Source: Escherichia coli (GTDB taxonomy: Bacteria; Pseudomonadota; Gammaproteobacteria; Enterobacterales; Enterobacteriaceae). Taken from it: a stretch of DNA of 64,000 nt. This document shows, one piece after another, positions 1 to 64,000 of this stretch. The DNA lies in NCBI RefSeq assembly GCF_002854065.1, contig NZ_CP024147.1. One strand, given 5' to 3'. The number at the start of each line of letters is the position of its first letter. Positions within the stretch are counted from its first letter, which is position 1. The notes beneath the pieces were generated by a model. It saw only the letters and a list, made by a program, of their open reading frames with translations, did no database searches and was not told the DNA's origin. A program made the translations under genes and the position numbers.

Positions 1-521
1 GAAACAAAACTAACCTTACAGCCAACCTGTCTGTGGCCATTATCTTGTGGATCTCGCTTTTTCTCGGCGACACGATTCTACAACTTTTTGGTATATCAAT
101 TGATTCGTTCCGTATCGCCGGGGGTATCCTGGTGGTGACAATAGCGATGTCGATGATCAGCGGCAAGCTTGGCGAGGATAAACAGAACAAGCAAGAAAAA
201 TCAGAAACCGCGGTACGTGAAAGCATTGGTGTGGTGCCACTGGCGTTGCCGTTGATGGCGGGGCCAGGGGCGATCAGTTCTACCATCGTCTGGGGTACGC
301 GTTATCACAGCATTAGCTATCTGTTTGGTTTCTTTGTGGCTATTGCATTGTTCGCTTTATGTTGTTGGGGATTGTTCCGCATGGCACCGTGGCTGGTACG
401 GGTTTTACGCCAGACCGGCATCAACGTGATTACGCGTATTATGGGGCTATTGCTGATGGCATTGGGGATTGAATTTATCGTTACTGGTATTAAGGGGATT
501 TTCCCCGGCCTGCTTAATTAA
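1..521 (+). CDS. ychE: MarC-family inner membrane protein, 5' end truncated by window edge (reading frame begins at nt 3)
   Basis: Translation from nt 3 reads NKTNLTANLSVAIILWISLFLGDT... and matches the C-terminal ~170 aa of YchE as remembered; stop TAA at 519-521; conserved position upstream of oppA. Confidence 0.8.
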   Translation, partial: NKTNLTANLSVAIILWISLFLGDTILQLFGISIDSFRIAGGILVVTIAMSMISGKLGEDKQNKQEKSETAVRESIGVVPLALPLMAGPGAISSTIVWGTRYHSISYLFGFFVAIALFALCCWGLFRMAPWLVRVLRQTGINVITRIMGLLLMALGIEFIVTGIKGIFPGLLN

Positions 522-534
522 TTCCTTTCAAATG

Positions 535-558
535 AAACGGAGCTGCCATGCTCCGTTT
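535..558 (+). terminator. Stem-loop aaacggagc-tgccat-gctccgttt followed by a T-rich tract; likely intrinsic terminator after ychE
   Basis: Inverted repeat directly visible 14 nt after the ychE stop. Confidence 0.5.
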
Positions 559-1258
559 ACTTCGTCATTATTTTTACTTTGTTCCCGCGCAGTTATCAAA
601 AGCAAAAGGAATAGGTAAAAATATTCTTCTCAAATTACAGTTAGTTATAAGGATTTCCTTAACTGCTTCTCCTCACCATCATGTTATTTTCGCCACATCA
701 TAATCCTGGGCTTGCTGAAGAATAATTGAAATGATATTAGTAATTCCACTGCCTTTGGTAGAGGAAAGTGCTAAATAATAATCAATTGTTAAATTATTGT
801 GCATTTCACTGCTGGAACTGTAATCAGAAAAGATAGACATGCTTAACCAATCTCTATTTGATTGAATTTAAAGATGTTTGTTAAGACATGGAAGCAAGCT
901 ATAGATTCTGATACGCTCAATAAAAGAGAATTGCTTAACAATTTTGCAAAATGTATTGGCGAGTAAGAAGCGCATTTGGTACTTTCCGGGCAACCGCCAG
1001 GCGATTCTTTATTGGTAATGAGAATAATTAACAATTAAAGAGCGTCGCGAAAGAATAATGTGTCTCGACAGGGGAGACACAGTACGAATCGACATAAGGT
1101 GATCGTCTGAATCACCAGAATAAATAAAGTCGGTGATAGCAATCCGTAACGATAAAGTAACCTGACAGCAGAAAGTCTCCGAGCCTGTGCAGGGTCCCAT
1201 TCCGGGATTACACATGCTGGTTAATACCAGTAATTATAATGAGGGAGTCCAAAAAACA

Positions 1259-2890
1259 ATGACCAACATCACCAAGAGAAGTTTAGTAGCAGCTGGCGTT
1301 CTGGCTGCGCTAATGGCAGGGAATGTAGCGCTGGCAGCTGATGTACCCGCAGGCGTCACACTGGCGGAAAAACAAACGCTGGTACGTAACAATGGTTCAG
1401 AAGTTCAGTCATTAGATCCGCACAAAATTGAAGGTGTTCCGGAGTCTAATATCAGCCGAGACCTGTTTGAAGGCTTACTGGTCAGCGATCTTGACGGCCA
1501 TCCGGCACCTGGCGTCGCTGAATCCTGGGATAATAAAGACGCGAAAGTCTGGACCTTCCATTTGCGTAAAGATGCGAAATGGTCTGATGGCACGCCAGTC
1601 ACAGCACAAGACTTTGTGTATAGCTGGCAACGTTCTGTTGATCCGAACACCGCTTCTCCGTATGCCAGTTATCTGCAATATGGGCATATCGCTGGTATTG
1701 ATGAAATTCTTGAAGGGAAAAAACCGATTACCGATCTCGGCGTGAAAGCTATTGATGATCACACATTAGAAGTCACCTTAAGTGAACCCGTTCCGTACTT
1801 CTATAAATTACTTGTTCACCCATCAACTTCACCGGTGCCAAAAGCCGCTATCGAGAAATTCGGCGAAAAATGGACCCAGCCTGGTAATATCGTCACCAAC
1901 GGTGCCTATACCTTAAAAGATTGGGTCGTAAACGAACGAATCGTTCTTGAACGCAGCCCGACCTACTGGAACAACGCGAAAACCATTATTAACCAGGTAA
2001 CCTATTTGCCTATTGCTTCTGAAGTTACCGATGTCAACCGCTACCGTAGTGGTGAAATCGACATGACGTATAACAATATGCCGATCGAATTGTTCCAGAA
2101 GCTGAAAAAAGAGATCCCGGACGAAGTTCACGTTGATCCATACCTGTGCACTTACTATTACGAAATTAACAACCAGAAACCGCCATTCAACGATGTGCGT
2201 GTGCGTACCGCACTGAAACTAGGTATGGACCGCGATATCATTGTTAATAAAGTGAAAGCGCAGGGCGACATGCCCGCCTATGGTTACACTCCACCGTATA
2301 CTGATGGCGCAAAATTGACTCAGCCGGAATGGTTTGGCTGGAGCCAGGAAAAACGTAACGAAGAAGCAAAAAAACTGCTGGCTGAAGCGGGTTATACCGC
2401 AGACAAACCGTTGACCATCAACCTGTTGTATAACACCTCCGATCTGCATAAAAAGCTGGCGATTGCTGCCTCTTCATTGTGGAAGAAAAACATTGGTGTA
2501 AACGTCAAACTGGTTAACCAGGAGTGGAAAACGTTCCTCGACACCCGTCACCAGGGTACTTTTGATGTGGCCCGTGCAGGCTGGTGTGCTGACTACAACG
2601 AACCAACTTCCTTCCTGAACACCATGCTTTCGAACAGCTCGATGAATACCGCGCATTATAAGAGCCCGGCCTTTGACAGCATTATGGCGGAAACGCTGAA
2701 AGTGACTGACGAGGCGCAGCGCACAGCTCTGTACACTAAAGCAGAACAACAGCTGGATAAGGATTCGGCCATTGTTCCTGTTTATTACTACGTGAATGCG
2801 CGTCTGGTGAAACCGTGGGTTGGTGGCTATACCGGCAAAGATCCGCTGGATAATACCTACACCCGAAATATGTACATTGTGAAGCACTAA
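1259..2890 (+). CDS. oppA: Periplasmic oligopeptide-binding protein (543 aa)
   Basis: ORF 1187..2890; start placed at ATG 1259 (MTNITKRSLVAAGVLAALMAGNVALA signal peptide) preceded by GAGGGAG; family 5 SBP sequence; first gene of the opp operon. Confidence 0.95.
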   Translation: MTNITKRSLVAAGVLAALMAGNVALAADVPAGVTLAEKQTLVRNNGSEVQSLDPHKIEGVPESNISRDLFEGLLVSDLDGHPAPGVAESWDNKDAKVWTFHLRKDAKWSDGTPVTAQDFVYSWQRSVDPNTASPYASYLQYGHIAGIDEILEGKKPITDLGVKAIDDHTLEVTLSEPVPYFYKLLVHPSTSPVPKAAIEKFGEKWTQPGNIVTNGAYTLKDWVVNERIVLERSPTYWNNAKTIINQVTYLPIASEVTDVNRYRSGEIDMTYNNMPIELFQKLKKEIPDEVHVDPYLCTYYYEINNQKPPFNDVRVRTALKLGMDRDIIVNKVKAQGDMPAYGYTPPYTDGAKLTQPEWFGWSQEKRNEEAKKLLAEAGYTADKPLTINLLYNTSDLHKKLAIAASSLWKKNIGVNVKLVNQEWKTFLDTRHQGTFDVARAGWCADYNEPTSFLNTMLSNSSMNTAHYKSPAFDSIMAETLKVTDEAQRTALYTKAEQQLDKDSAIVPVYYYVNARLVKPWVGGYTGKDPLDNTYTRNMYIVKH

Positions 2891-2975
2891 TGGCAATACG
2901 TGGGGCAGGAGTGTCCTGCTCCACGGTGTCTGATTTTTATCGCATTACAGAAGGCACAGGCCAGAAGGTAGGGCA

Positions 2976-3896
2976 ATGTTAAAATTTATTCTACGTCGCT
3001 GTCTGGAAGCGATTCCGACGCTATTTATTCTTATTACTATTTCGTTCTTTATGATGCGCCTCGCGCCGGGAAGCCCTTTTACCGGCGAACGTACTTTACC
3101 GCCGGAAGTAATGGCCAATATCGAAGCGAAATATCATCTTAATGATCCGATCATGACACAGTATTTCAGCTACCTGAAACAACTGGCGCATGGCGATTTC
3201 GGTCCATCGTTTAAATATAAAGATTATTCGGTCAATGACCTGGTTGCATCCAGTTTTCCCGTTTCTGCCAAACTGGGAGCCGCAGCATTTTTCCTTGCGG
3301 TAATACTGGGTGTTAGTGCTGGCGTTATTGCCGCATTAAAACAAAACACCAAATGGGACTATACCGTGATGGGGCTGGCAATGACCGGGGTTGTTATCCC
3401 CAGTTTTGTGGTTGCGCCATTATTAGTCATGATATTTGCGATCATTTTGCATTGGCTGCCGGGCGGTGGCTGGAATGGTGGGGCGCTTAAATTCATGATA
3501 TTGCCGATGGTGGCGTTGTCACTCGCCTATATCGCCAGTATTGCGCGTATTACCCGTGGCTCTATGATTGAAGTATTACACTCCAACTTTATTCGTACTG
3601 CCCGGGCGAAAGGGTTACCTATGCGGCGGATCATTTTACGCCACGCATTAAAACCTGCTCTGTTACCCGTGCTCTCCTATATGGGCCCCGCATTTGTCGG
3701 CATTATTACCGGTTCTATGGTTATCGAAACCATTTATGGTTTGCCGGGGATTGGGCAACTGTTCGTTAATGGCGCATTGAACCGTGACTATTCCTTAGTG
3801 TTAAGCCTGACCATCCTGGTTGGTGCGTTAACCATTTTGTTTAATGCCATTGTCGATGTGCTATATGCGGTTATCGACCCGAAAATCCGTTACTGA
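2976..3896 (+). CDS. oppB: Oligopeptide ABC transporter permease (306 aa)
   Basis: Full ORF; C-terminal motif IVDVLYAVIDPKIRY typical of the OppB/DppB family. Confidence 0.95.
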   Translation: MLKFILRRCLEAIPTLFILITISFFMMRLAPGSPFTGERTLPPEVMANIEAKYHLNDPIMTQYFSYLKQLAHGDFGPSFKYKDYSVNDLVASSFPVSAKLGAAAFFLAVILGVSAGVIAALKQNTKWDYTVMGLAMTGVVIPSFVVAPLLVMIFAIILHWLPGGGWNGGALKFMILPMVALSLAYIASIARITRGSMIEVLHSNFIRTARAKGLPMRRIILRHALKPALLPVLSYMGPAFVGIITGSMVIETIYGLPGIGQLFVNGALNRDYSLVLSLTILVGALTILFNAIVDVLYAVIDPKIRY

Positions 3897-3910
3897 TACT
3901 GGAGCTCGCG

Positions 3911-4819
3911 ATGATGTTAAGTAAGAAAAACAGCGAGACGCTGGAAAATTTCAGTGAAAAGCTGGAGGTCGAAGGGCGCAGCTTGTGGCAGGACGCACGT
4001 CGACGTTTTATGCATAACCGTGCGGCGGTTGCAAGTCTGATAGTGCTGGTGCTGATCGCGTTATTTGTAATCCTGGCACCGATGCTTTCGCAGTTTGCCT
4101 ATGACGATACTGACTGGGCGATGATGTCCAGCGCCCCGGATATGGAGTCCGGTCACTACTTTGGTACTGACTCATCCGGTCGCGACCTGCTTGTGCGCGT
4201 TGCGATTGGCGGGCGTATCTCACTCATGGTCGGTGTTGCTGCGGCACTGGTGGCAGTGGTCGTGGGGACACTTTACGGTTCGCTTTCCGGTTATCTGGGC
4301 GGTAAAGTGGATTCGGTAATGATGCGTCTGCTGGAAATCCTCAACTCCTTCCCATTCATGTTCTTCGTCATTTTGCTGGTGACCTTTTTCGGCCAAAACA
4401 TCCTGCTGATTTTCGTGGCGATTGGCATGGTTTCCTGGCTGGATATGGCTCGTATTGTGCGTGGGCAAACCCTGAGTCTGAAGCGCAAAGAGTTTATTGA
4501 GGCGGCACAAGTTGGCGGTGTATCGACGTCGGGCATTGTTATTCGCCACATTGTGCCGAACGTACTCGGTGTGGTGGTGGTCTACGCATCGCTACTGGTG
4601 CCCAGCATGATCCTCTTTGAATCTTTCCTTAGCTTCCTGGGGTTGGGTACGCAAGAGCCGTTAAGCAGCTGGGGGGCATTGCTGAGTGATGGCGCGAACT
4701 CGATGGAAGTCTCTCCATGGTTACTGTTGTTCCCAGCGGGATTCCTCGTGGTGACGCTGTTTTGTTTCAACTTTATCGGCGATGGCTTGCGTGATGCCCT
4801 CGACCCGAAAGATCGTTAA
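3911..4819 (+). CDS. oppC: Oligopeptide ABC transporter permease (302 aa)
   Basis: Full ORF; binding-protein-dependent permease; operon position. Confidence 0.95.
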   Translation: MMLSKKNSETLENFSEKLEVEGRSLWQDARRRFMHNRAAVASLIVLVLIALFVILAPMLSQFAYDDTDWAMMSSAPDMESGHYFGTDSSGRDLLVRVAIGGRISLMVGVAAALVAVVVGTLYGSLSGYLGGKVDSVMMRLLEILNSFPFMFFVILLVTFFGQNILLIFVAIGMVSWLDMARIVRGQTLSLKRKEFIEAAQVGGVSTSGIVIRHIVPNVLGVVVVYASLLVPSMILFESFLSFLGLGTQEPLSSWGALLSDGANSMEVSPWLLLFPAGFLVVTLFCFNFIGDGLRDALDPKDR

Positions 4820-4830
4820 GGAGTGCAGCC

Positions 4831-5844
4831 ATGAGCGTAATTGAAACTGCAACTGTGCCGCTCGCACAACAACAGGCTGACGCACTGCTGAACGTGAAAG
4901 ATTTGCGTGTCACCTTTAGTACCCCGGACGGCGACGTCACGGCGGTCAATGATTTAAATTTTTCCCTACGTGCCGGAGAAACGCTGGGCATTGTAGGTGA
5001 GTCTGGTTCGGGTAAATCGCAAACTGCATTTGCGTTGATGGGCCTGTTGGCTGCCAACGGACGCATTGGCGGATCGGCAACCTTCAATGGGCGTGAAATC
5101 CTCAATTTGCCAGAGCGTGAACTCAATAAACTGCGCGCTGAACAAATCTCAATGATTTTTCAGGACCCAATGACTTCGTTGAATCCCTATATGCGCGTCG
5201 GTGAGCAGTTGATGGAAGTGCTGATGCTGCATAAGAACATGAGCAAAGCTGAGGCGTTTGAAGAGTCGGTGCGGATGCTCGATGCGGTAAAAATGCCGGA
5301 AGCGCGTAAACGCATGAAAATGTACCCGCACGAATTTTCTGGCGGCATGCGTCAGCGAGTCATGATTGCGATGGCATTGCTATGTCGGCCTAAGCTGCTG
5401 ATTGCGGATGAACCCACTACTGCGCTGGACGTCACCGTACAGGCGCAGATCATGACGCTATTAAATGAACTGAAGCGGGAATTTAATACCGCCATCATTA
5501 TGATCACCCACGATCTTGGCGTGGTGGCGGGGATCTGCGACAAAGTGCTGGTAATGTACGCCGGGCGCACGATGGAATATGGCAACGCGCGCGATGTCTT
5601 TTATCAACCCGTTCATCCTTATTCTATCGGTTTGCTCAACGCGGTGCCTCGTCTCGATGCGGAAGGTGAAACAATGTTGACTATTCCGGGTAATCCGCCA
5701 AACCTGCTGCGATTACCGAAAGGTTGCCCGTTCCAGCCACGTTGTCCGCATGCGATGGAAATTTGTAGTAGCGCACCGCCGCTGGAAGAGTTTACGCCTG
5801 GCCGTCTGCGTGCTTGCTTTAAACCGGTGGAGGAACTGTTATGA
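4831..5844 (+). CDS. oppD: Oligopeptide ABC transporter ATP-binding protein (337 aa)
   Basis: Walker A GESGSGKS, signature FSGGMRQR, C-terminal Cys-rich oligopeptide ABC domain. Confidence 0.95.
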   Translation: MSVIETATVPLAQQQADALLNVKDLRVTFSTPDGDVTAVNDLNFSLRAGETLGIVGESGSGKSQTAFALMGLLAANGRIGGSATFNGREILNLPERELNKLRAEQISMIFQDPMTSLNPYMRVGEQLMEVLMLHKNMSKAEAFEESVRMLDAVKMPEARKRMKMYPHEFSGGMRQRVMIAMALLCRPKLLIADEPTTALDVTVQAQIMTLLNELKREFNTAIIMITHDLGVVAGICDKVLVMYAGRTMEYGNARDVFYQPVHPYSIGLLNAVPRLDAEGETMLTIPGNPPNLLRLPKGCPFQPRCPHAMEICSSAPPLEEFTPGRLRACFKPVEELL

Positions 5845-6845
5845 ATGCTGTAACCGAAGGAAGAAAAGTCCTCCTCGAAATCGCCGATCTGAAAGTGCAC
5901 TTTGAAATCAAAGATGGCAAACAGTGGTTCTGGCAACCGCCGAAAACTCTCAAAGCCGTAGATGGTGTAACTCTTCGCCTGTATGAAGGGGAAACATTAG
6001 GTGTGGTAGGGGAATCGGGATGCGGTAAGTCCACCTTTGCTCGCGCCATCATTGGCCTGGTTAAAGCGACCGACGGTCATGTTGCCTGGTTAGGTAAAGA
6101 GTTGCTGGGCATGAAACCCGATGAATGGCGTGCCGTTCGCAGTGATATTCAGATGATTTTCCAGGATCCGTTGGCATCGCTAAACCCGCGTATGACCATC
6201 GGCGAGATCATCGCTGAACCACTGCGTACCTATCATCCGAAAATGTCACGCCAGGAAGTTCGCGAGCGCGTGAAGGCGATGATGCTGAAAGTCGGGTTAT
6301 TGCCTAACCTGATTAACCGCTATCCGCATGAGTTCTCTGGTGGGCAGTGCCAGCGTATCGGGATTGCGCGTGCTCTTATTCTTGAACCGAAGCTGATTAT
6401 CTGTGATGAGCCGGTGTCGGCGCTGGACGTGTCAATTCAGGCACAGGTGGTCAACCTGCTCCAGCAATTGCAACGTGAGATGGGATTGTCATTAATTTTT
6501 ATCGCTCATGACCTGGCCGTGGTAAAACACATTTCCGATCGTGTGTTGGTGATGTATCTCGGCCATGCGGTAGAACTGGGGACCTATGATGAGGTCTACC
6601 ACAATCCACTACATCCTTACACCAGGGCATTGATGTCGGCAGTCCCCATACCTGATCCGGATCTGGAGAAGAACAAAACCATCCAGTTACTGGAAGGGGA
6701 ATTGCCGTCGCCGATCAACCCGCCTTCCGGTTGTGTTTTCCGTACCCGTTGCCCGATTGCCGGTCCGGAGTGCGCCAAAACACGTCCTGTTCTGGAGGGG
6801 AGTTTCAGACACGCCGTTTCTTGCCTGAAAGTCGATCCGCTTTAA
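5841..6845 (+). CDS. oppF: Oligopeptide ABC transporter ATP-binding protein (334 aa)
   Basis: Walker A GESGCGKST, signature FSGGQCQR; overlaps oppD stop by 4 nt. Confidence 0.95.
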   Translation: MNAVTEGRKVLLEIADLKVHFEIKDGKQWFWQPPKTLKAVDGVTLRLYEGETLGVVGESGCGKSTFARAIIGLVKATDGHVAWLGKELLGMKPDEWRAVRSDIQMIFQDPLASLNPRMTIGEIIAEPLRTYHPKMSRQEVRERVKAMMLKVGLLPNLINRYPHEFSGGQCQRIGIARALILEPKLIICDEPVSALDVSIQAQVVNLLQQLQREMGLSLIFIAHDLAVVKHISDRVLVMYLGHAVELGTYDEVYHNPLHPYTRALMSAVPIPDPDLEKNKTIQLLEGELPSPINPPSGCVFRTRCPIAGPECAKTRPVLEGSFRHAVSCLKVDPL

Positions 6846-6849
6846 AAAC

Positions 6850-6880
6850 AATAAGGGCTGACAGTTGTCAGCCCTTTTTC
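6850..6880. terminator. Bidirectional intrinsic terminator between convergent oppF and yciU
   Basis: Hairpin agggctgaca-gt-tgtcagccct flanked by A-run upstream and T-run downstream. Confidence 0.6.
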
Positions 6881-6897
6881 ACGCCGAAAGTGATTAT

Positions 6898-8722
<1,825 letters not shown>

Positions 8723-8864
8723 AGATTAGAAATCCTTTTGAAAGCGCATTGTTATGAGTTTACGCATATGGATTCATCTGGCAAATAAAAACGCGGGAAA
8801 AGCACTGGTCAGCGTCGGGGGCGGGAGTATAATGACCATTCTGTTATTGCATAGAGTAGTTAAC

Positions 8865-9038
8865 ATGAAGCGGAGTAGAACGGAAGTGGGGCGCTGGCGC
8901 ATGCAGCGTCAGGCTAGCCGACGTAAATCGCGTTGGCTTGAGGGGCAGTCGCGCCGAAATATGCGTATCCACAGCATCAGGAAGTGCATTCTAAACAAAC
9001 AGCGTAACTCGTTATTGTTTGCGATCTACAATATCTAA
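8865..9038 (+). CDS. yciY: Small basic protein of unknown function (57 aa), YciY-like
   Basis: Internal ATG of ORF 8754..9038; the 57-aa length and cls-kch position fit the remembered K-12 yciY annotation; no functional evidence. Confidence 0.4.
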   Translation: MKRSRTEVGRWRMQRQASRRKSRWLEGQSRRNMRIHSIRKCILNKQRNSLLFAIYNI

Positions 9039-9092
9039 ATGTTCTGGGCACCATTGCGGTGCCCAATAAGTTTACTCTTCCGTCTTTAAACT

Positions 9093-10346
9093 CTATTTTT
9101 GCGCCGATTCTTTACTGTCAGCTTTCGTTTCTTGTTCATCGTTATCGCTGAAAATACCATGACCTGAGTTCAACAACATTGAAACGAGCATATCATTATT
9201 AATCTCTTCACCATTTAAAACTCGCGCCAGAATTTCGCTGCCAAACAGTTGCGGTGAGAGAATGATATCCGGATGTACCATCTTAATCTTATTCAGGTTT
9301 TTGCTATCACTGACGGCGAGAACTGTTTTGACATCACTGCTCATATCTTTTGCCGAGAGTACAACAAACGCGTTATCTGCATCGTTATCACTCAGCGCCA
9401 GAATGGCCCGGCAACGATCGATTCCCGCTTTCTTTAATACTGAACTGTCATTACTGTCACCGGGGATAACATCAGCGTTATCGCCTAAGCGTTGCTCAAG
9501 TTGCTTGATATCATCTTCAGGCAAGTTGCTGATAACCGTTACGTTTTGTCCGCGTTGATTCAGTTGCAGGATCGTATTGATGGCGAGAATCGAATGTCCG
9601 CAAACAATAAAATGATCTTTACGATGCATTGTATGATTGTTTCCTTTTACAAGTTTGTTGAATCCCCCGCGGATAAGCGGACCAAAAATTGAGGTCATAG
9701 ATGTGGCAAAAACGGTAATGCCGGAAATAATGACCGAAATAGTGAACAATCGTGCTGATTCAGAAACAGGGACAATATCTCCATAGCCGACGGTTGACAT
9801 GGTTTCTATCGAAAAATAGAACGCGGTCATCAAACTTTCTATTCGCGGATTAAAACCTTCGCTTAAATAAAGCGCACCGTAGGTTGAGTAAAACAGTAAT
9901 GTCGTGAAACTAATAAATGCGAAAATTGTCCCGGCTGCGGCGCTACTGTGGGAGAAGTCTTTGCGCAGTATCAGCAAAAACACCAGCGTAAAAATGCAAA
10001 ATCCAATACTAAATTTCAGCCAGGGATAAAAATGCAGGGTGTAAATTAGCGCTATCAACAACAAAATGATACTGATTGCCCATGCGAGCTTTGCCCGGAA
10101 CAGTAAGCCAATGGAGTTCAGGACAAGAAAGACGCCGAGCATAAATAGTGGGGCGTTTGCCAGCAAGGAGAGATCCAACTCTGAAAATGCTTTGATATGG
10201 AAAATATCAAGCAAATTTACCGACATACCATAGATTGTTTTAAAAATAAGCAACCCATTTAAAAAGACGGCCAGCGCGAGAATGTCGTGCCGTAGGGTCA
10301 CCCATAAATTTGTTGCTGTTTGTTTGAATGTAGCCCAGTGACTCAC
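9093..10346 (-). CDS. kch: Voltage-gated potassium channel (417 aa)
   Basis: ORF 9093..10364; start placed at GTG 10346 (MSHWATFKQ); selectivity filter TVGYGD and RCK domain visible. Confidence 0.9.
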   Translation of the reverse strand: MSHWATFKQTATNLWVTLRHDILALAVFLNGLLIFKTIYGMSVNLLDIFHIKAFSELDLSLLANAPLFMLGVFLVLNSIGLLFRAKLAWAISIILLLIALIYTLHFYPWLKFSIGFCIFTLVFLLILRKDFSHSSAAAGTIFAFISFTTLLFYSTYGALYLSEGFNPRIESLMTAFYFSIETMSTVGYGDIVPVSESARLFTISVIISGITVFATSMTSIFGPLIRGGFNKLVKGNNHTMHRKDHFIVCGHSILAINTILQLNQRGQNVTVISNLPEDDIKQLEQRLGDNADVIPGDSNDSSVLKKAGIDRCRAILALSDNDADNAFVVLSAKDMSSDVKTVLAVSDSKNLNKIKMVHPDIILSPQLFGSEILARVLNGEEINNDMLVSMLLNSGHGIFSDNDEQETKADSKESAQK

Positions 10347-10645
10347 TGATACCTCTGTAACCACAATTTTGTTTAATTATCTTAGCGTGCACATTTTCTG
10401 AACATACATGCAGCGCGTGAATGTGTTAAACAATAGTAGATGACTTTATCCGCAGTAATCAAAGGTTTTGAGCGAGCAACTGTACCTCAGGAAAGGTCAT
10501 TTTTCCTGAATATGCTCACATCATATAAAGAAATACAGATAAAGTTATTATCTGCTTGTGGTGGTGAATGCACTGACCGGCTATAAGGAAAGGCCAAACA
10601 AGAACACGGTTGCAAAAACCGTGCCCTTAAATATTGAATCTCTAT

Positions 10646-10942
10646 TCAGAACACTTTCTTAAATGGTTTCACTGAAACGTGTTCATAGACACCTGCCGCT
10701 ACGTACGGGTCAGCATCGGCCCAGGCCTGAGCTGCTTCCAGCGATTCAAATTCAGCAATAACGGTTGAGCCAGTAAATCCCGCAGCCCCTGGATCGTTAC
10801 TGTCTACCGCTGGCATTGGACCAGCTGTCAACAAACGACCTTCATCATGCAGTAACTGTAAACGTGCTAAATGTGCCGGACGAACGGAAAGGCGTTTTTC
10901 GAGGCTATCAGCTTTGTCTTGAGCGTAAATAACATACAACAC
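10646..10942 (-). CDS. yciI: YciI-like protein (98 aa)
   Basis: ORF 10646..11038; start placed at GTG 10942 giving the 98-aa K-12 length. Confidence 0.85.
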
Positions 10943-11097
10943 GGGCACAACTCCTTGTTCGGGAAAGTTGTAAAGTACGTTATTTGAAAGGGCGAAGATC
11001 TGCAACGGAAAGATGATGTCTTTGTTAAGACCATGCATAAAGTAAGGTCAATTACGCCAAAAATGACATTTTCACTGATCCTGATCGTCTTGCCTTA

Positions 11098-11121
11098 TTG
11101 AATATGATTGCTATTTGCATT
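11098..11121 (+). promoter_or_regulatory. Fur box-like element in the tonB promoter
   Basis: ttgaatatgattgctatttgcatt resembles the Fur consensus GATAATGATAATCATTATC; lies ~45-70 nt upstream of the tonB start; tonB is known to be Fur-regulated. Confidence 0.5.
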
Positions 11122-11165
11122 TAAAATCGAGGCCTGGTTTTTCTACTGAAATGATTATGGCTTCA

Positions 11166-11885
11166 ATGACCTTTGATTTACCTCGCCGCTTCCCCTGGCC
11201 GACGTTACTTTCGGTCTGCATTCATGGTGCTGTTGTGGCGGGTCTGCTCTATACCTCGGTACATCAGGTTATTGAACTACCTGCGCCTGCGCAGCCGATT
11301 TCTGTCACGATGGTTGCGCCTGCTGATCTCGAACCGCCACAAGCCGTTCAGCCGCCACCGGAGCCGGTGGTAGAGCCAGAACCGGAACCTGAGCCGATCC
11401 CCGAACCGCCAAAAGAAGCACCGGTGGTCATTGAAAAGCCGAAGCCGAAACCTAAGCCAAAACCGAAGCCGGTGAAAAAGGTACAGGAGCAGCCAAAACG
11501 CGATGTCAAACCCGTAGAGTCGCGTCTGGCATCACCGTTTGAAAATACGGCACCGGCACGCCCGACATCAAGTACAGCAACGGCTGCAACCAGCAAGCCG
11601 GTTACCAGTGTGGCTTCAGGACCACGCGCATTAAGCCGTAATCAGCCGCAGTATCCGGCACGAGCACAGGCATTGCGCATTGAAGGGCAGGTTAAAGTTA
11701 AATTTGATGTCACGCCGGATGGTCGCGTGGATAACGTACAAATCCTCTCAGCCAAGCCTGCGAACATGTTTGAGCGTGAGGTGAAAAATGCGATGCGCAG
11801 ATGGCGTTATGAGCCGGGTAAGCCAGGCAGTGGGATTGTGGTGAACATCCTGTTTAAAATTAACGGCACCACCGAAATTCAGTAA
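11166..11885 (+). CDS. tonB: TonB energy-transducing protein (239 aa)
   Basis: Start placed at ATG 11166 ([15 protein letters not shown]); proline-rich (EP)n/(KP)n spacer encoded around 11385-11470; C-terminal TonB domain. Confidence 0.95.
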
Positions 11886-11892
11886 GCATAAA

Positions 11893-11921
11893 GTCAAAAG
11901 CCTCCGACCGGAGGCTTTTGA
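11893..11921. terminator. Bidirectional intrinsic terminator between convergent tonB and yciA
   Basis: Hairpin aaaagcctccg-ac-cggaggctttt with flanking A/T runs; this tonB terminator is a well-known bidirectional one. Confidence 0.7.
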
Positions 11922-11924
11922 TTA

Positions 11925-12323
11925 TTACTCAACAGGTAAGGCGCGAGGTTTTCCTTCAGGATCAACCGCGACATACTTAAATAATGCTTCTGTCGCTTTA
12001 TAGCGTTGCCCGATTGGTTCAGACGCTACTTTTTTCACCCACACTTCAATATTAATGCTGACCGATGTCGTCCCTTTCTGGACACAGCGTGCATAGCAGC
12101 ACACCACATCGCCGACCGCAACCGGCCGTAAGAAAGTCATTCCTTCAACCCGCACAGTCACTACGCGACCGTGGGCAATTTCTTTTGCCAGAATAGCGCC
12201 GCCAATATCCATTTGTGACATTAACCAACCACCAAAGATGTCACCATTGGCATTGGTATCGGCGGGCATGGCTAAAGTACGTAAAACAAGATCGCCCTGA
12301 GGGACGTTATGTGTTGTAGACAT
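11925..12323 (-). CDS. yciA: Acyl-CoA thioesterase, hotdog fold (132 aa)
   Basis: Full ORF; conserved position and length. Confidence 0.9.
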   Translation of the reverse strand: MSTTHNVPQGDLVLRTLAMPADTNANGDIFGGWLMSQMDIGGAILAKEIAHGRVVTVRVEGMTFLRPVAVGDVVCCYARCVQKGTTSVSINIEVWVKKVASEPIGQRYKATEALFKYVAVDPEGKPRALPVE

Positions 12324-12427
12324 GGTAAAACCGACTTAAAAGGAAAATCACAGGCGCGATGCTACTATGATTTTCCTGAGGAGAACAGAGGAGATACAGC
12401 GCCAGCCCCGAAGGACTGGCAGTCTGG

Positions 12428-12967
12428 TTAGGATTTATCTTCCTGCGGCATGTGGCGGTAGATATAGATACCGCTTAACAATGTGAAGATTAAGGTAAGG
12501 GCGGTCAGGCCAAAGACTTTAAAGTTGACCCAAATATTTTGCGGCAGCCAGAATGCGATGTAGATGTTTGCCAGACCGCAAAGGATAAAGAAAACAGCCC
12601 AGGCCAGATTCAGCTTCGACCATACCGGTTGCGGTAGCGTGAGTTCTTTACCCAGCATCCGCTGAATTAGCGGCTTTTCCATCACCCATTGGCTGACTAA
12701 CAGGGCTCCCGCAAACAGAGCATAAATGACTGTAACCTTCCATTTAATAAACTCATCATTGTGGAAGAACAGCGTCAAGCCACCGAAGACGACCACCAGA
12801 ACAAAAGTGATCAGGGCCATCTTCTCAACCTTACGAAAGCGAACCCAGCTATAGATAAGCACAATCGCCGTGGCGACGATCAGCGCCGCAGTAGCCGCAT
12901 AGATGTCATAAATCTTGTAAAACGCGAAAAAGACAACCAGCGGTAAAAAATCAAGAAACTGCTTCAT
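12428..12967 (-). CDS. yciB: Intracellular septation protein A, inner membrane (179 aa)
   Basis: Full ORF; multi-TM hydrophobic protein; synteny. Confidence 0.9.
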
Positions 12968-12996
12968 TTTACGATTCCGTAATCAAATGCTTAAGG

Positions 12997-13740
12997 TTAT
13001 TGGCGAATCAACATATACAGACGGAACAGATAGATGAGCAATACGGCTGAAATCAGGTTGCTCAAGGTGTTCGCCAGTACGGCACCAATTTCCGGGGTTA
13101 ATGCGGCAAAAGAAGAGGCAAAAAGCAGCAACAGTGTTTTTGCCAGCAACCAGCTCAGTACTGCGGGTGCCACCAGACGCATATTCGCCCAAGTCAGCCG
13201 CATACTGCTACGCATCGAGGCAAAAATGCCCATTTTGTCCTGTACCAACATCACCGGTGCCAGGGCCAGTAAAATGGCCATGATAATTCCCGGAACGACC
13301 ACTAGCATGATGCCAATCTGTACTAAAAGGGTAGTCAGAAAAATCAGAATAAATAACTTGGGCAATATCGGCGCACTGGCACCAATAGCTCGCAGCGCAC
13401 TGACTCTCTGACCCGCAGACACCAGCTGGATAATTAATATTACGCCTCCGGCGAGAATGGCGTTACCGATTAATCCTGAAAAAGTGGACGCCGCTGAAGC
13501 CTGCAGCAAAATTTGTTGCTGTTCCGGTGACATATTCTGAACCAGGTCGAACAACCCACTACTGCCGCTAACGGGCACGCCGTCATTGAGCTGCGCAAGC
13601 TGTGCATCACTGGGTGAGAAAACATGCCCTAACACCACTGTGATAAACGCACATAGCAACGATACCAACAGAATGGTCATAAATTGATTACGGAAGAAAT
13701 TTCCGGTGTCACGGTATACGGACTGCGCCGTGATAGACAT
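12997..13740 (-). CDS. yciC: UPF0259 inner membrane protein (247 aa)
   Basis: Full ORF; polytopic membrane protein; synteny. Confidence 0.9.
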
Positions 13741-13934
13741 GCACTCTCCTTGAGTTTTATGCAGGTGTTAATTAGCGGGCAATTGTACCCTGGTTAAGCC
13801 TCGGGTGGCAGCATCAGGTCTTGTATGGAAAAGCATATCTTTGTAAAGCGGAGGTAATTGCTGGCCTTCAGGCGTGGGCAAACCGCGGCAAGTGGCGAAC
13901 GAGTTAATATTTGCGTAGCGAAAATATTTAAAAA

Positions 13935-13993
13935 TTGATTTAAATCACGTTAACCAGGATTCTCAATGCAACTTCTAAATTAATCCAGATCAA
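13935..13993 (+). promoter_or_regulatory. Two FNR/CRP-type half-site pairs upstream of ompW (candidate FNR sites)
   Basis: ttgat-ttaa-atcac at 13935-13948 and ttaat-ccag-atcaa at 13980-13993 resemble TTGAT-N4-ATCAA; ompW is known to be FNR-activated. Confidence 0.4.
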
Positions 13994-14096
13994 TAAAGGG
14001 TGAATTATCATATGTAATGTGATCTATGTAGGATCATTTGTTACTCCAATGTAGGTATATTCGTCACGTTTTTATAACCATAACGACGGAGCGGAT

Positions 14097-14735
14097 ATGA
14101 AAAAGTTAACAGTGGCGGCTTTGGCAGTAACAACTCTTCTCTCTGGCAGTGCCTTTGCGCATGAAGCAGGCGAATTTTTTATGCGTGCAGGTTCTGCAAC
14201 CGTACGTCCAACAGAAGGTGCTGGTGGTACGTTAGGAAGTCTGGGTGGATTCAGCGTAACCAATAACACTCAACTGGGCCTGACGTTTACTTATATGGCG
14301 ACCGACAACATTGGTGTGGAATTACTGGCAGCGACGCCGTTCCGCCATAAAATCGGCACCCGGGCGACCGGCGATATTGCAACCGTTCATCATCTGCCGC
14401 CAACACTGATGGCGCAGTGGTATTTTGGTGATGCCAGCAGCAAATTCCGTCCTTATGTTGGGGCAGGTATTAACTACACCACCTTCTTTGATAATGGATT
14501 TAACGATCATGGCAAAGAGGCGGGGCTTTCCGATCTCAGTCTGAAAGATTCCTGGGGAGCTGCCGGGCAGGTGGGGGTTGATTATCTGATTAACCGTGAC
14601 TGGTTGGTTAACATGTCAGTCTGGTACATGGATATCGATACCACCGCCAATTATAAACTGGGCGGTGCACAGCAACATGATAGCGTACGCCTCGATCCGT
14701 GGGTGTTTATGTTCTCAGCAGGATATCGTTTTTAA
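14097..14735 (+). CDS. ompW: Outer membrane protein W (212 aa)
   Basis: Signal peptide MKKLTVAALAVTTLLSGSAFA; 8-strand beta-barrel family; C-terminal aromatic residue. Confidence 0.95.
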   Translation: MKKLTVAALAVTTLLSGSAFAHEAGEFFMRAGSATVRPTEGAGGTLGSLGGFSVTNNTQLGLTFTYMATDNIGVELLAATPFRHKIGTRATGDIATVHHLPPTLMAQWYFGDASSKFRPYVGAGINYTTFFDNGFNDHGKEAGLSDLSLKDSWGAAGQVGVDYLINRDWLVNMSVWYMDIDTTANYKLGGAQQHDSVRLDPWVFMFSAGYRF

Positions 14736-14794
14736 TTCCGCACAAAAACGACCCCGTAATATACGGGGTCAATAAGGACATGGCATAAAGGGTA

Positions 14795-15301
14795 TTATTT
14801 CTTCGCTTCTACGCCATCAGTTTCAGAGCGAATTAAAAATTTCTCAGTTGTTTGCGGAATATGCTGAATCAGCCAGTCGGCCATTTGCTTTTCCTCATTT
14901 AAAATCGCTTCGATGATCGGAACTGAGGCTGTATCACCGGCATTTTTTGCTGCTGCTAATAGTGAAGTATAACAGGCGATTTCAAATTGCTCGAAGACAT
15001 ACCCGCTAATAGAACCTTTGACTATTTCATCAGAAGGGAATATACCACCGATTGACTGCCCAAGCGCAGCCATTTTACTCATGGAATCTTTAATGACTGA
15101 ACGTGAAATGTCATTACGGTCAAGAATAGTTTCCAGTTGAACAATCTGGTTTTTGGTTTCACTAAGATGTTGTTCAATACGAGCGCGTAGTTCAGGATAA
15201 TTATCTATACGGCTGGCCATGGATTCAAGCATAGATTCGGCTTGCTTTTCCATTGCGTGGGCGTCACGTAACCAGTCATGATAATGTTCAATACGATTCA
15301 T
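14795..15301 (-). CDS. yciE: Ferritin-like DUF892 stress protein (168 aa)
   Basis: Full ORF; paralogous to yciF; synteny. Confidence 0.9.
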   Translation of the reverse strand: MNRIEHYHDWLRDAHAMEKQAESMLESMASRIDNYPELRARIEQHLSETKNQIVQLETILDRNDISRSVIKDSMSKMAALGQSIGGIFPSDEIVKGSISGYVFEQFEIACYTSLLAAAKNAGDTASVPIIEAILNEEKQMADWLIQHIPQTTEKFLIRSETDGVEAKK

Positions 15302-15346
15302 GAAAATGTCCTCTTTATAAAATGACTAAAAGTTAAAGTTCATATT

Positions 15347-15847
15347 TCAGGCTTTATTTTCGGCTTTCTTATTTACGTTATTAAGGGCCAGATCAGTCAG
15401 TTTGATGTCGGTGGCCTTTTCTTCTTCCAGGGTTTCTTTCAGAAGCTTCGCTGCTTTACGGTAACCTAATTGTTCAGCCAGCGTCGCTAATGTCCCGTAA
15501 CTGGCAATCTCATAATGCTCGACTTTCTGTGCTGCGGCAATCAGTGCGGCATCACGCACTTCGTTTTTCTCGGTACTTTCGATGACCTCATTAGCTTCTT
15601 CAATAAGACCTTCCATTGCCACACATTTCATGCGCTTAATTTTCAGATTCGATTCTGATTCCACAACTTGATCAATACGTTCAATCTGTCCATGTGTTTC
15701 CTCGAGGTGCGCATGAAAAGCCTGACTTAATTTTTCGTTTGATGTTGCTCTTGCGAGTTTTGCCAGTGCCCGGGTTAATTGTTTTTCTGCGCTGTAGGTA
15801 TCTGAAAGCAGGTGAATAAATACATCTTCAATGGTCTTCATATTCAT
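15347..15847 (-). CDS. yciF: Ferritin-like DUF892 stress protein (166 aa)
   Basis: ORF 15347..15895; start placed at internal ATG (MNMKTIEDVF). Confidence 0.9.
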   Translation of the reverse strand: MNMKTIEDVFIHLLSDTYSAEKQLTRALAKLARATSNEKLSQAFHAHLEETHGQIERIDQVVESESNLKIKRMKCVAMEGLIEEANEVIESTEKNEVRDAALIAAAQKVEHYEIASYGTLATLAEQLGYRKAAKLLKETLEEEKATDIKLTDLALNNVNKKAENKA

Positions 15848-15932
15848 ATTTTTCTCCAGTGGAATCACTGCGAGCCATATGGCCCGCAGATGCAATTATC
15901 TTTATCAGCTGATATTAATAATTAACGGTGAA

Positions 15933-16112
15933 TCAGGATTTACCTGATTTATTACCACTGTTTTGTTGACCGCCTTTTTTACCCGCTTCAGATGCGCGTT
16001 GCGGATCATTTTTAAAATTACCGCCGCTATGCTGACCGCCTTTACGGCCTGCGTCGGATGCCTTCTCACGGTCTTCGGCGAAATTTCCTGAACCACCACG
16101 ATGTTCGGCCAT
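15933..16112 (-). CDS. yciG: Small Gly/Lys-rich stress protein (59 aa)
   Basis: ORF 15933..16169; start placed at MAEHRGGSGNF; repeated GG..KGGQ motifs. Confidence 0.8.
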   Translation of the reverse strand: MAEHRGGSGNFAEDREKASDAGRKGGQHSGGNFKNDPQRASEAGKKGGQQNSGNKSGKS

Positions 16113-16492
16113 GTTATTTCTCCCGTTGCGTTGCATTGTTTCATTAATATGAGTGTTGTGTGTCGACACTCATTAAAATTAGTCGCTAATGAGAATTAGT
16201 CAAATTAAGCGTAACGAGAAGAAAGTGGGAAAATATATTATGAGGAACGTTCTTGATATATTAACAATTGCCTGAGGAATAAGTGACTTAGAGAAAATTA
16301 TTGATTTTACTGGTGTTATGTTGCGGGATTAATTTGTTTGATTATATTACTGTTGGGCGGAAAAATGACGTAAGTTGACGTTCGACAGGGGTAAGCGAAA
16401 CGGTAAAAAGATAAATATTAAATGAATTTAGGATTTTTCCGGCTTCGTTAAAGAAAGTTAAAATGCCGCCAGCGGAACTGGCGGCTGTGGGA

Positions 16493-17299
16493 TTAACTGC
16501 GCGTCGCCGCTTTCATCGGTTGTACAAAAACTTTCAGTGCCGCCAGCATTTTCTCTGGCTCATTAATATGTTGCTCGATGATTTTAACAATGGCTGAACC
16601 AGAAATCGCGCCCGCAGCTCCTGCATCAATCGCTGCTTTTACCTGATCCGGGGCGGAAATACCAAATCCCTGCAATGGAGGTGCAGCGTTGTACTCTTTC
16701 AGCTTCGCAACCAGATGATTGAGGGGTAACGCGGCGCGGTTTTCTGCGCCGGTCACGCCCGCTCGTGACAGCAAATAGGTGTAACCACGACCGTAAGAGG
16801 CTATCTGGCGCAGCAGGTCGTCATCGGCATTTGGCGGGCAGATGAAGATAGGTGCGACATTATGGCGCAACGCGGCCTGGCGGAAGGGCGCGGACTCTTC
16901 AACTGGCACATCGGCAACCAGCACCGAATCGACGCCGACTTTTTCGCACTGGGCATAAAACTCATCAATGCCTTTGTTAAACACCAGATTGGCATACATC
17001 AACAGGCCAATGGGAATGGTCGGGTGTTTCTGGCGAATCAGAGCCAGCATTTCAAAACATTGTGCCGGAATCACACCTGCCGCAAAGGCGCGCAGAGTGG
17101 CGTTTTGAATGGTCGGGCCATCCGCCAGTGGGTCGGAGAAGGGGATACCTAACTCCAGCGCGTCAGCACCGGCTTCAATTAGCGTATCGATAATTTTCAA
17201 TGACTGCTCAATGCCCGGATCCCCGAGCGTGACGAAAGGAACGAATGCGCCTTCTTTGCGCTCCTTCAACTGGGCAAACAGAGATTCGTAGCGTTCCAT
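16493..17299 (-). CDS. trpA: Tryptophan synthase alpha subunit (268 aa)
   Basis: Full [31 protein letters not shown]... Confidence 0.97.
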
Positions 17300-18492
17300 C
17301 AGATTTCCCCTCGTGCTTTCAAAATATCGTGAACGGTGAAGATGTCTTTATCGCCGCGACCGGAAAGGTTAACCACCAGTAGCTGCTCTTTTTCCGGGTT
17401 TTCGCGCATCATTTTCAGCGCATGGGCCAGGGCGTGGGAGGATTCCAGCGCCGGGATGATCCCTTCGTGTAGGCACAGCGTCTTGAAGGCTTCAAGGGCT
17501 TCATCATCGGTAATAGACACGTAATCAGCGCGTCCAGTGCTGTTAAGATACGCGTGTTGTGGGCCGACAGACGGGAAATCCAATCCGGCGGAGATGGAGT
17601 AAGATTCTTCAATCTGCCCGTCTTCGGTTTGCATCATCGGCGCTTTCATACCGAAATAAATGCCCACGCGACCATGTTTTAGCGGTGCGCCGTGCTTGCC
17701 AGTTTCGATACCGTGACCACCAGGCTCCACACCAATCAGGCCGACGTCGGTTTCGTTGATGAAATCTGCAAACATACCGATGGCATTCGAACCGCCGCCA
17801 ACACAGGCGATAACGGCATCCGGCAGGCGACCTTCTCTTTCCAGAATCTGCGCTTTGGTTTCTTCGCCAATCATCCGCTGAAACTCACGCACAATGGTCG
17901 GGTAAGGATGCGGGCCAGCCGCGGTGCCCAGCATATAGTGCGCGGTTTCATAACTGCCGGACCAGTCGCGTAGCGCCTCATTACAGGCATCTTTCAGCGT
18001 GGCGGAACTGCTATGTACCGGGATCACTTCCGCACCCATTAAGCGCATACGAAAAACGTTAGGCGACTGGCGTTCAACGTCTTTGGCACCCATATAAATA
18101 CGGCATTTCAGGCCGAGCAGGGCGCTGGCAAGGGCAGACGCCACGCCATGCTGACCGGCACCGGTTTCGGCGATGATTTCGGTTTTACCCATCCGCTTCG
18201 CCAGTAAAGCCTGACCGAGCACCTGGTTAGTTTTATGCGCGCCGCCGTGCAGCAAATCTTCGCGCTTCAGATACAGCGTGGTTTTCGTCCCAGCCGTAAT
18301 GTTCTGGCATTTGGTCAGTGCGGTTGGACGCCCGGCATAGTTTTTCAGTAGGTCGTTGAACTGGGCTTGAAATTCAGGATCTTTTTGCGCGCTGACAAAA
18401 GCTTCTTCCAGCTGGCGCAGAGCAGGCATCAGGATTTGTGGCACGTACATGCCGCCAAACTCACCAAAATAGGGGTTAAGTAATGTTGTCAT
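17299..18492 (-). CDS. trpB: Tryptophan synthase beta subunit (397 aa)
   Basis: Full ORF; PLP-binding Lys region HGGAHKTNQ; stop overlaps trpA start. Confidence 0.97.
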
Positions 18493-18503
18493 TTTTCCTT
18501 TCC

Positions 18504-19865
18504 TTAATATGCGCGCAGCGTCTGGAAAACCGAGGCCAAAAGACGTGCATCTTTGATGCCCGGTTGCGACTCTACAGCAGAATTAAAATCAAGTCCGGCG
18601 CAGCCGGTTTGTGCCGCTTCCACGCAGTTATCTGCGCCTAAGCCCCCCGCCAGCAGAACGTTGCCAAGCGATTGACCGTTTAACAGTGACCAGTCGAAAC
18701 GTTGCCCGCTTCCACCCTGGCCGTTGTCTAAAACATATTTATCAACGTGCTGAAGCTCGCGGGCGGGCAGGGTTTCACCGACGCTTAATGCTTTCCAGAT
18801 GGCAATGTTTGCGGGCAGCGCGCCACGCAATGTGTCGATATATTGTTGATCTTCATTACCATGCAGTTGCACTGCCGCCAGTAATAACACCTTAGCTTTG
18901 TCCAACACATCGCCAATATCGTGATTGCGGAACACGCCAACATACTGCAACGGTGCCGCAGCCATCACTTCCTGCGCCTGTTCAACGTTGACGCAACGTG
19001 GTGATGTCGCAACAAAAATCAACCCACCGTAAATCGCGCCCGCGTCATACGCTGCTTTAGCATCTTGCCCACGCGTCAGGCCACATACTTTATTCTCACC
19101 CAGCAACACCCGACGCACGGCGGCGTGCAAATCGTCATGGGCCATCAACGCCGAACCAATCAGAAAACCGTTAGCGAAGTGGCTTAACTCGCGCACCTGA
19201 GAGTAAGTATTGATGCCGGATTCGCTGATTACCGTCACGTTGTGCCCCAGTTTCGGCGCAAGCTCGCGGGTACGGTTGAGATCAATCGACAAATCACGCA
19301 GATCGCGGTTGTTGATGCCAACGACCTTTGCCCCCAATGCAATGGCGCGCTCCAGCTCCTCTTCATTACTGACTTCGGTCAGCACCCCCATCTCCAGACT
19401 GTGAGCGACGGCTGCAAGCTGGCGATATTGGTCGTCATCCAGTACTGAAAGCATTAATAAGCAGGCATCGGCCTGGTAATAGCGCGCCAGATAGATCTGG
19501 TAAGGGTCGATAATGAAGTCTTTACATAAAATCGGCTGCGGGGCGATTTGGCTGACGATGGGGAGGAAATCAAAGCTCCCCTGAAAATATTTCTCATCAG
19601 TCAGCACCGAAATTGCCGAAGCGTAATGTTTATAAATGGCGGCAATGCGTGCTGGATCGAAATCATCACGGATCACGCCTTTTGACGGCGACGCTTTCTT
19701 GCACTCCAGAATAAACGCCGTGCGCGCACCCTGTAGCGCATCATAAAAATGTCGCGTGCTCGGCTGAACCTCATTCTGAAAACTGGCCAGCGGTTGCTGC
19801 TGTTTGCGGGCTTCTACCCAAATCGCCTTGTCTGCGACGATTTTCGCTAAAACGGTTTGCATCAT
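18504..19865 (-). CDS. trpC: Bifunctional indole-3-glycerol phosphate synthase / phosphoribosylanthranilate isomerase (453 aa)
   Basis: Full [24 protein letters not shown]... Confidence 0.97.
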
Positions 19866-21461
19866 TTACCCTCGTGCCGCCAGTGCGGTGACTCTGTCGT
19901 AAGCGGAACCACTGCGCAGTACCTCAAGAACGGTTTGCGCATTGGCTTGCAGATCTTCATGGCCATGCAGGCGCATTAACATGGCGACGTTCGCAGCGAC
20001 GGCTGCTTCATGGGCGGCGTCGCCTTTACCTTGTAACAAGCGTGTTAAAATGTCACGGTTTTCTTCCGGTGTTCCGCCTGCCAGTTGCTCCTGGTGGTAG
20101 GGTGTCAGGCCAAAGTCTTCTGCGGTGAGCTGATAGCTCTTAATTTCGCCATCGTGCAGCTCGGCAACGATTGTCGGCGCGTGTAATGAAACTTCATCCA
20201 TCCCGCCGCTGTGCACCACCGCCGCGCGTTGATACCCCAGCACGCGCAAGGTTTCGGCAATCGGCAGCACCAGTTCCGGACTATAAACACCAATTAACGC
20301 CAGCGGCGGATGCGCCGGGTTAATCAATGGCCCCAGCACATTGAACAGGGTGCGGGTTTTCAGTTGCTGGCGAACCGGCATCGCGTGGCGGAATCCGGTG
20401 TGATATTTCGGCGCAAAGAGGAAACATACGCCTAACTCATCCAGCGCCTGGCGCGATTTATCGGCGTTCATATCAAGATTAATACCGAACGCCGCCAGCA
20501 GATCGGACGAACCAGATTTACTGGAGACGCTACGGTTGCCGTGTTTCGCCACTTTCAGCCCACAGGCCGCGGCGACAAACGCACTGGCGGTAGAAATATT
20601 GATACTGTTGCTGCCGTCACCGCCAGTACCGACGATATCAGCAAACAGATAATCCGGGCGCGGGAACGGCGCTGCGTTTTCCAGTAGCGCGGTTGCTGCT
20701 CCGGCGATCTCGTTCGGGTGCTCGCCGCGAATTTTCATGCTCACCAGCGCCGCCGCCAGTTGTTCCGGTTTCAGTTCGCCACGTACCACCGCTGAAAATA
20801 GCTGATGACTTTCCTGCTGGCTAAGGGTCTGCGCCTGATACAGTTTTTCCAGAATCGGTTGCAGCGTGTTGGTTGGCTCTAGTTTCTGCTGCGCCCAGGC
20901 CAGCGTTTGTTCCAGCAGGCGAGCGCCCTGGGTGGTGAGAATGGATTCCGGGTGGAACTGGAATCCGCAAACGCGATCTGCATCGTGACGCACCGCCATC
21001 ACCATGCCATTAAAATGGGCGTTGATGGTTAAACCGGCCGGAATATTACTGCCAACCAGCGAGTGATAACGCGCCACCGGCAATGGGTTTGTTAATCCGG
21101 CAAACATCGCCTGACCGTCATGTTCAATGCTGGAGGCTTTACCGTGAAGAATTTCGCCCGCCTGACCGACATACCCCCCGTAGGCTTCGACAATCGCCTG
21201 ATGACCGAGGCAAATGCCAATAATCGGCAGCTTACCGCGCAAGCGGGTGAGGAGTTCTGGCATACAACCGGCTTCACTCGGCACACCTGGCCCCGGAGAA
21301 AGCATCAGCACCGGATTGCTCATCGTCGCCAGGCGTTCAATTAAGGTTTGCGCCGGAATATGGTTGCGGTAAATCACCACGTTATGCCCATTGCTGCGCA
21401 ACTGATCTGCCAGGTTGTAAGTAAAAGAGTCGATATTATCGAGCAGCAGAATGTCAGCCAT
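19866..21461 (-). CDS. trpD: Anthranilate synthase component II / anthranilate phosphoribosyltransferase (531 aa)
   Basis: ORF 19866..21464; start placed at second Met (MADILLLDN), overlapping the trpE stop in a TGATG arrangement. Confidence 0.95.
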
Positions 21462-23023
21462 CAAAAAGTCTCCTGTGCATGATGCGCGGTGGCGATAGCG
21501 CGCAGTACAGCGCGGGCTTTATTACGGGTTTCGTCGGCTTCCGACTGCGGAACAGAATCAAGGACTACGCCAGCACCGGCTTGCACGGTGGCGATACCGT
21601 TTTCCACCAGCGCCGAGCGGATCACAATGCAGGTGTCGAGATCGCCATGCGCGGTGAAATAACCTACCGCGCCGCCGTAGCTGCCGCGGCGACGACCTTC
21701 CGCCTCGGCAATTAACTGCATAGCACGCACTTTCGGCGCACCGCTTAACGTTCCCATATTCATACAGGCGCGGTAAGCGTGCAGGGCGTCGAGATCGTGG
21801 CGCAGCTCACCGACCACGCGGGAGACCAGGTGCATCACGTAAGAGTAACGGTCAACTTTGGTAAGATCGGCGACGTAGCGGCTGCCGGGGGTGCAAATGC
21901 GTGCCAGATCATTACGGGCGAGATCCACCAGCATCAGATGTTCAGAAAGCTCTTTATGATCGGTACGCATTTCCAGTTCGATGCGGCTGTCGAGGTCTCT
22001 GTCCAGTGAACCATCGGCACGACGACCGCGTGGACGTGTTCCGGCAATCGGGTAGATCTCAATCTGGCGGCTGGTGGCGTCATACTTGAGCGAACTTTCC
22101 GGCGACGCGCCAAACAGGGTGAAATCATTATCCTGCATAAAAAACATGTACGGGCTGGGATTACTCTTTTTCAACACGTAATAGGCCGCCAGCGGTGACG
22201 GGCAGGGCAGCGAGAAACGGCGAGATGGCACGACCTGGAAAATTTCTCCGGCGCGAATCGCTTTTTGCAACAAACGCACTACGCCACCGAACTCTTCATC
22301 GCTCTGGTTACATTCACAACGCATATGCGGCACGGAAACCACCGGCAGCGGCGGCGCGGCTTCGGTCAGTTGCTGACGTAGTTCGTTCAGGCGAGCAGTG
22401 AGACGTTGTTTTTCTTCTTCATTCGGAGCAAACAGGCTGGCCTGAATACGGGTGCTTTTTTTCTGATGGTCAATCACCATCAGAGTTTCAGCGAGATAAA
22501 AACAGAAATCAGGGCAGTTATTTTCCGCTGACAGTTGCGGTAAATCTTCAAACCCCGCCACAAGGTCATAAGAGAACAGGCCGCCGAAGAACATGGCTTC
22601 TCGTTCTTCCTTCGGTACATTCAACAGATTCTGCAATAAGCGGAAAGCGTCAAAAACCGAAAGGGAGCATAAGCGAGCGTCTTCATCCAGCAGTGGACTA
22701 ACAGGGGGGAAGAGCAGCACACGGCAGTTTGGTAATTGTTCATTTTCCACACCCGCAGGCAGGGCGTTATCCAGTAGTGTCAGCAGGGCTTCGCCGTTGC
22801 CGGAAAGGGACTGGATTGTGACAGTGTCACCTAAAGCTGTAATGCGCAGCGCACTGTCTACCAGCAGCAGGCTTTTTAAATCATCTTTGCTGTCGATATC
22901 TGCGGATTCCAGCAGCAGCGTTGCCGGACGATCCCCACACAACTGGTGAAAAAGCGCGGTGGGATTGTCGCGATAAGCGCCTTCGCAGGTTAGCAGTTCG
23001 AGAGTCGGTTTTTGTGTTTGCAT
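21461..23023 (-). CDS. trpE: Anthranilate synthase component I (520 aa)
   Basis: Full [46 protein letters not shown]... Confidence 0.97.
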
Positions 23024-23044
23024 TGTTATTCTCTAATTTTGTTC

Positions 23045-23072
23045 AAAAAAAAGCCCGCTCATTAGGCGGGCT
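23045..23072 (-). terminator. trp attenuator (3:4 terminator hairpin plus U-tract)
   Basis: Minus strand reads agcccgcctaatgagcgggc followed by tttttttt, between trpL and trpE. Confidence 0.9.
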
Positions 23073-23114
23073 GGGTATCTGATTGCTTTACGCATGGTGA
23101 ATACACTGCCCGTT

Positions 23115-23159
23115 TCAGGAAGTGCGCCACCAACCTTTCAGTACGAAAATTGCTTTCAT
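23115..23159 (-). CDS. trpL: trp operon leader peptide (14 aa, [14 protein letters not shown])
   Basis: Minus-strand ATG AAA GCA ATT TTC GTA CTG AAA GGT TGG TGG CGC ACT TCC TGA with tandem Trp codons. Confidence 0.9.
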
Positions 23160-23179
23160 TGTCGATACCCTTTTTACGT

Positions 23180-23221
23180 GAACTTGCGTACTAGTTAACT
23201 GGTTCGATGATTAATTGTCAA
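23180..23221 (-). promoter_or_regulatory. trp promoter (-35 TTGACA, -10 TTAACT) with overlapping TrpR operator
   Basis: Minus strand reads ttgacaattaatcatcgaaccagttaactagtacgcaagttcacg; the operator differs by one base from the K-12 dyad as I remember it (see findings). Confidence 0.85.
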
Positions 23222-23296
23222 CAGCTCATTTCAGAATATTTGCCAGAACCGTTATGATGTCGGCGCAAAAAACATTATCCAGAACGGGAGTGCGCC

Positions 23297-24178
23297 TTGA
23301 GCGACACGAATTACGCAGTGATTTACGACCTGCACAGCCATACCACAGCTTCCGATGGCTGCCTGACGCCAGAAGCATTGGTGCACCGTGCAGTCGAGAT
23401 GCGCGTCGGCACCCTGGCGATCACCGACCATGACACCACAGCTGCAATCGCGCCAGCAAGAGAGGAAATTTCACGTTCGGGACTGGCGCTGAATCTTATT
23501 CCCGGCGTGGAAATTTCCACGGTCTGGGAAAATCATGAAATTCATATTGTCGGGCTGAATATTGATATTACTCATCTGCTAATGTGTGAGTTCCTCGCGC
23601 AGCAGACAGAACGGCGCAATCAGCGGGCGCAGCTCATTGCCGAAAGACTTGAAAAAGCGCAAATACCTGGGGCGCTGGAAGGCGCACAACGACTGGCGCA
23701 GGGCGGCGCAGTGACGCGCGGTCATTTTGCGCGTTTCCTTGTTGAGTGCGGCAAAGCCAGTTCAATGGCGGATGTCTTTAAAAAGTATCTGGCGCGCGGG
23801 AAAACCGGATACGTTCCGCCACAGTGGTGTACAATAGAACAAGCTATTGATGTCATTCATCATTCTGGCGGTAAGGCGGTGCTAGCTCATCCTGGGCGGT
23901 ACAATCTTAGTGCTAAATGGCTGAAAAGATTGGTTGCGCATTTTGCCGAACACGACGGCGACGCGATGGAAGTCGCGCAGTGCCAGCAATCGCCCAATGA
24001 ACGCACCCAGCTGGCGACACTTGCGCGTCAGCATCATTTATGGGCATCACAAGGATCTGATTTTCATCAGCCATGCCCGTGGATCGAACTGGGTCGTAAA
24101 CTCTGGCTGCCCGCAGGCGTTGAAGGCGTCTGGCAGCTATGGGAACAGCCGCAGAACACCACAGAGAGGGAATTATGA
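23297..24178 (+). CDS. trpH: PHP-domain protein TrpH/YciV, 5'-3' exoribonuclease Rnm (293 aa)
   Basis: ORF begins at TTG 23297 (MSDTNYAVIYDLHSHTTASDG); PHP motif HSHT; start codon choice is uncertain. Confidence 0.85.
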   Translation: MSDTNYAVIYDLHSHTTASDGCLTPEALVHRAVEMRVGTLAITDHDTTAAIAPAREEISRSGLALNLIPGVEISTVWENHEIHIVGLNIDITHLLMCEFLAQQTERRNQRAQLIAERLEKAQIPGALEGAQRLAQGGAVTRGHFARFLVECGKASSMADVFKKYLARGKTGYVPPQWCTIEQAIDVIHHSGGKAVLAHPGRYNLSAKWLKRLVAHFAEHDGDAMEVAQCQQSPNERTQLATLARQHHLWASQGSDFHQPCPWIELGRKLWLPAGVEGVWQLWEQPQNTTEREL

Positions 24179-24795
24179 GCCAGTTTTTTTATATTCATCC
24201 TGATAACCCACAGCAACGTCTGATCAACCAGGCGGTGGAGATCGTGCGTAAAGGCGGGGTGATTGTTTATCCAACTGATTCCGGCTATGCGCTCGGCTGT
24301 AAAATTGAAGATAAAAACGCCATGGAGCGTATTTGTCGTATTCGCCAGCTGCCGGACGGTCACAACTTTACCCTGATGTGTCGCGATCTTTCTGAACTCT
24401 CGACCTATTCATTTGTCGATAACGTTGCGTTTCGTTTAATGAAAAACAACACGCCGGGCAACTATACCTTCATCCTGAAGGGGACGAAGGAAGTGCCGCG
24501 CCGTCTGTTGCAGGAAAAACGCAAAACCATCGGTATGCGTGTGCCTTCTAACCCGATTGCGCAGGCGTTGCTTGAAGCACTGGGCGAACCGATGCTTTCC
24601 ACTTCGCTAATGCTGCCAGGCAGCGAATTTACCGAATCCGATCCCGAAGAAATTAAAGACCGTCTGGAAAAACAGGTAGATTTGATTATTCACGGCGGCT
24701 ATCTCGGGCAGAAACCAACAACGGTTATTGATCTTACCGATGATACGCCGGTCGTGGTGCGTGAAGGCGTAGGTGATGTGAAGCCTTTCTTATAA
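24175..24795 (+). CDS. yciO: YrdC/Sua5-family dsRNA-binding protein (206 aa)
   Basis: ORF 24139..24795; start placed at ATG 24175 (MSQFFYIHPDNPQQRLINQ), overlapping the trpH stop. Confidence 0.9.
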   Translation: MSQFFYIHPDNPQQRLINQAVEIVRKGGVIVYPTDSGYALGCKIEDKNAMERICRIRQLPDGHNFTLMCRDLSELSTYSFVDNVAFRLMKNNTPGNYTFILKGTKEVPRRLLQEKRKTIGMRVPSNPIAQALLEALGEPMLSTSLMLPGSEFTESDPEEIKDRLEKQVDLIIHGGYLGQKPTTVIDLTDDTPVVVREGVGDVKPFL

Positions 24796-24822
24796 CAAAT
24801 TGCGTTCCACGGATGGAAGACT

Positions 24823-26718
24823 ATGGCAGGGAAGTTTCGCTGCATTTTGCTGTTGATAGCAGGGCTGTTTGTATCATCTCTAAGTTATGCAGAAAACAAG
24901 GAGATCCCTTCTTATGAAGAAGGGATCTCGCTCTTTGATGTTGAAGCCACTCTGCAACCGGATGGGGTGCTCGACATCAAAGAGAACATTCATTTTCAGG
25001 CGCGAAATCAGCAGATTAAGCACGGATTTTATCGTGATTTACCACGACTATGGATGCAGCCTGATGGGGACGCTGCACTGCTGAACTATCATATTGTTGG
25101 CGTCACCCGTGATGGTATTCCTGAACCCTGACATCATGACTGGCATATCGGGTTAATGAGTATTGTCGTGGGCGATAAACAACGTTTCTTGCCTCAAGGC
25201 GACTATCATTATCAAATTCATTATCAGGTTAAAAATGCTTTCCAGCGTGAGGGAGATTCAGATCTGTTAATCTGGAACGTGACTGGTAACCACTGGCCGT
25301 TTGAAATCTATAAGACCCTATTTTCACTCAAGTTCCCTGATATCGCGGGTAATCCATTTAGCGAAATCGATCTCTTTACTGGAGAAGAGGGCGACACATA
25401 TCGAAATGGCCGCATCCTTGAGGACGGAAGAATTGAATCCCGCGATCCGTTTTATCGTGAAGATTTCACGGTACTCTACCGCTGGCCTCACGCTTTACTT
25501 AGCAATGCCTCGGCTCCACAAACGACGAATATTTTCAGCCATCTTCTTTTACCCTCCACATCATCGTTGTTAATTTGGTTTCCGTGTCTATTCCTGGTTT
25601 GTGGATGGTTATATCTCTGGAAGCGCAGGCCGCAATTTACGCCGGTAGATGTGATTGAAACCGATGTCATTCCGCCAGATTACACGCCCGGCATGTTACG
25701 TCTCGATGCGAAGCTGGTTTACGACGATAAAGGGTTTTGTGCCGATATCGTAAATCTGATTGTGAAAGGAAAAATTCATCTGGAAGATCAGTATGATAAG
25801 AACCAGCAAATCCTGATTCGTGTTAATGAAGGCGCGACCAGAAATAATGAGTTATTACTGCCCGCAGAGCAGTTATTACTGGAAGCGTTATTTCGTAAAG
25901 GCGATAAGGTCGTTCTTACGGGGAGACGCAACAGAGTCTTACGCAGGGCATTTTTACGGATGCAGAAATTTTATCTGCCGCGTAAAAAGTCTTCGTTTTA
26001 CCGGCCTGATACTTTTTTGCAATGGGGTGGACTGGCAATATTGGCGGTCATTCTTTACGGTAACCTGAGTCCTGTAGGCTGGGCAGGAATGAGTCTGGTG
26101 GGCGATATGTTTATTATGATCTGCTGGCTTCTTCCTTTTTTATTTTGTTCCCTTGAGCTTTTGTTTGCCCGCGATGATGACAAGCCTTGCGTTAATCGTG
26201 TAATCATCACTTTGTTTTTACCGCTGATTTGTTCAGGCGTGGCCTTTTATTCTCTCTATATCAATGTCGGAGATGTATTCTTTTACTGGTATATGCCAGC
26301 GGGGTATTTTAGCGCTGTTTTCCTGACCGGTTATCTCACTGGTATGGGGTATATTTTTCTGCCAAAGTTTACCCAAACTGGGCAACAACGTTATGCCCAC
26401 GGTGAAGCTATCGTTAACTATCTTGCGCGTAAAGAGGCGGCAACACACAGTGGGCGGCGGCGGAAAGGGGAAACACGGAAACTGGATTACGCGTTGCCAG
26501 GTTGGGCAGTCTCAGCAAACCTTGGAAGAGAATGGGTTGCACGTATCACCCCATCACTCACAGCGGCTGTTAGCGCCCCGGAAATTGCCTGTAGTGGCGT
26601 TTTGTTCTCATTACAGATGCACCTGAGTCTGGGGGCCAATACCAGTTTGTTGGGGCGAAGTTATTCCGGTGGTGGTGCTGGCGGCGGCGCGGGTGGCGGA
26701 GGCGGTGGTGGCTGGTAA
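24823..26718 (+). pseudogene. yciQ: yciQ (DUF2207 membrane protein) interrupted by an in-frame TGA at 25129-25131
   Basis: ORFs 24823..25131 and 25156..26718 are in the same frame, separated only by TGA in the context GIPEP*HHDWHIGLMSIVVG; intact YciQ is ~631 aa. Confidence 0.75.
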
Positions 26719-26931
26719 TCAAGCTGATGTTAATCGAAACAAGCTTTAACCATAAAGATAGTGTAGTATGTTGCGCCTCAAAGCCAGGCCAGTTGAAACG
26801 TCAAGTTCGTTTACTTAAGGCCTGAAGAGTTCAAACAGACTTTACTATCAGTGAGTCAGATGTAAGTTCTGACTCACTGTTGCACAAAAGCATATCAGAC
26901 GCCTGGGAAGGCGACACCAAAAGGAAGCTCT

Positions 26932-27804
26932 ATGAGCGAAAAGCTACAGAAAGTGCTGGCGCGTGCCGGCCACGGTTCTCGCCGTGAAATCGAATCTATT
27001 ATTGAAGCCGGTCGTGTGAGTGTTGATGGCAAAATTGCTAAACTCGGCGATCGTGTTGAAGTTACCCCTGGATTGAAAATCCGTATCGATGGTCACCTGA
27101 TTTCGGTACGTGAGTCCGCTGAACAAATTTGTCGCGTTCTGGCCTATTACAAACCGGAAGGTGAGTTGTGTACCCGTAACGATCCGGAAGGACGTCCAAC
27201 GGTGTTTGACCGTCTGCCAAAACTGCGTGGCGCACGCTGGATTGCCGTGGGTCGCTTGGACGTTAATACCTGTGGTCTGCTGCTGTTCACCACCGATGGT
27301 GAACTGGCAAACCGTTTAATGCATCCAAGCCGTGAAGTTGAACGTGAATATGCCGTGCGTGTATTTGGTCAGGTTGACGACGCGAAACTGCGTGATTTGA
27401 GTCGTGGCGTGCAGTTGGAAGATGGTCCGGCAGCTTTTAAAACCATCAAGTTCAGCGGCGGCGAAGGGATCAACCAGTGGTACAACGTGACTCTGACCGA
27501 AGGCCGTAACCGTGAAGTTCGTCGACTGTGGGAAGCGGTTGGTGTGCAGGTGAGCCGCCTGATCCGTGTTCGTTACGGTGATATCCCACTGCCAAAAGGT
27601 CTGCCACGCGGTGGCTGGACGGAGCTGGACCTCGCCCAGACTAACTATCTGCGCGAACTGGTGGAGCTACCGCCAGAAACCAGCTCTAAAGTCGCTGTAG
27701 AAAAAGACCGTCGTCGCATGAAGGCGAATCAGATTCGTCGTGCGGTGAAACGTCACAGTCAGGTGAGCGGCGGTCGTCGTTCTGGCGGGCGTAATAGCGG
27801 TTAA
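26932..27804 (+). CDS. rluB: 23S rRNA pseudouridine(2605) synthase (290 aa)
   Basis: S4 domain at N-terminus; RsuA/RluB catalytic core; Arg/Gly-rich C-terminal tail. Confidence 0.95.
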
Positions 27805-27843
27805 TCAAAGTATGCCGGACGTCATATCCGGCATTTTTACAGA

Positions 27844-28434
27844 TTAATAATCGATCCCTATCTGCGCTTTTACACCGGCATCAAACGCATGTTTGATGGG
27901 GCGCAGCTCACTCACCGTATCCGCCAGTTCAAGAATATCCCGATGACAGCCTCGACCCGTGATAATCACCGTCTGTTGATGTGGACGTTCATTTAACGCC
28001 TGCACCACTTCTTCCAGTGGCAAATAGTCATACGCCACCATATAAGTCAGCTCATCAAGCAAAACCATATCCAGTGAGGAATCAGCAAGCATTCGCTTTG
28101 CATGTTGCCAGACTTCGCGGCAGGCGGCGGTATCAGACTCGCGGTTTTGTGTATCCCAGGTAAAGCCCGTTGCCATTACCTGAAACTCAACGCCGTGTGG
28201 CTCCAGCAGATTGCGTTCGCCATTAGGCCAGGTGCCTTTGATAAACTGCACGACGCCCACTTTTTTTCCATGACCAACTGCGCGTGTTGCCGTACCAAAT
28301 GCCGCGGTGGTTTTGCCTTTTCCATTACCGGTAAAGACGATGATAATACCGCGTTCATCCTGGGCCTGGGCCACACGAGCATCTACTTTTTCTTTCACTC
28401 GCTGCTGACGCTGTTGGTAGCGTTCATCACTCAT
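27844..28434 (-). CDS. btuR: Cob(I)yrinic acid a,c-diamide adenosyltransferase (196 aa)
   Basis: P-loop GNGKGKTTAAFG; conserved position. Confidence 0.93.
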   Translation of the reverse strand: MSDERYQQRQQRVKEKVDARVAQAQDERGIIIVFTGNGKGKTTAAFGTATRAVGHGKKVGVVQFIKGTWPNGERNLLEPHGVEFQVMATGFTWDTQNRESDTAACREVWQHAKRMLADSSLDMVLLDELTYMVAYDYLPLEEVVQALNERPHQQTVIITGRGCHRDILELADTVSELRPIKHAFDAGVKAQIGIDY

Positions 28435-29189
28435 TGGGAAATTCCTGGTTTACGGCCCGGTTGGGCGTCAAAGGTCATGCCGGTTTTACGGCGGCTGTCA
28501 TCGCCCATCAGCCAGAGGTAGAGCGGCATGATATCAGCGGGTGTTTTAAGTTTCTGTGGATCTTCGGTCGGGAAGGCGCTGGCACGCATTGCGGTGCGCG
28601 TACCGCCTGGGTTAATGCAGTTGACGCGCAGGCGCTGCTGATATTCATCGGCCAGTACCTGCATCATCCCTTCGGTGGCAAATTTCGAGGCTGCATATGC
28701 GCCCCAGTTGGCTCGTCCCTGACGTCCAACGCTTGATGAAGTAAAGACCAGTGAACCGGCGTCCGATTTGAGTAATAAAGGAAGCAGTGCCTGGGTGAGC
28801 ATAAAGGTAGCATTAACGTTGACCTGTATGACGTCCTGCCAGACCTGTGGATTTTGTTCGCTCATTGGGCAAACATCGCCGAGCAATCCGGCATTATGCA
28901 AAACACCATCCAGACGCGGATAATTAACGGCAATGCGCTGTGCCAGTTGTTGGCAATCTTCGGACCTGCAGGTCAGCAAATCGAGAATAAACCACTGTGG
29001 CTGACGCCCAGTTTCTTCGTTTATGTGGCTGGCTACCTGACGTAATTTTTCTTCATTACGGCCCAACAGAATCACTGTCGCACCATAGCGTGCATACGTC
29101 ATCGCGGCTTCACGACCAATACCATCACTGGCTCCCGTCACCAGGATAATGCGATCATTGAGTAAATCTTGTTTTGGCTGGTAATGCAT
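28431..29189 (-). CDS. yciK: Short-chain dehydrogenase/reductase family oxidoreductase (252 aa)
   Basis: TGASDGIGR Rossmann motif and YAASK active-site motif; stop overlaps btuR start. Confidence 0.93.
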   Translation of the reverse strand: MHYQPKQDLLNDRIILVTGASDGIGREAAMTYARYGATVILLGRNEEKLRQVASHINEETGRQPQWFILDLLTCRSEDCQQLAQRIAVNYPRLDGVLHNAGLLGDVCPMSEQNPQVWQDVIQVNVNATFMLTQALLPLLLKSDAGSLVFTSSSVGRQGRANWGAYAASKFATEGMMQVLADEYQQRLRVNCINPGGTRTAMRASAFPTEDPQKLKTPADIMPLYLWLMGDDSRRKTGMTFDAQPGRKPGISQ

Positions 29190-29408
29190 GGCTACTCCTC
29201 AACGACGTTGTCTGTCGCGCTGCCAGTGTACTTTATGACTTTGGGGCTTTATGCCTGAAACAGAAGGGCATTTCAATCAGCCTGGGGCGATAACACCGCA
29301 AAATGGATGCTTTGTCATACTTTCGCTGCAATAACATCTCTGCGAGACGGCTTAACATGCCTGTTGTAAACTGTGAGCCAAAGCGTTGTTTAACCAAGGT
29401 GGGGACTC

Positions 29409-30458
29409 GTGGAATTGTTGTCTGAATATGGTTTGTTTTTGGCGAAAATCGTTACCGTTGTGCTAGCGATTGCGGCGATTGCCGCCATTATTGTCAATGT
29501 TGCTCAACGTAATAAACGCCAGCGTGGCGAGTTACGGGTCAACAATCTCAGCGAACAGTATAAGGAGATGAAAGAAGAACTGGCCGCGGCGCTGATGGAC
29601 TCACATCAGCAAAAACAGTGGCACAAAGCGCAGAAGAAAAAGCACAAGCAAGAAGCGAAAGCAGCAAAAGCGAAAGCCAAACTGGGCGAGGTGTCAACTG
29701 ACAGTAAACCCCGCGTCTGGGTGCTGGATTTTAAAGGCAGCATGGACGCCCATGAAGTGAACTCGCTACGTGAAGAGATAACGGCTGTACTCGCAGCATT
29801 CAAACCGCAGGATCAGGTTGTGCTCCGTCTGGAAAGCCCTGGTGGCATGGTGCATGGTTACGGGTTGGCGGCTTCGCAGCTGCAGCGTCTGCGTGATAAA
29901 AACATTCCTTTAACTGTTACGGTAGACAAAGTTGCTGCCAGCGGCGGTTACATGATGGCCTGTGTGGCGGACAAAATTGTTTCCGCACCGTTTGCTATTG
30001 TGGGTTCCATTGGGGTGGTGGCGCAAATGCCCAACTTTAACCGCTTCCTGAAAAGCAAAGATATTGATATCGAACTGCACACCGCCGGGCAGTATAAGCG
30101 TACGCTGACCTTGCTGGGTGAAAATACCGAAGAAGGGCGGGAGAAATTCCGCGAAGAGCTGAACGAAACGCATCAGTTATTTAAAGATTTTGTGAAGCGT
30201 ATGCGTCCGTCTCTGGATATTGAACAGGTGGCAACGGGTGAACACTGGTACGGACAACAGGCGGTAGAGAAAGGCCTGGTTGATGAAATCAACACCAGTG
30301 ATGAAGTTATTCTTAGCCTGATGGAAGGCCGAGAAGTGGTCAATGTACGCTATATGCAGCGTAAACGACTCATTGACCGATTCACCGGCAGCGCGGCAGA
30401 GAGCGCAGATCGATTATTGCTACGCTGGTGGCAGCGTGGGCAAAAGCCATTGATGTAA
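29409..30458 (+). CDS. sohB: Inner-membrane peptidase SohB, S49 family (349 aa)
   Basis: ORF from GTG 29409 (MELLSEYGLFLAKIV); ClpP/SppA-like fold. Confidence 0.93.
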   Translation: MELLSEYGLFLAKIVTVVLAIAAIAAIIVNVAQRNKRQRGELRVNNLSEQYKEMKEELAAALMDSHQQKQWHKAQKKKHKQEAKAAKAKAKLGEVSTDSKPRVWVLDFKGSMDAHEVNSLREEITAVLAAFKPQDQVVLRLESPGGMVHGYGLAASQLQRLRDKNIPLTVTVDKVAASGGYMMACVADKIVSAPFAIVGSIGVVAQMPNFNRFLKSKDIDIELHTAGQYKRTLTLLGENTEEGREKFREELNETHQLFKDFVKRMRPSLDIEQVATGEHWYGQQAVEKGLVDEINTSDEVILSLMEGREVVNVRYMQRKRLIDRFTGSAAESADRLLLRWWQRGQKPLM

Positions 30459-30493
30459 AAGACAAACGCGAGGGTAAGACCTCGCGTTTTGCT

Positions 30494-30745
30494 TTAATCA
30501 ACCAGGTGATATTTTTCTGAAAGCACATGGGCCAAGTGTTTGAACATATTAAACACCGCGGTGCTTTTGGCTGTTGGCAATCCTTGTTCATCTAAAAAGT
30601 AGTCGCCGGTAAATACCAGCACGCCATTACGCTGCGTGACGCCGGTGGCTTCAATCCCTGCGAGCGTATCCTCATGCTCACGAATGATTTTGTTGGCCTC
30701 TTTCAACAGCGTTTCGCGGTCGATGGGTTGTGTCTCTTTGTTCAT
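30494..30745 (-). CDS. yciN: DUF2498 protein (83 aa)
   Basis: Full ORF; conserved position upstream of topA. Confidence 0.9.
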
Positions 30746-31124
30746 TATTTACTCCTTAAACAAGGACATTAGTCTACGCCAGGCATGGCTTGCAGACAAA
30801 TATACCACGCTGGTGGCAAGAGCGCCTTACTGGCAACTTTGGATTTTGCATGCTAATAAAGTTGCGTATCGGATTTTATCAGGTACAGTGTGACGCTTTC
30901 GTCAATCTGGCAATAGATTTGCTTGACATTCGACCAAAATTCCGTCGTGCTATAGCGCCTGTAGGCCAAGACCTGTTAACTCAGTCACCTGAATTTTCGT
31001 GAACAGAGTCACGACAAGGGGTTGATATCCGCAGAGAACGAGTCCATATCGGTAACTCGTTGCCAGTGGAAGGTTTATCAACGTGCGACGCATTCCTGGA
31101 AGAATCAAATTAGGTAAGGTGAAT

Positions 31125-33722
31125 ATGGGTAAAGCTCTTGTCATCGTTGAGTCCCCGGCAAAAGCCAAAACGATCAACAAGTATCTGGGTAGTGACTACG
31201 TGGTGAAATCCAGCGTCGGTCACATCCGCGATTTGCCGACCAGTGGCTCAGCTGCCAAAAAGAGTGCCGACTCTACCTCCACCAAGACGGCTAAAAAGCC
31301 TAAAAAGGATGAACGTGGCGCTCTCGTCAACCGTATGGGGGTTGACCCGTGGCACAATTGGGAGGCGCACTATGAAGTGTTGCCTGGTAAAGAGAAGGTC
31401 GTCTCTGAACTGAAACAACTGGCTGAAAAAGCCGACCACATCTATCTCGCAACCGACCTTGACCGCGAAGGGGAAGCCATTGCATGGCACCTGCGGGAAG
31501 TGATTGGTGGTGATGATGCGCGCTATAGCCGAGTGGTGTTTAACGAAATTACTAAAAACGCGATCCGCCAGGCATTTAACAAACCGGGTGAGCTGAATAT
31601 TGATCGTGTTAATGCCCAGCAGGCGCGTCGCTTTATGGACCGCGTGGTGGGGTATATGGTTTCGCCGCTGCTATGGAAAAAGATCGCTCGTGGTCTGTCT
31701 GCCGGTCGTGTGCAGTCGGTGGCGGTTCGCCTGGTGGTCGAGCGTGAGCGTGAAATTAAAGCGTTCGTGCCGGAAGAGTTCTGGGAAGTCGATGCCAGCA
31801 CGACCACGCCATCTGGTGAAGCGTTGGCGTTGCAGGTGACTCATCAGAACGACAAACCGTTCCGTCCGGTCAACAAAGAACAAACTCAGGCTGCGGTAAG
31901 TCTGCTGGAAAAAGCGCGCTACAGCGTGCTGGAACGTGAAGACAAACCGACAACCAGTAAACCTGGCGCTCCTTTTATTACCTCTACGCTGCAACAAGCT
32001 GCCAGCACCCGTCTTGGATTTGGCGTGAAAAAAACCATGATGATGGCGCAGCGTTTGTATGAAGCAGGCTATATCACTTACATGCGTACCGACTCCACTA
32101 ACCTGAGTCAGGACGCGGTAAATATGGTTCGCGGTTATATCAGCGATAATTTTGGTAAGAAATATCTGCCGGAAAGTCCGAATCAGTACGCCAGCAAAGA
32201 AAACTCACAGGAAGCGCACGAAGCGATTCGTCCTTCTGACGTCAATGTGATGGCGGAATCGCTGAAGGATATGGAAGCAGATGCGCAGAAACTGTACCAG
32301 TTAATCTGGCGTCAGTTCGTTGCCTGCCAGATGACCCCAGCGAAATATGACTCCACGACGCTGACCGTTGGTGCGGGCGATTTCCGCCTGAAAGCACGCG
32401 GTCGTATTTTGCGCTTTGATGGCTGGACAAAAGTGATGCCTGCACTGCGTAAAGGCGATGAAGATCGTATCTTACCGGCAGTCGATAAAGGCGATGCTCT
32501 GACGCTCGTTGAACTGACACCAGCCCAGCACTTTACCAAGCCGCCAGCCCGTTTCAGTGAAGCATCGCTGGTTAAAGAACTGGAAAAACGCGGTATCGGT
32601 CGTCCGTCTACCTATGCGTCGATCATTTCGACCATTCAGGATCGTGGCTATGTGCGTGTAGAAAACCGTCGTTTCTATGCGGAAAAAATGGGCGAAATCG
32701 TCACCGATCGCCTGGAAGAAAATTTCCGCGAGTTAATGAACTACGACTTCACCGCGCAGATGGAAAACAGCCTTGACCAGGTGGCAAATCACGAAGCAGA
32801 GTGGAAAGCTGTACTGGATCACTTCTTCTCGGATTTCACCCAGCAGTTAGATAAAGCTGAAAAAGATCCGGAAGAGGGTGGTATGCGCCCGAACCAGATG
32901 GTTCTGACCAGCATTGACTGCCCGACTTGTGGTCGCAAAATGGGGATTCGCACAGCGAGCACCGGGGTATTCCTTGGCTGTTCTGGTTATGCGCTGCCGC
33001 CGAAAGAGCGTTGCAAAACCACCATTAACCTGGTGCCGGAAAACGAAGTGCTGAACGTGCTGGAAGGCGAAGACGCTGAAACCAATGCGCTGCGCGCAAA
33101 ACGTCGTTGCCCGAAATGCGGCACGGCGATGGACAGCTATCTCATCGATCCGAAACGTAAGTTGCATGTCTGTGGTAATAACCCAACCTGCGACGGTTAC
33201 GAGATCGAAGAGGGCGAATTCCGCATTAAAGGTTATGACGGCCCGATCGTTGAGTGTGAAAAATGTGGCTCTGAAATGCACCTGAAAATGGGGCGTTTCG
33301 GTAAATACATGGCCTGCACCAACGAAGAGTGTAAAAACACGCGTAAGATTTTACGTAACGGCGAAGTGGCTCCACCGAAAGAAGATCCGGTTCCTCTGCC
33401 AGAACTACCTTGCGAAAAATCAGATGCTTATTTCGTGTTGCGTGACGGCGCTGCGGGTGTTTTCCTGGCTGCCAACACTTTCCCGAAATCGCGTGAAACG
33501 CGTGCGCCGCTGGTGGAAGAGCTGTATCGCTTCCGCGACCGTCTGCCGGAAAAACTGCGTTATCTGGCCGATGCGCCGCAGCAGGATCCGGAAGGTAATA
33601 AGACCATGGTTCGCTTTAGCCGTAAAACCAAACAGCAATATGTCTCTTCGGAAAAAGACGGAAAGGCGACTGGCTGGTCAGCATTTTATGTTGATGGCAA
33701 ATGGGTTGAAGGGAAAAAATAA
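31125..33722 (+). CDS. topA: DNA topoisomerase I (865 aa)
   Basis: ORF 31083..33722; start placed at ATG 31125 ([22 protein letters not shown]); Toprim domain and C-terminal zinc-ribbon Cys repeats. Confidence 0.97.
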
Positions 33723-33907
33723 CCTTTAATTCTGTCAGGTTTTTATAAACAAAGGGTCGCGAAAGCGGCCCTTTTTTATTGCATATTATTTTTTCTTCAC
33801 ACCTATACACTAAGGCTATAAATGATATAGTGGTTATAGTTAGCACCTTTTTTATTATTAAATCGTATTAGTCACCCGCCAGGTGTGACGAAAAAACGAT
33901 GTTCTGA

Positions 33908-34906
<999 letters not shown>

Positions 34907-35097
34907 TTTCTTGCGTTATTTTCGGCACCTTTTATGTAGCGAAGGTGCCGGAATATATTCTCTTTTGTTACTTATTTGTATACCGTGCACAATATTTTTA
35001 TCCCTCATATTTATAGGGTAAATTACCTGTAAAGTAGTGTCTAATTACCCGCCTCGCAAATTCCAGTTTTCAAATATCTATTTCAGGTCAAAAGATT

Positions 35098-35105
35098 GAA
35101 TTATT
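35098..35105. repeat. Left copy of the 8-bp IS1 target-site duplication (gaattatt)
   Basis: Identical 8-mer immediately flanks both IS1 ends. Confidence 0.8.
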
Positions 35106-35160
35106 GGTGATGCTGCCAACTTACTGATTTAGTGTATGATGGTGTTTTTGAGGTGCTCCA

Positions 35161-35436
35161 GTGGCTTCTGTTTCTATCAGCTGTCCCTCCTGTTCAGCTA
35201 CTGACGGGGTGGTGCGTAACGGCAAAAGCACTGCCGGACATCAGCGCTATCTCTGCTCTCACTGCCGTAAAACATGGCAACTGCAGTTCACTTACACCGC
35301 TTCTCAACCCGGTACGCACCAGAAAATCATTGATATGGCCATGAATGGCGTTGGATGCCGGGCAACCGCCCGCATTATGGGCGTTGGCCTCAACACGATT
35401 TTCCGCCATTTAAAAAACTCAGGCCGCAGTCGGTAA
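35161..35436 (+). CDS. insA: IS1 InsA (91 aa)
   Basis: [43 protein letters not shown]... matches IS1 InsA. Confidence 0.95.
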
Positions 35437-35858
35437 CCTCGCGCATACAGCCGGGCAGTGACGTCATCGTCTGCGCGGAAATGGACGAACAGTGGGGATA
35501 CGTCGGGGCTAAATCGCGCCAGCGCTGGCTGTTTTACGCGTATGACAGGCTCCGGAAGACGGTTGTTGCGCACGTATTCGGTGAACGCACTATGGCGACG
35601 CTGGGGCGTCTTATGAGCCTGCTGTCACCCTTTGACGTGGTGATATGGATGACGGATGGCTGGCCGCTGTATGAATCCCGCCTGAAGGGAAAGCTGCACG
35701 TAATCAGCAAGCGATATACGCAGCGAATTGAGCGGCATAACCTGAATCTGAGGCAGCACCTGGCACGGCTGGGACGGAAGTCGCTGTCGTTCTCAAAATC
35801 GGTGGAGCTGCATGACAAAGTCATCGGGCATTATCTGAACATAAAACACTATCAATAA
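35355..35858 (+). CDS. insB: IS1 InsB frame; transposase InsAB' is made by -1 frameshift at the A-run near 35410-35420
   Basis: ORF matches IS1 InsB; A6C slippery motif ttaaaaaactc present. Confidence 0.9.
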
Positions 35859-35873
35859 GTTGGAGTCATTACC

Positions 35874-35881
35874 GAATTATT
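35874..35881. repeat. Right copy of the 8-bp IS1 target-site duplication (gaattatt)
   Basis: Identical to 35098-35105. Confidence 0.8.
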
Positions 35882-36000
35882 CACTGGAGACGATTCGTAA
35901 ATTCGCTGGATTTTTGACTAAAGTTTCTTTAGGATTTGTCTCATCGTATGATTAATTACACCAATCGTTCAACGTCTTGCTGATAAGTGATGGCGATTAT

Positions 36001-36141
36001 ATGAGGTTAGCAATGCCTTCTGGAAATCAGGAACCCCGCCGCGATCCTGAATTAAAACGTAAAGCCTGGCTGGCGGTTTTTCTTGGTTCTGCACTTTTCT
36101 GGGTGGTTGTCGCACTGCTGATTTGGAAAGTGTGGGGATAA
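36001..36141 (+). CDS. ymiA: Small single-TM protein (46 aa), YmiA-like
   Basis: ORF MRLAMPSGNQEPRRDPELKRKAWLAVFLGSALFWVVVALLIWKVWG (not in the supplied ORF track, below its length cutoff); a possible alternative start at 36013; position fits the remembered K-12 ymiA. Confidence 0.45.
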   Translation: MRLAMPSGNQEPRRDPELKRKAWLAVFLGSALFWVVVALLIWKVWG

Positions 36142-36143
36142 CT

Positions 36144-36311
36144 ATGGTTGGTCAGGAGCAACTGGAGTCGTCACCATTATGCCAGGATAGTGACAATGAA
36201 CCAGAAACGAAACGGGAATGTTCCGTCGTTATTCCAGACGACTGGCAACTAACATCGCAGCAGCAAGCCTTTATAGAACTGTTTGCTGAAGATGATCAGC
36301 CGAAACAATAA
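36144..36311 (+). CDS. yciX: Small acidic protein (55 aa), YciX-like
   Basis: Internal ATG 36144 of ORF 36123..36311 with GGGGA 6 nt upstream; position fits the remembered K-12 yciX. Confidence 0.4.
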   Translation: MVGQEQLESSPLCQDSDNEPETKRECSVVIPDDWQLTSQQQAFIELFAEDDQPKQ

Positions 36312-36683
36312 TTATCATCATTCTTATTACCCATTTTTAATGAATTACAGGGCTTTTAATACACCGCAGCAATAACAGGTTGAGTTATCTCAACACAAAG
36401 TAATAACCGTTAAGGGTGTAGCCTATGATCAACACAAATATGAAATATTGGTCCTGGATGGGCGCGTTTTCTCTGTCGATGCTCTTCTGGGCCGAACTCA
36501 TCTGGATCATTACTCACTGATCCCTGACCCCGTTGCGGCGGGGTTTTCATTTGCTTTGCCACAAGCTTTCTCCTCTTTTATCAATTTGGGTTGTTATCAA
36601 ATCGTTACACGATGTTTGTGTTATCTTTAATATTCACCCTGAAGAGAATCAGGGCTTCGCAACCCTGTCATTAAGGAGGAGCT

Positions 36684-39359
36684 ATGTCGTCAACCCTACG
36701 AGAAGCCAGTAAGGACACGTTGCAGGCCAAAGATAAAACTTACCACTACTACAGCCTGCCGCTTGCTGCCAAATCACTGGGCGATATCACCCGTCTACCC
36801 AAGTCACTCAAAGTTTTGCTCGAAAACCTGCTGCGCTGGCAGGATGGTAACTCGGTTACCGAAGAGGATATCCACGCGCTGGCGGAATGGCTGAAAAATG
36901 CCCATGCTGACCGTGAAATTGCCTACCGCCCGGCAAGGGTGCTGATGCAGGACTTTACCGGCGTACCTGCCGTTGTTGATCTCGCTGCAATGCGCGAAGC
37001 GGTTAAACGCCTCGGCGGCGATACTGCAAAGGTTAACCCGCTCTCACCGGTCGACCTGGTCATTGACCACTCGGTGACCGTCGATCGTTTTGGTGATGAT
37101 GAGGCATTTGAAGAAAACGTACGCCTGGAAATGGAGCGCAACCACGAACGTTATGTGTTCCTGAAATGGGGAAAGCAAGCGTTCAGTCGGTTTAGCGTCG
37201 TGCCGCCAGGCACAGGCATTTGCCATCAGGTTAACCTCGAATATCTCGGCAAAGCAGTGTGGAGCGAATTGCAGGACGGTGAATGGATTGCTTATCCGGA
37301 TACACTCGTTGGTACTGACTCGCACACCACTATGATCAACGGCCTTGGCGTGCTGGGGTGGGGCGTGGGTGGCATCGAAGCAGAAGCCGCAATGTTAGGC
37401 CAGCCGGTTTCCATGCTTATCCCGGACGTAGTGGGCTTTAAACTTACCGGAAAATTACGTGAAGGTATTACCGCCACAGACCTGGTTCTCACTGTTACCC
37501 AAATGCTGCGCAAACATGGCGTGGTGGGGAAATTCGTTGAATTTTATGGTGATGGTCTGGATTCACTACCGTTGGCGGATCGCGCCACCATTGCCAATAT
37601 GTCGCCAGAATATGGTGCCACCTGTGGCTTCTTCCCAATCGATGCTGTAACCCTCGATTACATGCGTTTAAGCGGGCGCAGCGAAGATCAGGTCGAGTTG
37701 GTCGAAAAATATGCCAAAGCGCAGGGCATGTGGCGTAACCCGGGCGATGAACCGATTTTTACCAGTACGTTAGAACTGGATATGAATGACGTTGAAGCGA
37801 GCCTGGCAGGGCCTAAACGCCCACAGGATCGCGTTGCACTGCCCGATGTACCAAAAGCATTTGCCGCCAGTAACGAACTGGAAGTGAATGCCACGCATAA
37901 AGATCGCCAGCCGGTCGATTATGTTATGAACGGACATCAGTATCAGTTACCTGATGGCGCTGTGGTCATTGCTGCGATAACCTCGTGCACCAACACCTCT
38001 AACCCAAGTGTGCTGATGGCCGCAGGCTTGCTGGCGAAAAAAGCCGTAACTCTTGGCCTCAAGCGGCAACCGTGGGTCAAAGCGTCGCTGGCACCGGGTT
38101 CGAAAGTCGTTTCTGATTATCTGGCAAAAGCGAAACTGACACCGTATCTCGACGAACTGGGGTTTAACCTTGTGGGATACGGTTGTACCACCTGTATTGG
38201 TAACTCTGGGCCGCTGCCCGATCCTATCGAAACGGCAATCAAAAAAGGCGATTTAACCGTCGGTGCAGTGCTGTCCGGCAACCGTAACTTTGAAGGCCGT
38301 ATCCATCCGCTGGTTAAAACTAACTGGCTGGCCTCGCCGCCGCTGGTGGTTGCCTATGCGCTGGCGGGAAATATGAATATCAACCTGGCTTCTGAGCCTA
38401 TTGGTCATGATCGTAAAGGCGATCCGGTTTATCTGAAAGATATCTGGCCATCGGCACAAGAAATTGCCCGTGCGGTAGAACAAGTCTCCACAGAAATGTT
38501 CCGCAAAGAGTACGCAGAAGTCTTTGAAGGCACTGCAGAGTGGAAAGAAATTAACGTCGCACGATCCGATACCTACGGATGGCAGGAGGATTCAACCTAT
38601 ATTCGTTTATCGCCTTTCTTTGATGAAATGCAGGCAACACCAGCACCTGTGGAAGATATTCACGGTGCGCGGATCCTCGCAATGCTGGGGGATTCAGTCA
38701 CCACTGACCATATCTCTCCGGCGGGCGGTATTAAGCCCGACAGCCCAGCGGGTCGATACCTACAAGGTCGGGGTGTTGAGCGAAAAGACTTTAACTCCTA
38801 CGGTTCGCGGCGTGGTAACCATGAAGTGATGATGCGCGGCACCTTCGCCAATATTCGCATCCGTAATGAAATGGTGCCTGGCGTTGAAGGGGGGATGACG
38901 CGGCATTTACCTGACAGCGACGTAGTCTCTATTTATGATGCTGCGATGCGCTATAAGCAGGAACAAACGCCGCTGGCGGTGATTGCCGGGAAAGAGTATG
39001 GATCAGGCTCAAGCCGTGACTGGGCGGCAAAAGGTCCGCGTCTGCTTGGAATTCGTGTGGTGATTGCCGAATCGTTTGAACGAATTCACCGTTCGAATTT
39101 AATTGGCATGGGCATCCTGCCGCTGGAATTTCCGCAAGGCGTAACGCGTAAAACGTTAGGGCTAACCGGGGAGGAGAAGATTGATATTGGCGATCTGCAA
39201 AATCTACAACCCGGCGCGACGGTTCCGGTGACGCTTACGCGCGCGGATGGTAGCCAGGAAGTCGTACCCTGCCGTTGTCGTATCGACACCGCGACGGAGT
39301 TGACCTACTACCAGAACGACGGCATTTTGCATTATGTCATTCGTAATATGTTGAAGTAA
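36684..39359 (+). CDS. acnA: Aconitate hydratase A (891 aa)
   Basis: Full ORF; RBS AAGGAGGA; Fe-S cluster Cys ligands; aconitase family. Confidence 0.97.
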
Positions 39360-39364
39360 CAAGT

Positions 39365-39405
39365 ATTTGCTTGCCGGTTATTTTGCTTCCGGCAAGCAAA
39401 TTAAT
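39365..39405. terminator. Bidirectional terminator between convergent acnA and ribA
   Basis: Hairpin tttgcttgccgg-...-ccggcaagcaaa with T/A runs. Confidence 0.6.
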
Positions 39406-39422
39406 TACACAATGCAAGAGGG

Positions 39423-40013
39423 TTATTTGTTCAGCAAATGGCCCATTTTCTCGGCTTTGGTATCGAGATAATGTTCGTTTTTGGGGTTACGACCTACAAT
39501 CAATGGTACGCGTTCAACAATATTAATCCCCGCTTCGGTCAGAATTTCGACTTTTTTCGGGTTATTGGTTAACAAGCGGACTTCATTGACGCCAAGGAGT
39601 TTGAACATATCAGCGCAAAGAGTGAAGTCGCGCTCATCAGCGGCGAAGCCTAACTGGTGGTTAGCCTCTACGGTATCGTAACCTTGATCCTGCAGTGCGT
39701 AAGCGCGGATTTTATTCAGCAGACCAATGTTACGACCTTCCTGACGGTGATACAGCAAAATACCACGGCCTTCCTCGGCAATTTGCGTCAATGCCGCTTC
39801 GAGCTGGAAGCCACAATCGCAGCGCAAGCTGAACAGGGCGTCACCGGTCAGACATTCGGAATGGACGCGCGCAAGTACCGGGGTATGCCCGGAAATATCG
39901 CCATAGACTAGCGCGACATGATCGTGTCCGGTTGCCAGTTCTTCAAATCCCACCATCAGGAAATCGCCCCATGGGGTTGGCAGTTTGGCTTCTGCCACAC
40001 GTTTAAGCTGCAT
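39423..40013 (-). CDS. ribA: GTP cyclohydrolase II (196 aa)
   Basis: ORF 39423..40076; start placed at internal ATG ([18 protein letters not shown]); zinc-binding Cys motif [14 protein letters not shown]. Confidence 0.95.
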
Positions 40014-40182
40014 GAAATTCTCCAGATAATGCTGGTTCTGTATTGGCTTATTTTGCCATAACGAGAAGGGGTTCACCTAATCACGACGCGTCGATCGTTC
40101 ACGGAATGGCACAAATCTGTCAATTTTTCCTGGAACTGGCATTTTCAGTTATGATTGTGGGACTTATCAAAAAGGAGAGGCC

Positions 40183-40947
40183 ATGCGTTCGATTGCCCGA
40201 CGTACCGCAGTGGGAGCTGCACTATTGCTTGTTATGCCAGTAGCCGTATGGATTTCTGGCTGGCGTTGGCAACCTGGAGAACAAAGTTGGCTACTAAAAG
40301 CGGCTTTTTGGGTTACTGAAACTGTCACCCAGCCCTGGGGCGTCATTACACATTTGATTTTATTCGGCTGGTTTCTCTGGTGTCTGCGTTTTCGCATTAA
40401 GGCTGCCTTTGTATTATTTGCCATTCTGGCGGCCGCAATCCTTGTGGGACAAGGCGTTAAATCCTGGATCAAAGACAAAGTCCAGGAACCACGACCTTTT
40501 GTTATCTGGCTGGAAAAAACACATCATATTCCGGTTGATGAGTTCTACACTTTAAAGCGAGCAGAACGCGGAAATCTAGTGAAAGAACAGTTGGCTGAAG
40601 AGAAAAATATCCCACAATATTTGCGTTCACACTGGCAGAAAGAGACGGGGTTTGCCTTTCCTTCCGGTCACACGATGTTTGCTGCCAGTTGGGCACTGCT
40701 GGCCGTTGGTTTGCTGTGGCCGCGTCGGCGAACGTTAACCATTGCTATCTTGCTGGTCTGGGCAACTGGAGTCATGGGAAGCCGCCTGCTGCTCGGGATG
40801 CATTGGCCACGCGATCTGGTAGTAGCTACGTTGATTTCGTGGGCGCTGGTGGCGGTGGCAACGTGGCTTGCGCAACGAATTTGTGGGCCATTAACACCAC
40901 CTGCGGAAGAAAATCGCGAAATAGCGCAACGAGAACAAGAAAGTTAA
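40183..40947 (+). CDS. pgpB: Phosphatidylglycerophosphatase B, PAP2 family (254 aa)
   Basis: Full ORF with RBS AGGAGAGG; PAP2 motifs PSGH and HWPRD. Confidence 0.95.
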   Translation: MRSIARRTAVGAALLLVMPVAVWISGWRWQPGEQSWLLKAAFWVTETVTQPWGVITHLILFGWFLWCLRFRIKAAFVLFAILAAAILVGQGVKSWIKDKVQEPRPFVIWLEKTHHIPVDEFYTLKRAERGNLVKEQLAEEKNIPQYLRSHWQKETGFAFPSGHTMFAASWALLAVGLLWPRRRTLTIAILLVWATGVMGSRLLLGMHWPRDLVVATLISWALVAVATWLAQRICGPLTPPAEENREIAQREQES

Positions 40948-41095
40948 CGCTGGTTGATTTTCCGAATTTAGCCCTTAAATCATCAACAATGCGCGTGGAT
41001 GCCATTTCGCAGACGGCGCGAAAATGGTACTTTAAAGGGCTATTGCGGTAAGTTGACCATAATTTATTCGCTCTAACCACATAACGGGAAGTAAT

Positions 41096-41404
41096 GTGAA
41101 ATATTTACTCATTTTCTTACTGGTGTTAGCGATCTTCGTGATTTCGGTCACGTTGGGTGCGCAGAACGATCAACAGGTGACGTTTAATTATCTGTTAGCG
41201 CAAGGGGAGTACCGTATTTCCACATTGCTGGCGGTATTGTTTGCTGCGGGTTTTGCTATCGGTTGGTTGATTTGTGGCCTGTTCTGGCTGCGAGTTCGTG
41301 TTTCCCTGGTGCGCGCTGAACGTAAAATAAAGCGACTGGAAAACCAGCTTTCACCCGCGACTGACGTGGCTGTAGTGCCGCACTCGTCAGCGGCGAAGGA
41401 ATAA
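41096..41404 (+). CDS. lapA: Lipopolysaccharide assembly protein A (102 aa)
   Basis: GTG start; MKYLLIFLLVLAIFVISVTLGAQ...; immediately upstream of lapB. Confidence 0.9.
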   Translation: MKYLLIFLLVLAIFVISVTLGAQNDQQVTFNYLLAQGEYRISTLLAVLFAAGFAIGWLICGLFWLRVRVSLVRAERKIKRLENQLSPATDVAVVPHSSAAKE

Positions 41405-41410
41405 CTTTCT

Positions 41411-42580
41411 ATGCTGGAGTTGTTGTTTCTGCTTTTGCCTGTAGCCGCTGCCTATGGCTGGTATATGGGCCGCAGAAGTGCGCAACAAAACAAGCAAGAT
41501 GAAGCCAACCGCTTGTCGCGTGATTACGTAGCGGGGGTTAACTTCCTGCTTAGTAATCAACAGGATAAAGCGGTAGACCTGTTTCTCGATATGCTTAAAG
41601 AGGATACAGGCACCGTTGAAGCCCACCTTACGCTCGGAAACCTGTTCCGTTCGCGTGGCGAAGTTGATCGCGCTATTCGCATCCATCAGACCCTAATGGA
41701 AAGCGCCTCGCTGACCTATGAACAGCGTCTGTTGGCGATTCAACAACTGGGGCGTGATTACATGGCCGCCGGGTTATATGACCGCGCGGAAGACATGTTC
41801 AATCAGCTGACCGATGAAACTGACTTCCGCATTGGCGCGCTGCAACAGTTGCTACAAATCTACCAGGCTACCAGTGAGTGGCAGAAAGCAATTGATGTTG
41901 CCGAACGCCTGGTGAAGCTGGGTAACGATAAACAGCGCGTCGAAATTGCCCATTTCTACTGTGAGTTAGCCCTGCAGCATATGGCCAGCGACGATCTCGA
42001 TCGTGCCATGACCTTGCTAAAAAAAGGGGCGGCGGCAGATAAAAACAGCGCCCGCGTATCCATCATGATGGGACGCGTGTTTATGGCGAAAGGAGAATAC
42101 GCCAAAGCCGTCGAAAGTCTGCAACGTGTCATATCCCAGGACAGAGAACTGGTCAGCGAAACGCTGGAAATGTTGCAAACCTGCTATCAGCAGTTGGGTA
42201 AAACTGCCGAATGGGCAGAATTCCTGCAACGCGCGGTGGAAGAGAACACCGGTGCCGATGCTGAATTGATGCTTGCTGATATCATCGAAGCGCGCGACGG
42301 TAGTGAGGCCGCACAGGTCTATATTACGCGCCAGCTTCAGCGTCATCCGACCATGCGTGTGTTCCATAAGTTAATGGATTACCACTTAAATGAAGCGGAA
42401 GAAGGGCGTGCCAAAGAGAGCCTGATGGTGCTGCGTGACATGGTTGGCGAGAAGGTACGTAGTAAGCCTCGTTATCGCTGCCAGAAATGTGGTTTTACCG
42501 CATACACCCTCTACTGGCATTGTCCGTCTTGTCGTGCCTGGTCAACTATTAAACCGATACGCGGTCTTGATGGCCTGTAA
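41411..42580 (+). CDS. lapB: Lipopolysaccharide assembly protein B, TPR plus rubredoxin-like zinc finger (389 aa)
   Basis: Full ORF; C-terminal CQKCGF...CPSCRAW metal-binding motif. Confidence 0.95.
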   Translation: MLELLFLLLPVAAAYGWYMGRRSAQQNKQDEANRLSRDYVAGVNFLLSNQQDKAVDLFLDMLKEDTGTVEAHLTLGNLFRSRGEVDRAIRIHQTLMESASLTYEQRLLAIQQLGRDYMAAGLYDRAEDMFNQLTDETDFRIGALQQLLQIYQATSEWQKAIDVAERLVKLGNDKQRVEIAHFYCELALQHMASDDLDRAMTLLKKGAAADKNSARVSIMMGRVFMAKGEYAKAVESLQRVISQDRELVSETLEMLQTCYQQLGKTAEWAEFLQRAVEENTGADAELMLADIIEARDGSEAAQVYITRQLQRHPTMRVFHKLMDYHLNEAEEGRAKESLMVLRDMVGEKVRSKPRYRCQKCGFTAYTLYWHCPSCRAWSTIKPIRGLDGL

Positions 42581-42772
42581 TTTTTTAAAAAAACCGACTT
42601 TAGTTACAACATACTAGTTATTGATGTCCCATTGTGCTCCGGCAACGACAGCGCAGAAAAAGCCTGCCAGGGGAGAAATCGCAACTGTTAATTTTTTATT
42701 TCCACGGGTAGAATGCTCGCCGTTTACCTGTTTCGCGCCACTTCCGGTGCCCATCATCAAGAAGGTCTGGTC

Positions 42773-43510
42773 ATGACGTTAACTGCTTCATCTTCTTCCC
42801 GCGCTGTTACGAATTCTCCTGTGGTTGTTGCCCTTGATTATCATAATCGTGATGCCGCGCTGGCCTTTGTCGACAAGAGCGACCCACGCGATTGTCGTCT
42901 GAAGGTCGGCAAAGAGATGTTTACATTGTTTGGGCCACAGTTTGTGCGCGAACTTCAACAGCGTGGTTTTGATATCTTTCTTGACCTGAAATTCCACGAT
43001 ATCCCCAACACTGCAGCGCACGCTGTCGCTGCTGCAGCTGACTTAGGCGTGTGGATGGTGAATGTTCATGCCTCTGGTGGGGCGCGTATGATGACCGCAG
43101 CGCGTGAGGCACTGGTTCCGTATGGCAAAGATGCACCGCTTTTGATTGCTGTGACAGTGTTGACCAGCATGGAAGCCAGCGACCTGGCCGATCTTGGCGT
43201 GACACTGTCACCTGCAGATTATGCAGAACGTCTGGCGGCACTGACGCAAAAATGTGGCCTTGATGGTGTGGTGTGTTCTGCTCAGGAAGCTGTGCGCTTT
43301 AAACAGGTATTCGGTCAGGAGTTCAAACTGGTTACGCCGGGCATTCGTCCGCAGGGGAGTGAAGCTGGTGACCAGCGCCGCATTATGACGCCAGAACAGG
43401 CGTTGGCGGCTGGTGTTGATTATATGGTGATTGGTCGCCCGGTAACGCAATCGGTAGATCCAGCGCAGACGCTGAAAGCGATCAACGCCTCTTTACAGCG
43501 GAGTGCATGA
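42773..43510 (+). CDS. pyrF: Orotidine-5'-phosphate decarboxylase (245 aa)
   Basis: ORF 42713..43510; start placed at ATG 42773 ([23 protein letters not shown]). Confidence 0.95.
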
Positions 43511-43836
43511 TGAGTGATTCCAACAGCCGTCTGGTCTACTCAACAGAAACCGGACGTATTGATGAGCCAAAAGCGGCCCCAGTACGCCCTAAAGGCGACG
43601 GTGTGGTGCGTATTCAGCGTCAGACCAGTGGACGTAAAGGTAAGGGCGTTTGCCTGATTACCGGTATCGATATCGATGATGCCGAACTGACAAAACTTGC
43701 AGCGGAACTGAAGAAAAAATGCGGCTGCGGCGGAGCAGTTAAAGATGGAGTTATTGAAATCCAGGGCGATAAGCGTGATTTATTAAAATCACTACTTGAA
43801 GCGAAAGGGATGAAGGTAAAACTCGCAGGCGGTTAA
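43507..43836 (+). CDS. yciH: SUI1/eIF1-like translation factor (108-109 aa)
   Basis: Overlaps pyrF stop; conserved pyrF-yciH operon. Confidence 0.92.
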
Positions 43837-43961
43837 CATAAAAAGCCACGGATATATCCGTGGCTTTCGAATATTTTACTGTGTGTATTATTCAGTTATT
43901 TCGTACTGAACAGAATCAAGCGTATTATAATTGCGAGTCGATAATCGACATTTATTTACGA

Positions 43962-44180
43962 TTATTTACCGACCTGGTGACCAATAACACCACCGACAGC
44001 TGCGCCACCTAATGTACCCAACGTACTGCCATCGGTCAGTACTGCACCGCCTAATGCCCCTGCACCCGCGCCAATAGCGGTGTTACGGTCCCGTTTAGAC
44101 CAGTTAGAACAGGCACTCAGAGACATTGCCAGGGTAATTGCCAGAACAGCCGCGGTCATTTTTTTGCTCGTTACAAACAT
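43962..44180 (-). CDS. osmB: Osmotically inducible lipoprotein B (72 aa)
   Basis: Lipobox LSAC in MFVTSKKMTAAVLAITLAMSLSAC; Gly-rich mature part. Confidence 0.93.
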   Translation of the reverse strand: MFVTSKKMTAAVLAITLAMSLSACSNWSKRDRNTAIGAGAGALGGAVLTDGSTLGTLGGAAVGGVIGHQVGK

Positions 44181-44448
44181 AATACTCTCTCCTGAATTTA
44201 TGATTCACGGAAGTAAGCTCTCTATAACTATAATAGCTAAGAATAAGCATGGTGAAATTATTCCGTGAAATCCGCTCGCGCGCAGGGTTATATCACGCAG
44301 GTGATAATGACTTCCTGTTATATCGCTGATAATAATTTTATATCTTAAGAGTGTTAATAACAGGTAAATAGTCTTAATTATCAACCAGGAATCATCTTAG
44401 AGCGGATGATTTGCCAAACTGCAAATCATCCGTAGAGAAGGGAAATGG

Positions 44449-45198
44449 TTAAATGTCAACGACGTGAACGGTGAGTTTACTGTGCTCAAGATGCATCAGA
44501 TCGCTGGCGCGTATTTTCGAATCGGTAATCACGCGATTGAATCGTTCAACGGGACCGATGGAGTATGAATGTACAGCACCAAATTTCGAGCTGTCAGTCA
44601 GGACTATCGCTTCGCACTCTTTTTCCAGCACGGCATTCACCACATCGGTACGCATCATATCGCGACCGGTGAATCCAGTTTCAGGTTGCCAGCCATCAAT
44701 ACCAATAAATGCTTTGCTGAAATGTACATGTTGGATGCACTGGCGTGTCAACGGGCCAACCATACTTTCGCTTTTTTTCTGGTACACGCCACCGAGCAAA
44801 ATGACTTCACAAGGCGCGTCTTTCAGCAAATGCGCGATGTAGCTGCTGACCGTGATGATAGTGACATTTTTCTTCTGCTCCCCCAGAGTCCGGGCGAGCA
44901 GGGCATTGCTGCTGCCATTTTCGATAAAGATGGTTTCGCCCGGTTGAACCAGCGACGCGGCAAACTCGGCGAGTTCACGCTTCAGCGTATAGTTGCTCAT
45001 CATACGGGTTTCGACGTCATCACTATCAAGCGAAACTGCAAAGCCATGTGCACGGCGGAGGTAACTCAGTTTTTCGAGGGTGTTGAGATCCTGGCGAATG
45101 GTAACTTCAGAAACTCCAGTGGCTTTTGCCAGATCGGTTACGCTAACCTGACCCTGGTCAATGACCATCTGTAGAATAGTTTGTTGTCGGGAATTCAT
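44449..45198 (-). CDS. yciT: DeoR-family transcriptional regulator (249 aa)
   Basis: N-terminal HTH and DeoR C-terminal sensor domain. Confidence 0.92.
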
Positions 45199-45287
45199 CG
45201 CTGTAATTCTTATAACGTTATAATACTAAATAAAAAAATACTGACGCGCCGGGCATCCTCAAATAGGAAAACCTGAAGGCACGATTG

Positions 45288-45461
45288 TTAAATCTCCCAC
45301 GGTGCCTTCGGGATGTCTGGCGTAGATTCAGCAACCTGGCGCAAGAGTTCTGCTTTAAGTATCTCGAGATTATGGATCGCAGAGTGGTAATCGCCTGCCA
45401 CAAGGATATCTAACACAATATCAATACGTTCGGCAACGCGCTGGACATCAAATTCAGACAT
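45288..45461 (-). CDS. yciZ: UPF0509 small protein (57 aa)
   Basis: ORF 45288..45470; start placed at [17 protein letters not shown]. Confidence 0.8.
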
Positions 45462-45608
45462 CAAGGACATCCTTATAGCAAAAGGGGGAAAATGAATAAT
45501 GCAAAAATTGCCGCTAAAAGAGAAGTGTTTAACAGCAACGGCTAATTATCATCCGGGAATACGATATATAATGACGGAATATAGCGCTAAGTATATATAT
45601 TCATCTAC

Positions 45609-47594
45609 TTATGCGCGCTTCAGATAGCGTTTATACCAGCGTTCGAAGGCGACGGCGGGCATCGGTTTGGCAAACAAAAATCCTTGCCGCTCATTGATCC
45701 CATTCTTGGTTAAAAAAGCATCTTCCTTTGCACTCTCTACACCTTCGGCGATCATCTGAAGATTCAATGCCTGGGCCACAGCGACGATTGCCCGAACCAG
45801 TGACTGCGAGACAGGTTGTTTGTGAATATCTCGAACAAAAACCTGGTCAAGTTTGATGGCATCGATCGGAAAGCGCGCCAGTTGCGAAAGTGAAGAGTAG
45901 CCGGTACCAAAATCATCCAGATGCACTTGCGCACCTAGTTGGCTAAATTGTTGAATAACAGACAGTGCCAGTTCATCATTCTCAATCAGACAACTCTCTG
46001 TCAATTCAACATCAATAGGGCAGTATTCAAAATTGAGTTCCTGGAGAACCTGTTTCAGGGCGGTGAAAATGGTTTGATCGGCGAGCTGACGTGCAGAAAT
46101 GTTTACCGCCACTCGCAGGTTAATGCCTTTATCCCGCCACTTCGCCACCTGGCGTACGACATCGAGAATCACCCAACGGCCTAAAGGCACAATTAGCCCT
46201 GACTCTTCTGCGTAGGAAATGAAGTCCAATGGTGGAATCAACCCACGTTCAGGTGACTGCCAACGTACTAGTGCTTCCAGACTGCGCACTTCGCCACGCC
46301 AGGTGATTTTCGGTTGATAGTGAATAACCAACTGATCGTTTTCCAGTGCTTTACGCAAGTTGGTATCCAGCCAGAGATATTCAAATACCCGTTGATTCAT
46401 TTCTGGGGTAAAAACGCAAAATTGTCCTCGTCCGCCTTCCTTTACTGTGTACATTGCTGTGTCGGCGTGACGAATAATAGCCGCGCTGTCCGAACCATGT
46501 TCGGGAGAGAGTGCAATACCTACTGAACAGCTGGTATAAACTTCAATTAAACCAATACGAAAGGGGAGGCGTAAGCGGGTCAAAATTCGTGATGCCATTG
46601 CTTCCAGCGCGCTTTGTGAGGTGTTGGATGCCAGTACCAGAAACTCATCGCCACCTGGACGCGCCAACACCTGGTCATGTTCGAGACAGCTTAAAATAGC
46701 CAATGACACGTCGCGTAATAACTGGTCACCAAACAAATGCCCATAGGCGTCGTTGACCTTTTTAAAATTATCCAAATCAAGATACACAACCCCAACTTTA
46801 TTGTTATCTGCATGATTAATAGCGTGATCGATTAACTCCTGCATTGCGTTACGATTCGGCAGTCCGGTAATACTGTCGGTATTTGCCAGAATACGCAGTC
46901 GCTCCTGAGCGCGGCGCTCTTCGGTAATGTCGGTGCCGGAACAGATTAAAAAAATCTCGTTTTTGCCACTGCCGCTGTGGACAAATTTATTGCGAAACAG
47001 AAACAGCCGCTGGCCTTTACGTGTTGGTATCCACAGTTCGACTTCATATGCATTGCCGCTTCGAAAAAATACACGGTTATTGCGCCTGGATGCCGCAGCT
47101 TCACGACGGCTCATAAACAGTTTAAACACGCTTTGGCCAATGACGTCGTGTTCGTTCAACCCTGTGTAATCTTCACATAACCGATTGAAACGTTGGATAT
47201 TCCCCCGGCTGTCGAGAATGACTATTGCGGAATGTGCTTCAGAAACTACCTGCTCAGCAAAGGAAAGCCCGTGTGATAAATCACGAGCAACTGCCGGTGT
47301 GTCATGCCATGCAGACGCGTTGCCAGCCCATTCCCGTTTATTGATTTTTCGTCCTACCAGATGCACAGAAAGATCGCTTTCATCGACGGTCAGACTCATC
47401 ATCAGACTAGAAGTGATGACCGTCATTTCCCTGATTCGAGCAGCCTGTTCGGCAGATAACTGCAACGTACGTTCAGGTTCTGTGGTTTCGGTGGTAGAAA
47501 AGCGCAAAACATCGCTGCTTTCCGTCAACCGCCAGTATGGATTGTGCGATCCGAGAAAGTTGTACAACGTTGTGGACTCCCTAACGGTTTTCAT
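45609..47594 (-). CDS. pdeR: Cyclic-di-GMP phosphodiesterase with PAS-GGDEF-EAL domains (661 aa)
   Basis: Full ORF; EAL-domain motifs (EALVRW, DDFGTGYSS) and degenerate GGDEF. Confidence 0.95.
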   Translation of the reverse strand: MKTVRESTTLYNFLGSHNPYWRLTESSDVLRFSTTETTEPERTLQLSAEQAARIREMTVITSSLMMSLTVDESDLSVHLVGRKINKREWAGNASAWHDTPAVARDLSHGLSFAEQVVSEAHSAIVILDSRGNIQRFNRLCEDYTGLNEHDVIGQSVFKLFMSRREAAASRRNNRVFFRSGNAYEVELWIPTRKGQRLFLFRNKFVHSGSGKNEIFLICSGTDITEERRAQERLRILANTDSITGLPNRNAMQELIDHAINHADNNKVGVVYLDLDNFKKVNDAYGHLFGDQLLRDVSLAILSCLEHDQVLARPGGDEFLVLASNTSQSALEAMASRILTRLRLPFRIGLIEVYTSCSVGIALSPEHGSDSAAIIRHADTAMYTVKEGGRGQFCVFTPEMNQRVFEYLWLDTNLRKALENDQLVIHYQPKITWRGEVRSLEALVRWQSPERGLIPPLDFISYAEESGLIVPLGRWVILDVVRQVAKWRDKGINLRVAVNISARQLADQTIFTALKQVLQELNFEYCPIDVELTESCLIENDELALSVIQQFSQLGAQVHLDDFGTGYSSLSQLARFPIDAIKLDQVFVRDIHKQPVSQSLVRAIVAVAQALNLQMIAEGVESAKEDAFLTKNGINERQGFLFAKPMPAVAFERWYKRYLKRA

Positions 47595-47829
47595 GATGCA
47601 TATCCTCCGGTTAACTGCGGAGTCCGCGGTTAAATAAAAGGAACAACATGACTTACATGAAATTAACGGCGGCTAAACGCATTGTTTTTTTTATATATTT
47701 ATTTGTAATCCAGTTTTGGAAAAAAGCCAGTTTTCAAACGAAAGTCAGTTAAAAAATCTGCCTGGATATAACGAAGGTAGAGCGGGGAAATAAACGGCCC
47801 ATTCATGAGGAATGGGCCGTGAAAGGAGA

Positions 47830-64000: not shown

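What the first reader, a model, noticed from the sequence alone, without database searches (positions are those of the whole stretch)
23188..23207. trp operator carries a base change that breaks its dyad symmetry
On the coding (minus) strand the operator reads cgaacCagttaactagtacg. The K-12 operator as I remember it is cgaacTagttaactagtacg, a perfect ACTAGTTAACTAGT palindrome. The difference (plus-strand G at 23201) lies in the upstream half-site, 3 nt before the -10 hexamer. This could weaken TrpR binding and partly derepress the operon, or change promoter strength. The rest of the promoter, leader peptide and attenuator look canonical.
Basis: partly seen in the sequence, partly recalled or inferred. 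Interest (0 to 1): 0.4.

Follow-up and report, generated by a model that had tools for sequence, protein, structure and literature searches.

The report
Recurrent natural trp operator variant
The single-base change in the tryptophan operator is real, but it is a recurring natural allele, found in about 3% of E. coli genomes and as the normal state in several related genera, so it probably tunes repression mildly rather than breaking it.

Summary
On the minus strand, window 23206..23187 reads CGAACCAGTTAACTAGTACG. K-12 MG1655 has CGAACTAGTT… at this site. The difference is T>C at -16 (plus-strand G at 23201). It turns the promoter-distal CTAG into CCAG. The promoter hexamers, trpL, the attenuator and trpEDCBA are otherwise intact.

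It is not a private lesion. The C allele occurs in 185 of 5,426 complete E. coli genomes, including 536, F11 and W. It sits on at least five different flanking haplotypes that are interleaved with T-allele relatives. Nine of about 69 trp promoters from other Enterobacterales species also carry it.

All other changes tested in the distal CTAG were found in no genome. The dyad-mirror change (-7 A>G) occurs in 22 genomes. K-12's own mtr operator contains the same ACCAGT half-site. A near-identical strain has a TrpR protein identical to K-12's.

Best reading: this is a recurrent, tolerated CTAG>CCAG substitution, the change that Vsr short-patch repair favours. It probably weakens one TrpR half-site modestly. 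The size of the effect was not measured. Interest is low to moderate.

The parts
23201..23201 (-). Variant base. It is C on the coding (minus) strand where K-12 has T, at position -16. It is base pair 5 of the promoter-distal TrpR half-site (GAACT>GAACC; CTAG>CCAG).
23187..23206 (-). trp operator, CGAACCAGTTAACTAGTACG. The dyad centre lies between 23196 and 23197. The proximal half-site ACTAGT is intact.
23216..23221 (-). -35 hexamer TTGACA of the trp promoter
   Evidence: identical to K-12
23193..23198 (-). -10 hexamer TTAACT, with a 17-nt spacer. It lies inside the operator.
   Evidence: identical to K-12
23185..23185 (-). Transcription start (+1, the A of AAGTTCACG). This is taken from the K-12 literature and was not measured here.
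   Evidence: plus established knowledge
23115..23159 (-). trpL leader peptide ([14 protein letters not shown]), identical to K-12
23045..23138 (-). Trp leader / attenuator RNA (Rfam RF00513, 93.1 bits)
23052..23072 (-). Attenuator terminator hairpin followed by a T run
16493..23023 (-). trpE (21461-23023), trpD (19866-21461), trpCF (18504-19865), trpB (17299-18492), trpA (16493-17299). All reading frames are open.

Best explanation
This is the ordinary trpLEDCBA promoter-operator carrying a natural allele, T>C at -16. The change converts the promoter-distal CTAG to CCAG. It alters base pair 5 of the half-site motif GNACT. The allele is derived, because T is found in E. albertii and the cryptic Escherichia clades. 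It has arisen or been transferred repeatedly. CTAG>CCAG is the change that Vsr (very-short-patch) repair of T:G mismatches favours. Among the CTAG positions, this is the one where purifying selection lets the change persist. The most likely consequence is a modest loss of affinity of the central TrpR dimer for the distal half-site. That would give somewhat leakier repression when tryptophan is plentiful. The intact proximal half-site, tandem TrpR binding, unchanged TrpR and the intact attenuator would keep the operon regulated. Shown here: the allele, its frequency, its multiple backgrounds, its occurrence in other genera, and the intactness of trpR, the leader and the operon. Inferred: the Vsr origin, and the direction and small size of the effect on repression.
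For: The sequence and the K-12 comparison establish the allele. I searched with 55-mers centred on the variant, so that every 28-base seed must contain it. C at -16 gave 185 of 5,426 genomes. T gave 5,199. A and G gave none. Transitions at the other three distal CTAG positions also gave none: -17 C>T, -15 A>G and -14 G>A. The dyad-mirror change -7 A>G gave 22 genomes. -8 T>C, which would hit the last T of the -10 hexamer, gave none.

In the flanking-sequence analysis, C alleles fall in five separate places of a neighbour-joining tree, interleaved with T alleles. The window's nearest neighbour is a T-allele O145:H28 strain. The site is four-gamete incompatible with 59 of 102 informative sites, against 19% on average. 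One of those sites is only 15 bp away.

In the species-representative scan, 69 genuine trp promoters split as 59 CTAG/CTAG, 9 CCAG/CTAG (Pectobacterium x2, Samsonia, Tenebrionibacter, Entomohabitans, Phytobacter, one Enterobacter, one Buttiauxella, one MAG) and 1 CTAG/CTGG. No other dinucleotide appeared.

The K-12 mtr operator reads GTACCAGTACACGAGTAC, and the weak half of the aroL operator is ATACCATCA. So 2 of 10 natural K-12 half-sites already have C at base pair 5. mtr and aroL are accepted TrpR targets (PMC5343134).

TrpR of CUWW06 is identical to K-12 TrpR, and so is its autoregulatory operator. CUWW06 is collinear with the window over 44 kb with 9 mismatches. Strain 536 has an intact trpR with one C-terminal substitution.

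Literature held here says VSP repair tends to turn CTAG into CCAG and depletes CTAG in E. coli (PMC4687349, PMC5337935, PMC2715241).
Against: No binding or expression measurement exists here. From my own knowledge, the classical genetics and biochemistry identify CTAG as the main specificity determinant of TrpR (Bennett & Yanofsky 1978; Bass et al. 1987; Haran et al. 1992). I could not retrieve those papers. On that basis a one-half-site change could cost about tenfold in affinity, which would not be 'modest'. The two K-12 operators that carry C at this position, mtr and aroL, are by my recollection the weaker sites. The genomes I fetched for the haplotype analysis were chosen for diversity, which inflates the homoplasy statistic. 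Recombination rather than repeated mutation could explain part of the mosaic. The Vsr link rests on the type of change only. VSP would hit the inner T of each CTAG equally, and those changes are never seen, so selection must be invoked as well. The species scan required exact flanks. It also failed to return the E. coli, Salmonella and Klebsiella representatives, so its denominator is incomplete.
Confidence: 0.6

Rival explanations
1. It is a true operator-constitutive allele. TrpR binding to the central site is strongly reduced. The trp operon is substantially derepressed in tryptophan-replete conditions, and the allele has been selected repeatedly because higher basal tryptophan synthesis helps in some niches.
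For: The base lies in CTAG, the core of the TrpR recognition sequence (own knowledge). It recurs on many backgrounds and in several genera. The exact mirror change is the only other operator-core variant seen. That pattern is what repeated selection on one tuning position would give.
Against: It stays at 3.4% frequency, and many carrier lineages are unremarkable commensal or animal isolates. The same half-site serves in the regulated mtr operator. A>G on the contacted strand keeps the purine N7 that, according to PMC4139847, carries the water-mediated contacts. No expression data exist.
Confidence: 0.15
2. It is a fully neutral polymorphism with no measurable effect on TrpR occupancy or trp expression. 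It is visible only because Vsr-biased repair keeps regenerating it.
For: It persists long term as the species state in Pectobacterium/Samsonia and others. Natural operators carry C at this position. Attenuation and feedback inhibition buffer expression (established knowledge).
Against: Every other substitution tested in the distal CTAG is absent from 5,426 genomes, so the tetranucleotide is under strong constraint. The T allele remains at 96%. If C were strictly neutral and favoured by mutation bias, it should be commoner.
Confidence: 0.2
3. The main effect is on promoter strength, not repression. The base sits three nucleotides upstream of the -10 hexamer. That is the position of the T of the extended -10 'TGn' motif.
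For: The geometry is read from the sequence. T is favoured at that position in sigma-70 promoters (own knowledge).
Against: The trp promoter has A, not G, at the next position. It is therefore not an extended -10 promoter, and the T alone contributes little. The mirror variant at -7 cannot be explained this way.
Confidence: 0.05
4. It is a sequencing or assembly error in this window.
For: None.
Against: The identical base is present in 185 independently sequenced complete genomes. Two of them are identical to the window over 4 kb.
Confidence: 0

Closest known systems
E. coli K-12 trp promoter-operator (TrpR operator of trpLEDCBA)
   Same: Same locus, same -35 and -10 hexamers, same leader and attenuator. 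19 of 20 operator bases are identical.
   Different: T>C at -16 removes the distal CTAG, so the 14-bp perfect palindrome becomes imperfect.
K-12 mtr operator (TrpR-regulated tryptophan permease gene)
   Same: It contains the same ACCAGT half-site, with C at base pair 5.
   Different: It is a different promoter. Its other half-site is also imperfect (CTCG). It is co-regulated by TyrR (own knowledge).
Laboratory trp operator-constitutive (Oc) mutations (Bennett & Yanofsky 1978), recalled from memory; paper not retrievable here
   Same: Single base changes within the symmetric operator core overlapping the -10 region.
   Different: Those were selected for loss of repression. This one is a standing natural allele of unknown strength. 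I could not check whether the identical substitution was among them.
Mirror-image natural variant -7 A>G (CTAG>CTGG) in an O145:H28 sublineage and in Escherichia sp. MOD1-EC7003
   Same: The same base pair (5) of the half-site and the same transition, on the other arm of the dyad.
   Different: It affects the promoter-proximal half-site next to the -10 hexamer. It is much rarer: 22 genomes and 1 species.
Vsr / very-short-patch repair footprint (CTAG depletion, CCAG/CTGG excess in E. coli)
   Same: The substitution is exactly CTAG>CCAG (PMC4687349, PMC5337935).
   Different: Here the CTAG is functional and otherwise strongly conserved. Only one of the two Vsr-type changes per CTAG is ever seen.

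Membership tests
trpLEDCBA promoter-operator of Enterobacteriaceae | Lies between a TTGACA -35 hexamer and the trpL leader, overlapping the TTAACT -10 hexamer | tested here: met
trpLEDCBA promoter-operator of Enterobacteriaceae | Two inverted ACTAGT half-sites around a TT|AA centre | tested here: inconclusive
   The proximal half-site is intact. The distal one reads ACCAGT. 17 of 18 core positions match K-12.
trpLEDCBA promoter-operator of Enterobacteriaceae | A cognate TrpR repressor is encoded in the genome | tested here: met
   trpR is outside the window. In CUWW06, which has 9 mismatches to the window over 44 kb, TrpR is 108/108 identical to K-12. It is also intact in carrier strain 536.
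trpLEDCBA promoter-operator of Enterobacteriaceae | Tryptophan-dependent binding of TrpR to this DNA | not testable with these tools
   Needs EMSA, footprinting or a reporter assay.
Operator-constitutive (Oc) allele | Base change at a position used for repressor recognition | tested here: met
   The position is the T of GNACT / CTAG. Its importance rests on literature recalled from memory.
Operator-constitutive (Oc) allele | Cis-dominant rise in operon expression under repressing conditions | not testable with these tools
   No expression data.
Vsr (very-short-patch repair) driven substitution | T>C at the second position of CTAG/CTWGG | tested here: met
   PMC4687349, PMC2715241
Vsr (very-short-patch repair) driven substitution | Recurrence of the same change on independent backgrounds | tested here: met
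   Sampling bias is noted.
Vsr (very-short-patch repair) driven substitution | Dependence of the mutation rate on vsr | not testable with these tools
   Needs vsr+ versus vsr- mutation assays.
Trp leader / attenuator (Rfam RF00513) | Covariance-model match above the gathering score, with a leader peptide carrying tandem Trp codons | tested here: met
   93.1 bits against a cut-off of 41.

The most novel reading that the evidence does not exclude
Base pair 5 of the TrpR half-site may be an evolutionary tuning position. CTAG>CCAG at -16, and its mirror at -7, would then be repeatedly selected natural operator-constitutive alleles. They would raise basal tryptophan synthesis in particular lineages (the ST127-type uropathogens such as 536 and F11, E. 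coli W, some O55/O157-related strains, Pectobacterium). On this reading they are adaptive regulatory variation, not drift plus repair bias.
Probability: 0.15. Interest if true: 0.45.

Novelty: new member of a known kind. Interest (0 to 1): 0.22.

Why it matters
The trp operator is a textbook repressor target, and its sequence is usually treated as invariant. If the allele measurably loosens repression, about 3% of E. coli would run the trp operon at a different set-point from K-12. That group includes widely used strains such as 536, F11 and W. This is relevant for people who use the trp promoter, TrpR biosensors or strain W for tryptophan production. It would also be a clean natural example of a repair-system bias (Vsr) eroding a functional CTAG, with selection allowing only one of the possible changes. 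If the allele has no effect, the finding is simply ordinary polymorphism.

Tried and rejected
Sequencing error was rejected: 185 independent genomes carry the allele.

'A private mutation of this strain' was rejected.

'TrpR is missing, so the operator is decaying' was rejected. TrpR is identical to K-12 in the near-identical strain CUWW06 and intact in 536.

I tried to read the primary literature on operator mutations and on Vsr: Staacke 1990, Haran 1992, Miozzari & Yanofsky 1978, Bhagwat & McClelland 1992, Gunsalus & Yanofsky 1980 and Gong 2022. None is held. Text searches found no paper describing this natural allele.

The consensus promoter scan does not report the trp promoter, because TTAACT matches only 3 of 6 consensus positions. 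It was therefore uninformative on promoter strength.

A local test of Vsr bias had no power. It asked whether other CTAG sites in the 3.25-kb alignment change to CCAG or CTGG, and there is only one other CTAG.

The 536-type haplotype has no close T-allele relative among complete genomes: 47 genomes are at >=99% identity and the rest at <=98.9%. So the age of the mutation in that lineage could not be bounded.

Full report
**1. Observation**

Read on the minus strand, the window gives ...TTGACAATTAATCATCGAACCAGTTAACTAGTACGCAAGTTCACG.... A pattern search places the 20-mer CGAACCAGTTAACTAGTACG at 23206..23187, with one mismatch to the K-12 form. The variant coordinate, plus-strand G at 23201, is correct.

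I fetched the K-12 MG1655 locus and aligned it. K-12 has T where the window has C. Over 445 aligned bases there is only one other difference, an A>G inside the divergent rnm gene.

Taking +1 as the A of AAGTTCACG (window 23185, from the K-12 literature), the change is T>C at -16. It lies in the promoter-distal CTAG, 3 nt upstream of the -10 hexamer TTAACT. The rest of the locus is canonical:

- The -35 is TTGACA with a 17-nt spacer.
- trpL is identical to K-12.
- Rfam Trp_leader scores 93.1 bits at 23045-23138.
- The attenuator terminator is at 23072-23052.
- All five trp reading frames are open.

**2. Frequency in E. coli**

I searched the 5,426 complete E. coli genomes with 55-mers centred on the tested base. 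Every 28-base megablast seed then has to contain that base. The counts were:

| Position and change | Genomes |
|---|---|
| -16 T (K-12 allele) | 5,199 |
| -16 C (window allele) | 185 |
| -16 A | 0 |
| -16 G | 0 |
| -17 C>T | 0 |
| -15 A>G | 0 |
| -14 G>A | 0 |
| -8 T>C (last T of the -10 hexamer) | 0 |
| -7 A>G (exact dyad mirror of -16 T>C) | 22 |

Within the distal CTAG, T>C at -16 is therefore the only change seen in nature. The only other operator-core variant is its mirror image, found mostly in one O145:H28 sublineage. Carriers of the C allele include well-known strains (536, F11, EC93, BH100, E. coli W) and many animal and environmental isolates.

**3. One origin or many**

I fetched 4-kb loci from nine further C-allele genomes and from five T-allele genomes, and aligned about 3.25 kb of flank together with the window's own sequence, itself a C allele.

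- C alleles sit on at least five distinct haplotypes: the window; 536/STEC299; O55:H7 DEC5E/cattle strain 113; H15/CFSAN029787/STEC313; and W.
- The gene content next to yciO differs between these haplotypes (yciQ present or absent).
- The window's closest sequence is a T-allele O145:H28 strain, at 29 differences.
- The H15 group is 1 difference in 1,570 upstream bases from a T-allele O111 strain.
- In a neighbour-joining tree the C alleles are interleaved with T alleles.
- The -16 site fails the four-gamete test with 59 of 102 informative sites, against a 19% average. One of those sites is the -1 C/A site, only 15 bp away.

I chose the genomes for diversity, so these numbers overstate the homoplasy. 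Even so, repeated mutation (or very short conversion tracts) is the simplest reading.

**4. Other species**

I scanned one genome per GTDB species with the exact pattern TCGAACNNGTTAACNNGTAC. It returned 93 matches. Of these, 69 are genuine trp promoters, with a -35 TTGAC at the right distance and usually a trpL with tandem Trp codons. They split as follows:

- 59 have CTAG/CTAG.
- 9 have CCAG/CTAG, the window's variant: Pectobacterium betavasculorum, P. versatile, Samsonia erythrinae, Tenebrionibacter, Entomohabitans, Phytobacter diazotrophicus, Enterobacter sp. kpr-6, Buttiauxella sp. B2 and one MAG.
- 1 has CTAG/CTGG: Escherichia sp. MOD1-EC7003.
- No other dinucleotide occurs in a genuine promoter.

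E. albertii and Escherichia sp. E1V33 have T at -16, so C is the derived state in E. coli. The variant is thus compatible with long-term maintenance of the locus.

There is a caveat. The scan needs exact flanks, and it did not return the E. coli, Salmonella or Klebsiella representatives. I cannot explain that, so the denominator is incomplete.

**5. What the base does**

In the half-site motif GNACT (base pairs 9 to 5 counted from the dyad), T(-16) is the final T. The change makes GAACT into GAACC.

From my own knowledge of the classical work, CTAG is the main specificity determinant, read largely through water-mediated contacts to purine N7 atoms. That work is Bennett & Yanofsky 1978, Bass et al. 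1987, Otwinowski et al. 1988 and Haran et al. 1992. None was retrievable here. A held review confirms the water-mediated contacts to purine nitrogens, at roughly 1 kcal/mol each (PMC4139847). The substitution changes A to G on the contacted strand, which keeps N7.

I extracted the other K-12 TrpR operators:

- mtr reads GTACCAGTACACGAGTAC, which includes the same ACCAGT half-site.
- The weak half of aroL reads ATACCATCA.
- Both halves of aroH and of trpR have T at this position.

So 2 of 10 natural half-sites in K-12 already have C at base pair 5, in operators accepted as TrpR targets (PMC5343134). The repressor itself is unchanged. CUWW06 is collinear with the window over 44 kb with 9 mismatches, and its TrpR and its trpR operator are identical to K-12's. 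Strain 536 has one conservative C-terminal change.

**6. Origin of the change**

CTAG>CCAG is the substitution attributed to very-short-patch repair. Vsr converts T:G mismatches in CTWGG-like contexts to C:G. This is the accepted explanation for CTAG scarcity in E. coli (PMC4687349; PMC5337935; PMC2715241).

Both observed operator variants are of this type, one on each strand. Both Ts of each CTAG have the same ACTAGT context, so Vsr should hit the inner T as often as the outer one. Yet -15 A>G and -8 T>C are never seen.

Selection must therefore filter the outcomes. -8 is the invariant last T of the -10 hexamer. -15 A>G would create a TGn extended -10 motif and alter base pair 4. This part is inference.

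**7. Verdict**

The feature is the ordinary trp promoter-operator with a recurrent natural allele. I put about 0.6 on the reading 'repair-biased, tolerated substitution that weakens one half-site modestly while regulation is kept'. I put about 0.2 on 'no measurable effect', about 0.15 on 'a strong, possibly adaptive operator-constitutive allele', and about 0.05 on a promoter-strength effect.

A binding assay and isogenic reporter fusions would settle the matter. I found no description of this natural allele in the searchable literature. It is, however, plainly visible in public genomes of famous strains, and it is a single-base allele of the best-known repressor target. Interest is low to moderate.

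Noticed in passing
window 35106-35873: A 768-bp IS1 element sits between ymiA and cysB. It is present in the window and in strain CUWW06 (annotated IS1B) but absent from the otherwise near-identical strain 100416. The alignment ends overlap by 8 bp, consistent with a target-site duplication.
   Followed up: partly
window 14097-14735 versus L010 30766-44001: ompW is intact in the window and in CUWW06. In strain 100416 it is truncated by a lambdoid prophage (tail fibre, gpJ, tape-measure genes).
   Followed up: partly
related loci: H81-H90 (O145:H28 genomes); L100 12743-region: The mirror-image operator variant -7 A>G (proximal CTAG>CTGG) occurs in 22 genomes, mostly an O145:H28 sublineage, while O145:H28 RM12761 keeps CTAG. 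It also occurs in Escherichia sp. MOD1-EC7003.
   Followed up: partly
L003, L011, L012, L115 (trpL codon 9; corresponds to window 23133-23135): A second trpL allele, Gly9Ala (GGT>GCT, immediately before the two Trp codons), occurs in O121, O145:H28, strain 2018-05-2CC and E. coli W. The window has the K-12 form.
   Followed up: no
L002, L115, L003, L116 (positions -1, -4, -44, -28 of the trp promoter): Other natural promoter/operator variants were seen: -1 C>A (O111 RM9322, E. coli W), -4 A>G plus -44 G>C (O121), and -28 T>C in the spacer (cattle strain 113, together with -16 C).
   Followed up: no
L002, L003, L008, L009, L115 upstream of yciO: In B1-type haplotypes rluB lies directly next to yciO, so yciQ is missing. 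The window, K-12, 536 and O145:H28 keep yciQ.
   Followed up: no
H150 (NZ_CP045864.1, 96-kb record of O157:H7 ATCC 43890) 40052-40094: A 43-nt exact copy of the trp promoter upstream part, ending just before position -16, lies on a plasmid-sized record. Six to nine trp-promoter matches on plasmids were also reported in the genome-wide searches.
   Followed up: no
Genome-contig scan: The exact-pattern scan returned no E. coli, Salmonella or Klebsiella species representative, although the K-12 sequence fits the pattern. Either those representatives differ in the flanks or the scan is incomplete.
   Followed up: no
window 23230-23258 (+ strand): A sigma-70-like site (TTCAGA, 17 nt, TATGAT) faces the divergent rnm gene, about 30 bp from the trp operator variant. 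It is a consensus match only.
   Followed up: no

What the first reader, a model, noticed from the sequence alone, without database searches (positions are those of the whole stretch)
25129..25131. In-frame TGA nonsense codon splits yciQ
The two yciQ ORF pieces (24823..25131 and 25156..26718) share one reading frame and are separated only by a single TGA in the context ...GIPEP*HHDWHIGLMSIVVG... A TGG (Trp) codon is the most parsimonious ancestral state. All other ~50 backbone genes in the window are full length, so this is an isolated inactivation, or possibly a low-level readthrough site, in a conserved membrane protein of unknown function.
Basis: seen in the sequence. Interest (0 to 1): 0.4.

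Follow-up and report, generated by a model that had tools for sequence, protein, structure and literature searches.

The report
Recent nonsense mutation inactivating yciQ
One G-to-A change has turned tryptophan codon 103 of the dispensable membrane-protein gene yciQ into a stop in this E. coli strain; it is an ordinary, recent gene knockout at a codon that other strains have also lost independently.

Summary
TGA at 25129-25131 lies in frame in yciQ (DUF2207) and splits it into 102 and 520 codons. The nearest genome, E. coli CUWW06, differs from the window by one base in the 1,896-bp gene: this one, TGG to TGA (W103*). An outgroup also has TGG, so the stop is derived and recent. It is one of seven substitutions private to the window's lineage in 62.7 kb.

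Nothing indicates recoding. There is no SECIS-like hairpin and no Rfam hit, and relatives have TGG.

yciQ is not well conserved:
- About 27% of complete E. coli genomes lack it.
- E. coli B carries yciQ::IS1.
- O157:H7 has a 312-bp in-frame deletion.

The same codon is knocked out elsewhere. HB101 and RR1 have TGA, and strain N61 and several assemblies have TAG, which makes at least five independent events. RefSeq annotates these as "internal stop". The ancestral CCTGG is a Dcm site, and 5-methylcytosine deamination gives TAG there. That explains the TAG alleles. The window's TGA is the neighbouring base, an ordinary G-to-A transition.

Slight UGA read-through, which would reinsert Trp, is plausible in the weak Pro-UGA-C context but untested.

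Verdict: an ordinary pseudogene of low interest.

The parts
25129..25131 (+). Premature TGA stop at yciQ codon 103 (ancestral TGG, Trp). The mutated base is 25131 (G to A).
   Evidence: Searches show the sequence and frame. In one search, CUWW06 differs only at CDS position 309 (G). In one search, the outgroup GDSC2227PM also has G.
24823..25128 (+). yciQ 5' fragment of 102 codons. It holds the signal-peptide-like N-terminus and roughly the first 7 of about 17 strands of the periplasmic beta domain.
   Evidence: Searches give the ORF. One search gives the DUF2207 N-domain match. The AF2 model shows helix 2-18 and an all-beta domain at 34-222. This exact 102-aa product is on record in NCBI and ENA.
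25132..26718 (+). Remainder of the yciQ reading frame. It is still open and carries no second lesion.
   Evidence: One search shows the frame open to the natural stop. One search shows it is identical to the intact CUWW06 gene.
25127..25131 (.). Former Dcm site. The ancestral CCTGG now reads CCTGA, so the mutation destroys the site. The methylated-C partner is 25130, which would give TAG; the window's change is at 25131.
   Evidence: yciQ has 3 CCWGG sites. Only one of the six possible 5-meC deaminations gives a stop: W103 to TAG.
25156..26718 (+). ORF from Met111 (520 aa), a possible re-initiation product. It lacks the signal peptide and has a weak Shine-Dalgarno context.
   Evidence: One search gives the ORF and the sequence. 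Gene callers call this ORF separately in other W103* genomes. Its expression is inferred only.
25136..25156 (+). Six-codon mini-ORF in the +1 frame (ATG ACT GGC ATA TCG GGT TAA). Its TAA overlaps the ATG of Met111 (TAATG), which is a conceivable restart route.
   Evidence: Read directly. This is speculative.
23297..24795 (+). rnm (yciV) and yciO, upstream genes of the inferred rnm-yciO-yciQ operon. They overlap each other by 4 bp, and yciO ends 27 bp before yciQ.
   Evidence: Searches give the annotation of the near-identical CUWW06. One search finds a promoter-like site at 23230-23258.
26932..27804 (+). rluB, the next gene, 213 bp downstream. It is the only gene that polarity from the stop could affect.
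   Evidence: No terminator-like site lies between yciQ and rluB.

Best explanation
A recent, spontaneous G:C-to-A:T transition at the third base of Trp codon 103 (TGG to TGA) has turned yciQ into a pseudogene in this strain's lineage.

Translation ends after 102 residues. That leaves a signal peptide plus less than half of the periplasmic beta domain, and none of the membrane-spanning part, so the product is almost certainly non-functional (inferred from the model).

The loss is tolerated because yciQ is dispensable in E. coli. A small fraction of ribosomes probably reads UGA with Trp-tRNA(Trp), which would remake the wild-type protein. Some ribosomes may restart at Met111. Both are side effects, not a designed mechanism.

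The codon lies in a Dcm site (CCTGG). This makes it a population-wide hotspot for the amber (TAG) version of the same knockout. The window's opal (TGA) change hits the neighbouring, unmethylated position and is of the ordinary background kind.
For: Shown by tool results:
- The TGA is in frame and the frame is otherwise intact.
- CUWW06 yciQ differs only at this base.
- Across the whole window there are 15 SNPs plus one IS2 against CUWW06. Polarised with an outgroup, 7 are derived in the window's lineage, including W103*.
- Trp is conserved at this position in all enterobacterial YciQ and is aromatic in most distant DUF2207 proteins.
- There is no SECIS-like fold (z = -0.23) and no Rfam family.
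- yciQ is absent from about 1,460 of 5,422 complete genomes. It is IS1-disrupted in E. coli B and shortened in O157:H7.
- The same codon is a stop in HB101 and RR1 (TGA) and in N61 (TAG), annotated 'internal stop'. It occurs on at least 5 haplotype backgrounds.
- Trp codons in a Dcm context carry about 7 times more truncation alleles than other Trp codons: 255, 304 and 294 contigs against a median of 36.5 (Mann-Whitney p = 0.007). At those codons the stop is mostly TAG (13 of 15), against 1 of 5 at a non-Dcm Trp codon (Fisher p = 0.014).

From papers:
- yciQ is used as a neutral or 'pseudogene' integration locus, with no biomass effect reported (PMC10659092, PMC11943725).
- CCWGG sites are hotspots at the methylated base (PMC13250602, PMC2715241).
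Against: - No reads are available, so a base-call or assembly error cannot be excluded.
- No expression data exist: the truncated product, read-through and restart are all inferred.
- The contig counts used for the hotspot test are confounded by clonal expansion and by lab strains. HB101 inflates W103*, and W262* reaches 746 contigs with no Dcm context.
- The independence of the TAG alleles assumes no short-patch recombination.
- The function of YciQ is unknown, so 'tolerated loss' rests on its population distribution and on laboratory use of the locus.
Confidence: 0.85

Rival explanations
1. Sequencing or assembly error: the true base is G and yciQ is intact in the organism.
For: The exact 71-mer around the TGA is in none of about 3,450 matching complete genomes. 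The exact 39-mer is absent from JGI metagenome contigs. The window's exact 520-aa downstream ORF is not on record. The only difference from CUWW06 in this gene is this base.
Against: It is a substitution, not the homopolymer indel typical of assembly errors. The window's lineage carries six other derived substitutions in 62.7 kb, matching the seven on the CUWW06 branch, as real divergence would give. G-to-A is the commonest spontaneous change. The same lesion exists in other, independently sequenced strains. The exact 102-aa product is on record on an NCBI contig of 4.64 Mb.
Confidence: 0.1
2. Functional recoding: the UGA is decoded as selenocysteine, or by programmed read-through, so full-length YciQ is still the main or a regulated product.
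For: UGA followed by C is the documented weak termination signal in E. coli (PMC5289835, citing Poole et al. 1995). K-12 reporters show about 2-4% UGA read-through via Trp-tRNA(Trp) (PMC10570021). Trp is the main residue inserted at UGA (PMC11903333), which here would restore the wild-type sequence.
Against: All close relatives have TGG. No SECIS-like hairpin follows the stop and there is no Rfam match. Other lineages carry TAG at the same codon, which tRNA(Trp) and Sec decoding do not serve. UGA read-through products were undetectable with the non-K-12 RF2 variant (PMC5373646), and this strain is not K-12. The allele is lineage-private and not conserved.
Confidence: 0.03
3. Adaptive loss: inactivating yciQ is beneficial, and the recurrent deletions, IS insertions and W103* alleles reflect positive selection rather than neutral decay.
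For: Loss is recurrent and independent by several routes. YciQ overexpression is listed among growth-impairing membrane proteins (PMC6116040).
Against: Truncation alleles at non-Dcm Trp codons are no more frequent in yciQ (16-42 contigs) than in its neighbours rnm, rluB, cobO and yciK (12-49). The excess at W103 is matched by the Dcm-context codons of cobO, so mutation bias is sufficient. No phenotype is known.
Confidence: 0.07

Closest known systems
yciQ pseudogene alleles of E. coli HB101 and RR1 (W103 TGA) and strain N61 (W103 TAG), annotated 'internal stop' in RefSeq
   Same: Same gene and same codon. In HB101 and RR1 it is also the same stop codon, giving the same 102 + 520 aa split.
   Different: They arose independently. 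HB101 and RR1 sit on a K-12-type haplotype about 97 differences away over 3.26 kb, whereas the window's nearest relative, CUWW06, has TGG.
5-methylcytosine (Dcm, CCWGG) deamination hotspots, the classical source of recurrent amber mutations in E. coli
   Same: The ancestral codon lies in CCTGG. The predicted hotspot product, TAG, is the commonest stop at this codon and at the two Dcm-context Trp codons of cobO. CCWGG sites are described as hotspots at the methylated base (PMC13250602, PMC2715241).
   Different: The window's mutation is at the base next to the hotspot position. That base pairs with the outer, unmethylated C, so the Dcm mechanism does not explain this allele.
Other natural yciQ loss alleles: whole-gene absence, yciQ::IS1 in E. 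coli B, and the 312-bp in-frame deletion in O157:H7
   Same: The consequence is the same, loss or alteration of YciQ, and the alleles are apparently tolerated.
   Different: The lesion types differ. Those alleles are older and fixed in large clades, whereas the window's is a private point mutation.
Leaky UGA stop codons in E. coli, such as nudL read-through and the prfB UGA-C signal
   Same: UGA followed by C, with Trp-tRNA(Trp) competing against RF2 (PMC5373646, PMC5289835, PMC10570021).
   Different: Those are native stop signals, some with regulatory roles. This one is a new mutation with no sign of selection for leakiness.

Membership tests
DUF2207 / YciQ membrane protein family | Matches to Pfam PF09972 (N-terminal domain) and PF20990 (C-terminal domain) above their gathering scores | tested here: met
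   One search gives 81.4 bits against a cut-off of 24.4, and 36.4 bits against 33. NCBI annotates the CUWW06 orthologue as yciQ, a DUF2207 domain-containing protein.
DUF2207 / YciQ membrane protein family | Conserved architecture: N-terminal signal or TM segment, beta domain, TM helices, and a C-terminal Gly-rich tail ending in Trp | tested here: met
   Alignment A1 and the AF2 model.
Pseudogene by nonsense mutation | In-frame stop inside a region collinear with full-length orthologues | tested here: met
Pseudogene by nonsense mutation | Sense codon at that position in the nearest relatives, so the stop is the derived state | tested here: met
   TGG in CUWW06, GDSC2227PM, K-12 and O157:H7.
Pseudogene by nonsense mutation | Loss of the full-length protein product | not testable with these tools
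   This needs a western blot, proteomics or ribosome profiling.
Bacterial selenoprotein gene (UGA = Sec) | SECIS hairpin immediately 3' of the UGA | tested here: not met
   The fold of 25126-25195 has z = -0.23 against shuffles. There is no Rfam match.
Bacterial selenoprotein gene (UGA = Sec) | TGA (or a Cys codon) conserved at the site in orthologues | tested here: not met
   Orthologues have Trp, Tyr or Phe at this position.
Programmed stop-codon read-through | The stop codon and its context are conserved across relatives | tested here: not met
   The allele is private to the lineage. Other lineages carry TAG instead.
Dcm (CCWGG) 5-methylcytosine deamination hotspot mutation | The mutated site lies within CCWGG | tested here: met
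   The ancestral sequence is CCTGG at 25127-25131.
Dcm (CCWGG) 5-methylcytosine deamination hotspot mutation | The change is C-to-T at the inner, methylated C, which appears as G-to-A at the fourth base of CCTGG on the top strand | tested here: not met
   The window's change is at the fifth base (25131), giving TGA. The hotspot change would be at 25130, giving TAG, as seen in L008, L012-L018 and N61.

The most novel reading that the evidence does not exclude
The TGA allele may be a natural hypomorph rather than a null. In the weak Glu-Pro-UGA-C context, Trp-tRNA(Trp) would read through often enough to keep a low, condition-dependent level of fully wild-type YciQ (higher in the cold or with high tRNA(Trp)). 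TGA alleles at this codon would then be milder than the hotspot TAG alleles, and could persist for that reason.
Probability: 0.07. Interest if true: 0.3.

Novelty: already known. Interest (0 to 1): 0.12.

Why it matters
It matters little for biology at large. It is a correct pseudogene call for annotation: one gene, not two.

It adds one more case showing that yciQ (DUF2207, function unknown) is expendable in E. coli. That fits its use as a 'neutral' integration locus.

The side result is a tidy population-scale illustration of a textbook effect. Trp codons inside Dcm sites (yciQ W103, cobO W69 and W93) accumulate amber alleles about seven times more often than other Trp codons. This helps when judging whether recurrent identical knockouts reflect selection or mutation bias.

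Tried and rejected
1. Selenocysteine or programmed recoding. Rejected: no SECIS-like structure, no Rfam hit, TGG in relatives, and TAG alleles elsewhere.

2. My first claim that no complete genome carries the TGA allele. The 71-bp probe found no identical 71-mer, but it could not separate 'TGG + CAT' from 'TGA + CTT', because each is one mismatch. Allele-specific probes then showed TGA in HB101 and RR1 and TAG in N61.

3. The Dcm hotspot as the cause of the window's mutation. Rejected for this allele, because the wrong base is changed. It is retained for the TAG alleles.

4. Relaxed or positive selection specific to yciQ, inferred from the many truncated products on record. Rejected as evidence, because neighbouring genes show the same background.

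5. Searches that found nothing:
- The exact TGA 39-mer in JGI metagenome contigs.
- An exact look-up of the 520-aa downstream ORF.

6. PDB searches. The sequence search gave only Gly-rich low-complexity matches. The fold search gave only weak beta-domain resemblance to ribophorin-1 and to M1-aminopeptidase N-domains, with TM about 0.2. Neither gives any functional inference.

7. PMC12595684 lists yciQ under 'transcriptional regulators'. This is inconsistent with the membrane-protein architecture and was not used.

Full report
**Observation**

The window reads ...GAA CCC TGA CAT CAT GAC TGG... with TGA at 25129-25131. Translating 24823-26718 in one frame gives 632 codons with a single internal stop, at codon 103, and the normal stop at the end. 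The ORF list shows the two pieces: 24823..25131 (102 aa) and 25156..26718 (520 aa from the next ATG). With Trp restored, the protein matches both DUF2207 Pfam domains above their gathering scores.

**Ancestral state and age**

- The closest complete genome, E. coli CUWW06 (NZ_CP182139.1), has an intact annotated yciQ. It differs from the window's 1,896 bp at one position, CDS base 309, G against A. This is TGG against TGA.
- The whole window aligns to CUWW06 with 15 substitutions in 62.7 kb plus one 1,336-bp insertion.
- I polarised these 15 substitutions with the outgroup GDSC2227PM.
  - Seven are derived on the window's branch: one intergenic, acnA synonymous, tonB P121L, yciZ A6V, a small hypothetical ORF N26K, RND permease Q697K, and yciQ W103*.
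  - Seven are derived on the CUWW06 branch, including CUWW06's own nonsense mutation in an RND adaptor gene.
  - One is ambiguous.
- The stop is therefore derived, private to this lineage and recent. No second lesion has accumulated in the 1.6 kb downstream, and no other gene in the window is broken relative to CUWW06.

**Recoding alternatives**

- The 70 nt starting 3 nt before the TGA fold no better than shuffled sequence (z = -0.23).
- Rfam finds nothing real in 24000-27500.
- Position 103 is Trp in all Escherichia, Klebsiella and Serratia YciQ, in the motif RDGxPEPW. It is Tyr, Phe or Trp in most distant DUF2207 proteins.
- Selenocysteine and programmed read-through are not supported.
- Incidental read-through is plausible on published grounds:
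  - UGA followed by C is the documented inefficient signal (PMC5289835).
  - UGA reporters in K-12 give about 2% read-through at 37 °C and 4% at 25 °C, through Trp-tRNA(Trp) (PMC10570021).
  - Trp is the main residue inserted at UGA (PMC11903333), so read-through here would recreate the wild-type protein.
  - However, K-12 carries a weak RF2. With the E. coli B RF2, UGA read-through products were undetectable (PMC5373646), and this strain is not K-12. I expect well under 1-2%. This is inference.
- A restart at Met111 (25156) is conceivable. A six-codon +1-frame ORF (25136-25156) ends in TAATG, overlapping that ATG. The product would lack the signal peptide.

**What is lost**

An AlphaFold model (mean pLDDT 75.7) shows these parts:
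- an N-terminal helix at 2-18, which looks like a signal peptide;
- an all-beta domain at 34-222;
- a TM helix at 246-267;
- an alpha/beta cytoplasmic region;
- a helical membrane bundle reaching about residue 605;
- a disordered Gly-rich tail.

The stop removes more than half of the beta domain and everything after it. No solved relative exists. Fold matches are weak and limited to the beta domain. The function is unknown. The only experimental paper on a DUF2207 protein reports stress-tolerance and biofilm defects in a Streptococcus mutans mutant (PMC10457818).

**How conserved yciQ is**

- Only 3,976 of 5,426 complete E. coli genomes match yciQ, even in distant mode.
- A probe spanning yciO-yciQ-rluB matches 5,422 genomes, but only 3,961 cover at least 80% of it.
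- In the others yciO and rluB are adjacent. In O103 ML775, for example, 2,102 bp are replaced by an unrelated 66 bp.
- E. coli B derivatives carry yciQ::IS1.
- O157:H7 has a 312-bp in-frame deletion.
- The nearest homologue outside Escherichia is about 56% identical.
- yciQ is AT-richer (46.9% GC) than its neighbours (about 54%).
- Metabolic engineers use the locus as a neutral or 'pseudogene' integration site (PMC10659092, PMC11943725).

**Recurrence at the same codon**

- The window's exact 102-aa fragment is also called in an ENA metagenome contig. There the codon is TAG, on a haplotype only 98% identical.
- A K-12-type 102-aa fragment, named from HB101, is on 255 contigs.
- Its loci show TGA in an HB101 chromosome and TAG in seven other assemblies.
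- Allele-specific probes of the complete genomes find TGA in HB101 (two assemblies) and RR1, and TAG in strain N61. RefSeq flags each as a pseudogene with 'internal stop'.
- This corrected my earlier reading, whose probe could not tell TGG+CAT from TGA+CTT.
- A 3.26-kb alignment places TAG on at least three haplotype backgrounds and TGA on two. In each case the nearest neighbours have TGG. That makes at least five independent events, unless short recombination patches moved the allele.

**Why this codon**

- The ancestral CC-CTGG-C contains CCTGG, a Dcm site.
- yciQ has three CCWGG sites. Of the six possible 5-methylcytosine deaminations, exactly one gives a stop: W103 to TAG.
- CCWGG sites are known hotspots at the methylated base (PMC13250602, PMC2715241).
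- As a test, I looked up the exact K-12-type product truncated at each of nine yciQ Trp codons and at ten Trp codons of the neighbouring genes rnm, rluB, cobO and yciK.
  - All 19 exist in public assemblies.
  - The sixteen non-Dcm codons give 12-49 contigs, with a median of 36.5. The one outlier is W262* at 746, probably a clone.
  - The three Dcm-context codons give 255 (yciQ W103), 304 (cobO W69) and 294 (cobO W93). Mann-Whitney p = 0.007.
- Among the loci shown, Dcm-context codons are TAG in 13 of 15. The non-Dcm codon W107 is TAG in 1 of 5. Fisher p = 0.014.
- These counts are crude, because clonal expansion and lab strains inflate them, but they support two conclusions:
  1. W103 is a mutational hotspot for the amber allele.
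  2. The background of truncation alleles in yciQ is the same as in its neighbours. The counts therefore give no evidence of selection, relaxed or positive, that is special to yciQ.
- The window's TGA is not the hotspot change. It alters the adjacent G, whose partner is the outer, unmethylated C. It belongs to the ordinary G:C-to-A:T background, as does the HB101 allele.

**Verdict**

This is a real but ordinary, recent, lineage-private nonsense mutation that makes yciQ a pseudogene. I put the probability at about 0.85 and leave about 0.1 for a base-call error. The gene is dispensable and often lost in E. coli. The same lesion at the same codon is already annotated in other strains. Read-through and restart remain untested side possibilities. 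Interest is low.

Noticed in passing
window 52101-53431 (5-bp duplication AATAT at 52096-52100 and 53432-53436): An IS2 copy (301-aa ORF = IS2 TnpB, E=1e-219) is inserted in the fabI / TetR-regulator intergenic region, upstream of an RND efflux operon. It is absent from the near-identical CUWW06 and from GDSC2227PM, so it is a recent insertion that could alter expression of the efflux operon.
   Followed up: partly
window 54480 (RND adaptor gene 54387-55541): The window has CAA (Gln21) where CUWW06 has TAA, annotated there as a pseudogene with 'internal stop'. Each of the two near-clonal strains therefore carries its own private nonsense mutation in this 64-kb stretch.
   Followed up: yes
window 24796-26897 versus L007 1158-1223: About 27% of complete E. 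coli genomes (e.g. O103, O8:H28) lack yciQ. An unrelated 66-bp spacer sits between yciO and rluB in its place. yciQ is AT-richer than its flanks. Whether this is a deletion or an ancestral empty site was not resolved.
   Followed up: partly
window 24901-24929: A perfect 13-bp inverted repeat with a 3-nt loop (GAGATCCCTTCTT ATG AAGAAGGGATCTC, with two GATC sites) lies inside the yciQ coding sequence. It is conserved in the K-12, E. coli B, CUWW06 and metagenome alleles, with one mismatch in O157:H7. Its role is unknown.
   Followed up: partly
window 27844-28434 (- strand, cobO); K-12 loci L021-L027: cobO Trp69 and Trp93 both lie in CCTGG Dcm sites. Their truncation alleles are on about 300 contigs each in public assemblies, against 46 for the non-Dcm Trp109. 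At W93, 6 of 7 shown are TAG. This is a second example of the Dcm amber hotspot.
   Followed up: partly
window 26680-26715 (YciQ C-terminus); alignment A1: DUF2207 proteins from very distant bacteria all end in a Gly run followed by Trp (GGGGGGGGW). This tail is among the most conserved features of the family and is predicted to be disordered. Its role is unknown.
   Followed up: no
window 11527 (tonB codon 121), 45445 (yciZ), 47725, 57629: The other changes private to the window's lineage are mostly missense: tonB P121L in the Pro-rich spacer, yciZ A6V, a small ORF N26K, and RND permease Q697K. That is 5 non-synonymous changes to 1 synonymous, as expected for very recent mutations that selection has not yet removed.
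   Followed up: partly
window 35106-35873: An IS1 copy lies between cysB and ymiA. It is shared with CUWW06 (annotated there as IS1B) but absent from GDSC2227PM, so it marks the clade that contains the window.
   Followed up: partly
protein P0013 (Logan contig, 3.9 kb): A chimeric ORF joins the first ~245 residues of SohB to the last ~150 residues of YciQ. This suggests a rearrangement between sohB and yciQ in one assembly, or a misassembly.
   Followed up: no
L003 (O157:H7 FRIK2533) 1501-3084: O157:H7 yciQ carries a 312-bp in-frame deletion that removes the cytoplasmic region between the first and second TM segments (residues ~277-380). It is still annotated as an intact 527-aa protein.
   Followed up: partly

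Follow-up and report, generated by a model that had tools for sequence, protein, structure and literature searches.

The window analysed here is a stretch of Escherichia coli DNA of 64,000 nucleotides (assembly GCF_002854065.1, contig NZ_CP024147.1), in which the yciQ open reading frame ends at 26718 and the rluB open reading frame starts at 26932. These gene names, assigned in the preliminary description of the locus from its letters, are correct according to the annotation of E. coli genomes, where the flanking genes are yciQ (DUF2207) and rluB; the region is 100% identical to that of strain XJ34. The spacer between the two genes contains a stem–loop, CAGTGAGTCAGA-TGTAAGT-TCTGACTCACTG, the two 12-nt arms of which lie 7 nt apart and are 100% complementary in an inverted-repeat search, as had been claimed for it. 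The hairpin is separated by 130 nt from the yciQ stop and by 52 nt from the rluB ATG, in agreement with the approximate spacings of 130 and 50 nt given previously. The features of the spacer and its surroundings are collected in Table 1.

Table 1. Positions in the window of the features of the rluB leader and of the segment to which it belongs
Feature	Position	Strand	Description	Basis
Presence/absence segment	24796–26898	+	yciQ and the long rluB leader with the hairpin	genome comparison, junction sequences
Promoter-like block	26741–26783	+	-10-like TAGTAT at 26764–26769, then discriminator GTTGCGCC	
Upstream leader hairpin	26785–26824	+	CAGGCC...GGCCTG, variable apex	folds
Stem–loop	26849–26879	+	5' arm 26849–26860, loop 26861–26867 (TGTAAGT), 3' arm 26868–26879	
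Tail	26880–26898	+	TTGCACAAAAGCATATCA, degenerate counterpart of the U-rich tails in other genera	alignments
GNRA leader hairpin	26899–26915	+	ACGCCU-GGGA-AGGCGAC, 5-bp stem, dG -8.2 kcal/mol	
Shine–Dalgarno sequence and rluB start	26921–26934	+	AAGGAAG and ATG (26932), conserved across loci	

The stem–loop and its tail

Six of the 12 pairs of the stem are G-C. Folded as RNA the hairpin has a dG of -19.4 kcal/mol on the + strand (z = -5.4 against shuffles) and of -18.5 kcal/mol on the - strand, and it appears as an independent helix in both the minimum-energy and the centroid structures. A first-order Markov null predicts 0.03 perfect inverted repeats with arms of 12 bp or more and loops of 3–10 nt per 64-kb window, against four loci observed (11894–11921, 24901–24929, 26849–26879 and 44403–44432). 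The pattern of the hairpin itself matches once in the window with up to 3 mismatches allowed.

Two of the other repeats deserve a brief description. The palindrome at 24901–24929, GAGATCCCTTCTT-ATG-AAGAAGGGATCTC, lies within the yciQ coding region and has 13-bp arms and a dG of -19.5 kcal/mol; Escherichia sp. MOD1-EC7003 and E. whittamii carry it unchanged, although their yciQ genes are 5–11% diverged, and the yciQ of Klebsiella sp. lacks it. The repeat at 11894–11921, TCAAAAGCCTCC-GACC-GGAGGCTTTTGA, is flanked on both sides by A and T tracts, in the manner of a bidirectional terminator.

Two potential coding features of the spacer were considered and set aside. At 26860–26865, in the loop region, AUG is directly followed by UAA, a start codon abutting a stop with no Shine–Dalgarno sequence and within a stable stem; the stop is not kept in E. 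whittamii (UAC). A small protein from the 32-codon reading frame at 26727–26825 was likewise rejected, as this frame has no Shine–Dalgarno sequence and is truncated by indels in K-12.

The stable, G+C-containing stem–loop of an intrinsic terminator is present, and the tail that follows it, TTGCACAAAAGC, has no U-tract: its first positions, TTGCACAA, hold 2 T in 8, where at least 5 T in the 8 positions directly after the stem are demanded of a terminator. A terminator scan of 26500–27100 reports no terminator. The tail sequence and the scan both uphold the earlier statement that the hairpin has no U-tract and is not an obvious intrinsic terminator. A (C)TGTT motif straddles the end of the stem and the tail and recurs in most of the loci described below (E. 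coli CTCACTGTTGCACAAAAGCATATCAGACGCC, Klebsiella L077 CTCATTGTTTCATAAAGCATACCAGACGCC). Folds and the list of reading frames contain no antiterminator, leader peptide or ligand sensor for the hairpin; the sole reading frame upstream of it, at 26727–26825, begins ahead of the transcription start proposed below and is truncated in K-12.

The mapping of transcript ends had been proposed as a check on the hairpin. Among the K-12 Term-seq entries listed in the supplement of PMC7815308 there is no 3' end at the hairpin, none anywhere between the yciQ stop and the rluB ATG, and none at MG1655 positions 13266xx–13268xx, so that a role in processing or stability is one that we infer. The nearest 3' end on the + strand among those entries is at MG1655 1327761, past rluB (PMC7815308). 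The same study places a bicyclomycin-sensitive, Rho-dependent site within yciQ at MG1655 1325258 (+), approximately window 25335, and a second Rho-dependent site at MG1655 1326939 (-), approximately window 27019, which is antisense to the 5' part of rluB and faces the spacer (PMC7815308).

Conservation in Escherichia and the two rluB leaders of E. coli

A genome scan with YciQ gives close-enough relatives only in Escherichia sp. MOD1-EC7003 and E. whittamii. The 180-nt spacer (26719–26898) of E. whittamii is 95.6% identical to that of the window, higher than every flanking gene (yciQ 88.6%, rluB 93.7%, yciO 93.1% and rnm 93.5%). The spacer of MOD1-EC7003, at 97.2%, is barely above rnm (97.1%) and clearly above the other three genes (yciQ 94.7%, rluB 96.2% and yciO 94.0%). 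Anchoring a metagenome scan on the sequences that flank the hairpin gives 66 loci, and diversity was calculated for 45 sequences, the window and the loci with enough flank, which comprise 32 distinct haplotypes. Diversity is 0.034 in the spacer, compared with 0.116 and 0.095 at the third codon positions of yciQ and rluB, the rluB figures being inflated by one locus that diverges after 26913. Two blocks, 26730–26788 and 26827–26853, are invariant across the 32 haplotypes, and the indels and substitutions of the spacer cluster at the apex of the upstream leader hairpin (26789–26812).

Within the hairpin the canonical sequence, with perfect pairing, is found in 45 of the 70 sampled sequences. The most frequent variant, C to T at 26877 (19/70), replaces a pair of the stem with G.U, and a loop G to A change (3/70) leaves the stem unaffected. 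The remaining variants are found once each (1/70): MOD1-EC7003 combines the loop G to A change with C to T at 26869, which gives a G.U pair; E. whittamii combines A to G at 26854, again giving G.U, with a loop change; and a singleton carries C to T at 26877 and also T to C at 26868, the latter giving an A.C mismatch at the loop-closing pair in addition to the G.U at 26877. Three of the four stem changes in Escherichia keep the pairing on the + strand, while on the - strand the same changes are C.A mismatches, and, although these numbers are small, a + strand RNA is therefore favoured. RNAalifold retains the hairpin for 11 distinct spacers, with zero compensatory changes within Escherichia. In the comparison of related genomes, also suggested in the preliminary description, the Escherichia spacer is conserved above its flanking genes, and the pairing of the stem is kept by G.U pairs and by the compensatory changes considered below.

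A 57-nt query covering the hairpin is present in 3976 of 5426 complete E. coli genomes, at a median of one place per genome and at most 2. All 3976 genomes are at least 90% identical over this region and only 2 are below 95%. The median of one place per genome shows the hairpin to be a single-copy locus and not a dispersed repeat. The matches among plasmid records are mislabelled E. coli chromosomal DNA, and a dispersed repeat (REP/BIME, ERIC or MITE) or a mobile element was accordingly rejected on the grounds of single copy, mislabelled plasmid matches and junctions with no direct repeats. REP/BIME and ERIC palindromes are similarly intergenic and hairpin-forming; the rluB hairpin differs from them in being single-copy per genome with no sequence relatives elsewhere.

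Approximately 1446 E. coli genomes match another query only at its positions 199–251, from window position 26898 onward. These genomes are without yciQ, and a 65-nt spacer past yciO forms their short rluB leader. The short spacer has its own hairpin, AATGGCGC-TCTACT-GCGCCATT, and homology to the window resumes at GACGCCTGGGAAGGCGACA. A long yciQ-bearing allele and a short yciQ-less allele therefore coexist in E. coli, in 73% versus 27% of complete genomes, and the short allele resembles the junctions of Kosakonia and Cronobacter. The hairpin lies approximately 19 nt inside the right edge of the presence/absence segment, and the junction sequences contain no direct repeats or element ends flanking it. 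In the window itself codon 103 of yciQ (25129–25131) is changed from TGG to TGA, splitting the gene into reading frames 24823–25131 and 25156–26718; yciQ is probably a pseudogene in this strain, since TGG is found in 36 of the 36 other loci compared.

The rluB leader across Enterobacterales

A set of 13 Enterobacterales loci was assembled via RluB and YciQ. The cargo between yciO and rluB varies: it is yciQ in Escherichia, Klebsiella sp. RHBSTW-00484 and Entomohabitans, an OprB-like porin in Salmonella, and EamA and LysR genes in locus L077, the 300-aa RluB of which clusters with that of K. pneumoniae. Nothing intervenes in Kosakonia, Cronobacter and Mangrovibacter, and Erwinia and Nissabacter have other arrangements; an acetyltransferase is also among the cargo of the junctions (L002, L003, L006, L076, L077, L082, L087). 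The spacer past yciQ in Klebsiella sp. RHBSTW-00484 (L006 5620–5880) contains a sequence that resembles an ERIC/IRU-type enterobacterial repeat, and an 87-codon gene on the opposite strand follows this repeat-like sequence.

The leaders share one order of elements, namely a -10-like block, a G+C-rich discriminator, a variable hairpin slot, 2–18 nt, the GNRA hairpin, a Shine–Dalgarno sequence and the AUG. The stem–loop of the window occupies the variable hairpin slot. Its placement in the yciQ–rluB spacer was correct in the preliminary description, but this frame proves too narrow, as relatives of the hairpin precede rluB where the upstream gene is not yciQ, some of them with a U-run.

Of the sequence that separates the upstream gene from the leader, the -10-like block alone is conserved in the 9 long-spacer loci. 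Its hexamer is TAGTAT, TACTAT, TACCAT or TATAAT, followed by a discriminator resembling GTGCGGCC; in the short-spacer loci, TATACT-ACGCGGCC takes its place within an identical layout. The block is upstream of the hairpin in every locus, by 80 nt in the window. A sigma-70 scan of the window and of related loci never reports it, because there is no -35 match, and the published data searched contain no mapped transcription start for rluB. In Salmonella and Mangrovibacter a canonical terminator belonging to the upstream gene precedes the -10-like block, so that a new transcription unit has to begin between this terminator and rluB. The block is, on these sequence comparisons, a putative rluB promoter with a start near 26776. 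G+C-rich discriminators are typical of promoters under growth-rate or ppGpp control.

At the other end of the leader the GNRA hairpin has the loop GGGA or GUGA and at most 1 substitution in 13 of 13 loci, and it is also present in yciQ-less E. coli. It belongs to the invariant leader GACGCCUG(G/U)GAAGGCGAC, which is followed by the Shine–Dalgarno sequence and ATG (26899–26934 in the window). A scan of viral contigs for this leader gave one chance match within a coding region. The GNRA hairpin, for which Rfam has no family, is conserved more strictly than the stem–loop, and it may be here that the true regulatory core of the leader lies.

The stretch that separates the -10-like block from the invariant leader is unalignable across genera, yet a stable hairpin is found 2–18 nt before GACGCC in almost every locus. 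The 65 nt before the invariant leader have a mean z of -2.25 against dinucleotide shuffles over the 13 loci; at most 2.3% of shuffles fold as well in 7 of these, and 4 are indistinguishable from shuffles. U-runs directly past the slot hairpin are present in about five loci of 13 (UUUUU in Klebsiella sp. and Entomohabitans, UUUU in Salmonella and Mangrovibacter, and UUGUUU in Erwinia). None of the three slot hairpins scanned (Entomohabitans, Salmonella and Klebsiella sp.) passes a strict terminator rule.

The base of the stem is homologous between E. coli (TATCAGTGAGT...ACTCACTGTTGCACAAAAGCATATCAGACGCC), Entomohabitans L082 (TATCAGTGAGT...AACTCGCTTTTTAGAATACATCAGACGCC) and Klebsiella L077 (AACAATGAGT...CCTCATTGTTTCATAAAGCATACCAGACGCC). 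An alignment of nine stem pairs from five distinct sequences has 95.6% of its cells paired, and sliding the 3' strand lowers this to 23–56%. Two pairs are altered on both sides, one from G-C to A-U, for which the E. coli G.U variant is an intermediate, and one from C-G to U-A. With five distinct sequences a column-shuffle control for this covariation is not significant (104/500), and the stem data are consistent with selection on pairing but too thin for proof. The E. coli stem has 12 pairs and a dG of -19.4 kcal/mol, compared with 8–9 pairs in its relatives and about -8 kcal/mol in Entomohabitans.

Possible functions of the hairpin

Several known identities were compared with the hairpin. Rfam 15 gives no relevant match in 26000–27600, even at E-values up to 10, and in the related loci it gives only the trp leader (RF00513) and, in the Erwinia locus, a TwoAYGGAY RNA, away from the rluB leader. 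At 12 bp the stem is too short for an RNase III site, which requires about two turns or roughly 20 bp. A 16-nt helix, 81% complementary, would adjoin the hairpin (26757–72 with 26834–49). This long helical element (90 nt, 26757–26849), which abuts the hairpin, was rejected, since the promoter-like block supplies one arm and other genera do not show the pairing. Mimicry of helix 93 of 23S rRNA, the RluB substrate around U2605, was also rejected. In the test region, 23S 2575–2625, GUGAGUCAG resembles GUGAGACAG with a score of 13, which 11–13% of shuffles reach, and the best 23S match of the hairpin lies outside helix 93. For the GNRA leader hairpin as a 23S mimic 43–95% of shuffles score as well.

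The reading that we favour, tentatively, is that the hairpin is a stem–loop of the rluB 5'-leader RNA which derives from a leader terminator and now acts as a weak constitutive attenuator or pause site and as a structural barrier. It would be formed on the + strand within the 5' leader of the rluB mRNA, by transcription running through it from the putative start, and also in any transcript reading through from yciQ. With their U-runs, the slot hairpins of several genera resemble leader terminators or attenuators. In the yciQ-bearing Escherichia lineage the stem would have grown from 8–9 to 12 perfect pairs while the U-tract decayed to UUG; the longer stem and the decayed U-tract therefore suggest a constitutive weak attenuator or a pause and structural barrier, which may act on termination, pausing or mRNA decay. 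Its effect would be to restrict and insulate transcript flow into rluB, and it would not be an efficient terminator. As in leader terminators and attenuators such as the trp leader (RF00513), a stable hairpin lies between a promoter-like block and a ribosome-binding site, with U-runs in several genera; unlike them, the E. coli hairpin has only UU and fails the terminator scan, and no antiterminator, leader peptide, sensor or listed premature 3' end accompanies it. That 27% of E. coli do without the hairpin is a counterpoint to an attenuating role. In appearance the hairpin is a common leader or attenuator-type structure whose U-tract has been lost, and not an element of a new type.

Structural obstacles in 5' UTRs slow RNase E, the access of which depends on the 5' end. 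The hairpin could on this basis be purely an mRNA stability or processing element, an internal 5'-UTR structure that hinders RNase E or stops nucleases and so prolongs the life of the rluB message with transcription unaffected. We consider this doubtful. In its favour, there is no U-tract and no 3' end at the site among the Term-seq entries listed, selection is apparently on a perfect and very stable stem rather than on sequence, and a slot that is conserved in position while its sequence turns over would be expected of a purely structural role. The hairpin shares with such obstacles an internal location in the leader, high stability and a structure that is conserved where its sequence is not; that role, however, leaves unexplained the U-runs past the slot hairpin in about five taxa. 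Nor does the hairpin represent a 5'-terminal protective stem–loop, because it lies approximately 73 nt from the 5' end that we infer, and no record of decay or cleavage was found for it. The lack of transcript ends or a phenotype in the literature and among the Term-seq entries listed would also suit a relic that no longer has a function, having once been a leader terminator and being kept only by low mutation input or hitch-hiking, as would a U-tract decayed relative to Entomohabitans and Klebsiella and the use of the other leader by 27% of E. coli. A relic is nevertheless unlikely, given a stem that is longer and more perfect than in relatives, a spacer diversity approximately one third of that at synonymous-type sites, and surviving stem variants that preserve pairing.

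Among transcripts terminated by Rho, protective stem–loops occur at the 3' ends (Dar and Sorek, 2018; PMC6061677), and a stable hairpin with no U-tract past yciQ, a gene with a Rho-sensitive site, is similar to these. The hairpin might therefore belong to the 3' end of the yciV-yciO-yciQ transcript, either as a terminator lacking a U-tract or as a stem that stops exonucleases after Rho-dependent termination. Its position 130 nt past the stop of yciQ, which has no canonical terminator and is grouped in a yciVOQ operon, and its presence in exactly the genomes that carry yciQ point in this direction. This is improbable, however. The conserved promoter-like block precedes the hairpin, and rluB has homologous or equivalent hairpins before it also in loci with a LysR regulator, a porin or yciO as the upstream neighbour. 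No 3' end is found at the site among the Term-seq entries listed, and in Salmonella and Mangrovibacter the terminator of the upstream gene is a separate structure. A role of the palindrome at the DNA level, as the operator of a dimeric regulator, a cruciform or a recombination site, would draw on the perfect 31-bp dyad and its location close to the right edge of the presence/absence segment, and is the least probable of the readings considered. The C to T variant at 26877 breaks the dyad in 19 of 70 sequences yet keeps a G.U pair, and other genera conserve the pairing and not the half-site sequence, so that a protein-binding DNA palindrome is unlikely and a symmetric operator, the half-sites of which are not conserved at the DNA level, was rejected. 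The hairpin is moreover single-copy, has no relatives on true plasmids or elsewhere in the genome and lacks flanking direct repeats. The interpretation given at the outset is thus supported in part: the assignment of the hairpin to the rluB leader is supported, at the level of RNA, by the location downstream of the -10-like block and by the G.U and compensatory changes, and binding of a protein to a DNA palindrome is not, the dyad being broken in 19/70.

RluB makes pseudouridine 2605 near the peptidyl-transferase centre and associates with 50S assembly intermediates (PMC9848016, PMC11194073). A search for a published account of how rluB is expressed found none, and the published literature on yciQ and rluB that was searched contains nothing on the spacer. 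It is conceivable, although we give this a low probability, that rluB carries an Enterobacterales cis-regulatory leader not described before, made up of a promoter bearing a G+C-rich discriminator, a slot for a hairpin or terminator, and the invariant GNRA hairpin beside the ribosome-binding site. The 12-bp stem would then serve as its attenuator arm, with rluB expression under feedback from the enzyme or from the state of 50S assembly, as in the leaders of ribosomal-protein genes. Should the layout be regulatory, it would offer a three-part target for mutation in the stem, the tail and the GNRA hairpin; should it not be, the hairpin is a leader structure of the usual sort and of local interest. 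Of greater interest is a by-product of the analysis, the conserved layout of the rluB leader together with the two leaders that coexist in E. coli, a species that thereby provides a natural comparison of two alternative ways of leading into rluB.

Follow-up and report, generated by a model that had tools for sequence, protein, structure and literature searches.

IS1 is the archetypal bacterial insertion sequence, and one further insertion of it therefore matters little in itself. Its target duplications are given as '8 bp or 9 bp', and of the copies resident in the Escherichia coli K-12 chromosome, IS1A and IS1E alone are reported to move with any regularity; IS1B, IS1C and IS1D hardly do so except when transposase is in excess, and the substitution L81F has been suggested as a possible cause (PMC12428005, PMC12903888). 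Insertions of IS1 and IS5 in the AT-rich, H-NS-silenced promoter region upstream of the bgl operon are under selection and have been shown to activate it (PMC12903888, PMC9678765), and in other IS families H-NS is known to mediate the capture of transposons into AT-rich DNA (PMC11335895). The locus that we describe here, the spacer between cysB and ymiA, resembles the bgl region in that IS1 occupies an AT-rich regulatory spacer at multiple positions and in both orientations, but differs in that its insertions are known to us from sequence alone.

In the 64,000-nucleotide stretch of E. coli DNA that was analysed (referred to here as the window), the spacer is interrupted by a 768-bp element, which we attribute with near certainty to the simple transposition of one intact IS1 of the IS1B/IS1C type into AT-rich chromosomal DNA. 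The element extends from 35106 to 35873 on the + strand and shares its direction of transcription with cysB and ymiA. An IS1-end pattern and an inverted-repeat search both located its terminal repeats, IRL (GGTGATGCTGCCAACTTACTGAT; 23 bp, 35106-35128, + strand) and IRR (GGTAATGACTCCAACTTATTGAT as read on the minus strand; 23 bp, 35851-35873), which pair as an inverted repeat of 23 nt with 78% complementarity; on the plus strand the right end reads ...ATCAATAAGTTGGAGTCATTACC, with its last base at 35873. Both repeats matched the degenerate end pattern with 0 mismatches, and the 64-kb window contains 2 such matches where 0 would be expected by chance. As the window contains a single IS1, there is no second copy with which a composite element could be built.

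The coding content is also complete. The insA gene (35161-35436, + strand, with a GTG start) specifies a 91-residue DNA-binding protein with a zinc ribbon and an HTH domain (PF03811 and PF12759), and the insB' frame (35355-35858, + strand, 167 aa from the first ATG) specifies the DDE catalytic part of InsAB' (PF03400). At the junction between them lies the A6C motif for programmed -1 frameshifting (AAAAAAC, 35412-35418, + strand), and translation through this motif yields an InsAB' protein of 232 aa with no stop. The protein matches the Pfam profiles Zn_ribbon_InsA (PF03811; 73.9 bits), HTH_Tnp_IS1 (PF12759; 96.6 bits) and DDE_Tnp_IS1 (PF03400; 260.7 bits, residues 102-232), as well as the NCBIfam model for IS1 family transposases, NF033558 (243.8 bits; cut-off 100). 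A consensus scan found a promoter-like site, CTGCCA-16-TATGAT (35113-35140, + strand), inside or next to IRL, which is presumably where the promoter of IS1 itself is located. By its length, ends, reading frames, domains and duplication, the feature belongs to the IS1 family and is IS1 proper. The sequence-only reading had proposed a complete 768-bp IS1 with both terminal repeats, insA, insB' and the A6C motif, and all of these were found in the sequence and by profile matches.

The element is bordered on each side by the 8-mer GAATTATT, whose left copy (35098-35105) and right copy (35874-35881) directly abut IS1. Because GAATTATT is common in a genome as AT-rich as this one (it occurs 4 times in the 64-kb window, against 2.7 expected), a match at both flanks is by itself weak evidence, and it is the empty site that decides. 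Alignment with K-12 MG1655, the check proposed along with the original claim of an 8-bp duplication, gave an empty site of ...AAAGATTGAATTATTCACTGGAG... in which GAATTATT occurs once, as had been predicted; the MG1655 locus at the insertion point is also given as ...CAGGTCAAAAGATTGAATTATTCACTGGAGACG..., again with a single copy of the 8-mer. Removal of 776 bp from the window (IS1 and one repeat) reconstructs an empty site that is 100% identical over 200 bp to an O157:H7 genome, and of 5,426 complete E. coli genomes, 4,997 have this 200-bp site without interruption. Since the uninterrupted sites carry GAATTATT once, as a single ancestral copy, the duplication is confirmed as genuine and exactly 8 bp long. 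A T stands before the left copy and the terminal G of the IS after it, and the right copy has the terminal C of the IS before it and a C after it; the bases bordering the repeat thus differ on both sides, which excludes a duplication of 9 bp. The boundaries of the element also agree base for base with the ends of K-12 IS1A, IS1B, IS1C and IS1D at 768 bp.

The same insertion is present in one public genome. Strain CUWW06 (wastewater, Thailand; NZ_CP182139.1) matched our 1.8-kb locus query over its full length at 99.9% and has an identical IS1 at the same junction, where it is annotated, so that this insertion is already known. At least 40 matches to IS1 are present in the CUWW06 genome. Among the matches listed from 5,426 complete genomes, CUWW06 was the only one in which the 200-bp junction query was spanned by a single piece, and a further carrier with at least two mismatches (the 99.0% identity level) is possible beyond those matches. 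The window differs from CUWW06 by 15 mismatches over 62.7 kb and by one 1,336-bp insertion that is present in the window only; the flanks are ~99.98% identical across 64 kb, and divergence does not rise around IS1. This near-identity indicates that the source of the window is a close relative of CUWW06 and that the insertion is older than their split, and the presence of the identical element and junction in this one public complete genome, among the matches listed, points to a recent, lineage-specific event. Together with the extra IS2 at 52101-53431, the IS1 insertion distinguishes the lineage and could serve as a strain marker.

We compared the element with the resident IS1 copies of K-12. 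It is identical at 767 of 768 positions to IS1B and to IS1C, at 765 to IS1D and at 760 to IS1A, and at all 768 to the copy at the same site in CUWW06, the protein of which is named by NCBI 'IS1-like element IS1B family transposase'. With one difference from IS1B and IS1C, three from IS1D and eight from IS1A, it is an IS1B/IS1C isoform (the 'type II' IS1 of K-12) as judged by nucleotide identity. It shares with K-12 IS1B and IS1C (NC_000913.3, 279163-279930 and 290634-291401) the length of 768 bp, the terminal repeats and the layout of insA, A6C and insB'. The single difference from these two copies is at IS nucleotide 704, where the window has T and K-12 has A, so that residue 217 of InsAB' is Leu in the window and Gln in the K-12 copies; furthermore, the K-12 copies lack target duplications, whereas that of the window is clean. 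Compared with IS1D, residue 193 is His in the window and Tyr in K-12. IS1A and IS1E (the 'consensus' IS1, close to IS1R of plasmid R100) are of the same family and have the same length, ends and gene layout; two of the eight nucleotide differences from IS1A alter InsAB', with F81 and R130 in the window and L81 and S130 in IS1A. The InsAB' of the window thus combines F81 and R130, which are of the IS1B/D type, with H193 and L217, and has neither the Q217 of IS1B and IS1C nor the Y193 of IS1D.

The clean duplication and the lineage-specific occurrence indicate that this copy moved recently, with which the near-immobility of K-12 copies of the IS1B/C type sits awkwardly. Together with its intact ends and reading frames, these features are indirect signs that the element may be able to transpose. 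As a counterpoint, the window copy does not have the Q217 of IS1B and IS1C, and IS1 transposase can act in trans. Chen, Hsu and Hwang (1998) reportedly identified His-193 and Leu-217 as governing the transposability of IS1. If so, the window copy would be an IS1B/D backbone that keeps both 'active' residues, which would fit its recent mobility. By the same comparison of residues, the element may represent an active progenitor of the poorly mobile IS1B/C and IS1D copies of K-12. It offers a natural example of a recently mobile IS1B-type element with Leu217 and His193, to be set beside the K-12 copies with Gln217 or Tyr193 that are reported to be nearly immobile.

The window's insertion is one of many in this region. 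A BLAST search with junction queries showed that 398 of the 5,426 genomes carry IS1 no more than ~600 bp from the left flank and oriented as in the window, and that 32 carry it in the opposite orientation; as the 200-bp queries join pieces up to 600 bp apart, both figures count IS1 within ~600 bp and not at the exact junction. The 200-bp core of the spacer is interrupted in 424 genomes, and overall the cysB-acnA spacer of ~8% of complete genomes contains an IS1. We mapped 22 IS1-bearing loci to the K-12 empty site and obtained 17 combinations of site and orientation with intact duplications, in addition to three rearranged cases. Five of the 17 duplications are of 8 bp and 12 are of 9 bp, independently of the IS1 variant, which bears out the earlier view that 8 bp is the less frequent class for IS1. 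The recurrently hit region, at 35101-36468 in the window and 2025-2616 in the K-12 locus (L001), takes in the cysB-ymiA and yciX-ymiC spacers.

Denoting the window's orientation by + and the opposite one by −, the targets duplicated over 8 bp are GAATTATT (+, the insertion in this window), GGATTTTT (−), CAATCGTT (+) and GATTTTTG, which has been used in both orientations (+ and −). Those duplicated over 9 bp are AGATTGAAT (+), CACTGGAGA (−), GGAGACGAT (−), GTCTCATCG (+), CAATCGTTC (−), CATTCTTAT (+), TTTTTAATG (−) and CAATAACAG (+), together with CAGCAAGCC within yciX (+), GGGCGCGTT within ymiC (+) and TAGGATTTG, again in both orientations (+ and −). A 95-bp part of the cysB-ymiA spacer holds twelve of the intact events, six of either orientation. 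Given this even split of events, the 12-fold excess of one orientation at the level of genomes reflects clonal spread and not a preference for orientation; the spread is chiefly that of the GATTTTTG + and CAATCGTT + insertions. Strains EC-129 and B18271, for example, carry an IS1 at the GATTTTTG site, and the insertion at CAATCGTT occurs in EC20 and in numerous further isolates from humans, of which one is named ST361. The same targets have been reused by different IS1 variants in opposite orientations: one IS1 at GATTTTTG, for instance, is IS1A-like, and another differs from the window and K-12 copies at ~35-40 positions. Most of the other IS1 copies in the spacer are IS1A-like, with 0-3 differences from IS1A. 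These insertions share with that of the window the IS family, the 600-bp region, the 8- or 9-bp duplications and, in several cases, the orientation. Their targets differ, however, the first being 4 bp before the site used in the window and the last ~590 bp after it; the IS1 variants are mostly different, some lie within yciX or ymiC or at a much shorter distance from ymiA, and some are accompanied by adjacent deletions (HS and NT1F25).

Three cases (HS, NT1F25 and ST540) lack duplications as a result of adjacent deletions or rearrangement. In E. coli HS (NZ_CP092639.1; positions 1035-1802 of its locus, L011) the IS1 without a duplication adjoins a 262-bp deletion that takes out ymiA with its promoter region and also the beginning of yciX, and in NT1F25 (positions 1012-1779 of L019) it adjoins a deletion of 37 bp; both deletions are as expected for IS1-mediated adjacent deletions. 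At the GATTTTTG site of strain 10 (NZ_CP048330.1; positions 1042-1074 of L006) a 33-bp copy of the IS1 left end directly precedes a complete IS1, and this 801-bp structure, either a remnant or a tandem duplication of the end, has the same span in three further genomes. Five of the genomes fetched (B18271, 22F46, EC20, 23CRST022 and ST540; loci L003, L013, L014, L015 and L025), several of them unrelated, have ymiA annotated as a frameshifted pseudogene and also carry IS1 nearby. This suggests that in parts of the species ymiA is only weakly constrained, and such relaxed constraint may contribute to the recurrent insertion of IS1.

For comparison we searched two nearby AT-rich spacers, both of 37% GC, in one orientation only and with genome counts that, like those above, are not corrected for phylogeny: the ychE-oppA spacer had IS1 in 56 genomes, the 12 listed all being K-12 laboratory derivatives with the insertion at one position, and the osmB-yciT spacer had it in 4 genomes, at one position among the matches listed. 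The cysB-acnA spacer is thus likely to be an IS1 hot region, with an excess that looks real. IS1 prefers AT-rich DNA, and the 32-37% GC of the cysB-ymiA spacer fits this preference. An IHF site as the cause of targeting found no support, as the K-12 locus has a single match to WATCAANNNNTTR, which lies close to acnA at a distance of ~700 bp. A broader proposal is that the cysB-ymiA and yciX-ymiC spacers together form a species-wide capture site for IS1, receiving several IS1 types at the same 8- or 9-bp targets in both orientations beyond what AT-richness provides, with local DNA structure or H-NS-type occupancy of a PhoP-controlled promoter region as the cause and natural variation in the low-magnesium operon ymiA-yciX-ymiC as the result; we offer this tentatively, giving it somewhat less than even weight. 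Lying upstream of a small-protein operon regulated by PhoQP, the spacer could be a compact natural system in which to study the choice of targets by IS1.

On its left, the element lies 199 bp beyond the stop codon of cysB (33932-34906; NF009326, 641 bits), the intrinsic terminator of which (34920-34953, + strand; a 13-pair stem followed by a T-rich tail) is intact 145 bp upstream of IS1. As this terminator is unchanged relative to K-12, cysB should be unaffected. On its right, 127 bp separate the end of IS1 from the ATG of ymiA (36001-36141, + strand), an intact gene for a small membrane protein of 46 aa that is the first of the ymiA-yciX-ymiC operon. The location between cysB and a small ymiA-like frame given in the sequence-only reading thus stands, with ymiA identified by NF000536 (96.8 bits) and by the gene annotation of K-12 and CUWW06. 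Further downstream are yciX (36144-36311), ymiC (36425-36520; NF041484) and acnA (36684-39359). The promoters of acnA reportedly lie ~407 and 50 bp upstream of that gene (Cunningham, Gruer and Guest, 1997), positions that would place them at least 400 bp downstream of IS1.

In reporter assays, the ymiA-yciX-ymiC operon is induced by low Mg2+ in a PhoQ-dependent manner through the region upstream of ymiA, and overproduction of YmiA delays growth while deletion of ymiA has no phenotype (PMC11429745). The IS1 of the window lies within this regulatory region and leaves the 127 bp next to ymiA untouched, and ymiA is the gene most exposed to the insertion. Because the element is inside the upstream region through which PhoQP-dependent induction occurs, it could displace upstream regulatory DNA of ymiA or add read-through from IS1, and the effect on transcription suggested in the sequence-only reading is to that extent a possibility. 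A scan for σ70 promoters predicted none between IS1 and ymiA and no hybrid or outward promoter at the junction of the IS1 right end with its flank, the only promoter-like site of IS1 being that at its left end. In a search for a PhoP box upstream of ymiA, matches at three mismatches or fewer were at chance level (16 against 12.5 expected). By eye, an imperfect direct repeat, AGTTTC-N5-GATTTG (35921-35937), can be seen 9 bp upstream of a TATGAT (35947-35952), and with 4 mismatches to the PhoP-box consensus it is a lead only. If this TATGAT is taken as a candidate promoter, IS1 would end ~48 bp upstream and leave the core intact. A literature search for IS1 together with ymiA returned nothing relevant. 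No known small RNA is disrupted by IS1, the only Rfam match being to STnc180, an enterobacterial sRNA, ~480 bp downstream of the element (36352-36554, + strand; 201.8 bits against a gathering score of 50). That match covers the ymiC frame and ends at a terminator-like hairpin (36526-36545), so one stretch is listed under two headings, as an sRNA and as a gene for a small protein.

The simple transposition of one IS1 would account for these observations as follows. According to established IS1 biology, InsAB' transposase would be made by -1 ribosomal frameshifting at A6C, would bind both 23-bp terminal repeats and would join the element to a target cut with an 8-base stagger, after which repair of the two single-stranded gaps would copy GAATTATT on each side. 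Taken together with the census, the element would have landed in an AT-rich spacer that tolerates insertions and takes IS1 repeatedly. The flanks are collinear with the uninterrupted locus, and the terminator of cysB, ymiA, yciX, ymiC, the STnc180 region and acnA are all left intact; to judge from this arrangement, the insertion is probably neutral or nearly so. It is in kind an already known, textbook IS1 simple insertion, of which an 8-bp duplication is a documented minority outcome.

Alternative histories of the junction can be weighed against this account. One might suppose, given that 9 bp is the commoner length for IS1 and was found in 12 of the 17 events sampled in the spacer, that the duplication was originally of 9 bp and has had one base lost or changed, or that the boundary of the IS has been placed one base off. 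Either reading requires an extra single-base deletion exactly at the junction, whereas the ends of the element are those of K-12 IS1A, IS1B, IS1C and IS1D at 768 bp, the excision of exactly 768 + 8 bp restores a sequence 100% identical to that of another genome, and four other 8-bp duplications, made by different IS1 variants, are found in the same spacer; together with the flanking bases, the K-12 ends and the restored empty site effectively refute a 9-bp duplication or a shifted boundary, and the probability that we would still assign to it is negligible. It is also very unlikely that IS1 did not transpose in this lineage and instead came with a chromosomal segment recombined from a carrier strain. 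E. coli does recombine frequently, and as the insertion is common to CUWW06, the event predates the split from that strain; but the junction was found in no other complete genome among the matches listed, so no donor lineage is visible, and the ~99.98% identity of the flanks to CUWW06 over 64 kb shows no abrupt change near IS1. Even if such a transfer had taken place, the same 8-bp transposition event would have happened in the donor.

A different kind of explanation is that IS1 upstream of ymiA has been selected for altered expression of ymiA-yciX-ymiC, YmiA being toxic when overproduced, or of acnA. Selection would explain why so many lineages carry an IS1 there (~8% of genomes, against the 56 and 4 genomes for the two control spacers), and it would be in keeping with the growth delay on YmiA overexpression and the lack of a phenotype on deletion (PMC11429745), and with several insertions in other strains that lie ~30-70 bp from the ymiA start. 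The events show no orientation bias, however, at six against six in the cysB-ymiA spacer, which speaks against selection for read-through or for an outward promoter, and no hybrid promoter is predicted at the junction of IS1 with its flank. Positions are scattered over ~95 bp and continue into the yciX-ymiC spacer, the frameshifts in ymiA in five fetched genomes and its deletion in HS look like relaxed constraint and not positive selection, and the window's own insertion was seen in one of 5,426 complete genomes among the matches listed. We therefore consider an adaptive origin improbable, if less so than either of the alternatives above, and retain simple transposition into a permissive spacer.

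The window also contains a second insertion sequence, a complete IS2 of 1,331 bp (52101-53431) with ends TAGACTGGCCCCCTGAATCTCC... and ...GGGGCAAATCCA, flanked by the 5-bp target duplication AATAT (52096-52100 and 53432-53436). Transposase is encoded on the + strand in two overlapping frames (52147-52557 and 52515-53420). The element is located between fabI and the gene for a TetR/AcrR regulator, which is followed by an RND efflux operon; it reads towards that operon and is absent from the near-identical CUWW06 and from the other top matches. Two differences in genes separate the window from CUWW06 as well. At 34887 the window has the common CysB sequence (...KDIKLPEK), where CUWW06 has Leu in place of Ile, and the gene for the RND periplasmic adaptor (54420-55541) encodes an intact protein of 373 aa in the window, whereas its CUWW06 counterpart carries an annotated internal stop.

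What the first reader, a model, noticed from the sequence alone, without database searches (positions are those of the whole stretch)
36001..36520. Cluster of very small ORFs between IS1 and acnA
Three short ORFs lie in the 810-bp space upstream of acnA: a 46-aa single-TM protein (36001..36141), a 55-aa acidic protein (36144..36311) and a 31-aa hydrophobic peptide MINTNMKYWSWMGAFSLSMLFWAELIWIITH (36425..36520). The first two fit the remembered K-12 ymiA and yciX; the third is unassigned. Small membrane proteins near promoters are often missed, and the IS1 now sits 127 bp upstream of the first one.
Basis: partly seen in the sequence, partly recalled or inferred. Interest (0 to 1): 0.3.

Follow-up and report, generated by a model that had tools for sequence, protein, structure and literature searches.

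The report
Known small-protein genes ymiA, yciX, ymiC
The three tiny ORFs upstream of acnA are the already annotated E. coli small-protein genes ymiA, yciX and ymiC; published experiments validate ymiA and ymiC, so the finding is real but ordinary, and the "unassigned" 31-aa ORF has been named ymiC since 2018.

Summary
All three ORFs exist exactly where stated, and the 127-bp and 810-bp distances are correct. They are the annotated E. coli genes ymiA (b4522), yciX (b4523) and ymiC (b4741). YmiA is identical to K-12, YciX differs at 2 residues and YmiC at 1. The third ORF is not unassigned. It matches NCBIfam NF041484 and Pfam PF23694. It was found by chromosomal epitope tagging in 2018, and a GFP fusion localises to the membrane.

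The literature describes a ymiA-yciX-ymiC operon induced by low Mg2+ through PhoQP. My comparison across Enterobacteriaceae shows codon-level purifying selection on all three ORFs. An intrinsic terminator follows ymiC in 8 of 8 loci, with different stem sequences, and lies 4-6 nt after the stop codon in 7 of them.

Side observations:
- The Rfam "sRNA" STnc180 is the ymiC ORF plus this terminator.
- The cysB-acnA interval is a recurrent IS1 target, hit in about 436 of 5,426 complete E. coli genomes at 9 or more sites.
- The window's IS1 splits a conserved upstream block from the ymiA core promoter region.
- E. albertii has lost all three genes.

Verdict: already known, low interest. What the proteins do biochemically is still unknown.

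The parts
35106..35873 (+). IS1 element (768 bp, insA/insB' with programmed frameshift). The 8-bp target-site duplication GAATTATT lies at 35098-35105 and 35874-35881.
   Evidence: Inverted-repeat ends and the duplication were found and mapped to the K-12 empty site. It is annotated as an IS1B-family transposase in the 100%-identical strain CUWW06.
35071..35105 (+). Conserved upstream block of the ymiA regulatory region (TTCAAATATCTATTTCAGGTCAAAAGATTGAATTATT), now separated from the core promoter by IS1. It contains an IHF-like TCAAnnnnTTG.
   Evidence: The block is conserved across 11 Enterobacteriaceae loci. The IHF-like match has 1 mismatch and is not statistically significant.
35882..36000 (+). 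Conserved sequence blocks just upstream of ymiA, where the core promoter most plausibly lies, retained downstream of IS1. It includes TAGGATTTGTCTCA (35930-35943), which is identical to the reverse complement of the RcsB motif reported at the Salmonella ymiA transcription start.
   Evidence: Conservation is shown. The RcsB motif TGAGACAAATCCTA at the ymiA transcription start in S. Typhimurium comes from PMC7913699. PhoQ-dependent promoter activity upstream of the operon comes from PMC11429745. The exact E. coli transcription start was not determined here.
36001..36141 (+). ymiA: a 46-aa protein with a polar N-terminus and one C-terminal hydrophobic helix, anchored in the inner membrane.
   Evidence: Identical to K-12 b4522. 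NCBIfam NF000536 96.8 bits; Pfam PF22868 125.9 bits. pN/pS 0.32. The start at MRLAMP is supported by inhibitor ribosome profiling. Detected by targeted mass spectrometry at roughly 1,000-3,000 copies per cell. A GFP fusion localises to the membrane.
36144..36311 (+). yciX: a 55-aa acidic soluble protein. Its ATG lies 2 nt after the ymiA stop codon, and the GGGGA inside the last ymiA codons (the W-G codons) can serve as its Shine-Dalgarno sequence.
   Evidence: 53/55 identical to K-12 b4523. The C-terminal motif IPxxWxLxxxQxxFI is conserved in 11 orthologues and in 84 clusters at 50% identity, nearly all of them stand-alone proteins of 100 aa or fewer. The stop-start gap is 1-3 nt in 9 of 10 loci counting E. 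coli, and 8 nt in Mangrovibacter. pN/pS 0.51.
36358..36394 (+). Conserved box AATACACCGCAGCAATA (36358-36374) followed by a small covarying hairpin GTTGAG-TTAT-CTCAAC (36379-36394), in the yciX-ymiC spacer. Function unknown.
   Evidence: The columns are invariant in the 8-species alignment. The hairpin has compensatory changes at 4 of 7 pairs.
   Evidence: 30/31 identical to K-12 b4741. NCBIfam NF041484 68.1 bits (cut-off 42); Pfam PF23694 85.3 bits. The core KYWSW..FS.S..FW is conserved in 8 genera with third-position-biased substitutions, 322/226/470 by codon position. SPA-tagged protein was detected. A GFP fusion localises to the membrane.
36352..36554 (+). Match to Rfam RF02079 'STnc180'. 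It is the ymiC mRNA segment (leader, ORF and terminator), not a separate non-coding gene.
   Evidence: 201.8 bits against a gathering score of 50. The Rfam consensus itself encodes a YmiC orthologue (read). Sittka et al. 2008 saw 500-2000-nt bands and called it a processed mRNA.
36526..36554 (+). Intrinsic terminator (GACCCCGTTGCGGCGGGGTT followed by a T-rich tail) starting 5 nt after the ymiC stop codon.
   Evidence: Detected by the terminator scan. A hairpin with a T tract is present in 8 of 8 orthologous loci with different stem sequences, and lies 4-6 nt after the stop codon in 7 of 8.
36569..36683 (+). acnA proximal promoter (P2) and 5' UTR. This is a separate, deeply conserved unit that includes the reported PhoP site TGTTTGTGTTATCTTTA (36613-36629). 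The T at 36634 fits a transcription start 50 nt upstream of the ATG.
   Evidence: Near-invariant block. The PhoP gel-shift site comes from PMC10294627. Initiation with UTP then CTP at an acnA promoter comes from PMC5737558, and T36634-C36635 fits it; the -50 position itself is from memory.

Best explanation
The 810-bp space holds the known transcription unit ymiA-yciX-ymiC of E. coli. It encodes three small proteins.

- YmiA (46 aa) is an inner-membrane protein with a cytoplasmic basic N-terminus and one C-terminal helix.
- YciX (55 aa) is acidic and soluble, with a conserved C-terminal motif. It is translationally coupled to ymiA: the gap is 2 nt and its Shine-Dalgarno sequence lies in the last ymiA codons.
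- YmiC (31 aa) is a single-helix membrane protein.

According to the literature, transcription starts upstream of ymiA, rises at low Mg2+ in a PhoQ-dependent way, and falls when the Rcs system is active. Transcription ends at an intrinsic terminator 5 nt after the ymiC stop codon. acnA then has its own conserved promoter.

What is shown here: ORF identity, family membership, purifying selection, conserved gene coupling, and a conserved terminator. What comes from papers: translation, membrane localisation, PhoQP dependence, the lag phase caused by YmiA overproduction, and the absence of any deletion phenotype. What is inferred: the small membrane proteins act, as other Mg2+-stress small proteins such as MgrB and MgtS do, by binding and modulating larger envelope proteins. 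Their targets are unknown.

The IS1 in this strain lies upstream of the conserved blocks next to ymiA, where the core promoter most plausibly sits. It therefore probably leaves expression possible, while removing a conserved upstream block from its normal position.
For: - Coordinates and translations.
- RefSeq annotation of all three genes in K-12 and in the 100%-identical strain CUWW06. All three are annotated under every full-length match listed, out of 5,421 genomes that match the region.
- Family matches well above the curated cut-offs for YmiA and YmiC.
- Differences by codon position are 679/441/1251 (ymiA), 1068/952/1566 (yciX) and 322/226/470 (ymiC). pN/pS is 0.32, 0.51 and 0.41 with synonymous sites near saturation.
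- A terminator is present after ymiC in 8 of 8 loci with covarying stems.
- Literature: YmiC by SPA tag (PMC6001520); the ymiA-yciX-ymiC operon, PhoQ dependence, membrane localisation and the YmiA overexpression lag (PMC11429745); the ymiA start codon by inhibitor ribosome profiling (10.1101/511675); YmiA by targeted mass spectrometry (PMC12529367); the RcsB motif at the Salmonella ymiA start (PMC7913699); yciX down 3- to 12-fold on LolCDE inhibition (PMC5105897).
Against: - No biochemical function is known for any of the three proteins. Single deletions of ymiA and ymiC had no phenotype at low Mg2+.
- YciX has no curated family, and I found no direct protein-level validation of it in the papers I read.
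- No convincing PhoP box lies upstream of ymiA; the best matches have 3 mismatches, which is chance level. PhoP control may therefore be indirect.
- The operon is dispensable: E. albertii lacks all three genes, and Citrobacter, Kluyvera and Mangrovibacter lack ymiC.
- The effect of the IS1 on expression was not measured.
Confidence: 0.9

Rival explanations
1. ymiC acts mainly in cis, as an upstream ORF of acnA. A ribosome reaching the ymiC stop codon, 5 nt before the terminator stem, would cover the 5' arm of the hairpin and suppress termination. Translation of ymiC would then set how much transcription from upstream promoters (the ymiA promoter or a distal acnA promoter) reads into acnA.
For: - The spacing between stop codon and hairpin is 4-6 nt in 7 of 8 genera although the stems differ.
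- ymiC and the terminator are present or absent together across genera.
- STnc180 probes detect 500-2000-nt RNAs, longer than the roughly 200-nt unit.
- Adams et al. list ymiC-acnA among candidate uORF-regulated pairs.
- acnA is itself linked to PhoP in Salmonella.
- From memory, not verified here: a distal sigma-S-dependent acnA promoter about 400 nt upstream of the ATG, which would place ymiC in a long acnA leader.
Against: - The peptide itself is under purifying selection and has a conserved transmembrane-like core. Its GFP fusion goes to the membrane. Both fit a trans-acting protein rather than a mere leader.
- No alternative antiterminator pairing was found: the only conserved structure upstream is a small hairpin, and the fold z-score is -1.8.
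- The 3' end that Adams et al. mapped lies at acnA +4, not at the ymiC terminator.
- Terminators close to stop codons are common at the ends of operons.
- The region immediately upstream of ymiC had negligible promoter activity.
Confidence: 0.15
2. The 36352-36554 segment is a non-coding Hfq-associated small RNA (STnc180), as it is filed in Rfam, and the 31-aa ORF inside it is incidental.
For: There is a strong Rfam match, 201.8 bits. The segment was recovered in Hfq co-immunoprecipitation cDNA in Salmonella.
Against: - Sittka et al. found no discrete small RNA band and judged it a processed mRNA.
- The ORF is kept open, with conserved start, length and stop, and with third-position-biased substitutions in 8 genera.
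- The protein has been detected by epitope tag.
- The fold is not significantly more stable than shuffles (z = -1.82).
Confidence: 0.04
3. One or more of the ORFs, most plausibly yciX, is a conserved but untranslated or non-functional reading frame.
For: YciX has no Pfam or NCBIfam model. Its N-terminal half is poorly conserved. I found no direct epitope-tag or mass-spectrometry confirmation in the papers read.
Against: - The frame is open with similar length in 11 loci.
- The C-terminal motif has seven invariant residues.
- There are 84 clusters of stand-alone homologues.
- Tight coupling to ymiA is conserved.
- A tetracycline-inhibited ribosome-profiling start-site signal at the locus the authors call 'yciX (ymiA)', together with a peptide found there, is discussed in PMC4909307.
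- pN/pS is 0.51 with synonymous sites saturated.
Confidence: 0.05

Closest known systems
E. coli K-12 ymiA (b4522), yciX (b4523) and ymiC (b4741)
   Same: The order, spacing and orientation between cysB and acnA are the same. YmiA is 46/46 identical, YciX 53/55 and YmiC 30/31.
   Different: This strain carries an IS1 127 nt upstream of ymiA. It also differs from K-12 at 14 single-nucleotide positions across the 1,001-bp interval, including two in the terminator region, at 36533 and 36546.
PhoQP-induced small membrane proteins MgrB and MgtS
   Same: They are short single-helix inner-membrane proteins induced at low Mg2+. YmiA overproduction gives a prolonged lag phase, as MgrB and MgtS overproduction do.
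   Different: MgrB (feedback inhibition of PhoQ) and MgtS (stabilisation of MgtA) have known partners. None is known for YmiA or YmiC, their deletions have no phenotype, and there is no sequence similarity.
Rfam RF02079 STnc180
   Same: The sequence and the modelled structure match over the full model, positions 1-208.
   Different: Rfam files it as an sRNA gene. Here it is the coding region and terminator of a validated small-protein gene.
Leader-peptide or uORF attenuators (pyrL-pyrBI, mdtU-mdtJI)
   Same: A short translated ORF lies directly next to a termination signal and upstream of a larger gene.
   Different: The YmiC peptide is conserved as a membrane helix. No alternative RNA structure was found. 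acnA has its own promoter downstream of the terminator. No regulatory link has been demonstrated.

Membership tests
YmiA family (NCBIfam NF000536, Pfam PF22868) | Profile score above the curated cut-off | tested here: met
   96.8 bits against a cut-off of 30; 125.9 bits against 27.
YmiA family (NCBIfam NF000536, Pfam PF22868) | About 42-46 aa, with a basic KRKAW motif followed by one C-terminal hydrophobic helix ending in WG | tested here: met
   Hydropathy is 2.54 over residues 24-42. The motif is conserved in 11 loci.
YmiA family (NCBIfam NF000536, Pfam PF22868) | Translated and located in the membrane | not testable with these tools
   Literature only: inhibitor ribosome profiling, targeted mass spectrometry, GFP fusion at the membrane.
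YmiC family (NCBIfam NF041484, Pfam PF23694) | Profile score above the curated cut-off | tested here: met
   68.1 bits against a cut-off of 42; 85.3 bits against 27.
YmiC family (NCBIfam NF041484, Pfam PF23694) | ORF of about 31-33 aa between yciX (or ymiA) and acnA, conserved at the codon level | tested here: met
   Found in 8 genera with the core KYWSW..FS.S..FW. Substitutions by codon position are 322/226/470 and pN/pS is 0.41.
YmiC family (NCBIfam NF041484, Pfam PF23694) | Protein made in vivo | not testable with these tools
   Literature only: SPA tag in VanOrsdel 2018; low-Mg2+ ribosome profiling and a GFP fusion.
YciX (b4523) orthologue group | Close identity to K-12 YciX, and position directly after ymiA | tested here: met
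   53/55 identical. The start codon is 2 nt after the ymiA stop codon.
YciX (b4523) orthologue group | A curated profile family exists and is matched | tested here: not met
   No Pfam or NCBIfam hit at E<=0.01. The family exists only as RefSeq naming and as the 84 clusters found here.
Rfam RF02079 STnc180 (sRNA) | Covariance-model score above the gathering threshold | tested here: met
   201.8 bits against 50.
Rfam RF02079 STnc180 (sRNA) | Non-coding, discrete small transcript | tested here: not met
   It contains the conserved, experimentally translated ymiC ORF. The original authors saw only 500-2000-nt species.
IS1 | 768-bp element with terminal inverted repeats, insA/insB' and an 8-9-bp target duplication | tested here: met
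Leader-peptide transcription attenuator | Ribosome position on the leader ORF can physically overlap the terminator stem | tested here: met
   The stop codon lies 4-6 nt from the hairpin base in 7 of 8 loci. This is geometry only.
Leader-peptide transcription attenuator | Mutually exclusive antiterminator/terminator RNA structures, or regulatory codons in the leader | tested here: not met
   No conserved alternative pairing was found. The peptide is conserved as a hydrophobic helix rather than carrying runs of regulatory codons.
Leader-peptide transcription attenuator | The downstream gene's expression depends on leader translation | not testable with these tools
   This needs reporter fusions with ymiC start-codon mutants.

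The most novel reading that the evidence does not exclude
The ymiC-plus-terminator module is gained and lost as a unit among Enterobacteriaceae, and its stop codon sits 4-6 nt from the terminator stem. It may be a translation-sensitive gate that couples the envelope-stress-regulated ymiA operon (PhoQP up, Rcs down), or a distal acnA promoter, to aconitase A expression. YmiC would then be both a membrane protein and a cis-acting uORF.
Probability: 0.15. Interest if true: 0.45.

Novelty: already known. Interest (0 to 1): 0.1.

Why it matters
It matters little as a discovery. All three genes are annotated. Translation of ymiA and ymiC is validated, and the operon has been placed in the low-Mg2+/PhoQP stress response. 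The remaining value is practical:

- It shows that a sequence-only reader can recover real small-protein genes.
- It shows that the Rfam entry STnc180 is a small-protein mRNA.
- It documents that this intergenic region is a frequent IS1 target, which could perturb regulation of the small-protein operon in about 8% of sequenced E. coli.

The open question is what YmiA, YciX and YmiC actually do.

Tried and rejected
1. PhoP-box search (KGTTTA-N5-KGTTTA, up to 3 mismatches). There were 187 matches in the window against 147 expected. Upstream of ymiA only 3-mismatch hits appear, so the search is uninformative. Only the published acnA site (2 mismatches) stands out.
2. Long-range pairing between the conserved ACACC box and the ymiC Shine-Dalgarno sequence, suggested by the Rfam structure line. 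RNAalifold on 8 species did not support it; only a local 7-bp hairpin is conserved.
3. Stability of the STnc180 segment as an RNA. The z-score is -1.82, which is not compelling.
4. IS1 orientation bias. All nine sites I first found had the same orientation, but this came from searching with one orientation only. A query with inverted IS1 found 37 more genomes. That compares with about 43 same-orientation genomes once the 356 sharing one junction are set aside, so there is no bias.
5. The Adams et al. 'ymiC-acnA' 3' end as evidence for the ymiC terminator. The mapped end is at K-12 1335835, 4 nt inside acnA, so it does not bear on the terminator.
6. IHF consensus at the IS1 hot spot. There is a 1-mismatch match, but 46 of 200 shuffles did as well. 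It remains a lead only.
7. PDB sequence search with YciX found nothing.
8. The supplementary tables of the Mg2+ paper (reporter coordinates) and the original acnA promoter paper were not available. The E. coli ymiA transcription start and the distal acnA promoter position are therefore unverified here.

Full report
**Observation.** The window around 34.9-36.7 kb reads cysB (33932-34906), IS1 (35106-35873), three short ORFs, then acnA (from 36684).
- IS1 is 768 bp and is flanked by an 8-bp duplication, GAATTATT. That leaves 127 nt to the ymiA ATG and 810 nt to the acnA ATG.
- The physico-chemical descriptions hold. YmiA has one strongly hydrophobic C-terminal stretch. YciX has pI 4.05. YmiC is hydrophobic.
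- Short ORFs are frequent by chance: one search lists 59 of 20 aa or more in 3 kb. The ORFs alone therefore prove nothing.

**Identity.**
- A megablast of the 817-bp interval matches 5,421 of 5,426 complete E. coli genomes. ymiA, yciX and ymiC are annotated under every full-length match listed.
- In K-12 MG1655 they are b4522, b4523 and b4741. The strain with 100% identity including the IS1 junction is CUWW06.
- YmiA is identical to K-12. YciX differs at two residues (H15D, T20P) and YmiC at one (L26I).
- YmiA matches NCBIfam NF000536 and Pfam PF22868. YmiC matches NCBIfam NF041484 ('small membrane protein YmiC') and Pfam PF23694. All four matches are far above the curated cut-offs. YciX has no curated model.

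**What is published.**
- YmiC was discovered by chromosomal SPA tagging and listed with exactly this position, between yciX and acnA (VanOrsdel et al. 2018, PMC6001520).
- Inhibitor-based ribosome profiling indicates that ymiA initiates at MRLAMP, which is the 36001 start (Weaver et al., 10.1101/511675).
- YmiA was quantified by targeted mass spectrometry at roughly 1,000-3,000 copies per cell (PMC12529367).
- A study of Mg2+-starvation small proteins (PMC11429745) reports several results. ymiA and ymiC are induced at low Mg2+. The region upstream of ymiA, but not the region just upstream of ymiC, has PhoQ-dependent promoter activity, so the authors propose a ymiA-yciX-ymiC operon. GFP fusions of YmiA and YmiC localise to the membrane. 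Overproducing YmiA prolongs the lag phase. Deleting either gene has no phenotype.
- In Salmonella an RcsB motif, TGAGACAAATCCTA, overlaps the ymiA transcription start (PMC7913699). Its reverse complement is present unchanged at 35930-35943.
- yciX falls 3- to 12-fold when Rcs is triggered by LolCDE inhibition (PMC5105897).

I anchored on AcnA and fetched loci from species-representative genomes.
- The trio, or parts of it, occurs only in Enterobacteriaceae, plus one Erwinia with ymiA/yciX-like ORFs. Yersinia, Rahnella, Photorhabdus, Providencia and the others lack it, even though many of them keep cysB next to acnA.
- Substitutions by codon position are 679/441/1251 for ymiA, 1068/952/1566 for yciX and 322/226/470 for ymiC. 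pN/pS is 0.32, 0.51 and 0.41, with synonymous sites near saturation.
- YmiC keeps a core, KYWSW..FS.S..FW, in eight genera. YciX keeps a C-terminal motif, IPxxWxLxxxQxxFI.
- A full-library profile search found 84 clusters of YciX relatives at 50% identity. Nearly all are stand-alone proteins of 100 aa or fewer.
- The yciX ATG lies 1-3 nt after the ymiA stop codon in nine of ten loci, counting E. coli. This fits translational coupling.
It is not met.

**Anatomy of the unit.**
- An intrinsic terminator (36526-36545 plus a T-rich tail) begins 5 nt after the ymiC stop codon. All eight ymiC-bearing loci have such a hairpin with different stem sequences. In seven of them it lies 4-6 nt after the stop codon.
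- Downstream lies a nearly invariant block that includes the acnA proximal promoter. This block contains the PhoP site reported for Salmonella acnA, at window 36613-36629. T36634-C36635 fits the published UTP-then-CTP initiation at an acnA promoter.
- Genera that lack ymiC (Citrobacter, Kluyvera, Mangrovibacter) also lack a detectable terminator at the corresponding position. ymiC and its terminator therefore behave as one module.
- That module is exactly what Rfam calls the sRNA STnc180 (RF02079, 201.8 bits, 36352-36554). The Rfam consensus itself encodes a YmiC orthologue. The discoverers saw only 500-2000-nt RNAs and called it a processed mRNA.
- In the yciX-ymiC spacer there is an invariant box, AATACAC(C)RCAGCAAT, followed by a small covarying hairpin. 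I cannot explain it.

**Mechanism.** The best-supported reading (confidence 0.9) is that these are three real small proteins made from one stress-regulated transcript that ends before the acnA promoter.
- I infer, by analogy with MgrB and MgtS, that YmiA and YmiC modulate larger envelope proteins. This is inference only, because no partners are known.
- A more interesting rival (0.15) is that ymiC also acts in cis. A terminating ribosome 5 nt from the hairpin should hinder terminator folding, so ymiC translation could gate read-through into acnA.
- The conserved geometry and the co-occurrence of ymiC with its terminator fit this rival. Adams et al. also list ymiC-acnA as a candidate uORF pair.
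- Several points weigh against it. The 3' end that Adams et al. mapped is at acnA +4, not at this terminator. The peptide is conserved as a membrane helix. No antiterminator structure was found. acnA has its own promoter.

**The IS1.**
- The insertion lies upstream of the conserved blocks next to ymiA, where the core promoter most plausibly sits. It separates those blocks from another conserved block (35071-35105). The functional effect is untested.
- The interval is a recurrent IS1 target. 399 genomes carry IS1 there in the window's orientation. Of these, 356 share one junction 92 nt upstream of ymiA with duplication GATTTTTG; I did not check whether they are a single lineage. Another 37 genomes carry IS1 in the opposite orientation.
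- At least nine distinct sites exist. Three lie within 9 bp of each other, including the window's. One lies between yciX and ymiC, one inside ymiC, and one is accompanied by deletion of ymiA-yciX.
- An apparent orientation bias disappeared once I searched with the inverted element.
- Only CUWW06 shares the window's exact junction.

**Comparison and novelty.** This is the known ymiA-yciX-ymiC locus, so the novelty class is 'already known'. The side observations are the STnc180/ymiC equivalence, the ymiC-terminator module, the IS1 hot region, and the loss of the whole trio in the E. albertii type strain. They are minor and do not change the classification.

**Verdict.** Interest is 0.1.

Noticed in passing
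window 34907-36520 (cysB-acnA interval); loci L083-L085, L087-L093: This interval is a recurrent IS1 target in E. coli. About 436 of 5,426 complete genomes carry an IS1 here: 399 in the window's orientation, of which 356 share one junction 92 nt upstream of ymiA, and 37 inverted. At least 9 distinct sites exist, three of them within 9 bp at AGATTGAATTATTCACTG. One insertion lies inside ymiC (strain EC261), one between yciX and ymiC (MIN6), and one is accompanied by deletion of ymiA-yciX (MEI008). An IHF-like TCAAnnnnTTG sits next to the three-site cluster, but it is not statistically significant.
   Followed up: partly
window 36352-36554: The Rfam family RF02079 'STnc180 sRNA' coincides with the ymiC coding region plus its terminator, and the Rfam consensus sequence itself translates to a YmiC orthologue. 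The Rfam entry therefore describes a small-protein mRNA segment rather than a non-coding RNA gene.
   Followed up: yes
L004 2739-3003 (Escherichia albertii NBRC 107761): E. albertii has only 262 bp between cysB and acnA. ymiA, yciX and ymiC are all deleted (equivalent to window positions of about 35968-36523). A fragment containing the RcsB-box region, the terminator and the acnA promoter is retained.
   Followed up: partly
L003, L005, L074, L079 (Citrobacter, Kluyvera, Mangrovibacter); L010 (Superficieibacter): Gene content is modular. Citrobacter, Kluyvera and Mangrovibacter have ymiA-yciX but neither ymiC nor a detectable terminator before acnA. Superficieibacter has ymiA and ymiC but no yciX.
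   Followed up: partly
window 36358-36394: An invariant box, AATACACCGCAGCAATA, is followed by a 7-bp hairpin with compensatory changes. It lies about 50 nt upstream of the ymiC start codon, and its function is unexplained. One natural IS1 insertion (strain MIN6) sits inside the box.
   Followed up: partly
window 36637-36688: The acnA 5' UTR has CCCTG / CAGGG / CCCTG segments that could form two mutually exclusive hairpins just upstream of the Shine-Dalgarno sequence, and these are conserved across genera. Adams et al. 2021 mapped a Rho-independent RNA 3' end 4 nt into acnA (K-12 1335835).
   Followed up: no
window 36613-36629: TGTTTGTGTTATCTTTA is the PhoP-binding site reported by gel shift for the Salmonella Enteritidis acnA promoter. 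It is present unchanged here and lies in an invariant block across 8 genera. Both the small-protein operon and acnA are therefore linked to PhoP in the literature.
   Followed up: partly
window 35977-36013: Many Enterobacteriaceae have an ATG seven codons upstream of the E. coli ymiA start (MISD.DCMRLAMPSG). E. coli has CTG at that position. Met1 of the annotated 46-aa form is replaced by T, E or I in four genera, while the Met at position 5 is invariant and is preceded by GAGG. Profiling data in the literature nevertheless favour the MRLAMP start in E. coli.
   Followed up: partly
protein P0007: One database protein is an in-frame YmiA-YciX fusion (MPSGNQEPRRDPELKRKAW joined to PLCQHSDNETETKRECS...). 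This implies a deletion variant somewhere that removes the YmiA transmembrane helix.
   Followed up: no
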